A DNA stretch of 64,000 nt, taken from assembly GCA_964019335.1 (NCBI GenBank), contig OZ025685.1, positions 124,001-188,000 of the forward strand, given 5' to 3'. How positions within the stretch are numbered: position 1 is the first letter of the stretch; each line of letters opens with the position of its first letter. The translations under genes were made by a program, and so were the position numbers. The notes below the pieces were generated by a model. It was given only the letters and a program-made list of their open reading frames with translations. It was not told the DNA's origin and did not search any database. This stretch comes from Diplonema japonicum. Its lineage: Eukaryota > Protista > Euglenozoa: Diplonemea. Below are positions 1 to 64,000 of this stretch, piece after piece.

Positions 1-428
1 ATGGCCCGTGGTCCCAAGAAGCACATGAAGCGCCTTGCCGCTCCCAAGGTATTCCAAAAAAAAAAAAAAAATAAAAATAAAAATAAAAACTGTAAACAAA
101 CTCAAAACACAGCATTGGATGGTTGACAAGTTGTTGGGGGTGTTCGCACCTAAGTCCCGCCCCGGGGCGCACAAGGTAATGAATTAAAAAAAAAAAAGAA
201 AAAAAAAGAAGAAGAAAAAAATATATATAGGGCCGTGAGTCCCTTCCCCTGATCCTGATCCTCAGGAACAGGCTGAGGTTCGCCCTGACCAGGGGTGAGG
301 CGATGATGATCACGAAGCAGAGGCTTGTGGAGGTTGACAGGAGGGTGAAGGTGGACCCCAAGACCCCTGTTGGGTTCATGGACATCCTCACCATCCCCAA
401 GACCCAGGAGAACGTATGGATGAAAATT

Positions 429-459
<31 letters not shown>

Positions 460-986
460 ATAAACAGTTCCGTGTGTCCTACGACGTTAAGGGAAGGTTC
501 GTGCTGCAGAAGATCAGCGACGAAGACGCCCAGAGCAAGCTTCTGAAGGTTAAGAAGGTGTTCACTCAGAACGGGAACATCCCTGCCATTGCCACCCACG
601 ACGGCCGTACCCTGAGGTACGTTGACCCCCTTGTGAAGGTGGGTGACACCGTGACCCTTGACCTCACCACTGGGAGGGTGGTCGACTTCATCAAGTTCAA
701 GACTGGCGTCACCGTCATGGTCACTGGAGGAGCCAACACTGGCCGTGTTGGTAACGTTGTTGATGTGGAGAAGCACCCTGGGTCCTTCGACATCGTTCAC
801 GTAAAGGACTTCAACGGCAACACCTTCGCCACCCGTATTGCTAACATCTTCATCATCGGACGCGCGGATGCTGCTTCCATCGAGCTCCCCAAGGCCCGCG
901 GTGTGCGCGTGCCCCTCACCCAGGACAGGGAGCTGAAGATCGCCAGCCACGCCAAGTCCAAGTCCGGCAAGAGCAAGCGCAACTGA
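1..986 (+). CDS. RPS4: 40S ribosomal protein S4 (eS4); exons 1-48, 113-175, 231-413, 468-986
   Basis: Splicing three GT-AG introns (49-112, 176-230, 414-467) gives [37 protein letters not shown]...VTGGANTGRVG...RIANIFIIG, the eS4 signature. Confidence 0.97.
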
Positions 987-1242
987 GAATCGGACTGTTT
1001 CGTGAGCGAATTATAAAAAAAAAAAAGGGAGTTGAGGAAAGGTTGGACGATTTTTTTTTTTCTTTTCCATCCTTTTTTTTGCGTTTTCTTATTCATTTTT
1101 TTTATGTTCGTCAAAAAAAAAGTGGGGGGGGGAAAGATAATCAAATTTTTCTATTTTTTTTTCTTTTTATTTCCCCCCCAAACATTCCCCCCCCCCCCCC
1201 CCCCCTTCATTTCTTCAAAAAAAAACCCTTAACAGGTGACAC

Positions 1243-1878
1243 ATGGGGCGCCTAGCCCAACCCGCAAACCCCAAGGGGCTGTGTGTGTTCGACATTGATG
1301 CAACTCTGACTTCACACGCAAAGGCTGATGCAAAAACATGTGGGGTGGACAGAATGCCAGCGGGACCCGTATGCAAGTCATGCATTGGACAGAGCCCAGC
1401 ATGGAAGGCGGAACAAACAGGCACACGAGACAGCTTTCCTGCTGCATACGGCAAACAGGCAATAAAACAGTGCCTGAGCAGCGGGTACGCTGTGGGCCTC
1501 GCAACGGCTAGATCTTGTACAGGGGACACGCTGAAGGCACGATTACATTGGCTGGATCAGATGGGAATGCCGAAAGGTTCCGTGGTCACAGCGGCAGGAA
1601 CTCCTGGCCCTGCTGTGGGGTGCGCACCTCACTCAGCTCCTGCGAATAAGCTTCACAAGTCCGGCAGTATAAACCGACTTATGGCTCAATATCGTGTCAC
1701 CCCCAAGCGAACGGTCTTTTTTGATGATTCTTCTGCCGCGCTCAGTGCCGCCAAGCGTGCCATCCCAGGGCTGCACACGCAACAAGCGTCTTCAAATTGC
1801 AAAGGTGAATGGTGTGCCTCAGCTTGCGGGCTCACCAAAGCAGAATTCACAAAAGGGTTTCATAAAACAAAGCATTAG
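1243..1878 (+). CDS. Cys-rich HAD-superfamily hydrolase-like protein
   Basis: 211-aa ORF with motif I-like CVFDIDATL, motif II-like GLATAR and motif IV-like VFFDD; candidate AG acceptor at 1234-1235. Confidence 0.6.
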   Translation: MGRLAQPANPKGLCVFDIDATLTSHAKADAKTCGVDRMPAGPVCKSCIGQSPAWKAEQTGTRDSFPAAYGKQAIKQCLSSGYAVGLATARSCTGDTLKARLHWLDQMGMPKGSVVTAAGTPGPAVGCAPHSAPANKLHKSGSINRLMAQYRVTPKRTVFFDDSSAALSAAKRAIPGLHTQQASSNCKGEWCASACGLTKAEFTKGFHKTKH

Positions 1879-2308
1879 AAAAATAATAAGAAGAAAGAGG
1901 GAAAAAAAAAAGAAAAAAAAGAGAAAAAAAAAGTAAAAGAGGAAGGAGGAGGAGAATAGGGAAAGTAGAAGAAGAAGAAGAATAAAAAGCTCTCCGGAAA
2001 TTACACGTATCGGAGATTTCTCAATTCCCTCCTTCTTTTTTTTTCCCCCTCTTTTTTTCTTTTTCTTTTTCTTTTTTTTCCTTTTTTATAGATCTTGATT
2101 CTTAAACTTTCGTTAGTTACACGCACGTCATCGTGGTGGGGGGAATAGTTGGGGAATAGTTTTCCTTTTTTTTTTCTCTTTTTTTTTTCTTCTTTTTTTT
2201 CTGTTGAAGTACGTAAATCTCCGTTTTTTTTTATAAAAGAAAAAAAAAAAAAAAAGGTGGTTCAAAAAAAAAAAAAAAAAAAAAGAGGGAAAAAAAAAGA
2301 GGGGGGAT

Positions 2309-4044
2309 ATGAGTGACACAACGATGGAAGCCATCGCAAAGGTGCCGGCCGTTGCACCAGTACAGCCGATGCCTCCACAGCTGCCGATGACTGCTGGGCA
2401 GATTGCCTTTATGATGGCGTACCCTTGCGCGGTGATGTTGTGGCTGTACTCCGAGTACCTGAAGAGGATGGCGGCACAGAAGGACCCCGGGAGCGGACCT
2501 GATGACGAAATCCCCGACGCGGCAAAGGAGAAGCAAGAAGAGAAGGCAGTAAAGGAGGAGAAACCGGTCGTGAGCCTGTTCTCCATGCAGAACCCGGTTA
2601 CAGATCTCATGCTTTTGAAACCCGACGCACTTATCTCAAGCAACGGGAGTCTCGAGGCCATAGCCGAATTCGGAATGCATCTCCTTTTCTACTTCGTGTC
2701 TGACAGAACCGACTTGTTCCCCTCACCATCGACAAAACACTACAGCAGAGATGTATTTTGGTTCATTTACCTCCTTCTTGTTTTTTACAGTGTCGCGACA
2801 TCATTGGGGAAGACGGCAACGAACAACTACCTCAACCGTGACCAGACGGAGGAATGGAAAGGATGGATGCAGTGCTTGTTCTTGATGTACCACTACTTCG
2901 AAGCCTCTGAGCAGTACAACTCGATCAGAATTTACATCGCAGCTTACGTGTGGATGACAGGGTTCGGGAACTTTTCATTCTACTACGTCAGAAAGGACTT
3001 CTCTGCATCGAGGTTCTTCCAGATGCTTTGGAGGCTCAACTTCCTTGTATTCTGGGTGTGTGTTGTGATGGGCAACGATTATATGTTATACTACATCTGC
3101 CCCATGCACACAATCTGGACGATCGCTGTGTACATCGTACTTCTCGTTGGGAAGGATTACAACACGAACCAGTACGTCATCGCTGCTAAGGTTGTCGGGT
3201 CCATCGTTATTGTTGGTTTTATGTGGTCGTCTGTTGATGTTTTCTACACTATTTGGGGACCGACAACATCTTTCCTTGGTTATGTGAACCCCATGTATCC
3301 CAAAGGTAATGATAAGGTGGTGGGTGGGACGAATCCGTTGTACGAGTGGTGGTTCCGATCTGGGCTGGACAGATACGTCTGGGTTTTCGGGATGGTCTGC
3401 GCCAATCTTCACCCCAACACCGAAGGGTTGTTGAAGTACATGGATGGACTCCCGCTTGTTCCCAGATGGACTCTCCGCGGTCTTGTGCTTGCTGTGCTTG
3501 GTGGTCTAGGTTTGTGGTGGTATATAAACGTGTTCACCTTGGCCAAGACTGATTACAATCAGATGCACCCTTACACGTCATGGATCCCAATCTTTATTTT
3601 TATTATTCTTCGTAACTTGACGCCTACCCTTCGGGACTACTCCGTACACTTTTTCGCCTGGTTGGGGAAGATCACTCTCGAGACGTACATCGGTCAGTTC
3701 CACATCTGGCTGCATACTGGGATTGACAACGGCCAGCCGAAGACCTTGTTCACCATTGTGCCGGGATATCCTGTATGATTTGAGGGGGGGGGAGAATTTT
3801 TTTTTTAAATTTTTTTTTTCAGTTGGTCAACTTCCTTGTGTGCACGCCGGTTTACATCTGGGTCTCGTACAGACTTTTCCATCTTACCAATGTTTTGAAG
3901 AGCAACATATTGCCTTCTGGGGTATTGTTGGGGGGGGGAGGAAAAAAAAAAAAAAAAAAAAAAAAGGATGAGAGAACGTTGTACCGGAATTTGATGCTGG
4001 TACCGTGTGTCTGGATTCCGTTTTACATCGCTGGTATTTACTAA
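2309..4044 (+). CDS. RWA/Cas1-type polysaccharide O-acetyltransferase membrane protein; exons 2309-3772, 3823-3921, 3967-4044
   Basis: LNRDQTEEWKGWMQ, YVWMTGFGNF, YMLYYICPMH and LGKITLETYIGQFHIW are Cas1_AcylT motifs; introns 3773-3822 and 3922-3966. Confidence 0.9.
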
Positions 4045-4888
4045 AGTTTTTTTTTTTTTTTTAAAATAAACATAAAAAAATAAATTTATTAAAAAAAAAA
4101 AAAAAAAAAGGCCGTCTGATCAAAGAACTGTACTGATGAGGGGCGCTGGTGAATTTAAAAATTTTAAAAAAAAATGAATTTAGATCATACCTCATCCTCC
4201 CCCCCCTGTCTTTGAAGCCTGTGATGTGGTGCTGGGAGTGTGCAAAGTCTCGGTCGAATTAAAAAGGGGGAGAGGAAAAAAAACTTTAAAAAAAAAAGAA
4301 GGAAAAAACAAAAGAAACAAAAGATCCTAGATTTTCTATTGGTTTTTTTTTCATCTTTATTTTTATTATTTTTTTTTTTGTGGTTTTTTTTTTTCTTTCT
4401 CTCCCTTAACTTTACATCACTCCTCTCGCCTACCTCTCCCTTGGCAATTTCAGGTGTATCAAATAATGTAAGAGGGAAAAAAAAAAAAAAGAAAAAAAAA
4501 AAGGGGGAGTCGAAATATGTCCCAAGTTAGAGGGGAAAAGTTTTTATGGGGGGAGATCTTTTTGAAGAAAAGGAAAAAACGAAGAACAGAGAAGTATAGG
4601 GCGCCTACTGGTCCCTCCCCTCCGTTGACCCAACATTTATTTAGGGTTTTTTTTGCACCCCCCCCCCCTGCAATGCTTACTTTGTGGTGAATTTGGAACC
4701 AGCAATGTGAAAATCAATAAAGAACACTATTTATTTCTCCACTCCACCCCTTTTTTTTTTGTCGAAAGAAAAAAAAAAAAAAAAAAAAGAAGAAAAAGAG
4801 GAATTCGTCCCATTTTACTGTGAGCAAACATTTCAACAACAAGGGTTATATGCTTGAGCTGGAAGGTTTTATCAAGTGCCAAGCAAAG

Positions 4889-4931
<43 letters not shown>

Positions 4932-5427
4932 ACAAACCAAACAAACTCGAAATAAAGCTTTTCATCCAACTCGGTGATTCCCTTGCTGCATTTGTTACCC
5001 TTACAGCCTCTCTCCGTGCCTCGATAGAGGAATTCATGGTTTTTCTTTCCTTCCTTCTTCTTTCCGCTTAAAAAAAAAAAAAAAAAAAAAAAAAAGACAG
5101 GGGGGACGGAGAGATATTCATTTTTTTTATTCCCCCCCCTTTTTTTCCCCCAGCCCCTCGCCCCATTTTTTTTTGTTCTCTTTTTTCAGCCCTCGTTGGG
5201 CGTAATCAGGTCTTTCTTTTTCTTTTTCTTTTTTTTTTTTACCGGTAGGGACAACGGGGGAACTGAGAAGAAAAAAGTTTGCGATACAGGTGCTGATCGT
5301 TTTTTTTTTTTTTTTTTCCCCGTATTTATCAGCGGTATCTCACTCTTTTTTTATAACAACTCCAGAGTTTTTATCGGGGACTAATCACTGGTTTGCTGGC
5401 AGGCAAACAAGTGGAGCACCTCTAGTT

Positions 5428-5459
<32 letters not shown>

Positions 5460-6173
5460 CTCGCTTTTCATTCTTCTTTTTTTTTCTCCCCCCCCTTCCT
5501 ATTCATACCCCGAAGCAACGGAACTGTCCTCTAGAAAATGAAGAAAAAACTATTTTTTTTTCTCTTTCCTGCGTACGGGTCATTTGGGGTGATGACACCA
5601 TAAAGTGTAGAAGTAGACAAACCAGTTCTACAATAAAAATATAAACAAAAAAAGAAGAATGTGAGAAAAGGAGAAATATTACTGGATGTGTCTCGAGTAC
5701 TCCCCCCCCCCCCCCCCCCCCCCTTCCTCATTTCTGCTTCTTTTTTTTTTCGAAGCATGCTTTCTTCGTTGTTGCAGAGTTGTCTCTTAAGAAAAGATTT
5801 TTTCCTCCATCTTGTTTTTTTTGTTTTTATTTTTTTTTTATTCTCCCCTCACCACCGCCCTTCCCCCTCTTTCAACAAAATGGTGTTCCCCCCCCCCTCT
5901 TTTTTTTCCTCGACAAATAATTTTGCGATTTTCAAGCAAGGCAGTGATTTGCCCGTTTTTCTTGAGGAGTAGATCTGAGAGTTTCTCAAATCCGCTCACT
6001 CACTTATTTCCCCGAGGGGGGGGGTTACCGAAAGAGCTTTCCTCCCCGGTTTTACTCTGGTGATCAGGCTCGTTGTTTGACAACAGAAATTCCCCAAATG
6101 ATTTAAAAAAAAAAAGAAAGGGGGGTAAAAAAAAAATAGAGGGAAACATATAAAAAAAAAAAAAAAAAAGAAA

Positions 6174-7172
6174 ATGCCCCCAACACCGAAAGACGTCGAC
6201 GCAGCCCTGGGAAGAGTGAGCGCACACGTCAAGCACACCCCATTGTTGGAGAGCGAAGAAATAAACAAAATATGCAAATGCAGAGTGCTGCTCAAGGCGG
6301 AGTGTTTGCAGGAGCCGGGCTCCTTCAAAATCAGAGGCGCTGTCAACAGGATTCTACTGCTGAACGACACGGAAAGGGAAAAGGGCGTCGTAGCCTTCTC
6401 ATCAGGCAATTTCGGGAAGGGACTAGCATGCGCTGCCAAGAGGCTCCAGGTCCCATGCTCTGTTGTAGTCCCCGCCGACGCTCCGGAACGGAAAAAAAAC
6501 GGCATCAAAAATTTTGGTGCAACTGTTATCGAAAGCCCCATTCTTGAAGGTGAGAACCGCGAGGTGACAGCCGCACGGGTGGCCGATAATACCTCTCGTG
6601 AGCAGGGGATGACGCTGCTGCATCCTTTTGAGGACCACGATGTGATTGCAGGGCAGGGCACGGCTGGGTTGGAAATCATCTCGGACTTGAAAGCGAAGGG
6701 AGTTACCCCCACAGCCATTGTCATCCCTGCAGGGGGTGGTGGCTTGTCTGCTGGATGCAACCTGGCCTTCTCGCAGCACCTCCCCGACGTGACCACCTTC
6801 ATAGTCGAACCAGAGCACTACAATGACCATCAGAAATCGCTTCTTTCGGGCGAACGCGAGCGTGTCCCCCCTGGTGCTCCTTACACCGTCTGCGACGCCC
6901 TGCAAGCCGTCTCTCCTGGTGCAAACACCTTCCCCATTAACAAGGCCCGTGTCAAGGCAGGCCTTGCAGTCACCGACGAAGAGGTCACCGCTGCGCAAAA
7001 TCTTGCCGAAACGCATCTCGGTATCAGATTGGAACCCAGCGGGGCATGCTCCCTGGCGGCTGTCCTGGCGCGGGCACAGCCCCTCTCTCTCACCACAACT
7101 GACGTTGTCGTTGTGATAGGATCGGGCGGCGACCCGCTTCACGAACCCAAACCTGACGTAGTGTTCGCGTGA
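6174..7172 (+). CDS. PLP-dependent serine/threonine dehydratase-like enzyme (fold type II, no ACT domain)
   Basis: GSFKIRGA (PLP Lys), SSGN, HPFED..VIAGQGT.GLE, PAGGGGL and EPSGA motifs. Confidence 0.9.
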   Translation: MPPTPKDVDAALGRVSAHVKHTPLLESEEINKICKCRVLLKAECLQEPGSFKIRGAVNRILLLNDTEREKGVVAFSSGNFGKGLACAAKRLQVPCSVVVPADAPERKKNGIKNFGATVIESPILEGENREVTAARVADNTSREQGMTLLHPFEDHDVIAGQGTAGLEIISDLKAKGVTPTAIVIPAGGGGLSAGCNLAFSQHLPDVTTFIVEPEHYNDHQKSLLSGERERVPPGAPYTVCDALQAVSPGANTFPINKARVKAGLAVTDEEVTAAQNLAETHLGIRLEPSGACSLAAVLARAQPLSLTTTDVVVVIGSGGDPLHEPKPDVVFA

Positions 7173-7272
7173 TCTTGTAGTTGTTTTTATTTTATTAAGG
7201 GTGGTCCTCAAGTGGGATTCGCCCTTAAACATCGACTTTTATTTTTTTCCTCCCTTTATTGTGTTACAAAAA

Positions 7273-7955
7273 ATAGCTATTTACTGCCAACAAGTAATGA
7301 CTTTACCGTTACCTCGAGGTCGGTAAAGCATTACTTGGCGGTAGGTAAGTGGTTTTATTTCGCGACACTCTGAAATTACTTCACCACGAGGGGCACAACA
7401 GGGTGACAAGGGGTACAACAAGAGAGGGGTTACAAAGGTTACAATACAAGTTGTTTTTCCTCCTTTTGTTGACTAAGAGCTGCCGCTGTCGCTGGCATTG
7501 CCACTGTCACCATCTCTAATCAGGCCTTCCCATACCTAGCGCGGCCGCTGGCTCCTTTTTTTCTGCTGCTTCGGTATTTTGAAGTCTTTTGGGGAGCTTG
7601 GGTAAGCTGACTAAGTTACCCTTACCCACAGAAGAGTTACCCACAGAAACTGGGAACAAGGCCTAGCCAAAAGTGGGCAAATTGGGAGGAAAAAGTAGTC
7701 CAACTTGGAACTGAGCCGAGGCAAAAGTTGGCCAATTGAGCTGAACCTGGGGGGAAATAGCAAACTGAGAGGAAAAAGTAGCCCCACTGGGAACCGAACC
7801 GAGGCAAAAATTGGCCTACCGAGGCATATTATTTAACGGAAACCCCCTATTACTTCACGGAAAACAGGCCATTATTTCACCGTGAAGTAATGAGATTTAG
7901 CGTGAAGTAATGGGCCCCCCAGTGCGTGAAGTAATTTCTGAAGAGTGAAATAAAA
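7273..7955 (-). mobile_element. Crypton-like non-autonomous element, copy D
   Basis: ATAGCTATTTA end (7273-7283), hairpin ~7282-7343, inverted repeats 7366-7384 and 7926-7947 (TTCAGAAATT shared with copy E), GTGAAGTAAT iterons, TGTAACC repeats as in copies A/B. No recognisable coding remnant. Confidence 0.6.
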
Positions 7956-8009
7956 AAAAAAAAATAAATAAAAAAAAATAAAAAAGCACCAAAGGTACAC
8001 GTCGGCAGC

Positions 8010-10853
8010 ATGAGCAACCTCGTGCAGAAGGACATTGAGTATCTGCATTCCATAAGGGTATGGGAGGTCCTGGACGTGTGCACGCGAAGCATCCTCCAGA
8101 CCCGCCCGACCAGCGTGCAGGACGCGTGCTATGTTATACATGAAGAGTCGGCCAATTACTACTCTGACCTCTTCGAGGGCGAGGATGAAGAAGAAGAAGA
8201 GGAAGAATCAGAAGAGGTGGAAGTGGAGGAGGACGACGAGCTGCTGTGCGGACTGCAACGAGGTGCCGTGATCGGAGAGGGCTCATACGGGAAGGTGTAC
8301 AAGGCTCTAGACCACTCAGGTACGGTGTACGCTGTAAAGGTGATGAAGATGAAGGGCGCAGTGGAGGGCTTCTCAGACGAGTACGAGACTTTGAAACAGC
8401 TGACACACCGTAACGTAGTCCGCGTGCTAGACTTCAAGATGAGCACAGGGCGGGCCGAGATCGTCATGTCCTTCTGGACGCAAGGGTGCGTCGCACACCA
8501 GATCAAGGAATACGGCGCCCTCCCGCACTACACCGTTCGCAAGTACGCCATTCAAGTCCTCCAAGGCCTTGACTACCTACACTCTTGCAAGGTGCTCCAT
8601 AGGGACATCAAACCGCAGAACATGCTGGTCGATACAATAGGCTACGTTGCCCTCACGGACTTCGGCTTTGCCATCTGCGATTACAACCCTGACACGGAAT
8701 CTACCACAGGGACCATTGTCGGGACGCCTCCTTACCTATCACCGAGCATCGTCGCAAGCGGTACATACAGCATACAGTCCGACTTTTGGGCATTTGGATG
8801 CAGCATTCTGGAGATGGCGACTGCAAAGCAAGCATGGTCCTCAGCACCTTACGGCGAGCGGCACTCTGGACAATGGTGCGTCTCGGACTACATCAACACC
8901 ATCAGCGATTCCACTTCTAAGAAGAGAACGCCTTTAGATCACGCCGAACTCAAAGGCCTCTCGGACAGCTTCGTGCAGTTCATGCGTCTGTGTTTTGTAG
9001 CCGATGAGGAGAAACTCTCGCACATCCACCTACGGTCGCACCCCTTCATTGCAGGGAGTGTGACGCTGCACTTCTCAAGATGCGTCGAAGAGAAGGTGCC
9101 GATGTACAAGTACAACGAATCAGTAGCGTTGTCGGGGGAGGTGACGGTGTATCTGTCAGCGTACAGCTCCTTGAAAACGGAGCAAGAACGCGATGGCATC
9201 GTAAGCAACATCCTAGAGGGGGCACTGGCGCATGCCAGTCCCTTCTCGAGGCTCGACATTCGCCGCAAGGGTGAAGGCAGTGGGTACAACAACGCATCCC
9301 TTGACAGCAACAGGATGTACGCGCATCGCAAGAGGCCAGCGCACACGCTTTTGTCGCTGCTTGGCAGGACATTAAACAGGGTCATGATCGAACCAGGGCT
9401 CCCGCACATCGAGCTCACGTCGAGCCTTTTGAACACAGTTGCGGACACAGTGGAGATTAAGATATCTGCGGAGACTATTGATGCCACTTCGCTCATGGAA
9501 TTCGAGCAGGGGGTTTCACAGGACATGAACTTCGATGGCGACCCCTCCTCCGATGGGCCGTCAGCTGCTGATGTCTACGGCGACGGCGTGTTCCAAGTCA
9601 CTGTGGGGGAGTTGAAGAGGCTCGCACGGTCCACACAGATCAGTACCACAGCCACCATCCCCAAGACTTTCTTCTCTGGTCTTGTGGAGTTCACTAGCCA
9701 ACCTGCTCACCAGCTGTTTTGGTCCGCCCATCGTGCCACGCCCCTCATCAACATCGGGGACGCGGCAGAGGACAACGAACTCGGTGAGTTACTCGAAGCG
9801 GAGATCAGGCAAGCGAACGAGAAAATTGCTGAACTGCACGCCATGCCCGAAACCGCGAACACCAAATGGGAGCTGAAGAAATGGACGGACAGGAAGATGA
9901 AGTCGTTGTCGCATTTGGCCATAGTGACCTCCCCAGAGTCACCCCGTGGTGGAACGTTTAACAAGTTCAGAGGTCTAATTGAGAATTTTGCGGCATGGCG
10001 GCAGCATGTGTACCTTTTCCCGTACGACGCGGGCTTTAGCAGCGCCGCTGATGCGAAGGCAGCACTTGACCAGTCGCTCACGGAGCTGGGGACAGGTGTT
10101 TGCGTGTCGCAGCAGGGCTTCTTCCTTGTGGACGGGTGTGACGGGAACCACAACCAGCTCACGAAAAAAACCCCGCAACCGGTAACCTTTTTACTGGCAA
10201 CGGGGCTCGACTTCAGCAAGGCTAGCACCACGCAGCGCGAGGCTTCGAAGTATTTCAAAAGAAGACACACCTCCCATAACCCGTGGGAGTGGAAGAGTTT
10301 TCAGCCCGCAGCGACAAACCGCCTGAAGGAGCGGCTGAAGGGGTTATATAAAGTGATCTTCACGTGCGCAAAAGACAATGGAGTGCGGAACCTATCGATG
10401 CTGTCGATGGGGTTGGGGCTGTTCCTCTCGAACGTGCACGATGATGACAAGGAAGGGGTCCGTGAAGCGTATTTCAGGGCGCAGTTCGAGCTTCTCTGCG
10501 AGATCGACTGGGGGTTCACTGGATACTATCTAAACCCAGGCCCTGCAACGCAAAAGGAAACTGCCATCAAGATCCTAGAGGAGGTGCTGCTCGGAGGCGA
10601 TGGTCTAGACCGATCCTACTTATCATGTGATGTCATATTCCACAACTGTGATGCGAAGTTCCTCGCTGCCGAGCTCTCGAAACGGCGCATGAATGCTGCT
10701 ATGTTGTCGCCCTCCGACTGCGCCTCCGTCACTCTAGGCCAGATCGGCACCTTCTGGGAGACAGGCCGGGGCAACCTCTACAGCGGTGAGGAAGACTTTG
10801 TCTCCCACACAACAGGCGTCCTCGCCCGCGAGGGCATCTCCGACGTGTGGTAG
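8010..10853 (+). CDS. Ser/Thr protein kinase (STE/MAP3K-like) with RIIa/Dpy-30-like N-terminus and putative macro/PARG-like C-terminal domain
   Basis: GEGSYGKV, AVK, HRDIKPQN, DFG, SDFWAFGC; C-terminal AKDNGVRNLSMLSMGLGLF. Confidence 0.85.
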   Translation: MSNLVQKDIEYLHSIRVWEVLDVCTRSILQTRPTSVQDACYVIHEESANYYSDLFEGEDEEEEEEESEEVEVEEDDELLCGLQRGAVIGEGSYGKVYKALDHSGTVYAVKVMKMKGAVEGFSDEYETLKQLTHRNVVRVLDFKMSTGRAEIVMSFWTQGCVAHQIKEYGALPHYTVRKYAIQVLQGLDYLHSCKVLHRDIKPQNMLVDTIGYVALTDFGFAICDYNPDTESTTGTIVGTPPYLSPSIVASGTYSIQSDFWAFGCSILEMATAKQAWSSAPYGERHSGQWCVSDYINTISDSTSKKRTPLDHAELKGLSDSFVQFMRLCFVADEEKLSHIHLRSHPFIAGSVTLHFSRCVEEKVPMYKYNESVALSGEVTVYLSAYSSLKTEQERDGIVSNILEGALAHASPFSRLDIRRKGEGSGYNNASLDSNRMYAHRKRPAHTLLSLLGRTLNRVMIEPGLPHIELTSSLLNTVADTVEIKISAETIDATSLMEFEQGVSQDMNFDGDPSSDGPSAADVYGDGVFQVTVGELKRLARSTQISTTATIPKTFFSGLVEFTSQPAHQLFWSAHRATPLINIGDAAEDNELGELLEAEIRQANEKIAELHAMPETANTKWELKKWTDRKMKSLSHLAIVTSPESPRGGTFNKFRGLIENFAAWRQHVYLFPYDAGFSSAADAKAALDQSLTELGTGVCVSQQGFFLVDGCDGNHNQLTKKTPQPVTFLLATGLDFSKASTTQREASKYFKRRHTSHNPWEWKSFQPAATNRLKERLKGLYKVIFTCAKDNGVRNLSMLSMGLGLFLSNVHDDDKEGVREAYFRAQFELLCEIDWGFTGYYLNPGPATQKETAIKILEEVLLGGDGLDRSYLSCDVIFHNCDAKFLAAELSKRRMNAAMLSPSDCASVTLGQIGTFWETGRGNLYSGEEDFVSHTTGVLAREGISDVW

Positions 10854-11014
10854 GCCGTGTGGTCCTCTTATTTCTATGAGAGGGAACAACCACCCTCTTT
10901 AAAATCCTTAAGTTTAAATTATTGAGTGGGCCCCATTTCTTTCCGCTTCGCTCTCTTAATTAACCCCACAGGTGATTATTACTTTTGCACAACAACAACA
11001 ACAACAACAACAAC

Positions 11015-12508
11015 ATGACGAGGTTGACTCTGGCACTACTTGTGATCGCAGCAGTGTGCGTTTACGCTGCAGATGACCACGACCACGACCATGACCATGA
11101 CCATGATCATGACCATGACCACGACCATGACAAAGACCATGACCATGATAAAGACCATGATCATGACCATGACCACGACCATGATCATGCTCATGAAGAA
11201 GAGCACCTCATAGCCCACATCTACGATGCAAACAACAACAGCATGCTCGAAATGGCAGAACTCGCGAAAATGTGGGAAGGCGCCGGGAACACCGCCAACA
11301 ACACGGCGCTGCAGTGCGTGATCGAGGCTGTAAAGGAGCACGCCAACGTGACGGTGGTGACAGAGGAATCTGCAGGCAGCTTCGTCGAAGGCTTCCATCT
11401 GTTCAAAGTGGCCAAGGATTGCGGTGGACACGACCACGGCCACGGCCACGACCACGCACACGGCGAGGAGGAAGAACATCACTGCCACGCCCTCGAGGAA
11501 ACCTCGGGACACTACAAAACAGAGATTCAAGCCTGCGTTTACACTACACCAGAGGCGGCAACATGCAACAGACCCTCGCAGAAGGAAAGGTGGGGGTACG
11601 CCATGCTCTCCGTGTCCATCATCACACTGATCGCAGTGTTCGGGATTATCATTGCGCTCCCCTTCATTCTGGCGCACGAGTACTTGCTGCAGACGATGCT
11701 GGCGTTCGCTGTGGGTGCGGTCGTGGGGGATGCCTTCTACCACTTGGTGCCGAAGGTGCTTGGTGTGCACTCCCACGGAGGTGCCCACGCCGGCCACGCC
11801 CACGAAGACGAAACACTGTCGCAACACGAGGTACTGTCCAAGATGACCGTCATCTTGGTCAGCGTGCTAGTATTCTACTGGACAGACATGTTCTGCAGGG
11901 CGATGGTGGGGGGCGACCCGCATCAAATTGAAAAGGACTCAACAGAACCTGCAGTCGTACCCGAGAAGGAGGCTAACCTCGAGGCAGACGCAGAATCTGA
12001 AGACTCCAAATGGTGGAGATGGACACCCATGAGCGATGTACGTCAAATTGTCTGGGTGGTGGTCATCGCTGACGGCGTCCACAACATCACTGATGGGCTG
12101 TCCATTGCAGCAGCCTTTGGGAAGAGCACCACTTTAGGGTGGTCCACCACACTGGCCTCAGCGCTTCACGAGATCCCTCAGGAGGTTGGTGATTTCGCCG
12201 TGATGCTGAGCACCGGTATCTCACCATTTCAAGCTGTCATTCTGAATCTTCTGTCTGGATGTACATCGCTGCTGGCTGCCATTATCACTCTCATTATTGG
12301 TGACAACTCGAAGGATGCCGAAGACTGGATCCTCTGCGTGACGATCGGGTCCTTCCTCTACCTCGGGATCGGTATCATCATCCCAGAGCTTCTCCACAAG
12401 GTCACCAACTTTAGTCTCGTGCAAGTGGGTCTTCATACCTTTGGTATGGCGTGCGGGGCTCTTATTTTGTGGGCCATTGCTGTTACTGAGGACGAGGACT
12501 CGTGTTAA
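11015..12508 (+). CDS. ZIP/SLC39 (LIV-1-like) zinc transporter with His-Asp-rich ectodomain
   Basis: Signal peptide, (DH)n tract, GAVVGDAFYHLVP, HNITDGL and HEIPQEVGDF motifs; ATG at 11015. Confidence 0.93.
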   Translation: MTRLTLALLVIAAVCVYAADDHDHDHDHDHDHDHDHDHDKDHDHDKDHDHDHDHDHDHAHEEEHLIAHIYDANNNSMLEMAELAKMWEGAGNTANNTALQCVIEAVKEHANVTVVTEESAGSFVEGFHLFKVAKDCGGHDHGHGHDHAHGEEEEHHCHALEETSGHYKTEIQACVYTTPEAATCNRPSQKERWGYAMLSVSIITLIAVFGIIIALPFILAHEYLLQTMLAFAVGAVVGDAFYHLVPKVLGVHSHGGAHAGHAHEDETLSQHEVLSKMTVILVSVLVFYWTDMFCRAMVGGDPHQIEKDSTEPAVVPEKEANLEADAESEDSKWWRWTPMSDVRQIVWVVVIADGVHNITDGLSIAAAFGKSTTLGWSTTLASALHEIPQEVGDFAVMLSTGISPFQAVILNLLSGCTSLLAAIITLIIGDNSKDAEDWILCVTIGSFLYLGIGIIIPELLHKVTNFSLVQVGLHTFGMACGALILWAIAVTEDEDSC

Positions 12509-12511
12509 TTG

Positions 12512-12542
<31 letters not shown>

Positions 12543-13080
12543 CGAGAAAAACCCCCCCATCAAAATAAAAGGGAGTGGGGTAACATTGTTGTTGTGTTTT
12601 TTCTTCTTCTTTTTTTCTTTTTCTGTTCAACTCTGAGCCCCCCTCATGCTCTCCATTACTTTCCCTCGTTCTGCGCAGAAATGGTGTTGGCATGGCAATG
12701 GGTTGGGTTGGAGGGGAGTGCTCTGAAGAACGAACAGTTTTTTTTTTTTACTCAAAAAAAAAAAAAAAAAACGAATATATTTAATCCGTACAATAAAGAG
12801 GGGGGGAAAGAAGAAAGAAAAAAAAGAACTGTTTTTTTTGTTTTTTTTTTTCCTTCTTCTCTTTCCCCCCCCTTTATTATTCCTAACACTTACGGGAAGC
12901 TGTATCAATCCCAACTTGTTTTTTTTGTTTTCCTTTTTTTCCCTTCAATTATTCTTTTTTATCTCTTTCTCTATTTTCCTTCCGTTCATTTTGTTTTCCC
13001 CTACTCCCGGGGTGGATAGTTGCTAACACTCCCCCGCCTTCGAAATTCCTTTTCCTTTTTGCCGTTTTTTTGCTTTTCCA

Positions 13081-13118
13081 TCAGGCGTCCTGCCACTTAC
13101 CGCAGGTACCCTTAAATG

Positions 13119-13122
<4 letters not shown>
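13081..13122 (+). repeat. 42-nt dispersed motif followed by poly(T), copy 1
   Basis: 41/42 identical to 36216-36257; contains hairpin CCTGC-n8-GCAGG. Confidence 0.85.
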
Positions 13123-13149
<27 letters not shown>

Positions 13150-13459
13150 TCCATTTCCCTCCCCTTTAGTTTTTTATTCTTCTCGCTCCATCAAAGCGGT
13201 CATGTCGCCCTCCCCCTCCTCTTTTTTTTTTTGTAAAGTTTTTTTACACCCCTTTGCAAGATATCTTTTTTTTTCTTTCAAATGAGGGTGCAAAAAAAAA
13301 TGATTTAAAAAAAAATATATAAAACCCCCCTTTTGAAGACGCTTTTGACACAAGGAGAATCACTAATAAAAAAAAAACCCCCTTTTTTCCCCTTTTTTCT
13401 TTATTCATGTAAACCTCACAAAAAAAAAAAAAAAAAAAGAACAAAAAAAGAGAAAAAAA

Positions 13460-14545
13460 ATGACAGAACTCCGGGCGATCAAATACTCAAGGGGTTCCTT
13501 GGAACTGCTGGACCAGAAAAAGCTGCCGCTTACGACACAGTTCGATGTAGTGGACACAGCCGAGAAAGCATGGGATGCGATCAGGGAAATGCGCGTCAGA
13601 GGCGCACCGGCAATCGCTATCGCGGCAGCCTTGGGTATCGCAGTGGAGGTGACCAACAAAGAAGGTGAAGTCGCGGATTGGCTCGTCGAAAAGCTAGACT
13701 ACCTCAGCACAAGCAGGCCCACTGCAGTAAACCTACACAACGCGGTGAGAGACCTTAAAGAAATCGTGAACACAGCGAAAAAAAACAAAACCGATGTGAA
13801 GACAGCATACCTCGAAGCCGCGGAAGCAATGCTCGCCGCCGACGAACGTGACAACGCAAACATCTCAGAACACGGCTCCGAACACATCATCTCCCGCAAC
13901 GTCGCCGACGGCAAGAACGCCAAAATAGTCACAATATGCAACACAGGCGCTCTTGCTACATCGCGTCACGGGACAGCCCTTGGTGTCATTCGCTTCTTGA
14001 ACAACAAGAAACGTTTGGAACAGGTGTACCCTCTTGAGACACGCCCGTACAACCAAGGCTCCCGTCTTACTGTGTACGAGTGCGTCGCAGAGTCCATCCC
14101 TGCTACACTCATTGTCGACTCTGCTGTATCTTACTGCATGGCAAAGAATGAAATAAACGCTTGTATAGTGGGTGCTGACAGGGTGTGCATCAATGGTGAC
14201 ACCGCCAACAAGATCGGGACTTACAATGTGGCAGTGGCTGCGAAGCATCATGGTGTTCCGTTTTACGTTGCGGCGCCGGTTACCACCATCGACCAGAAGC
14301 TTGCCGACGGTTCGGGGATCCCTGTTGAGGAGCGGGGCCCTGAGGAGATCACGCACAACCCCGCTACTCAGCAGCCTGTTGTCGCGTCGGGAGAAAACCT
14401 TTCCGTGTGGAACCCCGCCTTTGACGTCACCCCTGCAGAACTTATCACCGGTGGTATTGTCACAGAACTCGGTGTCATTGAACCCGTCGACGGGAAACTG
14501 GACGTTCTTGCCTTCCTCAAGAAGCACGGCTGTGTCAAGGTGTAG
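13460..14545 (+). CDS. MRI1: Methylthioribose-1-phosphate isomerase
   Basis: MRVRGAPAI, SRPTAVNL, TICNTGALAT, ETRPYNQGSRLT, GADR..NGDTANKIGTY and WNPAFDVTP motifs. Confidence 0.96.
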   Translation: MTELRAIKYSRGSLELLDQKKLPLTTQFDVVDTAEKAWDAIREMRVRGAPAIAIAAALGIAVEVTNKEGEVADWLVEKLDYLSTSRPTAVNLHNAVRDLKEIVNTAKKNKTDVKTAYLEAAEAMLAADERDNANISEHGSEHIISRNVADGKNAKIVTICNTGALATSRHGTALGVIRFLNNKKRLEQVYPLETRPYNQGSRLTVYECVAESIPATLIVDSAVSYCMAKNEINACIVGADRVCINGDTANKIGTYNVAVAAKHHGVPFYVAAPVTTIDQKLADGSGIPVEERGPEEITHNPATQQPVVASGENLSVWNPAFDVTPAELITGGIVTELGVIEPVDGKLDVLAFLKKHGCVKV

Positions 14546-14819
14546 GGTTTTTTATTATTATCCCCCCCCCCCCGAATTACCGGCGAAGCTTTCATCATCA
14601 AGGGGTTTTGAGCAAAATGAAAAAGAGGGAAAAAAAAGTTTTTCTTCTTCTTTCACCAGTGGCCCCACCCTCTTTTTTTTTTCTTAGGCCCCCTCCCCCA
14701 CGACCCCGTGTGGTTTACGCACGGCAAATTATCTTTTTTTTTCTTTTCTTATCTCCTTTATTTCACACATCGATACCATTCTTCCCTTCATCGCGAATAG
14801 GAGGAGACGACAAAAAGAA

Positions 14820-17133
14820 ATGGCCGAACACTTGGAAGTCCCTCAAGACCATGTGAAGCTGAAGAACGAGCTGCTGTACTTGGCGCAGAAGCAGCGTGCA
14901 AGGATAGACAAGCTGAAGGCCGACTCGCAGCTACAGCTCGACAGGTACGCCAGCGGAAAGAAGAAAGAACTAGTCCTGCGGAAAGAGAAAACAGAGGCGG
15001 CAATAAAAGACATCCAACCCGAACTGGAGCAGGTTCGCAAGGAATGGCAGAAGCTAAAACTCATCGACGCGGAACATGAGGGGAAGTACTCCAAGCTGTC
15101 AGACCACTACAGAAGCACACAGTCCAAGCTGAAGGTTCTACAAGAAGCCATCGCCGACGCGTACAAAGGAACCGGCGATGGGAAGGACGACGTCAGTGGG
15201 ATACGAGAACGCCTTGCGGAGATATCAAACGACAAGGCGGAGCTGCGCTCGAAGCTGATGCGTGCGTGGGACTGCCTAGCCATTGACGAGAACATGCTGA
15301 ACAACAGAATAACAGAAGAGACCGCCTACGCAGCACGAGTGAAGGAGATGCTCAGAGCCGTCGAAGCAGAAGTCGCAGTCCATGACTTGGACACAACAGC
15401 CCACCGTGACCATGCCGACGACCTTGTCCTCATCAACTCACAACTGGCTGCCATGAAGCACCGTACGAACGACCTTCACGACGGCTTCGTCAAAAGCTCC
15501 GCCGACAAGAAGGAAATGTCCGAAGAGTTCCTCCTGGAAGCCATGCGCGTCATGCAGGAACTCACCCACAACCAAAACCTCCTCACCATCAAGAACCACG
15601 CCGTGCGCGACCTACAAAGCAAAGTGGACTACCTCAGGAAGCAGTTCCAACCGCAGACGCAAGCACAGACGTCCTCCAAAGAGGTCTGGCTTCGCAACAA
15701 GCTTGAGGTGATGGACAACATGCTTTCCGAGATGGGGCAGATCAAGGAGCAGTATCAGGTGCGCAGTGAGGACAGGCTCATATTGAAGGAGACGACCAAT
15801 CACTGCAACAAGGCAAAGGCGGAGCTGCACACCATCGAGAAGCGTGTAGAAGGCCCCGACAAGTACCGCAAGAAGCTCGTCGACGAGATCACTGACATGA
15901 GACACCTACTGGACGAGAAGCTAGAGGAAGAAGATAGACTTGTGTCGCAACTGGAGGGGGCGTTGTCCGTGCTGGGCGAGGACATAGGGCACGTACGGGA
16001 GATCATCGACAAGGCTGGCTTCGATGACTACGTCAGCAGCGACTCGGATCCCAACGCAGGTGAGGAGTTCCTGCGTCTGGACGAAGAAGGAACCGGCGAT
16101 GTGGATATCATCACCACCAGTCTTGACTACCATGCTGACGACCCTGCCGGTTCGGAGGCGGTGCAGAGATACGGGCACAGGCAACAGGGCCCTCTACATG
16201 CATTTGAAGAAGCAAGGGCGACACAGCTAGCAAGGCGCCCCACCAGGAGACTAGGAGACAGGGTTAAAAAAGTGAGGAAAGAGGCCACCCCCGAAACGCG
16301 CTTGATGACGGCGCAGGAACAGGCGGTGACCGAGGTGGTGGCGCATCTGCGAAGCAAGGAAGACGCCATTCAGAAAGGTGTGTACGACACACGGATGGAC
16401 GTGGTGGTGCCGGACCCGATGCAGGCGACAAGGAACACACAGATTCAGCGGGAAGTGGAGATATGGAAAGAAGAGCAACGGGGTGGTGCCAGGTACAGGA
16501 ACGACAGGGAGAAGGAGACCGTTGCGACAGAGCAACACCCGCCGACAGACGCGGCGCTGCAGGCAGGGTCCGTCAATGACATCGCAGTGCAGTACCTGCA
16601 GAGGATGGTGCACGGGTTTCTGGGGATGATGTTCTTCAACGGGCCTGGAGGTCCGCACCCTAGGCACGTGTTCATGACAAAGGACATGAAAAGGCTTGCC
16701 TGGCGTCTCCCGCACAGAGATGGCGAGGACGAGGGTGACGACAGCGTGGCCATGGCAGACATCAAGGCCGTGGTGACGGGACACCGCACTGGTGTGTTCA
16801 AGCAGCATCGTGACGCAGGGATGGTCCTTCGCGAGTCTGCAGCACTGTCCATCGTCACACACCAGCAGACATCGCTCGACCTGGAGCTCGACACAACCGA
16901 AGAGAGGGACTACTGGGCACAGATCCTGTCGAAGGTCGCCACTGAAATGAAGCCTGGCGGCATCATCAACGCAGTCATCGCAAGCGGCGTCGTTCAGGTA
17001 TTCTATTTGCTTCGCTTCGCACTGTTCATATAACTAACAACAACAGGTCACCGACAACAGCCCCCCTGACCAGCGCTCCTCTGCGGACGAGCCGTATGAC
17101 CGCAAGCAGGTCCACCTCCGTGTCGTGGGGTGA
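14820..17133 (+). CDS. Coiled-coil protein with C-terminal PH-like domain; exons 14820-16997, 17047-17133
   Basis: Long heptad-rich N-terminal half; PH-like PHPRHVF...IKAVVTG...LSIV...SLDLE...ERDYW; intron 16998-17046 with an ACTAAC branch-like motif. Confidence 0.8.
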
Positions 17134-17257
17134 CCTCGACTATAGAATAACCCCCCCTTCCCCCCCGCCCTATGTTAGAAAACTTACACCCCGTAGTCTT
17201 TGTTTTTCTTCTTTTTGTTTTCGGTATTTGCACGATGCATGCTGTCCAGGTAGCAAC

Positions 17258-18154
17258 ATGTCGAAGGTGCTGCTGGATGTGTATAAATCGTTTTGTGCGT
17301 TCGGTGGTGGGAAACGTGCCACCAGCGAGATGGGAATGGATAATGTGAAGTTCATGAAGCTCTGCAAGGAGTGCGGCCTGCTAGACGGGGAATTCTTCAC
17401 GCCGACGGACGCGGACCTGCTGTTCCAGAAGGCAAAGCCGCTGAGGGGGAGGAAGATCACATGGCCTGTGTTCGTAGATATGTTCTACGAGATAGCGAGG
17501 CGGAGGGGGGTGTCTCCTGACGAGCTGCAGGTCATCGCAATGCGATCGGGCGGCAGGCCGCGACGCACCTACTCAAAATCCATGCGCAAGGAGGTCCCAG
17601 GCAGCTACGTGGAACCCCTAAGAGGCGACGATCTGCCCACAACCATCGGGAGGGTCTTGCCTTGGGAATCACCAAACTGGACTTACCAGCCACACATGCC
17701 GATAGCTCACCAGGGGTGGAAACCAGGAGGGACGGCGTCAGCAACATACAAAGACCCGAAAGATGTCCCATTCACTCTTCCAGGCGGCAGTATCATAAGA
17801 GGGAGGAGCGGGTATTCAGGAGGGGGTGCTAGAAGCCGTAGTGGGAGCGCACGAAGGCGGACCAATTCGGTTCAGATGCAACAACAACAACAACAGCAGC
17901 AGCAGCAGCAATCTGTGCATAGAAAGCCTCTCCTCTCGCCCCCTACAGCCCGCGTTCCTGCTCAACAGCGTACTTCCTCCACCGACTCCGTCACCCGATG
18001 CCTTACTCGTGTGGGTTCTCTGCATTCGCCTCTTCGAGGGGGGCACCTCCCACGTGAGATCGGTCGCGTGCTTCCTTGGGAGTCCCCCAACTGGCAAGCC
18101 CTTCCTCAGCGCACAGAGTACCTCTCGTCGCGTGTGCCGATGCATGTGGCTTGA
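17258..18154 (+). CDS. p25-alpha/TPPP-domain protein with C-terminal repeats
   Basis: FCAFG...MDNVKFMKLCKECGLLDG...TDADLLFQKAK; ATG at 17258. Confidence 0.8.
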   Translation: MSKVLLDVYKSFCAFGGGKRATSEMGMDNVKFMKLCKECGLLDGEFFTPTDADLLFQKAKPLRGRKITWPVFVDMFYEIARRRGVSPDELQVIAMRSGGRPRRTYSKSMRKEVPGSYVEPLRGDDLPTTIGRVLPWESPNWTYQPHMPIAHQGWKPGGTASATYKDPKDVPFTLPGGSIIRGRSGYSGGGARSRSGSARRRTNSVQMQQQQQQQQQQQSVHRKPLLSPPTARVPAQQRTSSTDSVTRCLTRVGSLHSPLRGGHLPREIGRVLPWESPNWQALPQRTEYLSSRVPMHVA

Positions 18155-18830
18155 AAGGTTTAAAAAAGGAATATGGAACGAAGTAGAAGAAGAAAATAAA
18201 AATTGTTATTAGATAAATACTAGATATTCCCCCCTTCCCCTTCCCCCGATGTATTTACTTATTCTCCCCACCCTTCTTTGAAAGAGAAATACGGTAATTT
18301 AAAAATACGGTAGCGCGAGAAAAATTAAAAGTGAAGTAGAGGAGGGGGGATAAAGGAAAGAGAAATAGAAAACAAGAGGGAGGATTTAAAAAAAGAAAAA
18401 GTGCTGTCTCTCCCCTTCGAAAAAAATCCCGACGAGGGTTTTTTTTTGGAGGAAGGGGGGAGTAACACCTCCCATCCAAAGGTGTACCGGCCTTTGGGTA
18501 AATCAGCCTAAGTAATTCTCGCTCCTTTTTTTTTTTTATTGTTCTCTTTCCCTCGTCCCCTCCTTTCTTTTCCTTTTTATTTTCTTCCTTTCTCTTGAAT
18601 GTTATTGACCCCCCTTCCTCTCCCCTTCCCCCCCTTTTTTTAAATATCCTGTAGCCCCCTGGAAGAAAAAAAAATCCGGAAGGGGTTGTTGTTACGTTAC
18701 GAGAACAGGAGAAAAAAGAAGAAAAAAAAACCTTTTTTTTTAATTTTCCTCCTTTTCTTTTTCTTGTGTTCCCCCCCCCCCCCCCCCCCCCTACTTCTAA
18801 CACATTCTCCCATAGAGGTTGGGGGATGAA

Positions 18831-20274
18831 ATGAGCGTGACAAACTACGGTGGGCGGAAGGAGAAATGGCCGATAGACAAGCTGCCAGCATGCGTATTGG
18901 ATTACATAGCAGGATTTTTGTGCTGCGAAGGCGAAGTAGGTGACAGAAGGCTTCACCCACTAGTTGTTTTCGGGAGCGTGTGCAGAACGTGGGCAGGAGT
19001 CTGCAGCACTGACCTATGGGTGGCAGTCTGGACTGAAACACACACCGTCCTCATTGAAGACGCATGTGGGCGGTTTGTAAAGTCCCTCTACGGTGAGAGG
19101 CTCAACTCTGTACAACGTGAAAAGGGCGCAAGGAGTTTCAAGAAACAGTTAAAGACAGCCGGTCCTGCAGAATGCCTCGAACTGGGCCTTCTTCCACGAT
19201 GCGCTCCCACATGGTGCACAGCACCGCGGCAGTACCAACAGGTTCTGTTCAAAGCACTTCAATTCTGTTGTTTTCAAGTGACATCCGCTCGTGTTGAGCT
19301 GCAATGCACACGGGGCTCCATCCCCGTCATCGAGTCCTGCGCCGTTCTCTTCTCGCTGATCCATATCACATGGGGAGGGTATCTGTTCCTCTCAGCGCCT
19401 TCACAGCAATTTCGAATATTGATACGGCCTATGTATTGCATTACAGTGACGTGGGCTTTCTACCTAGGTGCCTATGCAGTCTACAGAGTAAAGTTGGCAG
19501 CCATCCATAACATTCCCGAAGAAGCTGCACAATTATGGGACTTGAAGAAAAGCCGGCGAATGAAGGTAAAGAAAGGTTTCGCGTGGGGCTTACGGTACTT
19601 GAAGTCCGATTCACACACGAAGCATGCGGTGGCGTGGCTTGTCTGTCTTGTGCTGTCGGTTACTTTCTGGCATGCAGAGGCTGAGGGGTATTTCAAGGAA
19701 CCATTGACGCTTACAAGACTGCTGTGCTTGGTGTTTGCTCCACCCACATTCACTGCCACTCTAGTCGCTGGGCAGCGATCTGGGCGGAAAATCGGCCTCC
19801 TTGCTGGTACCATGGTTGTTGCCATACTGTGCCTCATCGTGGCGGCACCTTCACTTCTCTTTATTGGGCTGGGATCGTGGGCATTGACCTGTTTGTTCAA
19901 ATTGCATAGGGGTTTTTACCATCCTCCTAGGATGGCGTCCCCTTTGGTCTCCTTCTCACGGAAGATGGGTCAGGTGGTGCTTTTGAATATCGTGATGCTT
20001 TCTGTGTTCTGGTTTGTGGCGTTCGACTGCTTCATCCCCATGCTTGTCTTCGCCATCGCTTCACTTGCAGTGTGGGTATGTTCGAGAAGTGACAAAAAAA
20101 AAAAAAAAAAAAAAATCCCAGGTTGGTACATCTGTTGTGATTCCCCTCATGCATAGGTGCCAGTCCTTGCGGGTGCCTTTGCCCATAGCTTATGTCATGA
20201 CGCAGGTTATTGTTGCTGCAATGGGTTACGCTGGTGCCCCCGTACTAGGTGAAAGCTGTGAGGGGGAGCTCTAA
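18831..20274 (+). CDS. Multi-pass membrane protein with F-box-like N-terminus; exons 18831-20075, 20122-20274
   Basis: LPACVLDYIAGFL...SVCRTW...LW (F-box-like); several hydrophobic helices; intron 20076-20121. Confidence 0.65.
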
Positions 20275-20434
20275 GAGAGAGGGGGAAGAAAAAGAAGGGG
20301 GGGGGGGGGGGGGGGGATAGACCTCCTTTAGTCTGATATTATACAAACAGTACAGTGTGTTCTTTTTTTTTTTGTTGTACCAATTGGGATCTGATTTTGA
20401 ACATACCTCCTGCAAAACAAAAAGTTTATTGGGG

Positions 20435-20919
20435 GGGTCATATTAGCCTTAGGTAAAAACGTCGGTAAAGTCTTTTTTTTTCAGTTTTGCCAAAAAAAAA
20501 AAAAAAAAAAAAATTCTGTGTGTTTTCGACCAGACAATCGGGTTCACAGCCAAGAAAATAGGTTTTCGCGTGATATTCTGGCCACTTTTTGGCGCTTTAT
20601 TGTGACCAGAAAGCTCTTTAAAAAATTGCCCGCATGTGGTTCCGGGTGGGCCGACTTTTGCCCCTATGCCCTATGGTTTTAAGAAAATTTCAATTTTTTT
20701 TTCCATACGCCCTAACAAATGCCAAGAGCCGTGTATACCCCCCCCATCTAAAAGGGAATCATCCCCATATTCGCCACCAGAAGCTTTTTCTTGTTAGTAC
20801 TTCGGCTGCATGCGGGCAAAAAAGTCTTTTTTTCGATTTTGTCGTTTAAGGGCAACACCTGAGAAAGAATCTGTTAGACACATTCTTTGGAAAAAGTGAC
20901 TTTATCGACCATATGACCC
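20435..20919. mobile_element. Possible non-autonomous TIR element
   Basis: GGGTCATAT/ATATGACCC termini plus an inner GTCGGTAAAGTC/GACTTTATCGAC inverted repeat. Confidence 0.35.
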
Positions 20920-20921
20920 TC

Positions 20922-21014
20922 TAGGGCTATGTTGGCAAGAAACGGGGAAACAGTTTCCGCTTCCTCATTTCAAAAAAAAGCTTGGAAACGCGCTTCCTTG
21001 CCAACATAGCCCTA
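20922..21014. mobile_element. MITE, copy 1 (TIR TAGGGCTATGTTGGCAAG)
   Basis: Perfect 18-bp TIR, CTAG at both ends; related copy at 53199-53352. Confidence 0.8.
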
Positions 21015-21185
21015 GGAGGGGGTAAAAAAAATTGAATTCAAGAATTGTTTTTATTTTCTCCATTTTTGGTGGGGATACCAAGAAAAAAAAAAAAGAAAAA
21101 AAAATGTAATCAAGTAGACAGTCTTGTGCAAGGCGCCACAACACTGGCCTCCTTTATCTCTTATATATTTCCCTTTCTTTTTTTG

Positions 21186-21520
21186 AGGTGGTGGGGATAA
21201 CATGGAAATATAAGAAGTACATCAGATGTGTTGTTCGCTGTTGACCTCCTCGTCGGTCATCACCGGTAGCGCCCGAGTGGAAGAACGTATCGCAGATGCT
21301 CAGGGTGACGAACAGGCAGCAAACTGCACGAGCGCAGAATCTTGGTTACCCGGGACGCCCCGGCTAGGGTTGAGCACACCGCATGCATTAAGGACACGAC
21401 GCGGAACGCAGAAGAAGCTACTGCTCGGCCGAGGAGCGCCCCCTGTAATCAAGTAGGTATTTCGTGCTTCGTTGCACGCTTAACGCCACCTAGTGTTGCA
21501 ATCAAAGCCTCATTTTTTTT
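21186..21520 (+). mobile_element. Short 3' remnant of a non-LTR retrotransposon
   Basis: Tail GCACGCTTAACGCCACCTAGTGTTGCAATCAAAGCCTCA-T8 nearly matches the tail at 43637-43697; 5' boundary approximate. Confidence 0.6.
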
Positions 21521-21810
21521 CCTGTCCTTTAAAGGGGGAGGGGGGTGAACCTTTCTGTACCATAACGTGCCACCACCACGTTCATGAAAATCTTTTTTTT
21601 TATTATTAAGGAACAGCAAGACCTTTGGCCGGGTCAAGGTGAAAACCAACCTCCCCTTAAGCTAATGATCACTTAGTTTTCCTGGATGAAAGGAAGCACA
21701 AAAAAAAAACCCCCCCTCCTCATGTGATTTTTTTCGTTTGGCAAGAACGAGTCTGTGGCATGTCGTCTGGCAACATGTTTCGGGTTATAAGACTTCTAGG
21801 TTGTGTCCCC

Positions 21811-21856
<46 letters not shown>

Positions 21857-22125
21857 GAACTTGAAGAGAGGAGATAGAAAGATTTATAAAAAAAAACAAA
21901 AAAATAAAAAAGGAAAAAAAAAAGAAAAAAAAAAAAGAAAAAAAAAACCATAAGTACAACCTGCTCTCTAAACAGACACCTGTCGCCTTCAAGATGTATA
22001 TGCGCTGTCTAAAAGCGTGAACTAAATGGCAGCTGTTTCTTCTTCTTTTCTTTCATTCCCACCCAAGCATACACAAATCTTAAAAAAAAGGGGGTAAGGG
22101 GCTTGGGAAGGGGGGGGGCATTCCG

Positions 22126-22506
22126 ATGAACACCACCACCCCTGCGGAGCGGAGGGCTTCTGGTTTCCGACGGGAAAACGACAGCTTAAGATGTGAATTG
22201 AGCATGAAAGACATCAAGTTAGAAGAGGCTGAGGTGCTAGTGCGAAAACTCGGGGTGAGGTTGGTCCAAGCAGAGGACCTGCTTGTGGAGAAGGACGACA
22301 CGATAGACGTGCTAAGGGAGGACAACGAGACCCTGCGGGCAGACCTTTACAGCACCAAATTGCAGCAGCAACAGTACGAAGTAGAACTAGGAGAATACAG
22401 AGACATGGCATCAACACGGAAAACCAGACACGCCCACACAGACAACAACAACGACGGTGAAGACAAGAACGAGCAAGAACCATTATGTTCATGCACTGTA
22501 CAATAG
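22126..22506 (+). CDS. Small coiled-coil hypothetical protein
   Basis: 126-aa ORF with heptad pattern and coding-like composition. Confidence 0.5.
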   Translation: MNTTTPAERRASGFRRENDSLRCELSMKDIKLEEAEVLVRKLGVRLVQAEDLLVEKDDTIDVLREDNETLRADLYSTKLQQQQYEVELGEYRDMASTRKTRHAHTDNNNDGEDKNEQEPLCSCTVQ

Positions 22507-23019
22507 CAACCTATGTGGGAGGAGGGGTTTTTTTTTTTTTTTTATTTCACTCTTCGTAATATGGGATAGCTATTTCGCCGTGGTATTTTTTAAGGGGAAG
22601 TAAAGCACTTATTCCCACTTTTAAGGGCTGGAATGGCCTCAGATGGCCAAAAATAGTCAAAATGCCCCCCTCCCCCTCCCACCCCAAAAAGATTTTTTAA
22701 GGGGTTGGGTACATGCGAGACCCATTTTTTTTCACTCTGAAAGCGCCATTATTTAGCTCCAAAATCTCATACTTTAACTAGTTAAATAAATAATGAGGCC
22801 CCTTAGTGGGTGAAGAGAGTGAAATAAAAAAAGGGGGGGGGACTTAAAAAAAAAACATTTACACACACATATTCCCCTCCACCAGTCCTTTTTTTTTCTT
22901 CCCCCCCCCCACGAATGCCAACTGAAAAAAAAAATCACAAAAAAGAGGAGGGTTAAACAAAGGGGCCTCGTGTCCCTTTTGTCCCCCCCACTCCACCCCA
23001 CCTTCAAAAGAAAAAAAAA

Positions 23020-24205
23020 ATGGAGTCCACTGAAGGCCGGTCTGCTGGGAAAGCAGTTACCGGTGGCAGACTTCGGATTGGGCAGATCTTGGGGGGTAAC
23101 GACAACGGGAAATCGTCGATACCGAGTAGGTTTGAAACAATCCTCTTCACGGGCGCGAGGGAGAGGAACGCCTTCGGGAGGCGGACGCACCGTTTTGACA
23201 CTGCAGAAGACGACCTTCCTGGCCCGGGGAGCTACGGGAAAAACAGAACGTTAGTGAAAACAACACCAAGCATGAGCAAGCGGGGAACAGGCGCGTTCGC
23301 ATCAGGGAGCAGAATAGCTGCGAACCAACCCAGAGCACTGTTTCTAACCCCGGGTCCCGGTAGTTACCCGGAACAGCCTCTCACGGCAGCTGAGAAACTC
23401 CCTTCCGCTGCCTTTGCCAAGCCAGTCCCTAGACGTGCCATCACCGCCATGACATCTGCATCCCAAATATACCCTGGACCTGGGGAGTACCAAATCGATA
23501 AAAAATCATCAGCACCAATGTTGCCATCTGCTATTTTCGATTCCCGTACAAAACGACACCCCGATCCAAGAGGGGACGGCCCCGGGCCTGGGGAGTATCT
23601 AACGATTGTCACCGAAGACAAGAAGGATGGGGTGTCATCAGCCGTCTTCAAATCGAGCATCAAACGGGAAAGCAAGATGAAGGACCCGTCGTTGGGTGAG
23701 CTTGCAAAGACGCTCCCGCAGCCGCCGCACGCAGGGCCACAAGGGTTCGTCGGGAAGGTTAGAGACGCAGTCCCATCGTCGCCATCGCCTGTAGCTAGCA
23801 TGCAACAAGCCCTACAAGACGCCCCGCAGAACGATATCTCTGACAAGGTAAACCTCGGGAGGTCAAAGGCACCTCCTTCTTCTATGTTTGCGACCACCCT
23901 CTTGGACCGATTCGGGAAGCCTGTTATCAGATACGTGCCAGAATCCGTCGAGCCTCCAGGCCCTGGGCAGTACCAGGTTGCCCCCCCTAACAGGCGACTT
24001 CTGATATCCTCTAGCTGGGCAATGAGCTCCACCTCTCGGTTCAATCCTCCTGTGAAGGACCCTTACAAACCTCCAGGTGTGTGGGCGAAAAAAAGAAGGG
24101 GGGACAAAAAAAATTTTTTTAATACTTATAGGCCCTGCATTCTACACCCCTGTGGATCGGCAGGTACGATCTTTTCATTTAAACAATAAAGGGAAATGGG
24201 TCTGA
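23020..24205 (+). CDS. STPG/SHIPPO (PG-rich repeat) flagellar protein; exons 23020-24076, 24132-24205
   Basis: Repeated PGPG[SEQ]Y; a phase-1 intron 24077-24131 restores PPGPAFY...SFHLNNKGKWV. Confidence 0.85.
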
Positions 24206-24472
24206 AACAAAAGAAAACAAAAAAAAAAAGAAGGGAGTTGTGGGAGCGAAAAGAAGAAGAAAAAAAAAAAGAGAAGAAAAAAAAGGGGGGGGAGGAATGA
24301 TGAATTTTGTTGATTAGCCCCCCTCCCCCCCCCCCCCCCCTCCCTTCTGCTCCCTTCCGATACCCTGTAGTTAGTCCTTCTCCATTGATATTCATGTTCT
24401 TCTTTTGGGAAGGGGACGAGAGAGGGGAAAAAAAAAAGAAAAAAAGAAAAAAAAAGCAGGACAAAAAAGAAA

Positions 24473-25807
24473 ATGCGTGAAAAAACACGAGAGCGACGAG
24501 AATGGAATCTCAAACTAAGGGATATTGCGGTAAGCACACTCTCGGCAGACGAACCCAGCTACAAGCGTACAACAAACAAGAAGCGCACAGGACCCATACA
24601 GCGGCAGGCCATAAAAACAATTTACGGAACGAAACCGACCTTCCCAGTACACCTGAGCCCGGTAAGTGGAAATGGCCAAAAACAAGTCTGGTCGGTCATA
24701 CCTCAAGGGGGCGAATGGGGGTCAATACCAATGTACCTTTCCAAGCAGCACCCTTTGCGGCGGCTAAGGAAACACTGGGACGAACACGCTGCTCGGAGTA
24801 AGGAGCGTGCCACGCATATGGGCTTCATGGCGCGCAACGTAACTCTTGAAATGGAGGTGGAAGAGAAACGCATTGCGCTCCAAGAGCAGATCGAAGCGTG
24901 GTACGCTGACGAACTCGATATGCTGCAAAAAAGACAGCACTCCACCAATTGCGCTTCTAAACCCGTAGTTAAGTTTAAACCCAGGCCCCCTCGTGTGGCG
25001 CGTGAACCACTTAAAAGTACTGTGTCAAAGAACACCTGCCAGCTCCTCAGGATCCCTTGCATACTGCGCCAGTCTGGAACTTGCGCTGCCTCGAATAGTG
25101 CAGTGCTTGCTATTCTGTGCGTATCGGTTCGCAACGAAAACCCCCCAGAATATATCCGCTACGCACAGCCCATACCGCCTTCGCTTAAGGCAGACACTTG
25201 CATAGCACGACGCTTTGTCAGTGAAGCTTTAGGCCGCGCTGTCTTTTGTGTCGATCACCGCAATAACAACAGCCTGTGGGACATGGTGGAAATGAGCGAA
25301 GAACACGGAGACGTTGGATATGAAGCGGACATCAGCACGTTGAACAAAACAACTAAAGAGAACGGAGATGAAGAGGAAGAAGAGGAAGGGGAAGAAGAGG
25401 AAGGGGAAGAAGAGGAAGAAGAAGAAGAAGAAGAGGAAGAGGAAGAGGGAGAAGCAGAATCAACATACTCGAGTATCGTGCCGAGCGACAGACTGGAAGG
25501 TGTGCTCTCCTCGATATCAGGGGAGTTCCCTGCGTTCCCCCAAACGGAAACCATTGGTAAGCCGACCGTGATCATTGATACGAAGCACATCCTGAACGAT
25601 GATGGTGAAATGGTGGAGGAGGTCGTGGTCCGCGAGCAGTACCCTTTGAGCGCGCTGCCCCTGGTGAAGGTATCGGAAAACAGTTCGCAGTGTCTGGGTG
25701 ACACCAGTGAGGAACTCGCCACCAGCTTGGGGACAATGCAGGTGGAAAGGTCCATCCTCAGCATGTCATCATCGCTCGATAGTGAGCCGAATGTGTGTGG
25801 TACATGA
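24473..25807 (+). CDS. Hypothetical protein with poly-Glu tract
   Basis: 444-aa ORF co-oriented with neighbours; no recognised family. Confidence 0.6.
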   Translation: MREKTRERREWNLKLRDIAVSTLSADEPSYKRTTNKKRTGPIQRQAIKTIYGTKPTFPVHLSPVSGNGQKQVWSVIPQGGEWGSIPMYLSKQHPLRRLRKHWDEHAARSKERATHMGFMARNVTLEMEVEEKRIALQEQIEAWYADELDMLQKRQHSTNCASKPVVKFKPRPPRVAREPLKSTVSKNTCQLLRIPCILRQSGTCAASNSAVLAILCVSVRNENPPEYIRYAQPIPPSLKADTCIARRFVSEALGRAVFCVDHRNNNSLWDMVEMSEEHGDVGYEADISTLNKTTKENGDEEEEEEGEEEEGEEEEEEEEEEEEEEGEAESTYSSIVPSDRLEGVLSSISGEFPAFPQTETIGKPTVIIDTKHILNDDGEMVEEVVVREQYPLSALPLVKVSENSSQCLGDTSEELATSLGTMQVERSILSMSSSLDSEPNVCGT

Positions 25808-25912
25808 GGCTGTCGAACAGAGAAAGAACTACTCAGAGACACTTCTGTTGATCACACTGTTTCCACAGCTGTGAGCCAGTTGGCAGTGCAATGAGTTTTT
25901 TTTTTTTTTTTT

Positions 25913-26449
25913 GGCCGAATTACGTGGGCTGGGAGCATCGGGGAAGGTGATGGACAGGCTGCTGGGGCCGGTGCTGAGGTGGCTGAGTGGCTTGCTGTGG
26001 GGTGACGCCCCTGGACGGCACACGACGGTAACGACGCTGGAGCTTGCCCTCGACTTCGAGCGGGAGATGGAGCTGCCGCTAGACGACGGCGGGGAAGTGG
26101 GCAAGGTGGAGGACCTGGGCGTCAAGGCAAGGAGGCTGAGGTATGTGCTGAGACGTGTCCAGGACCTGTACCACGCTGATGGCGCGTTCCCAGCAGCGCG
26201 AGTGGATCGCGTCAACTCCCTGCGCTGTATAGGAGGACCGACCACACACGGGTATGACAGGAGGCCAGTACTCCCGGAGCGAACCATGAGCAGCATCGAA
26301 GGCTTGCGTGACACGTACCTGTCGCAGACCCCGCTGCCCCGCAGTTTTACCACCGCAGTAGGAACCCGCCAGAGCCCCCAGAACGGGGACAACGGAGACT
26401 AAGGACAGCGCTGCCGGTGAGCGCAAAAACGCATACCTTAAAAGAATAG
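25913..26449 (+). mobile_element. 5'-truncated non-LTR retrotransposon fragment
   Basis: VLRWLSGLLW...TLELALDFE motif shared with the 42321 and 57114 fragments; AG-poly(T) on both sides. Confidence 0.7.
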
Positions 26450-26542
26450 TTTTTTTTTTTTAATGCTCCAGAAGGGGAGTATTAACAGATAGACCCCCCC
26501 CTCCCATAGGGCGGCCCTCTAGCGGGGCTTGTCCTGTACTTT

Positions 26543-26592
<50 letters not shown>

Positions 26593-27514
26593 ATATAACT
26601 CGAGCCGGGTTTTCAAGGGTGGGAGTGAAAATAATATTTTACATTATGTCACTCCCAGCTTTATTTTCACTCCCGGTTTACCTTGAAATTAGGCCCAGGA
26701 GTGAAATAATGTTCGAGCGTGAAATAATGTAACATTATTCCACTCCTGGGCCTAATTTCACCTATTTCACCTATTTTTACAATGGGAAGGAAGCCGAAGG
26801 CAATGGGCAAAAAGGCGAAGGGTACAAAGGCGTCGAAGATCATGAACGCCAGCTTGCCAGCACTTACGAAGCAGAGTGGCACCGCTTTTGCTCTTTTCAC
26901 AACTTCAGAACAACAAGATCGAAAAGCCCGACGGAAGACGAGTTGGTATTGTATTTCCAAGATATGAAGGACAATTTGGGCAAGTTACAGCAAGATCAAC
27001 GCCATCATCCAACGAAACTTCGGTAAAAAAAATGCAGAGCTTTCCCAGGGTTGCACTTCTTTTGAAGCGCTTTGAAGAAGGCCATGAGGTGAAAAAAGCT
27101 TCGGTGTTTAGTCAGGAACAAATGAAAGAGTATCTGGCAATGAAATTCAGCGATTCCTACAACATAGTGTGTCAGGCATATGCAGCTTGCATGTTTGCAG
27201 GACAAAAGAGTCGCACAAACTGAAATTTAGCGACGACACCTTGTAACCCAAAAAAATCCCACTTTTCACCTGTTGTAACCCTGTAACCTCCCACCCTTTC
27301 AAACCCGGCTCTTGTTAAATAAAACAACGTATTAGTGAAAATAAGAGCATTATTCCACTTGTGGTGGCAGGTTTAACTCGTAGCTTTTTACTTCACTCGC
27401 TGCGCTCGTGAAGTAAACGGAATATAAGTTCACGAGCGAAGCGAGCTACTCGTTAAACCCCCTGCCACCACGCGTGAAATAATGCTATCTTATTTTCACT
27501 TAATAAATAGCTAT
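26593..27514 (+). mobile_element. Crypton-like tyrosine-recombinase element, copy A (frameshifted YR remnant)
   Basis: Across frames: PTEDELVLYF / TIWASYSKIN / SFPRVALLLKRFEEGHEVKKASVFSQEQM / ESHKLKFSD. Inverted-repeat sites 26602-26625 and 27288-27311, hairpin 27334-27500, end TAATAAATAGCTAT. Confidence 0.8.
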
Positions 27515-27602
27515 AAAATACGTTAACCATTAAAGGACACGATGCGCTTGATTTCCGGTGATCGAAAAAAAGATTTTTGTATACATTTTTTTATGCAAGT
27601 GG

Positions 27603-27642
<40 letters not shown>

Positions 27643-28165
27643 TACCACGCTACCCGTGCCCTTGCACAGAATTAACCAGGTTCTGCGATTTATTTTTCCA
27701 TCGCAATAATGAACTTCCAAAAAAAAACCCCCCCCTCAAAATCAGTCGAAACGTATCTAGCCCCAGTGGGTCTCTCTTCTTGCCAGCCTGGAAACAACCG
27801 TCAGGCAAGCACCCGTTTTGCAATGGAGACCCACTGTCCCAAAAAACGGATGCAACGAGACAATGCAACCCACAAAATGCGTGTTCTGGTTGTTAGCCAC
27901 TTCGTTTCCTATCATAGTGAATTTTTTTTTCCCAAAAAAAAACCCCCCCCCGTCCGCTTAATGGTTTTAAAAAAAGGAAATATACAAATATCCGCATGGT
28001 GCGCAGAAAACAAAAATAAGAGCACCGAAGCTAGTTTTTATTATCACCCCCCCTTTTTTTTGTGGACTAACCATTGCATTTTTTTTTTCCCCCCGATGGT
28101 TCTAGTAATAGAAGATTGCCCTTCCCGATGTTTAGCATAGCTGTGTCAGCAAAAGGAATCTTTAA

Positions 28166-29960
28166 CCATCTACCAACGAGCGTCTTTATAGAGACGATTT
28201 GAAAAAAAATCTTTTGCGCAAAGGGCTTTCAATGCAATACAGCCCGGACACTTCTCGCATCTGGGGTCCTGCGCGGAAAATATGAAAAATATAAACTAAA
28301 TGCTGCCCTAACTTTGCAAGAAAATGAAAAAATAAAAAAAAACGCCAGCCCAAATTTACCCTTAAAAATCACTTCAAAAAAGGGCACCCAGAGGCCGGAA
28401 GAGGACATTATGAGTGATGGTAGCACTGATGGCTCATCCCTATTATGCAATTTTGATACGAACAGTGATTCTGATTCGAATTCGACCGATTCCGAGTCAC
28501 AGCAGGGTGATTGGACGGCAAAGCCGGAGCAGTTGGAAGGCATCCGGTTTCGTGAAGATCGGAATCCTTGTGGACCCTGTTTTGACATCAGAGGCTCAAC
28601 GCCATTCCATATATTCTCCCAAATGCTCGTCCCAAACGTTATTCGGGTCATAACTTCGAACAATGTGGCAAATGCGGCTAAAAAAGGTGTTTCCCTGGAT
28701 CTCGATGCTGCTTCTCTGCATACCTTCCTAGGTGCCCTTTTGTCGATGGACTTGGATATCAAGCCAGATTATTCTGACTACTGGCGCACTGGCTCCACGC
28801 CTCTCAACCACACCCTGGGTCGCCACCGTCATGTCAAGAGACCGCTTTTTGACTATTCTGGGAAATCTGTGTTTCCACAGCGAAACAAACAAGCGTGCTG
28901 ACTTCTACCTATCGCGAAGGCTCCCGGAGATCACGGATGCCCCAAAGAAGCGAGGCCGCAAGCCCAAGGACGCGCACCCTGTGGGGACACCCAGTTCCAC
29001 CAGCACGTGAGCATCCTTTGCACCACAACGTGGCATGACATCAAGCCTGTGCGCTTTCTGTCGACGTTGGATGTTCTGGTGAAGTCAAATTTGGCGTGTC
29101 GGCCAAAAGAGAATGAAAGCCGGAGGCCCCCAGAAAGGACATCTCTCAAGTGCATATTTACAACACCGCAATGGGCGGAACCGACGCTGGGTGACGCTGT
29201 GACAAAACGCCATAAACGCACCCTTATGACTTCGAAGTGGCCCCTGAAAGTATTTTCGTACTTGTTAGATAAATCTCTGGCAAATGCCCGGCTTGTTTGG
29301 AAAGAAGCGTTGCCCCCCAACACCCTGAGTATGAACGACAGTGGATTCACGCCTTTCAAAGAGGCAGTCATCGAAGGGCTACTAGGGAGGCTGCCCAAAC
29401 AACAGCTAAAGTCAACTACAGAGCAGGCTGCCCCAATACCATGCCCCGAAACACAGAACGAGTGCCCTGAGGCCCCAATGCGACGCGACAGTACCTTCTG
29501 GGACCATTTCCCCGCAACGTGCGGTGCAAGCATTGCAAGTCGAAAAGACCCCTATTTCAGTGTTCAGCCTGCTTGGTACAACTTTGCGTGACTCCGGGCT
29601 TCAAAGACTACCACCTTGCCGGGGATACCCCCCAGAAACCCCTCTCGGGGTCAAAAAAGAAGTCCCCCAGCCCTGGGGCACATACGAACCGCGTCAAGAA
29701 GGCCTTAAATAGCTTTTTATAGAATTTTACAGTCGATTTTTTTTGACTTGTTTTTTGTACCCCCTCTCGAGCACTTCGGGAACGATATTTTTGACAATGT
29801 TGTGGGGGTGGGCCCTGCTGTGGGCACCCTCTCTCTAGAATTAGGACATCTGGAGGCATTTCCGGGGGCATATAGCCCCAGCGTTGCGCTAGAATAGTTT
29901 TTTTTGAAGTTTTGAAAATTTACCCCCCCTGGTGGGCAAAAATGGTCCGTTGGTAGATGG
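28166..29960 (+). mobile_element. Degenerate piggyBac transposon
   Basis: TTAA on both sides (28162-28165, 29961-29964), 13-bp TIR CCATCTACCAACG; split transposase (MSRDRF, WHDIKPVRFLST, YNTAMGGTD, KWPLKVFSYLLD, Cys-rich C-terminus). Confidence 0.92.
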
Positions 29961-29996
29961 TTAAGTTAAAAAAAAAAAAAAATACTAATGGTTCCG

Positions 29997-30070
<74 letters not shown>

Positions 30071-30904
30071 TTGTTTCCCGTCACTCATGTTCTTTTTTTT
30101 GTTTAACCCCGCACGTTTTTGGGCACTTACGAGCAATTATTTTTGCGTTTTTAAAAAGCCCCCCCCCCACGATTTTATTTTTTAATGTCATATATGACAT
30201 ATGTGGGCTTAATGGTTTTTTTAAAAAAACTTGTGCCGAACAAAGACTTTAGTAATTTTTTTCCCTTCCTCTATGCCCCCCCCCCTTTTTTTCTGAATCG
30301 CCCCCTTTTTTTGTTACACAATTATTTATCTCTCAAGGTTTACTTAATGCAAAGTTGTGCAGAGTAAAAAGCTTTGTTTCTCGTGCTGACAACAAAAGGC
30401 ATTTAGTCATTTAAAAAAAAAACTACCCCTTCCCCCCCCCCCCCCCCCCGTTTCCGTTTCCTTATTTTTCTGATACACAAGGATACTTAACTAAAAGAAA
30501 ATAACTTGCCTACCATACCTGCACCTATTAAGGACCTCGGAAAGACATAAAAACTATTTTGCCCATCATGATCTTCAAACATCACCATTCTGTTAGCATA
30601 CGTTGGGTGACACAAAACACAACTTCGGCAGGGGGGGAGATGGGGGGGGATTCTCATTGTATCTGTTCCATACGGTTTTTTTCTTGTTATTCTTTTTTAT
30701 TATTATTCGCATAAGGGCCTCACAAGTCCCCCCCTCCCCCTTTTTTTTTTCCAGCCTTCTTCTCCTCTCCTCTTTTCTCTTTCTCCCTGTTTCAAAAAAA
30801 AAAAATCATTTTGTAGTAGCTGGGCTTAACAAAACAAGAATAACACACAAAACAAAGAATAAAGGATATAAAAAAAATAAAAAAAAAACGGGGGGGAGGA
30901 GAAG

Positions 30905-33900
30905 ATGGCAGATGGGTCCACCCCTCCCCCGCCGCCGGATCTGCCTGATACAGTTCCAACATTTGCGGCAGATGCAGCAGACGGGAGCAGCAACAAGGGG
31001 GAGGCAGCGGGGGATGAAGGGCAGCAAAAGAAGAAAAGCAAGGATATCCAACAAGTCGGGCTGTCGGTCTACATACGAAAAAAAATAAAACAAGAGGACA
31101 AGGAAGGCAAGGCAAAAACAAAAACCTTTTGGATCCTAGAGGGGAAGGCCTACGACGACAAGGAGTTCGTGTGGGAAGAACGCAGAGCAAAGGAAGGACA
31201 CATACAGTACCGCAGCGCAGCGACTGGAAAGTCGACAAGAACCCTTCCCGACGTAGGACCCACCAAGAGCGCATTAGGCGGCGACGGCTCTGCATCGCTA
31301 AGCCCTAAGAGGCTTAAACGCGATCCAACCGATGGCTGGGATGCTGACAAAAAGGCAGCCATCCAAAGCTACATCAAAAAAAAACTGTCAAAACCCACCA
31401 AAGAAGACCTCATCACACCTGAAGTTCAGAAGATTCTCGTGAAGAACGTGGCCGACAAACACATGGCGGAAAACCCACCCTTCACAGGCGACAGTCTCCC
31501 TGCTGACATCGAAAAGACCCTCTCGGAGGAAGCCAAGACTGCCCTCAACACATGGCTCAGCGAGAAGAACGAGGCCACTGAGAAACTCCGCGCGGCAGTC
31601 GACTACACCGATTTAAATTTCATCGACCAGACCCCTCTCGACGACGAGGCAGTGCTCCCGGACAAACCCAACAGGGAGCCCCCCGCCCCTCTCTCTCCCT
31701 TCGTCCCGAGGGCCAACTACCTCCGCGACCCCTACTACTACATGCGCCTTGATTTCCCCAACCCAAGACGGGGCAAGCTAGAGGAAGACCTCGAAGCAAG
31801 GCTCTTCTTCAACCCAAGCCTCGGTGAAGTAAAGGTGATGGGCGCGATAAACGGATGGCTTTGCCACCCTTCAGACCCGAAGCAAAATCAGCAAACCATC
31901 ATCGCTGTGATACGAGACTGGGTCGGGGCATGCTGCCTTGCTTATATCCAACCCCCTGGACCCGTGTCTGCTGACTACTCGATCACCGCCATCCACCCTC
32001 TATGCGAGCACCTCGACATGGGGAAGCTGTTAGGGAAGCAAGCTGGGTCGGACAGCCTGCGGGGGATCACCGTCGTGGACGATCAACGGCATGTGCTTGG
32101 CTTCAAGAACCAGGACGACCATAAATACCTCGATCTGCTGCTGAAGCTGGCGATGTGTTCAATGTACGCGCAAGGGTCTGATGATGGGAGAGTGGTGGCT
32201 ATGAGGGCAAGGAGTGTGGAGTTTGCCTGGAACCACACACAACCAATAGCAGAGGAAACTGCTATTGGGAAGCTAAACATGCTGATGACTGCCACTGAAG
32301 AGGAGCTCTCCACTGGAGGTGACTCAACCAGGCAAGTCGACACCCTTGTCCATGACATCAGGATGTACATGCTTGGAGCAGAGAACAGGGACGAAGTGCT
32401 CAGGAAGTGGGTTGCGAGCGTGCAGCGTAACCGCGACCCCAGCACGAGTCTCATCCTGCGCCAGTTGAGGATCGTTGAGGAAGCGATCCGCTATCCTTCT
32501 CCCACAAACGACCCGTTTCTTCATGAAGGAGTGCTCCAAAGGTTGTCACAGTTACAGTTGCAGCTCTCTCGTGCTGACACCCAAGAGAGCATTCCATGGA
32601 ACCTCCACCCAGCAAGGCTCACCTCTCTTTGGAAGACAATGGTGCCGCACGTGCAGGAATTCAAGTCGCGAGAAGCCGTTCCAGACGTACCTTTCGAAAC
32701 GTGTTTCGAGCCTGCACCCAGCAGCGAAGCAGCCTTTATTCAAAAGGCCAACATCGAGCAGCGAAGGTTCAACTACTCCCAGGACCAACTCCCCCCAGGG
32801 GTGTACCTGTCGGCGTTGGTGTACTGCGGCGACGAGATTCTCAGCGACGCGCACCACAACCTACCTTGCGAGCTGGTCAAAGAGCAGTACAGCAGCATGG
32901 TGGCAAAGGAGCTTCACAGGGACTCTGATGATTTCAAATGGATCCTACAACACGGCAGCGATCCCGAGTGGGCGGATGACATACAAACATACTCTCAGGT
33001 GTACGATAACAGCGGAACAATGCGGTTCAGGGCACTATTTGTGGAGGCGGCGAAGAGGTTGCAGGCGCAGCTGGGCAGGCAGGACCTGGGGTTCATCTTC
33101 GACAACGTCATCCTGCAGAAGGAGGTACAGTGCATACAAATAGTTACCGTGCTGCGGCTTACGGAAAAGAATGATGTTCCGATCCACAGCCCCACGCACG
33201 TAGGGTGGGGGTGGAGACCTGCTGCTGACGTGGAGTACACGACCTACCTCAAGAGCTTCAAGATTCGCGCCTCGACAAGAGTCGCGTTTATGCATGACGG
33301 CTACAACAACTGCCAGCGGTGGATACACGCTGCCATCAAGTACCGCGAGGCCATGGACAACGCGCTGCAGCCCGGGCTTTATTTAGCATACTTCGGAGTC
33401 TGTCCGTCGTCGTCAGGCTTCCGCATGATGGTGTCGGAGACGCATCGCTTCCTGCTGCCGTTGGCCAAAGTCCAAACCGAGTTCCCCACCCTCGAGGAAT
33501 GGCGGTGGGTTCAGTGCGTCAATGAGAAAAAACGCCGTGTCGGGTCTTTCGAGTGGCACACTGTCTCAACCACGATAAAGGCTACCTCAGAAGGACCGGA
33601 GCTGCCTACCTTCCGGCACCGATTCCTTCGCGCGGTGTTCGAGATGCAGGAAACAGTAGGCAAGGACGTCCAACACATATTCGACATGGAAGTCATCAGC
33701 TTTGACGAAATGGGAAAGATCAAAGTGATCGCAGTCGGCGAGAGGTTCTTGGACGAGCCCCCTAAGCACACACCTCCTCTGGGGACAACTGCTTGTTGTT
33801 TCAAGAATTTCGAGATGGTCGAGGCAACGTACTTCGAGCAGTACTGGCAGCGGGCGTGGAAGCTGTTTTCAAACGCGAGAAGCTCCGCCGATGCCATGCA

Positions 33901-36142
33901 ACTCCGCATCTGCCAACCCTTCGCAACAGACGAGGCACTCAGACTCGAACACGAGGGTGCCTTGTCACACCTCGCAGAAGTGGAATCAATGTTCTTACCC
34001 CTGAGGTGGATGTGGCATCTTTGGCTGTGGGTCACAAGCGGCTACAGGTCCGTGGTGGAGGAACACGAAGGATCCATCGACAAGAGCATTGTGCGGGGGA
34101 TCGAGGAGAGTGTGGAAATCGCCGTCTCGAACTGCGCAACGCAACAAGACATCAACTACCTGACGATGAAGTCCATCGCGATGGACATGAGCAGGGACCC
34201 TTCTTGGGACACGCTGTACACAAAGCTACGGGAGGTACAGAGGACAATGAAAAACGGGTACGCGCAGAGGGTGCAGCAACTGCCGGGCAAGAACGAGCAG
34301 ATGTCAGGTGACCGGACGTGGGATGAGCTATACTCGGATGAAGGGTCTGATGACGACGTGAACAGAGAACCGACAGTCTACAACATGGAGTGCACGTTGG
34401 AAGAACTGATTGAGCGTGATGGGGCAGATGGGGGGGGTGCGCCGAACACCTATTTCGACATGAAGGGCGTCGTTGAGGACATAGTCGACCTGGCCCTCGT
34501 GGAGGCGGTGGACGCGAATAACATCCGTGTTGCTGGACAGGCTTTGTCAGACATGATCACCATCATCGAGTGGCTAGACAGCATGGTGAACGACGCTGTC
34601 GTCCTCACCTTGAAGGAACAAGCAGTGGACGTCACCTACGAGGAGAATAAGTCCTTCAAGAAGGTGTGGTACGACATCTTCAACGACGGAGATGCTGCCG
34701 AAGACGCCATAGAACCTATTTCCTCAGATGAAGAGGATGACGAGGCAGGTGTGTACCAACAAGGCAGTGCCTACATTGTGAACACCCCCGAAGAGGGTGT
34801 GAGGGTCTGCATGGCCAAGGCCATGAACTCTGTATCCCAATGTGAGGAGCTGCTGAAGGTGATCGCCTCGGCTCAGGAAGTAGCGGAGCTTACAGACAGC
34901 ATTTCCGACTACGACACTGCGGTTGCCAAGCAGGTTTCCATCATCAAGAACAGCCTTGGTCCTGGTGCTGGTGCTGCTGCAAGCGTAAACGCGCCTACCC
35001 CTACTGCCCTAGCAGGGAACCAATCCATAGCATCCCTCACCACCCCCGCCCGCCAGTCGGTTGCGATACCGCACAAGGACGCATCTATCCTCGCGACACC
35101 AAACCCCAGCCACAGCACGCGCCCGCTTCGATACGATACTCCTACAGACCACGGTGCCACCCCTGCAGCTGAGACGGAGTTTCCTGTTACGCTGCCCGCG
35201 GCGGAGCTCGTGATGGTGTCGAGCGATTACCAGGAGTTCCCCTTGAAGAGCGTGGATGTCAGCAGATGTGTTGCGCTGCAGAATGCGAAAGGGAGCATCA
35301 GGTTCCCGGCGGTCCACTCGTCGCAGCTTGCGGTGGTGGCGCAGTTCATGAGGCTGCAGGATGAACAGCTGGCCGGGTTTTTGAGGACCTTCGACAGCGT
35401 CTTGGCAGAGCAACAGTTGGACCCGAATGAGATGTTGGGATTAGGCGTGCAACTGAAGGCACCATTATTGGTGGCACGGGTCGCTGGCATGGTGTATGGG
35501 ACACCGCTTGCAGGAGGGCCCGACTCAGCAGGGTTCGCATATAATACAGATTCAGCGAAACAACTGTGGAACGCGACAGAAGTAACATTCATGCCTTTTG
35601 GGATACACGACTGGCTGAGGTGGTCTGAGCTGTCGGGAGGGTCAGTAGAACCGACATTGGATGTGTGCTGGTGGGGGAGATATCACAAAGAGACGGCATC
35701 TTCACAGGGGTCCTTGCCGTATGTGGAGCATGAGGGTTCATGGAAGCAGATGTATGCAGAGTCGCGTGTGAAGGCGTTCTTGTCTCGTGGCCTTCAAGCC
35801 ATCCCAAGCGAGGAAATCGCACTGTGGAATGGAGCCTTTGGTGCCCTCGTGGAATACATATCTTTCAAAGACTGCAACATCGGTGATGATGAAATGGAAG
35901 TCTTCACCACGTGCTGCTCCAACGTGAAGTCCTTGGATATCTCTCTCACCAGCTGCTCCGATCTCTCGGTAGGCTACATCACCACCCGCTGCCCTTCACT
36001 CATAGATGTGAACGCGGACGGGGCGAATGTATGTAGAAAAAAGAAGAAGAAGAAAAAAATGAACTTAAAACCACAGATGACACCTGGTGCCGTCCAACGT
36101 CTCTTAGCCTTCGCCAGTTCCAACAGTGCTTCTGTAAGGTAG
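30905..36142 (+). CDS. Large (~1730 aa) hypothetical protein with degenerate WW-like N-terminus and C-terminal leucine-rich repeats; intron 36029-36076
   Basis: Uninterrupted 5.2-kb ORF; LRR-like IGDDEM...NVKSLDIS...RCPSLIDVN; 48-nt A-rich GT-AG intron in frame. Confidence 0.8.
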   Translation: MADGSTPPPPPDLPDTVPTFAADAADGSSNKGEAAGDEGQQKKKSKDIQQVGLSVYIRKKIKQEDKEGKAKTKTFWILEGKAYDDKEFVWEERRAKEGHIQYRSAATGKSTRTLPDVGPTKSALGGDGSASLSPKRLKRDPTDGWDADKKAAIQSYIKKKLSKPTKEDLITPEVQKILVKNVADKHMAENPPFTGDSLPADIEKTLSEEAKTALNTWLSEKNEATEKLRAAVDYTDLNFIDQTPLDDEAVLPDKPNREPPAPLSPFVPRANYLRDPYYYMRLDFPNPRRGKLEEDLEARLFFNPSLGEVKVMGAINGWLCHPSDPKQNQQTIIAVIRDWVGACCLAYIQPPGPVSADYSITAIHPLCEHLDMGKLLGKQAGSDSLRGITVVDDQRHVLGFKNQDDHKYLDLLLKLAMCSMYAQGSDDGRVVAMRARSVEFAWNHTQPIAEETAIGKLNMLMTATEEELSTGGDSTRQVDTLVHDIRMYMLGAENRDEVLRKWVASVQRNRDPSTSLILRQLRIVEEAIRYPSPTNDPFLHEGVLQRLSQLQLQLSRADTQESIPWNLHPARLTSLWKTMVPHVQEFKSREAVPDVPFETCFEPAPSSEAAFIQKANIEQRRFNYSQDQLPPGVYLSALVYCGDEILSDAHHNLPCELVKEQYSSMVAKELHRDSDDFKWILQHGSDPEWADDIQTYSQVYDNSGTMRFRALFVEAAKRLQAQLGRQDLGFIFDNVILQKEVQCIQIVTVLRLTEKNDVPIHSPTHVGWGWRPAADVEYTTYLKSFKIRASTRVAFMHDGYNNCQRWIHAAIKYREAMDNALQPGLYLAYFGVCPSSSGFRMMVSETHRFLLPLAKVQTEFPTLEEWRWVQCVNEKKRRVGSFEWHTVSTTIKATSEGPELPTFRHRFLRAVFEMQETVGKDVQHIFDMEVISFDEMGKIKVIAVGERFLDEPPKHTPPLGTTACCFKNFEMVEATYFEQYWQRAWKLFSNARSSADAMQLRICQPFATDEALRLEHEGALSHLAEVESMFLPLRWMWHLWLWVTSGYRSVVEEHEGSIDKSIVRGIEESVEIAVSNCATQQDINYLTMKSIAMDMSRDPSWDTLYTKLREVQRTMKNGYAQRVQQLPGKNEQMSGDRTWDELYSDEGSDDDVNREPTVYNMECTLEELIERDGADGGGAPNTYFDMKGVVEDIVDLALVEAVDANNIRVAGQALSDMITIIEWLDSMVNDAVVLTLKEQAVDVTYEENKSFKKVWYDIFNDGDAAEDAIEPISSDEEDDEAGVYQQGSAYIVNTPEEGVRVCMAKAMNSVSQCEELLKVIASAQEVAELTDSISDYDTAVAKQVSIIKNSLGPGAGAAASVNAPTPTALAGNQSIASLTTPARQSVAIPHKDASILATPNPSHSTRPLRYDTPTDHGATPAAETEFPVTLPAAELVMVSSDYQEFPLKSVDVSRCVALQNAKGSIRFPAVHSSQLAVVAQFMRLQDEQLAGFLRTFDSVLAEQQLDPNEMLGLGVQLKAPLLVARVAGMVYGTPLAGGPDSAGFAYNTDSAKQLWNATEVTFMPFGIHDWLRWSELSGGSVEPTLDVCWWGRYHKETASSQGSLPYVEHEGSWKQMYAESRVKAFLSRGLQAIPSEEIALWNGAFGALVEYISFKDCNIGDDEMEVFTTCCSNVKSLDISLTSCSDLSVGYITTRCPSLIDVNADGANVCRKKKKKKKMNLKPQMTPGAVQRLLAFASSNSASVR

Positions 36143-36215
36143 GCTGTTTCTCTTTGGGGGGGGGGGGGGGGGGGGGGTTTCTTCCTCCCGAGACTAGAAT
36201 AGAACCTTCTTTTTT

Positions 36216-36257
36216 TCAGGCGTCCTGCCACATACCGCAGGTACCCTTAAATGTCTC
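36216..36257 (+). repeat. 42-nt dispersed motif followed by poly(T), copy 2
   Basis: 41/42 identical to 13081-13122. Confidence 0.85.
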
Positions 36258-36454
36258 TTTTTTTTTTTTTTTTTTCTTTTTTTTTCTCCCTTAGATTTAT
36301 TATGGTAAGATTTTCTTTTTCCCCCCTCTCCCCTTTGCGCTCTCCCCTTATTATCCCATGTTAGATTTATTGTGGTTCTGCAACTCACCCCGCACCCCCC
36401 TTTTTTTTCATATCAGCCAAACAAAAAAATCTTTTTTTCCAGTGGGCCGCTTGT

Positions 36455-37570
36455 ATGGCGGGGTTAAAATGCGCGAACTGCGACGCCACACAAGAAGAAG
36501 AAGCAGACAGGTGGCATTATTGTGTGGAGTGTAAAAAAACACTGTGTTTTGCGTGCGTGGGGACCGCACACCTCTTGGGGTCGAGAAGGAGCGGGCATGC
36601 CTTGGAGAGGGTGGTGAAGAGCGGTGCTGTAGGACACATGATCTACAGCATTATAGGTGTCGTGCTGGTCTTGTTCTTTGCATTCAACACAGCATCACTG
36701 GAAAGCGAATACATACAAACACAGCACTGCCCTGTCGTTGCACGCCTTCGCAAGGCCACCATGTATGATGCCTTGGCACACTACCACCTGAAGCATCGCT
36801 GGGCGATTGCTTGCGATGGTGAGGACAGCCTGTGGCGTTTCTACACCGATGCATGGTACCGAACGGTAGTTACTCACAATGACTCTTGGTACCTTCTCAT
36901 CTTGCAGACGAAGGCTGCTGTTGTTGGGTGTGGGTTCCTTCTCCTTGCTTCGCCTGTCATGTACTTGGGTTTCGGTGTTGTTGCGATGTTGGTTCACATT
37001 GCAGAGATGCAGCTCCTCCCTCTCCCCCCTGCCTTCGTTGAGAGGGTTTTTGAGTTCATGGCCATTGCCTTCCACACACCGCTTGACTCGCTTTTCGATT
37101 TTTTTAAAATCACACCCTTGGGCTCTTTGTACATGGGGCTTCACCTTGTGGGGCATAGTTCACATCTGCAACCTATTCCGCCTTGCACGTCGCCTGCACA
37201 AGGTTCTCATGATTGGTCCTATTATGTGAAGCGCCACACGCGGTATTACAGGTTCTTTTACAGCTCCTTCCGGTCGCACTTTGAGAAGCTTGTCCTTGTC
37301 AGCCTCTCCGTCACGTTCGTCTTCCGGTTCGTGTCGTTGTGGTGGGACTTGTCGCCTGTGTTCTCGCGGGCCATCGCCATTCTCAGTCTCGAACCTGTTT
37401 ATGAAATGCACCTCGCGGACACTTCTGTCCACCCGGAGCCCATCCCCGTCATCCTCGAGGCTATCCTCAAAAATGTGCTGGACGATGCCATCAGCATACC
37501 CTCGCTGGTGTTCCTCACAACGGTGGGGTATATGTTGATTGGGCACACTTGGAAAAGAATGATGGAGTGA
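36455..37570 (+). CDS. Membrane protein with N-terminal B-box-like zinc finger
   Basis: CxxC...CVEC...CFAC...H...GH followed by several hydrophobic segments. Confidence 0.65.
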   Translation: MAGLKCANCDATQEEEADRWHYCVECKKTLCFACVGTAHLLGSRRSGHALERVVKSGAVGHMIYSIIGVVLVLFFAFNTASLESEYIQTQHCPVVARLRKATMYDALAHYHLKHRWAIACDGEDSLWRFYTDAWYRTVVTHNDSWYLLILQTKAAVVGCGFLLLASPVMYLGFGVVAMLVHIAEMQLLPLPPAFVERVFEFMAIAFHTPLDSLFDFFKITPLGSLYMGLHLVGHSSHLQPIPPCTSPAQGSHDWSYYVKRHTRYYRFFYSSFRSHFEKLVLVSLSVTFVFRFVSLWWDLSPVFSRAIAILSLEPVYEMHLADTSVHPEPIPVILEAILKNVLDDAISIPSLVFLTTVGYMLIGHTWKRMME

Positions 37571-37615
37571 GGAACCGGAGAGTTAGAGATGGAAAATCGG
37601 ACACATTGGTGTCCC

Positions 37616-37650
<35 letters not shown>

Positions 37651-37824
37651 CTTTTCTTTTTGTTAAAAAGAACTTAAACACTTACCTAACCCACCCTTTT
37701 TTTTTGTCTTGCCCTTTGTTTGCCTGCCGCCTTCTAGAGTGAGCCACACAGACAAAGCCATAAAAAGAACAAAAGAAGAGGGGGGAAAACACACACACAC
37801 ACACACACACATACACGAAACGAA

Positions 37825-39747
37825 ATGGTTGCGTCCCGTGATGCCCTGTTGCTGTGCTTGGTGTCGATTGTTGGTGTTGGTGCGAACACAGCCACCACGA
37901 CTATAACCTTGCCCACAGCAACGGAATCGACAACTGTGTCGCTGCCCACAGGGACTTCTTCGGAATCAATGTCAATGACACTTGACACCGGCACAGAGTC
38001 CATCACTTCCACACTGCCTACGGCCACCGAATCCACCTCCATAACGATGCCTACTCAAACACAGAGCACAACCATTACCCTTGCAACAGGCACCGCGTCC
38101 GGCACTGTCACAATACCTACAAAAACAGAGTCAACAACGGTTTCACTCGTCACCGGCACTGCGAGCATTACGTATACACTGCCCACGGGAACCGCCTCCA
38201 CAACAATCACGTTGCCCACGGGGACAGAGACCTCGACCATTTCGCTGCCAACAGGGTCTGCTTCGTCCACTGTCACGATGCCCTCTGGAACGGTGTCAGG
38301 CACTGCAACACTGCCGACTGTAACTAGTAGTGTTAGTCTCACCCTTCCCACTGGAACGGCGTCGAGCACAGTTACTCTCCCTACTGGGACAGAAACGGTT
38401 TCACTCACGATGCCCACGAGTACCCTTACCACGACTTTAACGCTTTTTACCGCGACCTCCACGAGTACCATTACTCTGCCTACAAAAACAGAGTCAACAA
38501 CGGTTTCACTCGTCACCGGCACTGCGAGTACTACGTACACACTGCCCACGGGAACCGCCTCCACAACAATCACGTTGCCCACGGGGACGCTTACCACGAC
38601 TTTAACGCTTCCTACCGTGACCTCTACCAGTACCATCACGCTGCCAACGATGACGATCAGTCAAACGTTTTCGCTGCCCACAAGGACAGACTCGAGGACC
38701 ATGTCACTCCGAACCAGTACAGAGTCCGTTTCAATTTCTGTCGGAACCAGGACCCAGACGACCACCGTTACCCTACCCACAGATACTCTATCGACCACGT
38801 ACTCTCTTGAAACAAGGACTTCGTCCGCTTCCCTCCCGACTGAGACTGACACATACACCCATGACCAGGCACTCCCCACGTGGGTCCCTTTCTGGTACTA
38901 TCAGGGACCGTTCCCGACAGATATTATCAATGTGTGGCCGACAGAGGTAGTTATGACAGACAAAACGCAGTTCGCTTTCACTGGATATAAAGCGGATGAG
39001 GGTTTGCCTGTAGTGTTCCTCCGTCAACCAGAGGCAGGGGCGAGGAACTACAACATCTGTGCAGAACTGGTATGAATGGAAAGAAGTATAAATAGAGCTA
39101 ACACAACACAGCTTCCCAACACGGACTGGGCGGTGGAAAGCATGAACAAGCTGGGTGTGACGAACCACCTGACGGAGACCTTGAACAACGGGACGCAGAC
39201 ATTCCACGTGTCCATTAACTATTACCAAAGGGAAGACCTTGTTGTGGACACAACGACACTGGAGAGCACGCAGGTGGGGTCATGGAAGACGACGGAGCCT
39301 GTCCCGTACTACGTGTGCGTGCGCCCTGACGACAACGGGTGGAATGCCCTCACAACACAGGTGTGGGTGAAGCAAGAGAACTCGACAGAAGCTTACTACG
39401 GTTACCAGTCATGCGAGCAACTGATGGCGGCTCACACAGAGTTCTGCGGGTGTTACTTCTCAGTGGGGAGCTACACAAATGACGACAACAAGCCAGCACT
39501 GGCGTCCGCGCGGACCACAGGGTGGGTGAACATCGACAGCACGTACCCCACAAACCTGCTGCTTGATATCGATGTGAAGTCGCGGTACAGGTCAGGCTGC
39601 TGTGCCTCCTTGTCGATGGAGAACTCCGCCCTCACCAAGGACTACCCCTTTGAATCTGTCGCTTCCAGTACCGGAGGCTACCTCTTTCGTTCCTGGGGGA
39701 CCTGCGCCACCAGCGACCAGAGCTATAAGGCGAGTATTGTGTATTAA
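37825..39747 (+). CDS. Secreted Thr-rich 11-aa-repeat protein, paralogue A; exons 37825-39069, 39112-39747
   Basis: Signal peptide, ~28 TxTxxTxxxLP-type repeats, Cys-containing C-terminal domain; intron 39070-39111. Confidence 0.85.
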
Positions 39748-39783
39748 GAAACCGAAAAATATATAAAAGAAGAAATGGAAATA

Positions 39784-39926
39784 CTGTAAAATGAAAAGTG
39801 CCGAACTGACAAGTGTCTGAGTTCCCCCCCCTTCGAAGCAGGACCATTTTCTGCCCTGGAATTCTTCATGTCGGAAGTTTTCCCGCCCGGACATTTGTCA
39901 GCCCCCCCGGCACCTTTTCGTTACAG
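39784..39926. mobile_element. Tc1/mariner-type MITE
   Basis: TA|CTGTAA...TTACAG|TA with further paired blocks AAAGTGCCG/CGGCACCTTT and CTGACAAGTGTC/GACATTTGTCAG. Confidence 0.65.
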
Positions 39927-40070
39927 TATGCGACACCGCCGTTTTTCCAAGCGGCATTAAATTTGTTATTCGGCGCAAGTTGTCAAAGAAAAAAGTGTGT
40001 TTCTTCGTTCCATCCATCACAGCTTCATGAGGCCCTGACAACTGCCGAAAGTGTCCATATCGCAGAGGAG

Positions 40071-42225
40071 ATGCGGCTGTGGTCTGTAGTGCTAGTCGGC
40101 GTGGCCCTTGTAGACAAAGGGTTGTGGGGCAGTGCCACGAAAACAACGACGATCACCCTGGGGACGAGGACAGAGACAGTCACTGTGACGCTGCCTACGG
40201 GAACTGTTTCTGTGTCTCTGCCGACGTTGAGCCCCAGCGGCACAATACCCACTGGGACAGACACTTTTTCTCTTTCATTGCCCACACTTACTGAAACGCT
40301 GTCAGTGTCTGAGAGCGCCAGCACCACTGGTTCCTTCTCCGCGACTTTGCCGTCAGGCACCGCGTCGCTTACTGAGACATTCTCCCTTACCCCCTCAGAG
40401 ACGATAACTGAGTCCATAACCATCACGCTTCCCACGGGCACTGCGACAGTCAGTCTCACGGAGTCCGAATCGCTCTCATGGAGCGCTACCTTTTCCCTTC
40501 CTACAGAGTCTGCGACGGTGTCGCTGACAGCCACCGCTTCCCCGACAGAAACAGTAACCATTTCCTTGCCCACATCAACAGAGACTATCAGCTTGTCCAT
40601 GAGTCTTACAAACACAATAACGGACACTGGGACGTTTACAGCGACCCTCCCCACCGTCACAAGCACGGTTACTTCCACAGATACGTCTACTCTCTCGCTT
40701 CCCACGAGCACCATAACGCTGACGGGGACGGATACTTACTCGCTGACAGAGACTTTTAGTTTGTCGGCGACCTTCACGCTTCCCACGTTGACAGGTTCTG
40801 AGAGTCTCACGCTCACGGAGACGGCCACGCAGAGCGAGACGCTCACTATGACAATCAGCATCTCCTTGCCCACAGCGTCGTCTAGTCTTTCGTTGACAGA
40901 AAGTCTTACCCACACCATGTCACTATCGCTCTCTTCTACCTTCACGCTGCCCACGGAGACAGGATCTATTAGTCTGACCCTTACCGAGAGCTTAACAGCA
41001 ACATACACGCTTCCAACTGCGAGTGAGTCGAGCACTATCACACTGTCGTTGCCCACACGATCTGAATCCATCACCCTCACACAGACCGAGACGATCAGTC
41101 TGTCCCTTCCTACAGGGACCCTCACACTGACGCATACTTTCTCGCTACCTACCGCTACTGAAACCCTCTCTCTCTCAGAGACTCTCTCTGTTTCTCTGTC
41201 GCTGCCTACAGCTACGGAGTCACATTCTCTGTCCTCCACCTACTCGCTCACGCTGACCTTCACCATGACCCTCACTGTCCCAACTGCAACCGTCACGCTC
41301 ACACTCCCCACTGCAACAGACACCCTCACATTATTTCAATCCCTCCCCTTGTGGTCTCCATACTGGTATTATGAGGAGCCTTATGCGTCAGATGTGTTTG
41401 GTGTCTCCCCCACAGAAGTGGTCATGTCAGACGAGACTGCCTTCTCCTTCACCGGATATAGGGCCAAGGCTGGCATACCAGTGGTGTTCCTCCGTCAACC
41501 GGAGGCAGGGGCGAGGAACTACAACATCTGTGCAGAACTGGTATGGGTGGAAGGACATGGGCTAAAACTCATTCTTTTTTTTTTAACAGCTTCCCAACAC
41601 GGACTGGGCGGTGGAAAGCATGAACAAGCTGGGTGTGACGAACCACCTGACGGAGACCTTGAACAACGGGACGCAGACATTCCACGTGTCCATTAACTAT
41701 TACCAAAGGGAAGACCTTGTTGTGGACACAACGACACTGGAGAGCACGCAGGTGGGGTCATGGAAGACGACGGAGCCTGTCCCGTACTACGTGTGCGTGC
41801 GCCCTGACGACAACGGGTGGAATGCCCTCACAACACAGGTGTGGGTGAAGCAAGAGAACTCGACAGAAGCTTACTACGGTTACCAGTCATGCGAGCAACT
41901 GATGGCGGCTCACACAGAGTTCTGCGGGTGTTACTTCTCAGTGGGGAGCTACACAAATGACGACAACAAGCCAGCACTGGCGTCCGCGCGGACCACAGGG
42001 TGGGTGAACATCGACAGCACGTACCCCACAAACCTGCTGCTTGATATCGATGTGAAGTCGCGGTACAGGTCAGGCTGCTGTGCCTCCTTGTCGATGGAGA
42101 ACTCCGCCCTCACCAAGGACTACCCCTTTGAATCTGTCGCTTCCAGTACCGGAGGCTACCTCTTTCGTTCCTGGGGGACCTGCGCCACCAGCGACCAGAG
42201 CTATAAGGCGAGTATTGTGTATTAA
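40071..42225 (+). CDS. Secreted Thr/Ser-rich repeat protein, paralogue B; exons 40071-41540, 41590-42225
   Basis: Signal-like N-terminus from ATG 40071; exon 2 appears identical to paralogue A; intron 41541-41589. Confidence 0.85.
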
Positions 42226-42320
42226 GAAACCGTAAGTTAACTTGGGATGCAAGCAAACCCGTTTTTTCCAAGATGCGCTTGTCTGTCATTTTGTTATAAA
42301 TTTCGTCTTTTTTTTTTTTT

Positions 42321-43675
42321 CGGGCGCGCTCTTGAACATCGCACTACCGGGCCACACACACGACCCTCTTGCTGCCTTTGCCTACAAGACGGCGGGCACC
42401 GTCCTGAGGCTAGCGGAAAATCGAAGAATACGAAAGCGTGCAAGAAAGATCCGGAAGAAGTACACGAAGAATATGAGGTCCGCTGGTCCCATAGGAACAC
42501 TCCTGCGTCTTCTGGAACCAGCCAAGCTCGGATGGCCTTGGGCCAGGGCCCTCTTGGGCGTGCATAAAGCTGCCAGAGGGCGAGTGACGAAAGCGATCAG
42601 AAGGAACGCAGTTGCCAAAGGCAGACCCTCCTTTATTGGTGTCGGCCGCGCAATTGACGAAGTCCGCACTAACGAGGTGTGGAAGAGTGCCAGGTCCGTG
42701 CAAGAGGAACGACTTGGCTTGAGGATGATCACGGGTGCCATGTTCCGCAGCTACCCGATCGTCGAACCAGAGGTACAATGTATTGGGTGTGAGGCGCTCT
42801 TCACCACGCAAGACGAGTACACCATACACACGTTCTGGAAATGCAAGGCACACGAAGAGGTACGCGGTGCACCTGAGTTCGCCCCTGCAATGCATGCATA
42901 CAGGCAAGAGGGGATCACACGCTGCCTTGCACTACACGGCATCATCCCTCTGGAATGTAAGACGGAACGGCCAGAGGTAATACAACAGATGCTGCTTGCG
43001 ATCATCAGGAGAGTGAGCGCGAAGCAGGAAACGAAGAAGGCCGCGGTAGAAAGGTTCCCTTGGAACAGACCGCTGGTTGGAAGAGGGTGCTCGGTGCCAA
43101 GCCTGGATTGGTACAAGAACAACGGACTGAAACACTTCCAAGGGGATACGATTGTCCCAGAAGTGCTCAAATGGCTTCGCATGCTGCAGTGGAGCCCACA
43201 TGGTTCAGTCTCAAGGATAGAGCTCGCACTCGACTTTGAGGCCACGACCAAACAGCTCATCTTGGAAGATACGGCTGACGTACGTAAGCGTGCAAACCGG
43301 CTAGCTAAAGTTCTGACAAAACTGTCAGAGGTGGCCGAAAAGAAAGCACGACCCCCTCCTATCCCCGGGAAACCTTTCTTGACATCCTCCCTCCGATCCA
43401 TTGGTGCAAACAAACGGATCCGAGGGTATACCTGCAGACCCACATTCGCATCGTACGACAAGGTGCGCTTCATCCTCGAACAGCGACTCGCAACCGGTTC
43501 ACCGGGGAGAGACGACTGGAGCGACAAGTTCGTGCCGACCTACCTCGAACCTACCCGAAGTATCCCCACCCCATCTGCCGATAAAAATGCAGCGACGCAG
43601 AAGGGTAACAACACAAGATAGACCCCCCACCACGCTGCACACTTAACGCCAAATAGTGTTGCAACCAAAGCCCCA
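42321..43675 (+). mobile_element. 5'-truncated non-LTR retrotransposon (ORF C-terminus with CCHC knuckle)
   Basis: CIGC...TIHTFWKC knuckle and VLKWLRMLQW...IELALDFE; flanked by T13 and T22. Confidence 0.78.
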
Positions 43676-43788
43676 TTTTTTTTTTTTTTTTTTTTTTCTT
43701 GTTCCCTTCTACTTTCATAACTTCATTCCCTCCAGGCATCAGGGTCGACAAATAAAAGGATAAATTAAAAAAGAGACCTTAATGCGAG

Positions 43789-45283
43789 ATGAAGCTGACT
43801 AGCATTTTGTTCACGCTGCTGCTGCTCGGTGGGTGTGAGGGGATTTATTTCGAGGTGTGCAACTCAAGAAAAAAAAAGAAGAAGAAAAAAAAAAAAAAAA
43901 CAGATACGACATGCCCAAAGGGAATGCTTTTTGTTGGAAATGCCTGCCAAGGTGACGGCAGTGCAAGGAAAGTGGGATGTGTTTGCAAACGGAGCGACGG
44001 TGAGCCTAGAGGCTACGGTATGAGAAGAAGGGAGAAAAAAAAAAGAAGGGAAAACCAACATACACGGTAACCAAATAACTTTTTTCCACCGTCGCCTTAA
44101 ACCTCCAACTTTTTCTCCACCATCCACGGTAACCTACAACTTTTTTTCCACTTTTTACTGTAACCACCAACAATTTCCCTTATGCAACCACTAACTTTTT
44201 TTCCACCGTCCACGGTAACCTCCGACATTTTTACTCCTCATTGGGGTTTGGTACGAAATGTAGCGAGGGGGGCAAAACATGATGTCATAGCAAAAGAAAA
44301 GGAAAAAAGACCTTTTAAGAGAAATGGGTGACTACCCTTAAGGCTGGGACTACAACCGGGACAGCACTTCAAGGAGTGATTGCGGTTGTGGCGCAGCTGT
44401 TGAGCAATGAGGGTTCTTACAAGTTGCTGCATTTATTTTCCCTTTCTCTCTCACTTCGCTTCCTCTTTGCTGGCCTATCTGTAACTTCGTGACAACAGGG
44501 GGCTTGAGGTCATCCTTGGCATATTCACAGGCAGGGGGGCGAGGGGTGGAGAAGTACATCAGACGCAAGATACCTCGGCTTTGACTTTAAATCGTCTTTG
44601 GAAATCGCCCTTGCCAACTTCCAGGAGAAATTCTTGGTGTCTTTTTCGAGCCCTGGCTGTGCCTACACGTTTTTCCCAAGTGCACACACACCTCCACCGT
44701 GGACGTTGAAAAAAAAGTTGTGGGTTTCCGTGGATGGTGGAAAAAAAGTTTTGGGTTACCGTGGACGGTGGAAAAAAAGTTCTTACTTACATGGTTTGGT
44801 GGAAATAAAAAAATAGGTTACTGTGGAGAGTGGAAAATTTTTACAAAAAACCATTTGAGTGGAAAAAAAGTTGTAGGTTACCGTAAACAGTGGTGGAAAT
44901 TCTGCTTACAGACTTGAGTGGAAAAAAGTTATTTGGTTACCGTACGTTGTTTTTCTCAAAAAAGAAAGAAAGAAAACAGAACACGAGACGCGATGTGGTT
45001 TACACGACACAAGTGGTGGAAATGAGAAATAGTTTCACCTTTCAAAGCACAGGAGATATGGGGTCCTACAACATCTGTTGGAGAAGTGAAAACCGAGAGA
45101 GGAACGCTGTCACTAAGATAAAATTTGAACTGCATGTTGCGCATGCGAGCAACGACAGACTGAAGAAAGCAAAGGCCACCCCGAAACAGAGCGGTGCCGT
45201 GAAGGACGAAGCTCCTACTGCAGACGAGCTCGAAGATTTTCATTTCGAGATGGAACACGCGGAGGGCTTGGTGTGAACAAAAA

Positions 45284-45318
<35 letters not shown>

Positions 45319-45524
45319 ATCAAAAAACCTTTCTACAGATGGAAGACATCCTGGCCGCCAGTGCCGACTTCCGTGGACGCCAAGAGCTCTTCAAGCAAAC
45401 CGCACAAGATATCGACTCGAACGTCTGGTGGTTCGGAGTGATCCAGGTCGCCCTCATGATTGCCCTCACCCTCTACCAACTGCGAGCGATGAAAACCTTC
45501 TTATATTCCAAAAAGGTCGTTTGA
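43789..45524 (+). CDS. p24/emp24/gp25L (TMED) cargo receptor; exons 43789-43854, 43904-44017, 44980-45270, 45339-45524
   Basis: Signal peptide, GOLD-domain cysteines (RECF; GSYNICW), coiled coil, TM helix and LRAMKTFLYSKKVV tail. Confidence 0.88.
44064..44943. mobile_element. Foldback/CACTA-like TIR element inside p24 intron 2
   Basis: 26-bp TIR ACGGTAACCAAATAACTTTTTTCCAC with multiple subterminal TTTTCCACCGTCCACGGTAACC-type units mirrored at each end. Confidence 0.8.
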
Positions 45525-45697
45525 TGCAGGACTCAAAACGAAGAAGGAAAGAAGAAGGGGGAGAAGAAAAAAAAAAGTGAAAAGTAGAGACCAATCTTCT
45601 TTCGCTTCCTACCCCGAGAATAAAAACCCATGACGGAACACAAAAAAAAAATAAAATAAAAAAAGGTGGGAAAAGGGGAAGGAAAGAAGAAATAAAA

Positions 45698-47740
45698 ATG
45701 CTTCGTGCGTTAACGATGCAAAGGAGATGGTGCAGCACCCTGAAAGTGATGAATTCCTACAACATGCACGGGGGGAAAGTGACGAAGTACAAGCATAAAT
45801 CAAAGAGTACAGCAACGGACATGAGCTTCAGCGTGTTCGTTCCGAGCAGTGTGGTAGATGGTGGGTCGGCTGGTGTGGTGTACTACCTTTCCGGACTGAC
45901 GTGCACGGACGACAACTTCACAACAAAGGCAGGTGCCCAAGCACACGCTGAGGAACACAACGTCATCCTGGTAGCCCCCGACACGTCCCCCAGAGGTGCT
46001 GGCGTTCCCAACGAAGACGCCAGTTGGGATTTTGGCACAGGTGCGGGTTTCTATGTAGACGCCACAAAGAAGCCCTTCAACACGAACTACAACATGTACA
46101 GTTATGTGACATGTGAACTCCCCGACCTCATAGAAAAGAAGATTCCTGGTGTCATGCCTGGCTTGCGCTCTATCATGGGCCACTCCATGGGTGGGCATGG
46201 TGCTCTTGTTGCAGCATTTAAGAACCCTGACATGTACGCTAGTGTGTCAGCTTTCTCGCCTATCTGCAACCCGACCACCACACCCTGGGGGAGAAAAGCC
46301 TTTAACGGCTACCTCAAAGGTGGTGTGAAGGAGGGCAAGACCTATGACGCCACTGAACTGATGCTGAAAAACGGTCCCTTCCCCTCGCTCCCAGAGGTTC
46401 TCGTCGATGTTGGGACGAACGACGAGTTCCTTGCGAAGGAGCTGAAGATCAACGCCTTGGAAGCCGCTTGCAAGAAAAAGAAGCAGAAACTGACCGTGAA
46501 CCGGAGGAAGGGCTACGACCACTCTTACTACTTCATCTCCAGCTTCATGGAAAACCACGTCGCGTTCCACGCACAGAACATGAAGGAGAAAGCGACACAA
46601 CCGAAGCCTTTGAAGTGCAAGGCTGCAGTGGCATACGCCCCGAACAAACCTCTAGAAATAGTAGAGGTCACAGTGGACCCCCCAAAATCTGGCGAGGTTC
46701 GTGTAAAGGTAATGGCGAACGCTCTATGCCACACAGACATCTACACCCTCAACGGACAGGACCCTGAAGGGTTGTTCCCTTGCATCTTGGGACACGAGGC
46801 AGGGGCCATTGTTGAGTCCGTAGGGCCTAACGTGACATCTGTCAAACCGGGCGACCACGTGATCCCCTGCTACACACCAGAGTGTGGGAAGCCAGACTGC
46901 ATTTTCTGCGCATCCCCGAAGACCAACCTGTGCCCCGCCATCAGGGCCACACAGGGGAAGGGCGTGATGCCCGATGGGACCTCGCGATTCAAGGACAGCA
47001 AAGGCAACACGCTGTACCACTTCATGGGATGCTCCACGTTCTCAGAGTACACGGTCCTTGCGGAGATCTCCTGTGCGAAGATCGACAAACGCATGGACTT
47101 TGAAAAAGCGTCGTTGTTCGGGTGTGGGATCGCAACAGGACTCGGTGCAGTGTGGAACACAACCAAAGCGGAACCAGGGAGCACCGTCGGTGTGTGGGGG
47201 CTGGGTGCCGTGGGGCTTTCTGTCATTCAGGCTGCGAAGAAGGCCGGGGCGAAGAAGATCTTTGCAATCGACGTCAACCCCAAGAAGTTTAAGATTGCAA
47301 AAGAGTTTGGCGCCACCGATTTTTTGAACCCGAAAAAGCTTAAAAGACCTGTCAATGAAGAAATCGTGAGCCTGACAAAATGGGGATTGGACTACACTTA
47401 CGACTGCACGGGTTCGACTGCGGTGATGAGAACTGCTTTAGAATCATCGCACCGTGGGTGGGGGACTTCATGCGTAATTGGTGTTGCTGCTGCTGGACAA
47501 GAGCTTGCTACCCGCCCTTTCCAGCTTGTCACAGGCAGGCGTTGGGTAGGGACAGCATTTGGTGGCTGGAAGTCCCGTACTGACGTTCCCAAACTGGTTC
47601 AGTCGTCCCTCAATGGTGACCTCCCTGTGGGCAGGTATATCACACATCGCTTCAAGGGTGTTGAGAAGATCAATGCGGCCATCAAGAAGCTCAAGGGCGG
47701 TGACTGCCTTCGTGCCGTTGTCACTTATCACGATAAGTAG
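45698..47740 (+). CDS. Fused S-formylglutathione hydrolase (ESD/FghA) + S-(hydroxymethyl)glutathione dehydrogenase (ADH5/FrmA), with putative mitochondrial presequence
   Basis: N-half LSGLTCTDDNF, GHSMGGHGA, YDHSYYF; C-half CHTD, GHE, KTNLC, RPFQLVTGR.W.GTAFGG; single 680-aa ORF. Confidence 0.95.
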   Translation: MLRALTMQRRWCSTLKVMNSYNMHGGKVTKYKHKSKSTATDMSFSVFVPSSVVDGGSAGVVYYLSGLTCTDDNFTTKAGAQAHAEEHNVILVAPDTSPRGAGVPNEDASWDFGTGAGFYVDATKKPFNTNYNMYSYVTCELPDLIEKKIPGVMPGLRSIMGHSMGGHGALVAAFKNPDMYASVSAFSPICNPTTTPWGRKAFNGYLKGGVKEGKTYDATELMLKNGPFPSLPEVLVDVGTNDEFLAKELKINALEAACKKKKQKLTVNRRKGYDHSYYFISSFMENHVAFHAQNMKEKATQPKPLKCKAAVAYAPNKPLEIVEVTVDPPKSGEVRVKVMANALCHTDIYTLNGQDPEGLFPCILGHEAGAIVESVGPNVTSVKPGDHVIPCYTPECGKPDCIFCASPKTNLCPAIRATQGKGVMPDGTSRFKDSKGNTLYHFMGCSTFSEYTVLAEISCAKIDKRMDFEKASLFGCGIATGLGAVWNTTKAEPGSTVGVWGLGAVGLSVIQAAKKAGAKKIFAIDVNPKKFKIAKEFGATDFLNPKKLKRPVNEEIVSLTKWGLDYTYDCTGSTAVMRTALESSHRGWGTSCVIGVAAAGQELATRPFQLVTGRRWVGTAFGGWKSRTDVPKLVQSSLNGDLPVGRYITHRFKGVEKINAAIKKLKGGDCLRAVVTYHDK

Positions 47741-47807
47741 GGTTTGAAAACAAGAAAGGGGATGAACATTAACTCTCTCCTAGATTGAAAAGAAAAAAAA
47801 AAAAAAA

Positions 47808-48468
47808 ATAGCTATTTATTAAATGAAAATCAGATAGCCTGATTTCACGCGTGGGGTCCCCTTTTTGACTCGTTTTTTTACTTCACTCGCTTCGCTCGTG
47901 AAGTGAAATCATGCTCTGATTTTATTCAATACTGCATTTTATTTAATGATGAGCTGCTCTCGAAAAGAATTTAGGTGCTAAGTGTGGCTTCGCTGCTGCC
48001 TGCTTGTAGCGGCGCAATGCGCGAGTCTTTACTGAACACGGTACTGGGTTTGGTATGATCAATTCGGCGAATCGATGTTGACGTTTATGTCAAACGTGAT
48101 TCTGTACACTGTTGAAGAAGTGGGCTGTGTCGAAGGGGACAGGGCTGAAGGGGCGTGGGTTTGATCGAGTGGCAGGTGCAAAACCTCGTTGGAAGCATGT
48201 CTTCCATCACAGCTTTGGCCTCTTTCTCGAGGCTGATGCCCTTGGCTCGCTTCCCGGTCGCCTTCGGTTTTCTTCCCATTTTGCTAGAAATGACTGTGGG
48301 CATGAAATAAAGTACCTGATTTTCACGCCCAGCAAAATCAGCAACGTTTGGCTTAAAAACATGAGGAAAAAATCAGATACTTTATTTCACGCCCGTGAAA
48401 TAAAGTGAAACCTGATTTATATCTTCCGGCCTAAATTCTTTGAGAGAGCTGCTCAGAATTAAATAAAA
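47808..48468 (-). mobile_element. Crypton-like element, copy C (diverged subfamily)
   Basis: ATAGCTATTTATTA end; CACTCGCTTCGCTCGTG hairpin; inverted-repeat sites 47951-47975 and 48430-48454; ORF stub MGRKPKATGKRAKG homologous to copies A/B. Confidence 0.78.
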
Positions 48469-48717
48469 CTCCTAATTATTTGAAGAAAACATTTTTGCGT
48501 ACGCGTTTCTTTTCTTTTTTCTTGTCCCATTGGTTTTTGTTTTTTTTGACCCGTAGAGACTTTTTTTTTTTTTCTCATTTTAATCTGTCACTCTAATTAA
48601 AAACCAAGAGGCGAAGCGAAAGGAGGAACTTTTAATAAAAAGAAGAAGAAGAAGAGGAAAGCTGAAACGACTACTGCTTTGTACCAAAATGGGGAATGGA
48701 AAGTTATATGCTTTGTT

Positions 48718-49535
48718 TTTTATATAACTCGAGGTTTTCAAGGGTGGGAGTGAAATAATGTTCGAGCGTGAAATAATGTAACATTATTCCACTCCTGGGC
48801 CTAATTTCACCTATTTCACCTATTTTTACAATGGGAAGGAAGCCGAAGGCAATGGGCAAAAAGGCGAAGGGTACAAAGGCGTCGAAGATCATGAACGCCA
48901 GCTTGCCAGCACTTACGAAGCAGAGTGGCACCGCTTTTGCTCTTTTCACAACTTCAGAACAACAAGATCGAAAAGCCCGACGGAAGACGAGTTGGTATTG
49001 TATTTCCAAGATATGAAGGACAATTTGGGCAAGTTACAGCAAGATCAACGCCATCATCCAACGAAACTTCGGTAAAAAAAATGCAGAGCTTTCCCAGGGT
49101 TGCACTTCTTTTGAAGCGCTTTGAAGAAGGCCATGAGGTGAAAAAAGCTTCGGTGTTTAGTCAGGAACAAATGAAAGAGTATCTGGCAATGAAATTCAGC
49201 GATTCCTACAACATAGTGTGTCAGGCATATGCAGCTTGCATGTTTGCAGGACAAAAGAGTCGCACAAACTGAAATTTAGCGACGACACCTTGTAACCCAA
49301 AAAAATCCCACTTTTCACCTGTTGTAACCCTGTAACCTCCCACCCTTTCAAACCCGGCTCTTGTTAAATAAAACAACGTATTAGTGAAAATAAGAGCATT
49401 ATTCCACTTGTGGTGGCAGGTTTAACTCGTAGCTTTTTACTTCACGAGCGCGGCGAGTGAAGTAAAAAGCTACGAGTTAAACCTGCCACCACAAGTGGAA
49501 TAATGCTATCTTATTTTCACTTAATAAATAGCTAT
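48718..49535 (+). mobile_element. Crypton-like element, copy B
   Basis: Body collinear with, and apparently identical to, copy A (offset 22049); 4-nt and 76-nt deletions at the 5' end; perfected terminal palindrome. Confidence 0.85.
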
Positions 49536-49863
49536 TGTTTTTGTTTTTTCTTAAACCCTTTTTTTCTCCTCCCTCCCTTAACAACCCCCCCGAATAAAAC
49601 GATTACTGTAAAAACCGATAAAGTTCCAACGGAACAAAAAAAAAAAAAAAAAAAAAACACACACGATTCTGGGTGTTTGGGTCTTTCAAAAAAAAGATTT
49701 TATAACTATATGCAACTTGTGCCGAGCAAAAAACTTTCGCAGCTTTTTAAAAAACCTTTTTTGCTCGTGCGAACAACAAAGACATATAGTCATAAAGAAT
49801 TATTTTTTCTTTCTTCTTTTCTTTTTATGCTCTTGTCAATATCTACCAGGGTGCTTGCACACT

Positions 49864-50880
49864 ATGTATCGTTGCAGGTACTTGCTGTGCAAAGGGACAC
49901 AAAATTTACCTGCTGTCAAAGACGACGGAAAGTCATTTTATGACACCTGGACAAAAGCTGTCACGGATGGGGCTTCGAGCGGAATAGACAGGATATCAAA
50001 CGCTGTGAGCGATTCTGTGGGCTCGCTCCCAGAGTTCCCAAAGGAGACCCCGGACAAGATGCTGCGGAAGTGGGTTCGAAACAAGGTGCGGGTGTTTTTA
50101 ACAAGGCTTGCACTGATGGGAACCTGTGCAGCAGGCGTGTTATTTCTCGTGAGCAATTACCCGAAGACGAATCTGGACATCGTTTGGCACTCTTCCGGTT
50201 CCAGAGAAGTTTTTGTTGAAAGAGAATCACCACCCTTCAAAGGGAGGGTGTTTAAAGAAATCGTTCAAAAGTATAGCTACGCGACTGGCAGCGAGATTTC
50301 AAAGGGCAAGAAACGTGGTTTCTTGTGTGTAGTCGGTCCTGATGGGTGTGGGAAAACTGCAGCCATACAGAATTCTCTGAACGGGGTTCTTTCTGTGAAC
50401 TTGATCGTTCGTCATGGAAAGGAACCGAAGCTCGGTCCCGTCTTAGCCAATCTTTTTGGAGAAGATATCCCATCTCCGACACTGTTTCTGCAGAGGCTTA
50501 ATAGATGGGCACGTGTGACGCCATTTCACAATGCCCCCATCACCCTTCATATCACGGTCAAACCCCTTCAGGTCACTCTAACCAACGGCGATGCGGATGG
50601 TATTGGCCAGACAGTGACTACCCTTGCAAGGAATCTCACCTACGACAACCCCACGTGTCCCGTTATCATAGAGACAGCAGATCAGCGTATTGCTTCTGCC
50701 GTCAATGCCTCTGCGAACGGACTATGCAAGATGCTTCACGTTCCCCCAATGCACAAGAAGGAGCAAGAGCAGGCTTTTGGAAAGCGTTTTGGATTTCCCT
50801 TATCTTCCGAGTACAGATTAAGCCGACCGTTCAATCACCTACTTTGGTTTGCTGATGGATATGATGATGACAAGAAATGA
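49864..50880 (+). CDS. Single-TM P-loop NTPase-like protein (possibly tuzin-like)
   Basis: TM helix, FVERE, Walker A GPDGCGKT; ATG at 49864 assumed as start. Confidence 0.6.
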   Translation: MYRCRYLLCKGTQNLPAVKDDGKSFYDTWTKAVTDGASSGIDRISNAVSDSVGSLPEFPKETPDKMLRKWVRNKVRVFLTRLALMGTCAAGVLFLVSNYPKTNLDIVWHSSGSREVFVERESPPFKGRVFKEIVQKYSYATGSEISKGKKRGFLCVVGPDGCGKTAAIQNSLNGVLSVNLIVRHGKEPKLGPVLANLFGEDIPSPTLFLQRLNRWARVTPFHNAPITLHITVKPLQVTLTNGDADGIGQTVTTLARNLTYDNPTCPVIIETADQRIASAVNASANGLCKMLHVPPMHKKEQEQAFGKRFGFPLSSEYRLSRPFNHLLWFADGYDDDKK

Positions 50881-50912
50881 AAAAAATTGAAGAAAACTAG
50901 CCTCGAAAAAAT

Positions 50913-50984
50913 AGGGCACGCCCGGGTTCGAACCAGGGACCAATCGGACTGCAGCCGAACGCTCTACCACTGAGCTACGTACCC
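50913..50984 (-). tRNA. tRNA-Cys(GCA)
   Basis: Cloverleaf GGGTACG/CGTGCCC, TAGCTCAGTGGTAGAGC, anticodon loop CTGCAGT, GGTTCGAAC; U discriminator. Confidence 0.93.
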
Positions 50985-51078
50985 ATGTGGTTATTTGGGG
51001 GTCACGTTAGTCATACGTTGAATCTGTCAGTTACGACAATATTCACATAGGGCATTTTACGCCGAACGGCGATTGTCT

Positions 51079-51149
51079 GCGACCGTGGTCTAGTGGCATG
51101 ATGGATCCCTCCCAAGGATTCGACCCGGGTTCGATTCCCGGCGGTCGCA
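51079..51149 (+). tRNA. tRNA-Gly(CCC)
   Basis: GCGACCG/CGGTCGC acceptor stem, TGGTCTAGTGG, loop CTCCCAA, GGTTCGATTCC, followed by a T-run terminator. Confidence 0.95.
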
Positions 51150-51229
51150 TTTTTTATTGAGCTTTCAGGAGCCCCAATTACTTTTTACATCTTTATTTAC
51201 AGGACGAAAAGAGAAGAAAGAGAAAAAAA

Positions 51230-52129
51230 ATGACAGAAGTTGTTCTAACCCCAAAGGATTATGTAGACCGGGCGATGAAGCTGCTGCACAACGATCCTTC
51301 AGACGATAAGGTGTCGCAACGGAAACGAGGGGTCTCATTCAGGGAGGAATATCGGATGATGAGAAACAGCAGAACGAGAACGAGAGCGCCATCTATGATA
51401 CACGAGCCGACGAAGGACATGATTCCGCCGAAGAGGAAAGAGGTGGGGGACAAAATCACAGTGATCCTGGATCTTGACGAGACGTTGATCTACGCTAGAA
51501 ACGGCCCGCTGTTTGCACGCCCACATTTGGACCTTCTCTTTGAGTTTTTGAAAGACCACTGCGAGACCGTGGTCTGGACGGCCGGTGTAAAGGCCTACGC
51601 ACAATGTGTTATTAAGAACATAGATCCTTCTGGCGTGATTGAACATTGTATTTACAGACACAAACGGTGGTTCTCTGGAAAAGCGGGTTACCAAAAAGAT
51701 TTAACGATGCTTGGCAGGGACATGGATAAGGTTCTAATTGTGGAGAACACTCCAGACTGTATTAGAGGAAACCCTGACAATGGTGTTCTGGTGAAGGACT
51801 ACGAAGGCGAGACAAACGGCGGTGGGTGCGACTCTACGATACCCCGTCTGACGAAATTCATCGCAAAATTGGTGGAGTCGGGAGATACCGTTCCCGCGTT
51901 CTTGAAAAACACCGAGATGGTGAACCAGAACGCTATCCACACTACCGACGGGGGATACCTCGTCTACTCACTCAACTCCGAGAACAAGCAAGCCTACAGC
52001 AAGCCTATGTTGAATAGGGACCTCTTAGAAAATCCTGACGTCCTCCCCCATGATGCAGTCCCTCTCCACATTCCTCTGAGTCCCGGGGGCACTTACCACA
52101 ATGACTGGATTAATAATGTTACGCTTTGA
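51230..52129 (+). CDS. FCP1/SCP (NIF) family CTD small phosphatase-like protein
   Basis: ILDLDETLI, RPHL..., VVWTAG..YA and KDL..LGRD motifs. Confidence 0.92.
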   Translation: MTEVVLTPKDYVDRAMKLLHNDPSDDKVSQRKRGVSFREEYRMMRNSRTRTRAPSMIHEPTKDMIPPKRKEVGDKITVILDLDETLIYARNGPLFARPHLDLLFEFLKDHCETVVWTAGVKAYAQCVIKNIDPSGVIEHCIYRHKRWFSGKAGYQKDLTMLGRDMDKVLIVENTPDCIRGNPDNGVLVKDYEGETNGGGCDSTIPRLTKFIAKLVESGDTVPAFLKNTEMVNQNAIHTTDGGYLVYSLNSENKQAYSKPMLNRDLLENPDVLPHDAVPLHIPLSPGGTYHNDWINNVTL

Positions 52130-52962
52130 AGCTCCACACCCCCACTTTGATTACGTATTTTTTTTTCCGGGAACCTTGTGAATGAATTAATTTCCGAGTA
52201 GATCCTTTTCTTTTTTCTTTCTTTTGTTTGGGGGGGGGGGGGGGGGGGTGATTCACTTGACAATACCCTAAAGAAGTACAGAAATCAGTTATTACCAAAG
52301 AAAAAAAAAAGTCGAAAATTCTCTCTTTATTAGTTTGGGCGGTCTCCAAAAAAATAAGGGGAAAAACAAAAAAAACACCATTTTCGGTGATATTTGGTGG
52401 ATGATCCCCAGGCCCAAAAAAAACCGGTTGGTACGTGAATTTCATCACTTTTCTTGGGTATTAAGTTAGTTGCCCCCCCCCCCCCCCCCCCCCCCCCCCC
52501 GTTTTTCTTTATTATTATTATGCTGTACCAACTCGTATAGTAGATCCCGACCAAATCGTGTCCTTTGACCTCTCTTTTTTTTTCTTCTTTTTTTGTCTTG
52601 GGATAAATTTAATAATGGTCCACGGTAGTTTTTTTCCCCCCTCTTTTTTTTCCTTTTCTTTAAAGACCTGTTGGCAATTCTTTGGGGTGTTGGTGCCCAC
52701 AAACGCAAAATAATAATAAGAAGAAGAAAAGAGAGAAAAGCCCTTGCGAACATCTTTACTGGTCTTATTAGTGTCTCAGTTTTTTTTTCTTTTATTTTTC
52801 TTTTTGTCAAAGCACTTACTTCTCTCCTTTTTATTTATTTTCCCCCCCCTCCTTTTTGTCAATAATTTCTCTCCCTCCCCCCTGTTTTTTTTTTTTTTCT
52901 TCTTCTTCTCGTCCCCTTTCACCCAAAACACTGCGCAATATTAATAAAAAGTGATTTCCAGT

Positions 52963-53002
<40 letters not shown>

Positions 53003-53198
53003 AATTGCGATATATCTTCATGAAGCCTATTCGGGAGAGAGCGAAGGAACCACTTTTTAATAATGTCACAGCTGTAAAAAAAGAATGGGGGGGGGGGGGG
53101 GGGGGGGGAGTAGTGAAAAGGGTTTTTTTCAATTTCGCTAGTGCAGAGTACCCTCTGAATTTTTTTTTGAAAAACTTAGAATTTGACATGTAGCCCCC

Positions 53199-53352
53199 TA
53201 GGGCCATGTTGGCAAGAAACGGGGAAATGTTTCCGTTTCCGTATCCGTTTCCTTATTTTTACAGATACATGAGGAAACGGCCCCAAAATAAGGAAACGTT
53301 TCTGTTTCAAAAAGAAAGCTTGGAAACGCGTTTCCTTGCCAACATAGCCCTA
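53199..53352. mobile_element. MITE, copy 2
   Basis: Same TIR and internal AAGCTTGGAAACGCG as 20922-21014; CTAG at both ends. Confidence 0.8.
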
Positions 53353-53572
53353 GGGGGGAGGGGGGGAGAGAAACAAGCCCCCTTCCTGTTTAGACACCTC
53401 TCTGCAAGAATAAAGAATTTCTACAAGAAGAGGAGGCGAAGGTTTCTAAAGAAGAAAAAAAAAAAAGAAAACCACGAAATGTTCAAGGGGGGGGGGGGGG
53501 GGGGGGCGTTTGGTTCTAAGGAAGAAAATAAAGAAGAAGATAATGCTCAACCGGCGGTGAGTAAGTAGTTAT

Positions 53573-54990
53573 CCCCTAAAGGCCCGCGCGGACGTTTTTG
53601 TCCTTATTTCAAAATTTGCTTTTTCAGTACTTTTTTTGAACACGGCCCCTGGACTTCAAAATATGGCATTGTTGCGCGGTTTGTTTTGTTTTGGTACATT
53701 TTGCGTTAAAAATTTTGTTTTAATTGAAACCGGCAGGGTTGGCTTAAAATGAAAACAGATGGCCAAAATAGCAGCGAAAACGTGAGTCTCCCCCGACTGG
53801 TCAGATAAAGAAGAAAAAGACGATGAGGCGGTCAAAGAGGGGCCGGAAACGGTGCTTGGGTGGGAGAAATACTCCCAAAGGCCCGAAACGTATCATTTCC
53901 GTGAAAAGGTGGGCTTTGGACACCTCTAGGTGAAGCGGCCAATGAGGAGGGTGTTTTTAATCTTTTTTTTGACACACGCGGAGTGTTATCCCGACAACAA
54001 TAAAAGTCATGGCACCACGAAAAAACAACTCGGTGGGCATCAAGGTAATCGCTACATGCGACTCATAAACCGGTTACCTGGCGAATTTCAACATTTTCAG
54101 CAAGTCCACAACACAGGACCTAGTCATGCGTACTGTCGACTCCTAAGGGTTTGCTGTCGACCCCTGACCGGCAAGACCAGCTCCAGGGGACTGGAGTTCG
54201 GCATATGAAAACCCGGAAGTGGACCATGGTCGTTTTATTGGGTCCTGGAAAGCTGTGTTGCCAACTCCTCCATAATCTGGAAGAAGAGCAGGGAATGTGG
54301 CAAAAATTATGGCTTCCCGAGCTTCAAAGAAGAACTTGTTGGCAAGCTTCTCACCCATGCCCCAAAAACCGATAGCACACACCCCTGACAACACCGTCAC
54401 CGACCCCCAAGCGCAAACACGCTAGCAATGAGGATTCCCTCACTCAGAAATACCCAAAACGTCTCGATTTGACCTTAAATCACACCTCCGAGACCATGAT
54501 GAACGGAACGAAGGTGAGGAGGGTGCTCTGTGCTGTTCCTGGGTGCTGGAGGTGCAAACGTGGTGCCCCTGTTGCAAAACCCCCTTATGCAAAACGTGTT
54601 TTTTACCCTTGCATGCTACCCCAGCTGGAAAAAAAACTCACAAGTTGCTTTTTTTCATCCCGCAGCCCCAAAAAGTCTCCAGACTGACCTCAATCCTAGA
54701 GTTCAGGGCACCAAATAGGGCTGAATGCTGCCCTTTTTAGCCCAGCCATAACTCCACAGACCCCCACGACAAGACCCCCCAAAATCGGACATAAAAAGTA
54801 CCCCCTCAACCCCCCTCTTACACACATAGTTAAGTGTTCTCATCTGAATCTGGCACCTGGAATTGAAAATTTTAGTACCGTTTAACCTTTCCTTGCACCT
54901 TCCTATGGTTGCATGCTGCCCTTTTTTTGAGTATTTAAAGCAACAACAAAAATGGGGGGGTACCGTAGATAGGCTCCGGGCCTTTAGGGG
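53573..54990 (+). mobile_element. Degenerate piggyBac-like transposon (second family)
   Basis: 14-bp TIR CCCCTAAAGGCCCG flanked by TTAT/TTAA; remnants DRQDQ...MKTRKW and TWCPCCKTPLCKTCFLPLH. Confidence 0.8.
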
Positions 54991-55192
54991 TTAAATGTAT
55001 TCTTCAAAAAAAAAAAAAAAAAAGAAGAAGAAGAAGAAGAAAAGAAGAAAAAAGTTGTTTAAGTCACTGTGCAGCTGCTTTTCGCTGCTGTTATCGTCAC
55101 AAAATAAACCTTTGGTTGCGCTTTTTTTAAATATTTTTTTCTCCGCTTTTATTTTTTCTTTTTTCCTTTTTTTTATTAGGTACGTGAACACT

Positions 55193-55243
<51 letters not shown>

Positions 55244-55414
55244 CGTTACCGAAATTTATCAAATTTCTTTTGTCGAAGTACCAAGAAGGGGGAAAAAAAA
55301 GGAGGGGGAACGAGAAGAAAAAAACCAATTGTTAGCAGTGCAATGCAATGAGTAAATTTTATTAGGTAAAATAACTAACTCGTGTGCACAACCTAGCTTT
55401 TTTTTTTTTATATT

Positions 55415-55606
55415 ATTTTATCTGATAGTTCAGAAATTTTTTCACTCCTAAACCCCCCCCTATAATCTGATTACCCCCCTCTCATAATTTGATAATCCGG
55501 GCTATAATTTGATAGCTCAATTATGGGCAAGACTTAGGTGTTAATAGCCCGTGGCTGCCAAATAAAAGGGGGGAAAGTGACTTAAAACATCTGAGCTCAA
55601 GATCAT

Positions 55607-55665
<59 letters not shown>

Positions 55666-56302
55666 ATCAAATGCCGAAAACAAAGAAGGAAGAGAGTCTT
55701 CTACCCGAAATAAGCAAAGCACAGTACCTGAAAACATGGGCTGACTTTTGTGAGGAAAAGACGTAGAACCGACTGAGGATGAGGTTCTCGCTGCTTTCGT
55801 CTTCAGGGGCCCTTGTTCTTCAGCACGCTTGCAAAAAAGTTTGACACGGTCCCATTCCCAACCTTCTGGTTGCATTTTCCTTAAAAAACAGCCCTTATCT
55901 GGGAGTACTTGGTCCAAAGAGAGGGAGGGGCAGCACCATTTTCCTTCAGCTTCCTAAGATGACAATGTTACAAGGTCAATAGGGTTGTCTGGGGGACCAA
56001 AAATGTGTAGGGTCGCCGCACTTCCGCCTGAATCAGCTGAAAATAGGCCGTTTTTCATAATTTGATTGACAGTTGATAGCCCATAATTTGGTTTTGGGTT
56101 TTTGGCCCACTTTCTCGGTCACTCGGAGTGACTCAATTTCTGAACTATCAGATAAAATTACTTACTTTGCGCCAAAATATGGCCATCCCATTTACTCTTG
56201 AACCGTTTTTTTTTTTTGACCTCGGGCCCTGCAGGCCCTCGGCCAAAAAACCCACGATTCTCGAGTAAATTATGGCCATAATTTGTTGCAAATAAATAGC
56301 TA
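55415..56302 (+). mobile_element. Crypton-like element, copy E
   Basis: Perfect 24-bp IR (55415-55438 / 56135-56158), long hairpin, end AATAAATAGCTA. Coding stub from 55671 MPKTKKEESLLPEISKAQYLKTWADF, then PTEDEVLAAF in a shifted frame (matches copy A PTEDELVLYF). Confidence 0.78.
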
Positions 56303-56974
56303 ATTTTCCCTGACATTCATATCTCAAGTGTTTTGAGCACAAAAGTGAAGAATTCTAAAAAAAAAAAAAAATAAATAAAAGAGGTCCACTGCAGAACATT
56401 GTCCCTCCGAACACCTTGCAAAGGTCGGTTCTTTTTTCTTCTTTTTTTTCTCTTTTTTTTCCTTTCTTCAAAGGAGATATGAGTTGTAATAGAGGGAAGT
56501 CAAAAATACAGTAAAAATGGGGGGGGTAGGGGAGGGTGTGGTAGAAAGCAAAAAAAAAAAAGAAAAAGAAAACAAAGAAGAATTTCACCCCGTTGAATAG
56601 TTTACAACAAAATGAGCAACAGAAAAGAAGAAGAATGAAAAAAAAAAAGAAAGAGAAAGAAAAAGAAGAAGAGAAAAAAAAAAAAGAAACACAATCTATC
56701 TATTGCCCAACAGCAACAACAGCAAAAAAAAAAAGAAGAAGAAAAAAAAAGAAACTTTGGCCACAATAAATTCACACGCGAGAACTCGTTTTTGTTCGTT
56801 CTTTTTTTTTTTTTTTTTTCTTGCAAGAAAACGAGTCTTTAACTTGTCTAAAAAGGGGGACCGGCAACGTGTTTATGGGTTATAAACTTCTCCAGGTTTT
56901 CTACCCCCCTGACAGTGTACAAGTAAGAATAAAATTTTGAACTGGTGGGTGCACGAAGAGCTTTACAAGAGCTC

Positions 56975-57012
<38 letters not shown>

Positions 57013-57113
57013 CTGTACTTTATTGGTCGCTCCCCGTGGCTGATAAAGTTTCAAAGGAAGTTAACGGGGTCTCTTTACTTCCCCTTTCAACAACAAAGTC
57101 TCAGTCAACTTAA

Positions 57114-58532
57114 AGGCTCGATCGTGAAATGCCTGTGGGTACTGTCAATCCTGGCGCGAGCGCACCGGATGGACCCGTGTGTGCCGTAGTGTACGGTGCT
57201 TTGATGATGCTGAGGAGGTGCTGGCTGAGGCAGGACGGGGCAATGGCAGCATGGACGCAGTTGGCACAGGCGTACGGAACTTCTGGGCAGGTGAGGCCGA
57301 GGGGGGTCGTAGGAAATGTGCTCCTGAGGTGGCTCCCGGCGATCGGGTGGAAATGGGAATGGCTGGCAAGCTGGCACAGAGGAGCGAATCCTGGGCACGA
57401 CCTCAGGGAGGCTCTGCGGAGGATGAGGACATCGGGTATTGTGAAGGCGCGAAGCACGATGGCCGGGCTTGGGATGGGCGCGGCCCCTGCAACGAACGCT
57501 TACTGGATGAAGTGCAGCGCGCGCAGACCGCTCGAAGCGTGGCGGGTGAGGAGGATAATCGCCGGGGCGGTGCCGTACCTCAGCCCGTATGCGAAACAAG
57601 TTTTACTCTCCCCTCCTGAAGAACCTGATGAGGAGGGAGGTGAAGGGAGCGAGGAAGAAGCCGACCACCTGGGTAGAGGGAGGACGGACAAAGCGGCGGG
57701 TACGCTCAATTGCGATGTTTGTGATGCTGCGAAGGGCAGCACTGTTAGGTTGCTGCGACACCAGCTTTGGGAGTGCGAGGTCGCTTTGGAAGTGCAGAAG
57801 AAGAAGGTATATACCGGTCTGGTCAGGAGCGAAAGGTGGCCGATCTGTTTGGAGCTTCTCCCGAGGAAGGTAGTGTTCCGCGGTTTGGAGAGGCTGCAGA
57901 GGTATTTGGCAGAGGTGGTGAGGCGCAGGGACGATGCTCTGGCGGTGAAGCGGTTCGCGGTTGAGAAGGAACCGCCGTGGATGGTGACGACTCAAGGAAG
58001 GCGTTTCGAGGCGCCAAAGGTTGTGGAACTGTACAAGCTCAAGCTGACCCGGGAGTATGGTGATCAGGTGCTGAGGTGGCTGGCTGCGCTGCGGTGGGCG
58101 GAGGAGGCAACGTCCGTGTCGGCGATCGAGCTGGCGATTGACTTCGAGTGCTACACGAAGAAGACGCTGGGGGTTAACATCAACACGACGATTGGATCAA
58201 GCGGATCCTGGATACGCTGCAAGCGACATGGATGAGGGAGAAGAGGAGACGCGCTTTTCCGGCGCAGTCATGCAAGAACGTGAGATCACTACGATCCATT
58301 GGCCGCGACCACGTCGTTGGCTTTGATAGGAGGGCCCTGTTTGCATCGGGGCTGACGGCGACCAAGCTGAAAGGACTGAGAGAAGATTACCGGAAAGAAA
58401 GGATTGGAAGATATAAACGACAGCTAGACACTACGGTGGGTAGCAGGGAACGACCCCAAAAGGGGAGCATCATAAGGTAGGCACGCCACCGCGGCGGGCC
58501 GTTGCTAACCACTTCGTTCCAATCATAGTGAA
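57114..58532 (+). mobile_element. 5'-truncated, frameshifted non-LTR retrotransposon
   Basis: CDVC...RHQLWEC knuckle and VLRWLAALRW...IELAIDFE; ends at T10. Confidence 0.75.
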
Positions 58533-59358
58533 TTTTTTTTTTCTTTTTCTTTTAAAGTTCGAATGATTACGATATGGCTTTTTTTCAGTGGCGCAAGTAA
58601 CTTTATTTTCACTACGTTATTTTTTTTTTTCTTCTTCCTCTGAGCAGAAGGTGAAATCGCACAACAACAACTATGAGCAACCTTGAGGGTCTGAAGAGCC
58701 AGCACGACAAAGAGGGGCAAGAGGAATAGTTCCTGTATTTGAGTTTTGCAACTGATCTGGTACTTTACGGCCAATACGGTCGGCACTACTTTCGTAGGTC
58801 CTCATGTCATGTGCCAGGGAGGGGAGGGGTGGTCCCCTCTATGGGGTCTATGGTTTTTTTTCACTCCCGTTTCTTTTCTTTTCTTTTTTTTTTTTTTTTC
58901 CTTCCTCTCTCCCATGGAATGGGTGAAGGGAGTAACAGTTCGTTCCCTTCCTTACCCAGTCTTTTTAATACAGCCTTACTTTTTCCATTATTATTTGTGT
59001 CGCCTATATCCCCCGCCCCCTACCCCATGTTTTATTTATTTCTTCCGTTTGGTCTCGATTTTTTCAAGGGGAAAAAAAAAGCTATTTCCTCTTTTTGTGT
59101 ATTCTCTTTTTTGTCTTCTTCTTTGCGTTTCCGTTTTCAACCACATAGGCACTGCAACAACCCGTCACATTTTTTTTGCCTGGAATACAGGTTATAGTCT
59201 TGGTATTCTTCACCCGGAATAGAAGTGGGCGGACCTCACGGCATTTAATTACAAGTCTGAAAAAAAAAAACCCCCCCCGATATTTCTCAAAACTGCTTTT
59301 ACAGCCTTGAATAAGGTTCTATTTTGGGTTTTAGACCGTCGGAGTGGGCTGATTTTTG

Positions 59359-59391
<33 letters not shown>

Positions 59392-59427
59392 AACAAAAAA
59401 AAGGAGAAAAAAAGAGAAAAAAAAAAA

Positions 59428-60861
59428 ATGCGCCCATCAATCTTAAGAGGGGTAAAGCGGTTTGTAAGCGGAGTGAACGCAACAGCGCACAGCGAACCCG
59501 ACAGCTCTGAAGGCGACATCAACCTCAGCAAGAACCGAAACCTGTACATGGAGAGGAACATCGGGCCTGCTACACAAACCCTTCTCGACGAAGACGCAAA
59601 GTACTTCTTGCACCAGACCTTAAGCACACCATGCATGAATGCCTTGGACGAGGTGGAGGGCATCTACCTCAAGGACAAACAGGGCAGGACGATCATGGAC
59701 TTCCACGGTAATTCAGTCCACCAAGTGGGCCACAAAAACAAAGAGGTCATCAAAGCTTTAAAAGAACAACTAGACGACCTGCCATTCTGCCCACGCAGGT
59801 TCACCAATGAAAAAGCTGTGAAACTTGCGAAAAAGCTTGTGGAACTGGGTTCGAACCCGGATGTGAACGATCCTAACGAACAATTATCAAGGGTGTTGCT
59901 TTGTACAGGAGGAACGTCTGGGATAGGTATTGCGTTGAAACTGGCAAGGATCGCAACGGGGCGGCACAAAACGGTCTCGATGTGGGAATCGTTCCACGGT
60001 GCGTCCCTCGACGCCATCAGCGTTGGGGGCGAGGCGGTTTTCCGTAAAAACATCGGCCCGCTGTTGCCTGGCGCGTGCCACGCACCGCCTCCGAACGAAC
60101 AAAACTGCATCTACAACTGCAACGGAAACTGCAATCTATCATGCGCCAAGTATGTCGAATACATCCTTGACCAAGAGGAAGACATCTCCGCAGTCATTGC
60201 AGAGCCCATAAGATGGACACCTTACATCCCCAAGAAAGAGTATTGGGAGATTATCAGAAAAGCATGCGACAAGCACGGTGCAATGTTGATATTCGATGAA
60301 ATTCCGAACTCTCTCGGCCGCACCGGGCAAGGGATGTTTACCTACCAAATGTTCCCCGTCCAACCAGACATCGTTGTGTTAGGAAAAGGTCTCGGAGGCG
60401 GAATCGTTCCCATCTCCGCTGTTCTTGCCAAGGAAAAATTCAACGATTTCGCGAAAAACTGCGCGCTTGGTCATTACACCCACGAAAAGGCTCCTCTTGG
60501 AAGCAGTGCTGCACTTGCAACTATTAAATACATTGAGGACAACAAGCTTGTTGACAATGCGAAGAACGTCGGTTCTTTTGCCTTAAAAGCTCTCAAGCAG
60601 CTCCAGGCAGCGCATCCTCACATAGCGAACGTACGTGGAGCCGGGCTTCTCATTGGTGTTGAACTGGCCGACCCAGTCACCAAGGCACCTTTGAAGGACG
60701 AAGCCGAGAAGGTTCTATACAACTGTTTGGAAAGAGGGCTTTCTTTTAAGGTAACAAGGGGCAACGTATTAACCTTGTGCCCTCCCCTCATCATCACGAA
60801 AGAGCAAATGCAGGAGGCTATTGACATCATTGATGCCTCCCTTTCCGCTGTGGGGATTTGA
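59428..60861 (+). CDS. pbfA: Class-III PLP enzyme, PbfA-like (R)-1-hydroxy-2-aminoethylphosphonate ammonia-lyase, with putative mitochondrial presequence
   Basis: SEGDIN, FLHQTLSTPC, MDFHGNSVHQ.G, LPFCPRRFTN, SFHGASLDAISVGGEA.FR, GHYTHEK and GLSFKVTRGN match bacterial PbfA as I recall it; PLP Lys in LGKGLGGG. Confidence 0.82.
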   Translation: MRPSILRGVKRFVSGVNATAHSEPDSSEGDINLSKNRNLYMERNIGPATQTLLDEDAKYFLHQTLSTPCMNALDEVEGIYLKDKQGRTIMDFHGNSVHQVGHKNKEVIKALKEQLDDLPFCPRRFTNEKAVKLAKKLVELGSNPDVNDPNEQLSRVLLCTGGTSGIGIALKLARIATGRHKTVSMWESFHGASLDAISVGGEAVFRKNIGPLLPGACHAPPPNEQNCIYNCNGNCNLSCAKYVEYILDQEEDISAVIAEPIRWTPYIPKKEYWEIIRKACDKHGAMLIFDEIPNSLGRTGQGMFTYQMFPVQPDIVVLGKGLGGGIVPISAVLAKEKFNDFAKNCALGHYTHEKAPLGSSAALATIKYIEDNKLVDNAKNVGSFALKALKQLQAAHPHIANVRGAGLLIGVELADPVTKAPLKDEAEKVLYNCLERGLSFKVTRGNVLTLCPPLIITKEQMQEAIDIIDASLSAVGI

Positions 60862-61633
60862 GACCCTTTTTTTTCTCCCCCCCCCATAATCTCACATTTT
60901 TTTCCCTTCTTCTTAATAACACAGGATTCCTCTCTTTCCTTCTCCCTCTCTCTCTTTTTTTTTTTTTTCTTTTGTCTCTTTGTTCCTCTTTCTCAAAGCA
61001 TGATCAGTCCGAAACCCGTCACCTGGGAGAAAAGATTTCGTGCGTGTGTCGATCCTGATAAAAAAAAAGGGAAAAAAAGCAAAAGAAGAAGAATAAGAGA
61101 AGAGAAAAAAAAATACATTTGCAGTTTTAAAAAGAAAAAGAAAGAAAGAAAAAACGCTCTATTTCATGTGTTCCCCAGCTTCCTTTAGAGGTTTTTTCTT
61201 CTTCTCCCCCCCCCCCTTTTTTTTAAATTTGTATTTTGTTTCCTTCTCTTCTATTTTTTTTTTTATCGTCTTCTCAGCTTTGTTTCGGTGGCGTTGTTAT
61301 CCCGTCACTCCCCCCACCACCATAGTGAATTGTTCTTTTTCTTTTTTTTTTCTTTTTTGCTTGTTTTATATTTTTTTGGTCAAAAAAGTACTGACTCAAA
61401 AGCTTTTTCTGGGTGATGCAAAAAAAAAGAAGAGGAAGAAAAAAAAAATATATATATAAAACAAACCAAAAAAAAAAAAAAAAAAAAAAAGAATCTTGAT
61501 TAGTTTCCACCGTATTTTTCTACTTCTCTCTTTGCCCTCTTCTTATATAAGGGCCTTTTAACTTTCCCCTCCCTTCTCATGTTCTCTCCACATCCCATTC
61601 ATTTTTTCAAAGGGGGAAAGTCGAAACAAAAAA

Positions 61634-64000
61634 ATGGGCGGTTATGAAGGAGGCAAGAAAGGAAAGGGAGGGAAAGGTGGGAAAGGCGACAAAGGCGGAA
61701 AAGGCGACAAGGGTGGGAAAGGCGGGAAAGGAGGCGCCAAGGGAGGACCGGATGTCGTTGTTCCCCTGAGAGTCACGACAAAGGGAGTGAAATCAGCTGC
61801 GGACACTGTGGTTCAAAGCTTCTCGTTCTGCGAAAGGGCTCCAAAGGTGTCAACCGACAAAAAAGCAGGCAACGTCCAAGAACTGCTTCAAGTGCTCAAC
61901 GATCTGTTGAAAAATCTCCCCCTTTCCGCAGAGGGCAAGGAGGGCACGAAACAAGAGGTCCTCACCAACTCCATAGAGATGGTGTTCGCACCTAACACCA
62001 CTATGTACCAGTACGACGCAAAAGTGACCCCTGAGGTGAAACAGCGAAGGCGCCACATTGCCCTCATAGAGGAGATCATGAAGGACCAGTACCCAGGGGT
62101 GGAGTGTGTCGTGGCCAACGACACAATCTACACCAACCAGGAACTCAGGAACAATGACACTGTGTACAAACCCACCTTGGACTGGGCACAGAAGCTCTCC
62201 ACCGAGTTCAAATTCGTAATGAAGAGGACAACAGAGATCACCACCACCAAGATCACACAGGACGTCATCACCATCTTCTCGAAGATCATGAAGAGCGTGC
62301 TCGACAAGAGCAGCTTCCAAAGGATCGGCCGTGTCTACTACGACATGTCTAGGAAGAGAGAGATCCCTAGGATGAGGAAGTACATCGTCCCTGGTCTGTA
62401 CATGACCCTCAGCCCGGCCCAGACGGCGTCGGGACTCTGCATCATGGTCGATGTTGTGCACAAGGTGATCAGCACGGACACTTGTTTCGAGGAGCTCCAG
62501 CTGTCCGACAGAAAGAACCACAAGACTCTCGAATACAAAGTTAAGGACACGGTATGACAATGCCTGTGCTAACATGCAAATGACAACTCACAGGTCATGA
62601 TGACCACCTACGACGCGAAGGACAAGAAGAAGCGCACTGTGCACATCGACGGTGTCGACACTTCCAAGAACGAGGACACTAAGCTCGATGAGGTATGAAC
62701 AAAAAAAAAAAAAAGAAGAAGGGAAAAAAAAAAAAAAAAACAACACAGTTGAAGGGCATGACCATGAGGCAGTACGTGGAACAGACTTATAAAGAGACGG
62801 TCCCGAAGGGGCAGCCTCTTCTGGTCCACAAAGCACTGAGGAAGAACAAGGAAACCGGTGAAATGGACACCGTGACAGAGTACTACCTTCCGAGCACTCT
62901 GAGGGTGACAGGTCTTGCACCTGAGATCGGCGGGAGGGAAGTTAGGAAAAAGATGACTGAAATGTGCGCGGTGAAGCCCAACGAGAGGTTCAAGCTCATC
63001 AAGGAGATCGCACTGTCCTTCTTGGTCAAATTCAGGCCAGTTGGAGAAAAATGGGGTCTCGCTGCAAAGAAGGGCTTCCTCATTGCCGACTCCAGGAAAC
63101 TGAAAGACCCAACCATCGAGATGGCTCGGGGCTTCCAGAAGACAGGCACCTCGTGGAGGTTCGACGGCAGGACAACTGGCTGCATTGCGGTGGTGGAGCA
63201 GCTTGCCAACGTTCTTGTGGTGGTACCCAAGAGGAGCGAGGGGACATGGAGGGAAACGAAAAGGCTCTTCAACGAGACGCTGTCCAGATTTGCAGGAGGG
63301 AAAACCATCAGCATGAAGGAAGAATTTGTGGATGAATACAACGAGAAAACTGTTGCTAGCGCTATTGAGAAGTGGAAGGGCAAAGCCGACGAGTACCTGT
63401 TCATGGCTGACACATCCGACGAGAGAGTGTACGCGGCAGTGAAGAAGGCCTCACACAGTGCAGGCATCGCCTCACAGGTGGTCTTGAACAGCACACTCAC
63501 AGGCCCTAAAACCAACTCAGTCATCAGCAATGTATCGGCACAGATGCACGTGAAGAGGGGCAACCCCATCTGGAGGGTGAAGGACTGCAACTTCCCCGAC
63601 ACGATGGTGGTGGGAATCGCAACGCACCACCCTGGCGAAGGGTCAGGGAGAGGCATCACGAGCTCTATCATGTCGATCGCTTCCTCGAAAGACAGTGAAA
63701 TGAAGAACTACCACATGGGAAGGGTTGTGCTGCAAGCAGGTGCCACCATCTCGAAGGAACTGCAGGAGCCCTTCAGCTGCGCACTAAAGAAGTACCACGA
63801 TGTCAACAAGTCTTACCCAAAAGAGATTGTGTTCTTGAGGGAAGGCGGCTCCGAAGGTGAAATCCCTCTTATTATGTTGGAGGAGATTGCGAAGATCAAG
63901 AAGTGCCTGAAGGACATGGGTGTCACGGCGAAGGTCACCTTTTTCTTGGTCCTAAGGAACTCGCACCTCAGAATCGCTGCCTTCGAAAAGGTAGAGGTAA
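61634..64000 (+). CDS. Piwi/Argonaute protein, 3'-partial; exons 61634-62551, 62594-62692, 62749->64000
   Basis: N domain (YQYD), PAZ (MTMRQYVEQTY...QPLLV...YYLPS), MID (YAAVKK...ASQVV; AQMHVKRG), PIWI (TMVVGIA; IVFLREG). Confidence 0.92.

What the first reader, a model, noticed from the sequence alone, without database searches (positions are those of the whole stretch)
26593..27514. Tyrosine-recombinase (Crypton-like) element family with asymmetric IR + terminal hairpin ends: five copies in 64 kb
Seen: five elements (7273-7955 -, 26593-27514 +, 47808-48468 -, 48718-49535 +, 55415-56302 +) with divergent bodies share one plan. The 5' end is TTT(T/G)AT plus IR-left and iterated GTGAA[A/G]TAAT-like motifs (a different ATAATTTG repeat in E). 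Then comes a short ORF stub, IR-right, ATAAAA, a long hairpin and an invariant 3' end AAATAGCTA. Flanks are T-rich with no obvious TSD. The stubs in A/B/E (LLPEISKAQY..W..F; PTEDE.L..F; TIWASYSKIN; FPRVALLLKRF...KKASVFS; E...LKFSD) resemble the N-terminal part of Crypton tyrosine recombinases as I recall them. Knowledge: asymmetric subterminal IRs plus a 3' stem-loop are hallmarks of rolling-circle Helentron/Helitron2 elements, which use HUH enzymes. Inference: a YR-driven element that may move through a folded single-stranded intermediate. Best candidate for an undescribed system here.
Basis: partly seen in the sequence, partly recalled or inferred. Interest (0 to 1): 0.88.

Follow-up and report, generated by a model that had tools for sequence, protein, structure and literature searches.

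The report
Hairpin-ended tyrosine-recombinase transposons in a diplonemid
The five repeats are real copies (plus a sixth, truncated one) of a family of very small jumping genes that move with a Cre-like tyrosine recombinase. They have an end structure (inverted repeats, a long DNA hairpin and a fixed 12-letter tip) that I found no report of for this kind of eukaryotic transposon.

Summary
All five elements, plus a sixth truncated copy at 22540-22829, share one plan:
- a T-run followed by IR-L;
- family-specific iterated 10-mers;
- an ORF or ORF stub;
- IR-R ending in ATAAAA;
- a stable palindrome;
- AATAAATAGCTA at the 3' tip.

The genome (62.5 Mb) is probably Diplonema japonicum. It holds about 540 such ends above chance.

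Intact autonomous copies exist. They are 1.66 kb long with a single ORF (for example L013:2937-4596), and five copies are 98.3-99.9% identical. The ORF is a two-domain tyrosine recombinase with invariant R-H-R-W-Y. It passes the Pfam Phage_integrase cut-off, and its model matches Cre, XerH and IntI. I found no Helitron Rep.

Window B and D are internal-deletion derivatives of a 1.6-kb recombinase-coding element (L009). Insertion is at T-runs, and head-to-tail junctions read GCTA|TT|ATTTCAC.

I class the family as a new structural variant of Crypton-type DNA transposons, which are described as lacking TIRs. Movement through a folded single strand is not shown, but three features are compatible with it: compensatory palindromes, TC/TC mismatches inside the IRs, and flip/flop palindrome centres.

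The scan had already noted this family on other pieces of the same genome.

The parts
26589..27513 (+). Element B: non-autonomous internal-deletion derivative of the B family. It covers TTTG plus IR-L through to AATAAATAGCTA.
   Evidence: Matches L009 element positions 1-686 and 1329-1606 at 87-89%. Sequence; repeats.
26586..26625 (+). IR-L of B (T-run, then ATATAACTCGAGCCGGGTTTTCAAGGGTGGGAG).
   Evidence: 40-nt inverted repeat with 27288-27327, 83% complementary. The conserved non-complementary blocks TC/TT and TC/TC are shown.
26621..26761 (+). Iterated family-specific motifs (GTGAAATAAT-like) in both orientations; presumed recombinase-binding sites.
   Evidence: 7 copies of AGTGAAATAA (up to 1 mismatch), all in the 5' ~150 bp and the 3' ~165 bp of the element and none in the ORF region.
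26783..27240 (+). Frameshifted, truncated stub of the recombinase gene. It keeps the N-terminal SAM-like/core-binding domain only; the catalytic domain is deleted.
   Evidence: hmmsearch of the six-frame pieces against the YR profile: E 4e-13, 1.2e-6 and 3.3e-5 in three frames. Collinear with the L009 ORFs.
27288..27327 (+). IR-R of B, ending in ATAAAA (27319-27324).
27330..27505 (+). 3' palindrome (hairpin) of B. The arms carry the family motif. There are two inner units, each with an 11-nt centre (TCGCTGCGCTC and GAGCGAAGCGA).
   Evidence: MFE -55.3 against -17.9 kcal/mol for shuffles, z -11.6. Unit orientation.
27502..27513 (+). Terminal 12-mer AATAAATAGCTA, the only sequence shared by all families. 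The element ends after GCTA.
   Evidence: Head-to-tail junctions GCTA|TT|ATTTCAC in L033, L047 and L049 fix the boundary.
7273..7955 (-). Element A: ~680-bp MITE-like member of the most abundant family.
   Evidence: Related to the decayed autonomous A copy L061 (96% over 308 nt). Palindrome z -4.7.
22540..22829 (-). Sixth copy (A2 family). It runs from IR-L to IR-R only and is followed by an A-run; it has no palindrome or terminal 12-mer.
   Evidence: BLAST to A2 positions 18-295 at 77%; sequence.
47809..48468 (-). Element C: non-autonomous. It keeps only the first codons of a B-like recombinase.
   Evidence: (z -4.8).
48718..49534 (+). Element D: B-family copy with a shorter 5' region. Its single palindrome has perfect arms, and its centre is inverted relative to B.
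   Evidence: (MFE -74.1, z -21.8).
55415..56302 (+). Element E: a separate family (motif CCATAATTTG) with an internal poly(A) tract and a weak recombinase N-terminal stub.
   Evidence: z -5.9; E 0.006.

Best explanation
These are chromosomal copies of a superfamily of very compact DNA transposons. Autonomous elements are about 1.4-1.7 kb, and there are hundreds of 0.5-0.9-kb deletion derivatives. They sit in a diplonemid genome, probably Diplonema japonicum. Their only protein is a Cre/Xer-like tyrosine recombinase (YR), so they are Crypton-type by enzyme.

Shown:
- the recombinase gene with its catalytic residues;
- near-identical autonomous copies at different loci;
- non-autonomous derivatives that keep both ends;
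- family-specific 10-mers repeated at both ends;
- a conserved 3' palindrome and terminal 12-mer;
- T-run insertion sites.

Inferred:
- The recombinase binds the iterated 10-mers in the 5' subterminal region, in IR-R and in the palindrome arms, and so brings the two ends together.
- It joins the invariant AATAAATAGCTA tip to the TTTTAT start of IR-L, excising a circle. The head-to-tail junction GCTA-TT-ATTTCAC is the footprint of such a joint.
- The joint then recombines with a run of T in the target. Strand exchange occurs inside the Ts, which leaves T on both sides and no true target duplication.
- The degenerate mirror of the tip that lies just after IR-R, and the TC/TC mismatch in the IRs, make the structure asymmetric, so only one side is used.
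For: **Recombinase**
- Pfam PF00589 matches above the cut-off (36.7-70.2 bits).
- R142, H249, R252, W275 and Y284 are conserved across families and in outside relatives.
- The AF2 model has two domains, and Foldseek matches Cre at 3.5e-9, XerH, IntI and XerA.

**Autonomy and recent activity**
- The L013 element is 1660 bp with one ORF of at least 150 aa.
- Five copies are 98.3-99.9% identical and have different flanks.
- A 97%-identical ORF is present in the D. japonicum transcriptome.

**The gene belongs to the elements**
- Every non-DIRS integrase hit examined is followed by AAATAG[CT]T[AT].
- Window B and D are collinear with L009.

**Binding sites**
- Each family has its own 10-mer, in 5-8 copies confined to the two end regions.

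**Ends and target**
-.

**Abundance**
- 603 hits against 60 for the control.

**No Rep**
- PF14214 gave no match.

**Relatives**
- 140 proteins at E<=1e-30, many on stand-alone 1.1-2.4-kb contigs.
- Metagenome contigs L069-L077 carry the gene, then iterated repeats, then a large palindrome. One has a centre GAGCGATAGCGAG, like the diplonemid GAGCGAAGCGAG.
Against: - No excision product, circle junction or empty site was seen. The only public runs were contig sets that break at the repeats.
- The crossover position inside the T-run is inferred from flank statistics alone.
- Two of 39 copies have 17-24-bp flank duplications, which a tyrosine recombinase should not make.
- The role of the palindrome is unknown.
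- The Helitron Rep search had a silent control.
- The AF2 model is of moderate confidence (pLDDT 65.7).
Confidence: 0.78

Rival explanations
1. Same elements and enzyme, but the substrate is a folded single strand (or extruded cruciform). The joined ends, IR-R and the palindrome form one long hairpin. The recombinase exchanges one strand pair at the foot of an internal loop, and replication resolves the junction. This is how integron attC sites and CTX-phi attP(+) work in bacteria.
For: - Stems differ between seven families but pairing is kept.
- The joined ends fold into one hairpin of -43 to -92 kcal/mol, with the cut point GCTA|TTTT beside an internal loop.
- The only conserved IR mismatches are TC opposite TC on the ORF strand.
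- Palindrome centres occur in both orientations in the F, B, A2 and E families.
- Window D has its right arm rewritten as the exact complement of its left arm.
Against: - Inverted protein-binding sites and recombination between arms in double-stranded DNA can give the same patterns.
- There is no orientation bias relative to neighbouring genes (7 same, 8 opposite).
- There are no single-strand data of any kind.
Confidence: 0.2
2. The copies are integrated forms of a small circular plasmid or episome (2-micron-like, with a Flp-like recombinase and inverted repeats) rather than of a transposon proper.
For: - Relatives turn up as stand-alone 1.1-2.4-kb contigs in many samples.
- Inverted repeats with flipping centres recall Flp-mediated isomerisation.
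Against: - There are hundreds of dispersed chromosomal copies with unique flanks, plus abundant deletion derivatives.
- There is no replication gene or other ORF.
- Repeats also assemble as short stand-alone contigs, so those contigs do not prove an episome.
Confidence: 0.08
3. The copies spread by retroposition of a transcript from the strand opposite to the ORF. The variable 5' T-run would then be a poly(A) tail, and the occasional long flank duplications would be target-site duplications.
For: - T-run length is variable.
- Two copies have 17-24-bp flank duplications.
- LINE-like and DIRS-like elements are present in the genome (scan note s1-869555).
Against: - The four Ts pair with the internal ATAAAA of IR-R in every family.
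- Tandem junctions carry only TT.
- Derivatives are internal deletions that keep both ends, not 5' truncations.
- 37 of 39 copies have no such duplication.
Confidence: 0.04
4. Non-autonomous Helentron/Helitron2-type rolling-circle elements moved by an HUH Rep/helicase. The recombinase gene would be mere cargo.
Against: - There is no Helitron_like_N match in six frames of the genome (the control was silent).
- Four diverged families each keep their own recombinase together with matching binding motifs at both ends.
- The intact autonomous element has no room for a Rep.
Confidence: 0.02

Closest known systems
Crypton DNA transposons (CryptonF/S/A/I; Goodwin 2003; Kojima & Jurka 2011, PMC3212892)
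   Same: A eukaryotic DNA element whose only enzyme is a tyrosine recombinase with the R-H-R-Y tetrad and an N-terminal SAM-like domain. There is no reverse transcriptase and no true TSD. Non-autonomous derivatives outnumber autonomous copies. A circular intermediate is presumed. The nearest ESM Atlas clusters are eukaryotic integrase families, some carrying DUF3504.
   Different: Cryptons are described as having no TIRs and either 4-6-bp terminal direct repeats or no terminal repeats (PMC3212892; PMC13465315), and are mostly 3-7 kb by my own knowledge. These elements are 1.4-1.7 kb. They have 35-48-bp IRs, one of them subterminal. They also have iterated binding motifs, a 60-180-nt palindrome, an invariant 12-mer tip and a T-run target. 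They carry no DUF3504 or GCR1_C domain.
Helentron / Helitron2 elements
   Same: End anatomy only: a 5' IR matched by a subterminal 3' IR, followed by a hairpin and a short conserved 3' tip, with insertion at T-rich/TT sites and no TSD.
   Different: The enzyme class differs. Helentrons use an HUH Rep/helicase, whereas here the only ORF is a tyrosine recombinase and no Rep was found.
Integron attC sites and CTX-phi attP(+) / IMEX elements (bacterial tyrosine recombinases acting on folded single strands)
   Same: A tyrosine recombinase paired with a long imperfect hairpin. Structure is conserved rather than sequence. Conserved unpaired or mismatched bases make the hairpin asymmetric. The exchange point lies beside an internal loop.
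   Different: Those systems are bacterial and experimentally shown to use single strands. Here nothing about strandedness is known, the host is a eukaryote, and the element carries its own recombinase.
DIRS/VIPER/TATE tyrosine-recombinase retroelements of Euglenozoa (PMC6681497)
   Same: Tyrosine recombinase, inverted terminal repeats in DIRS, and presence in euglenozoans. A DIRS-like element with recombinase plus RT/RNase H is in this same genome (L012).
   Different: These elements have no RT or RNase H. Their recombinase is not close to the resident DIRS-like one (BLASTP E 0.05).
Yeast 2-micron plasmid Flp/FRT system
   Same: A tyrosine recombinase with inverted repeats whose intervening segment flips between two orientations.
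   Different: It is an episome with replication and partition genes, not a dispersed chromosomal repeat.

Membership tests
Crypton (tyrosine-recombinase DNA transposon) | Encodes a tyrosine recombinase with the catalytic R-H-R-Y tetrad. | tested here: met
   PF00589 above cut-off. R142, H249, R252 and Y284 invariant or nearly so. Fold matches Cre, XerH and IntI.
Crypton (tyrosine-recombinase DNA transposon) | No reverse transcriptase or RNase H, and no other transposase, in the element. | tested here: met
   The 1660-bp autonomous element has a single long ORF. Pfam finds only Phage_integrase.
Crypton (tyrosine-recombinase DNA transposon) | No terminal inverted repeats; short (4-6 bp) terminal direct repeats or none. 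| tested here: not met
   IR-L and IR-R span 35-48 bp in every family, and there is a 3' palindrome. Only a T-run (2 or more T) is shared by the two junctions.
Crypton (tyrosine-recombinase DNA transposon) | The recombinase clusters with a named Crypton group (F, S, A, I). | tested here: inconclusive
   No Repbase sequences were available. The nearest ESM Atlas clusters are arthropod, mollusc and cnidarian integrase families, some with DUF3504. The best named HMM hit is a firefly hypothetical protein. No DUF3504 or GCR1_C domain in these proteins.
Crypton (tyrosine-recombinase DNA transposon) | Moves via an excised circular DNA. | not testable with these tools
   Only contig-level runs were available. 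Head-to-tail junctions exist in the assembly but do not prove circles.
Helentron / Helitron2 | Autonomous copies encode an HUH Rep fused to a helicase. | tested here: not met
   No PF14214 match in the genome (the control genomes were also silent). Autonomous copies encode only the recombinase.
Helentron / Helitron2 | Asymmetric terminal IRs, a 3' hairpin, and insertion between T and T. | tested here: met
DIRS-order retrotransposons (incl. VIPER/TATE) | The recombinase is accompanied by RT/RNase H. | tested here: not met
   Absent from these elements. Present in the separate element L012.
Folded-single-strand recombination sites (attC / CTX attP(+)) | The recombinase acts on one folded strand, and the junction is resolved by replication. 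| not testable with these tools
   Only structural parallels are available.

The most novel reading that the evidence does not exclude
A eukaryotic transposon whose tyrosine recombinase works on a folded single strand or extruded cruciform. The joined ends, IR-R and the palindrome would form one hairpin with a defined internal loop. One strand pair would be exchanged at GCTA|TTTT with a T-run target. The flip/flop centres would be the trace of hairpin-templated synthesis. This would be the first eukaryotic counterpart of integron attC or CTX-phi-type recombination.
Probability: 0.2. Interest if true: 0.85.

Novelty: new variant of a known kind. Interest (0 to 1): 0.66.

Why it matters
- **New to the lineage.** I found no report of a DNA transposon, or of a tyrosine-recombinase DNA element, in diplonemids. 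For the sister kinetoplastids, only Merlin had been reported as a DNA transposon as of 2021 (PMC8101967).
- **A tractable Crypton.** Crypton ends are notoriously ill-defined. This family has sharply defined ends, mapped candidate binding sites, a 1.66-kb autonomous copy and hundreds of natural deletion derivatives. That makes the transposition mechanism of eukaryotic tyrosine-recombinase elements directly testable.
- **A mechanistic link.** Helentron-like end anatomy combined with a recombinase, and the parallels to bacterial folded-strand substrates, raise a question: is the end structure dictated by a shared intermediate rather than by the enzyme?
- **A possible tool.** The element could give a compact recombinase-plus-site tool for diplonemids, a group for which genetic tools are still few.
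- **Wider spread.** Relatives with the same 'gene plus palindrome' layout occur in environmental assemblies, so the group is probably widespread.

Tried and rejected
- **The search for homologous proteins** with the A2 recombinase gave no hit. The exhaustive HMM search then found thousands.
The DNA of the closest Logan/ENA relatives (P0004-P0020) could therefore not be read.
A3 found nothing in metagenome or viral contigs. P0019 then gave 9 loci.
- **Reads.** The one run search returned only Logan contig sets and no run on record as RNA. Laying four of those runs on window:44700-50600 showed the same C-D arrangement in three samples, but no empty site and no circle joint, because contigs break at the repeats.
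- **Nested insertion as a source of an empty site.** The long L016 copy turned out to have unrelated internal sequence, not an insertion.
- **Lox-like reading of the IRs** (each IR a palindromic core site with a direct spacer). Rejected: the two halves of each IR are not related to each other (reading).
- **Orientation bias relative to genes.** None: 7 same, 8 opposite.
- **Helitron Rep search.** Negative, but with a silent control.
- **One BLAST run without low-complexity masking** was swamped by poly(A) hits. It was repeated with masking.

Full report
**What is in the window.**

The window looks eukaryotic and euglenozoan. Long ORFs lie almost all on one strand and are separated by T- or A-rich spacers.

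I read all five elements. Each begins, after a run of T, with an inverted repeat (IR-L). IR-L is matched by a second arm (IR-R) that lies not at the 3' end but 80-200 nt before it. IR-R always ends in ATAAAA, which mirrors the TTTTAT at the start. After IR-R come a short unpaired leader, a palindrome, and the terminal AATAAATAGCTA.

AAATAGCTA occurs 8 times in the window against 0.23 expected. The 3' palindromes of seven families have z-scores of -4.7 to -21.8 against dinucleotide shuffles.

A masked BLAST with family representatives finds the five elements plus a sixth copy at 22540-22829 (-). That copy runs only from IR-L to IR-R.

**Genome-wide picture.**

The genome has 62.5 Mb in 132 contigs. 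TAAATAGCTA occurs 603 times against 60 for the reversed control. The B-type 19-mer occurs about 200 times with up to 2 mismatches.

I read 40 loci taken in the order listed, plus others. Their ends sort into these families:
- A: 0.6-0.76 kb, the most abundant.
- A2: the family that includes the autonomous copies.
- B and B2.
- C.
- E.
- F.

**The enzyme.**

A six-frame search with Pfam Phage_integrase gave 31 matches in the genome. The hits that are not part of a DIRS-like retroelement (L012) are each followed within 200-400 bp by AAATAG[CT]T[AT].

L009:6210-7808 is a 1.6-kb B-family element with the same ends as window B and D. It carries a frameshifted recombinase gene. Window B and D match its positions 1-686 and 1329-1606, so they are internal deletions that lost the catalytic domain.

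L013:2937-4596 is an intact A2 element of 1660 bp:
- It has one long ORF. The open frame is 437 aa, or 378 aa from the first ATG, and there is no other ORF of 150 aa or more.
- Five such copies at different loci are 98.3-99.9% identical.
- The protein passes the Pfam cut-off.
- R142, H249, R252, W275 and Y284 are conserved across families and in outside relatives.
- An AlphaFold2 model (pLDDT 65.7) has two domains and matches Cre (E 3.5e-9), XerH, IntI and XerA.

No Helitron Rep domain was found, although the control for that search was silent. The stubs in B and D match the N-terminal part of the recombinase profile in three frames. E matches weakly. A and C keep only the first codons.

**Host.**

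The best hit of an exhaustive profile search is a Diplonema japonicum transcript ORF (E 1.5e-104). It is 97% identical to an F-family copy. The genome is therefore that species or a close relative, and the F recombinase is transcribed.

**Sites.**

Each family has its own 10-mer, in 5-8 copies with up to 1 mismatch:

| Family | 10-mer |
|---|---|
| A | GTGAAATAAT |
| A2 | AGTTAAATAA |
| B | GAGTGAAATA |
| E | CCATAATTTG |
| F | GGGAAATAAA |

The copies are confined to the 5' ~130 nt and to IR-R plus the palindrome arms. Motifs that change together at both ends while the protein changes are what recombinase-binding sites would look like. That is an inference.

Only the terminal 12-mer and the TTTTAT/ATAAAA pair are shared by all families.

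**Ends and target.**

In three loci two elements lie head to tail and the junction reads GCTA|TT|ATTTCAC. This fixes the 3' boundary after GCTA.

| Position | Share of T | Ends counted |
|---|---|---|
| +1, +2 | 95%, 92% | 60 |
| +3 to +6 | 72-82% | 60 |
| beyond +6 | about 50% | 60 |
| -1 to -4 | 90-99% | 67 |

The most common 5' T-run length is 4.

I infer that strand exchange takes place within a few Ts that lie between the conserved tip and IR-L in the joined form, and in a T-run of the target. This gives T on both sides and no true duplication.

Two of 39 copies do not fit this. L067 and L038 carry 17- and 24-bp duplications of flank, set 10 nt from the 5' end and 1-6 nt from the 3' end. 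Control pairs reach 10 bp or more only 0.26% of the time. I cannot explain these.

**Features that bear on the single-strand idea.**

1. Palindrome stems differ between families but pairing is kept.
2. Aligning IR-L with the complement of IR-R shows that the only conserved mismatches form a 2-3-nt block. It reads TC(T) on the ORF strand in both arms. It lies 24-26 nt from the TTTTAT in F, A2, E, B and B2, and 12-13 nt from it in C, B and A. This checks scan note s1-869358.
3. The palindrome centre occurs in both orientations within families. This checks note s1-869444.
   - F: GAGCGAAGCGA four times, its complement once.
   - B, second unit: four against two.
   - A2 and E: both orientations also seen.
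4. Window D has its right arm rewritten as the exact complement of the left arm.
5. Joining the ends in silico gives one continuous hairpin of -43 to -92 kcal/mol. IR-R pairs with IR-L, ATAAAA pairs with TTTTAT, and the cut point lies beside an internal loop formed by the leader and the terminal 12-mer.

All of this is compatible with a folded-strand or cruciform substrate, as in integron attC or CTX-phi. It can also arise from inverted binding sites and arm-to-arm recombination in duplex DNA. Orientation relative to neighbouring ORFs is unbiased (7 same, 8 opposite). I put this reading at 0.2.

**Relatives.**

The profile search found 13,224 proteins at E<=1e-3 and 140 at E<=1e-30.

The closest relatives share about 35% identity with the A2 protein, including a C-terminal YxFSNI motif. 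They sit on stand-alone contigs of 1.1-2.4 kb.

Nine metagenome contigs from one such cluster (L069-L077) carry the gene, then iterated repeats, then a large palindrome. In L070 the arms are at 1632-1777 and 1813-1959, and the centre contains GAGCGATAGCGAG, close to the diplonemid GAGCGAAGCGAG.

The nearest ESM Atlas clusters are eukaryotic integrase families from arthropods, molluscs and cnidarians, some with DUF3504. The resident DIRS-like recombinase is not close (E 0.05).

**Comparison with what is known.**

By enzyme and by lack of RT these elements are Crypton-type. However, Cryptons are described as lacking TIRs, with 4-6-bp direct repeats or no terminal repeats (PMC3212892; PMC13465315, 2026).

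The end anatomy resembles Helentrons, but the enzyme class is different.

Full-text searches found no paper linking diplonemids with tyrosine-recombinase transposons. For kinetoplastids, only Merlin had been reported as a DNA transposon (PMC8101967).

I therefore rate the family as a new variant of a known kind.

**Limits.**

- The read tools returned only contig sets. These showed the same C-D arrangement in three samples but no empty site or circle.
- The scan had already noted this family on other pieces of the same genome, and two follow-up agents reached similar readings. I count that as agreement, not as independent evidence.

Noticed in passing
window 22540-22829 (-): An A2-family copy that runs only from IR-L to IR-R. 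It has a T-run on one side and an A-run on the other, and no palindrome or AAATAGCTA module. The IR-IR core may be a unit of its own.
   Followed up: partly
L067 (G000:C36:1-5600) and L038 (G000:C6:312500-315350): Two copies carry 17-bp and 24-bp direct duplications of flanking DNA. The duplications are set 10 nt from the 5' end and 1-6 nt from the 3' end, which a tyrosine recombinase is not expected to produce.
   Followed up: partly
L012 (G000:C74:82000-90000): A DIRS/VIPER-like retroelement with a gag-like ORF, a tyrosine recombinase (487 aa) and RT/RNase H ORFs. It is next to a non-LTR RT fragment and is unrelated to the hairpin-ended family.
   Followed up: partly
L016:690-2525 (G000:C1:181900-184750): A 1.8-kb element with A2-type ends whose interior is unrelated to the recombinase gene (48% identity, i.e. 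random). It may be cargo or a chimeric non-autonomous element.
   Followed up: partly
L009, L010, L011 (G000:C69 around 25-34 kb, 60-69 kb, 76-85 kb): Three copies of a region of about 9 kb or more. Each holds a 1526-aa Pro/Thr/Ser-rich repeat protein gene followed by the same B and A elements, so the insertions predate the duplication.
   Followed up: no
L069-L077 (metagenome contigs): Stand-alone 1.07-2.08-kb contigs that encode relatives of the recombinase. Most have AATAAATA just after the stop codon, then iterated repeats and a large palindrome. L070 has a 62-nt C-run/G-run block repeated 1907 nt apart (85% identical). The hosts are unknown.
   Followed up: partly
window 50913-51150: A divergent pair of tRNA genes (tRNA-Cys gca on the - strand, tRNA-Gly ccc on the + strand) inside the one-strand gene array.
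   Followed up: no
window 55604-55664: Element E carries an internal poly(A) tract of about 60 nt just upstream of its recombinase start codon.
   Followed up: no
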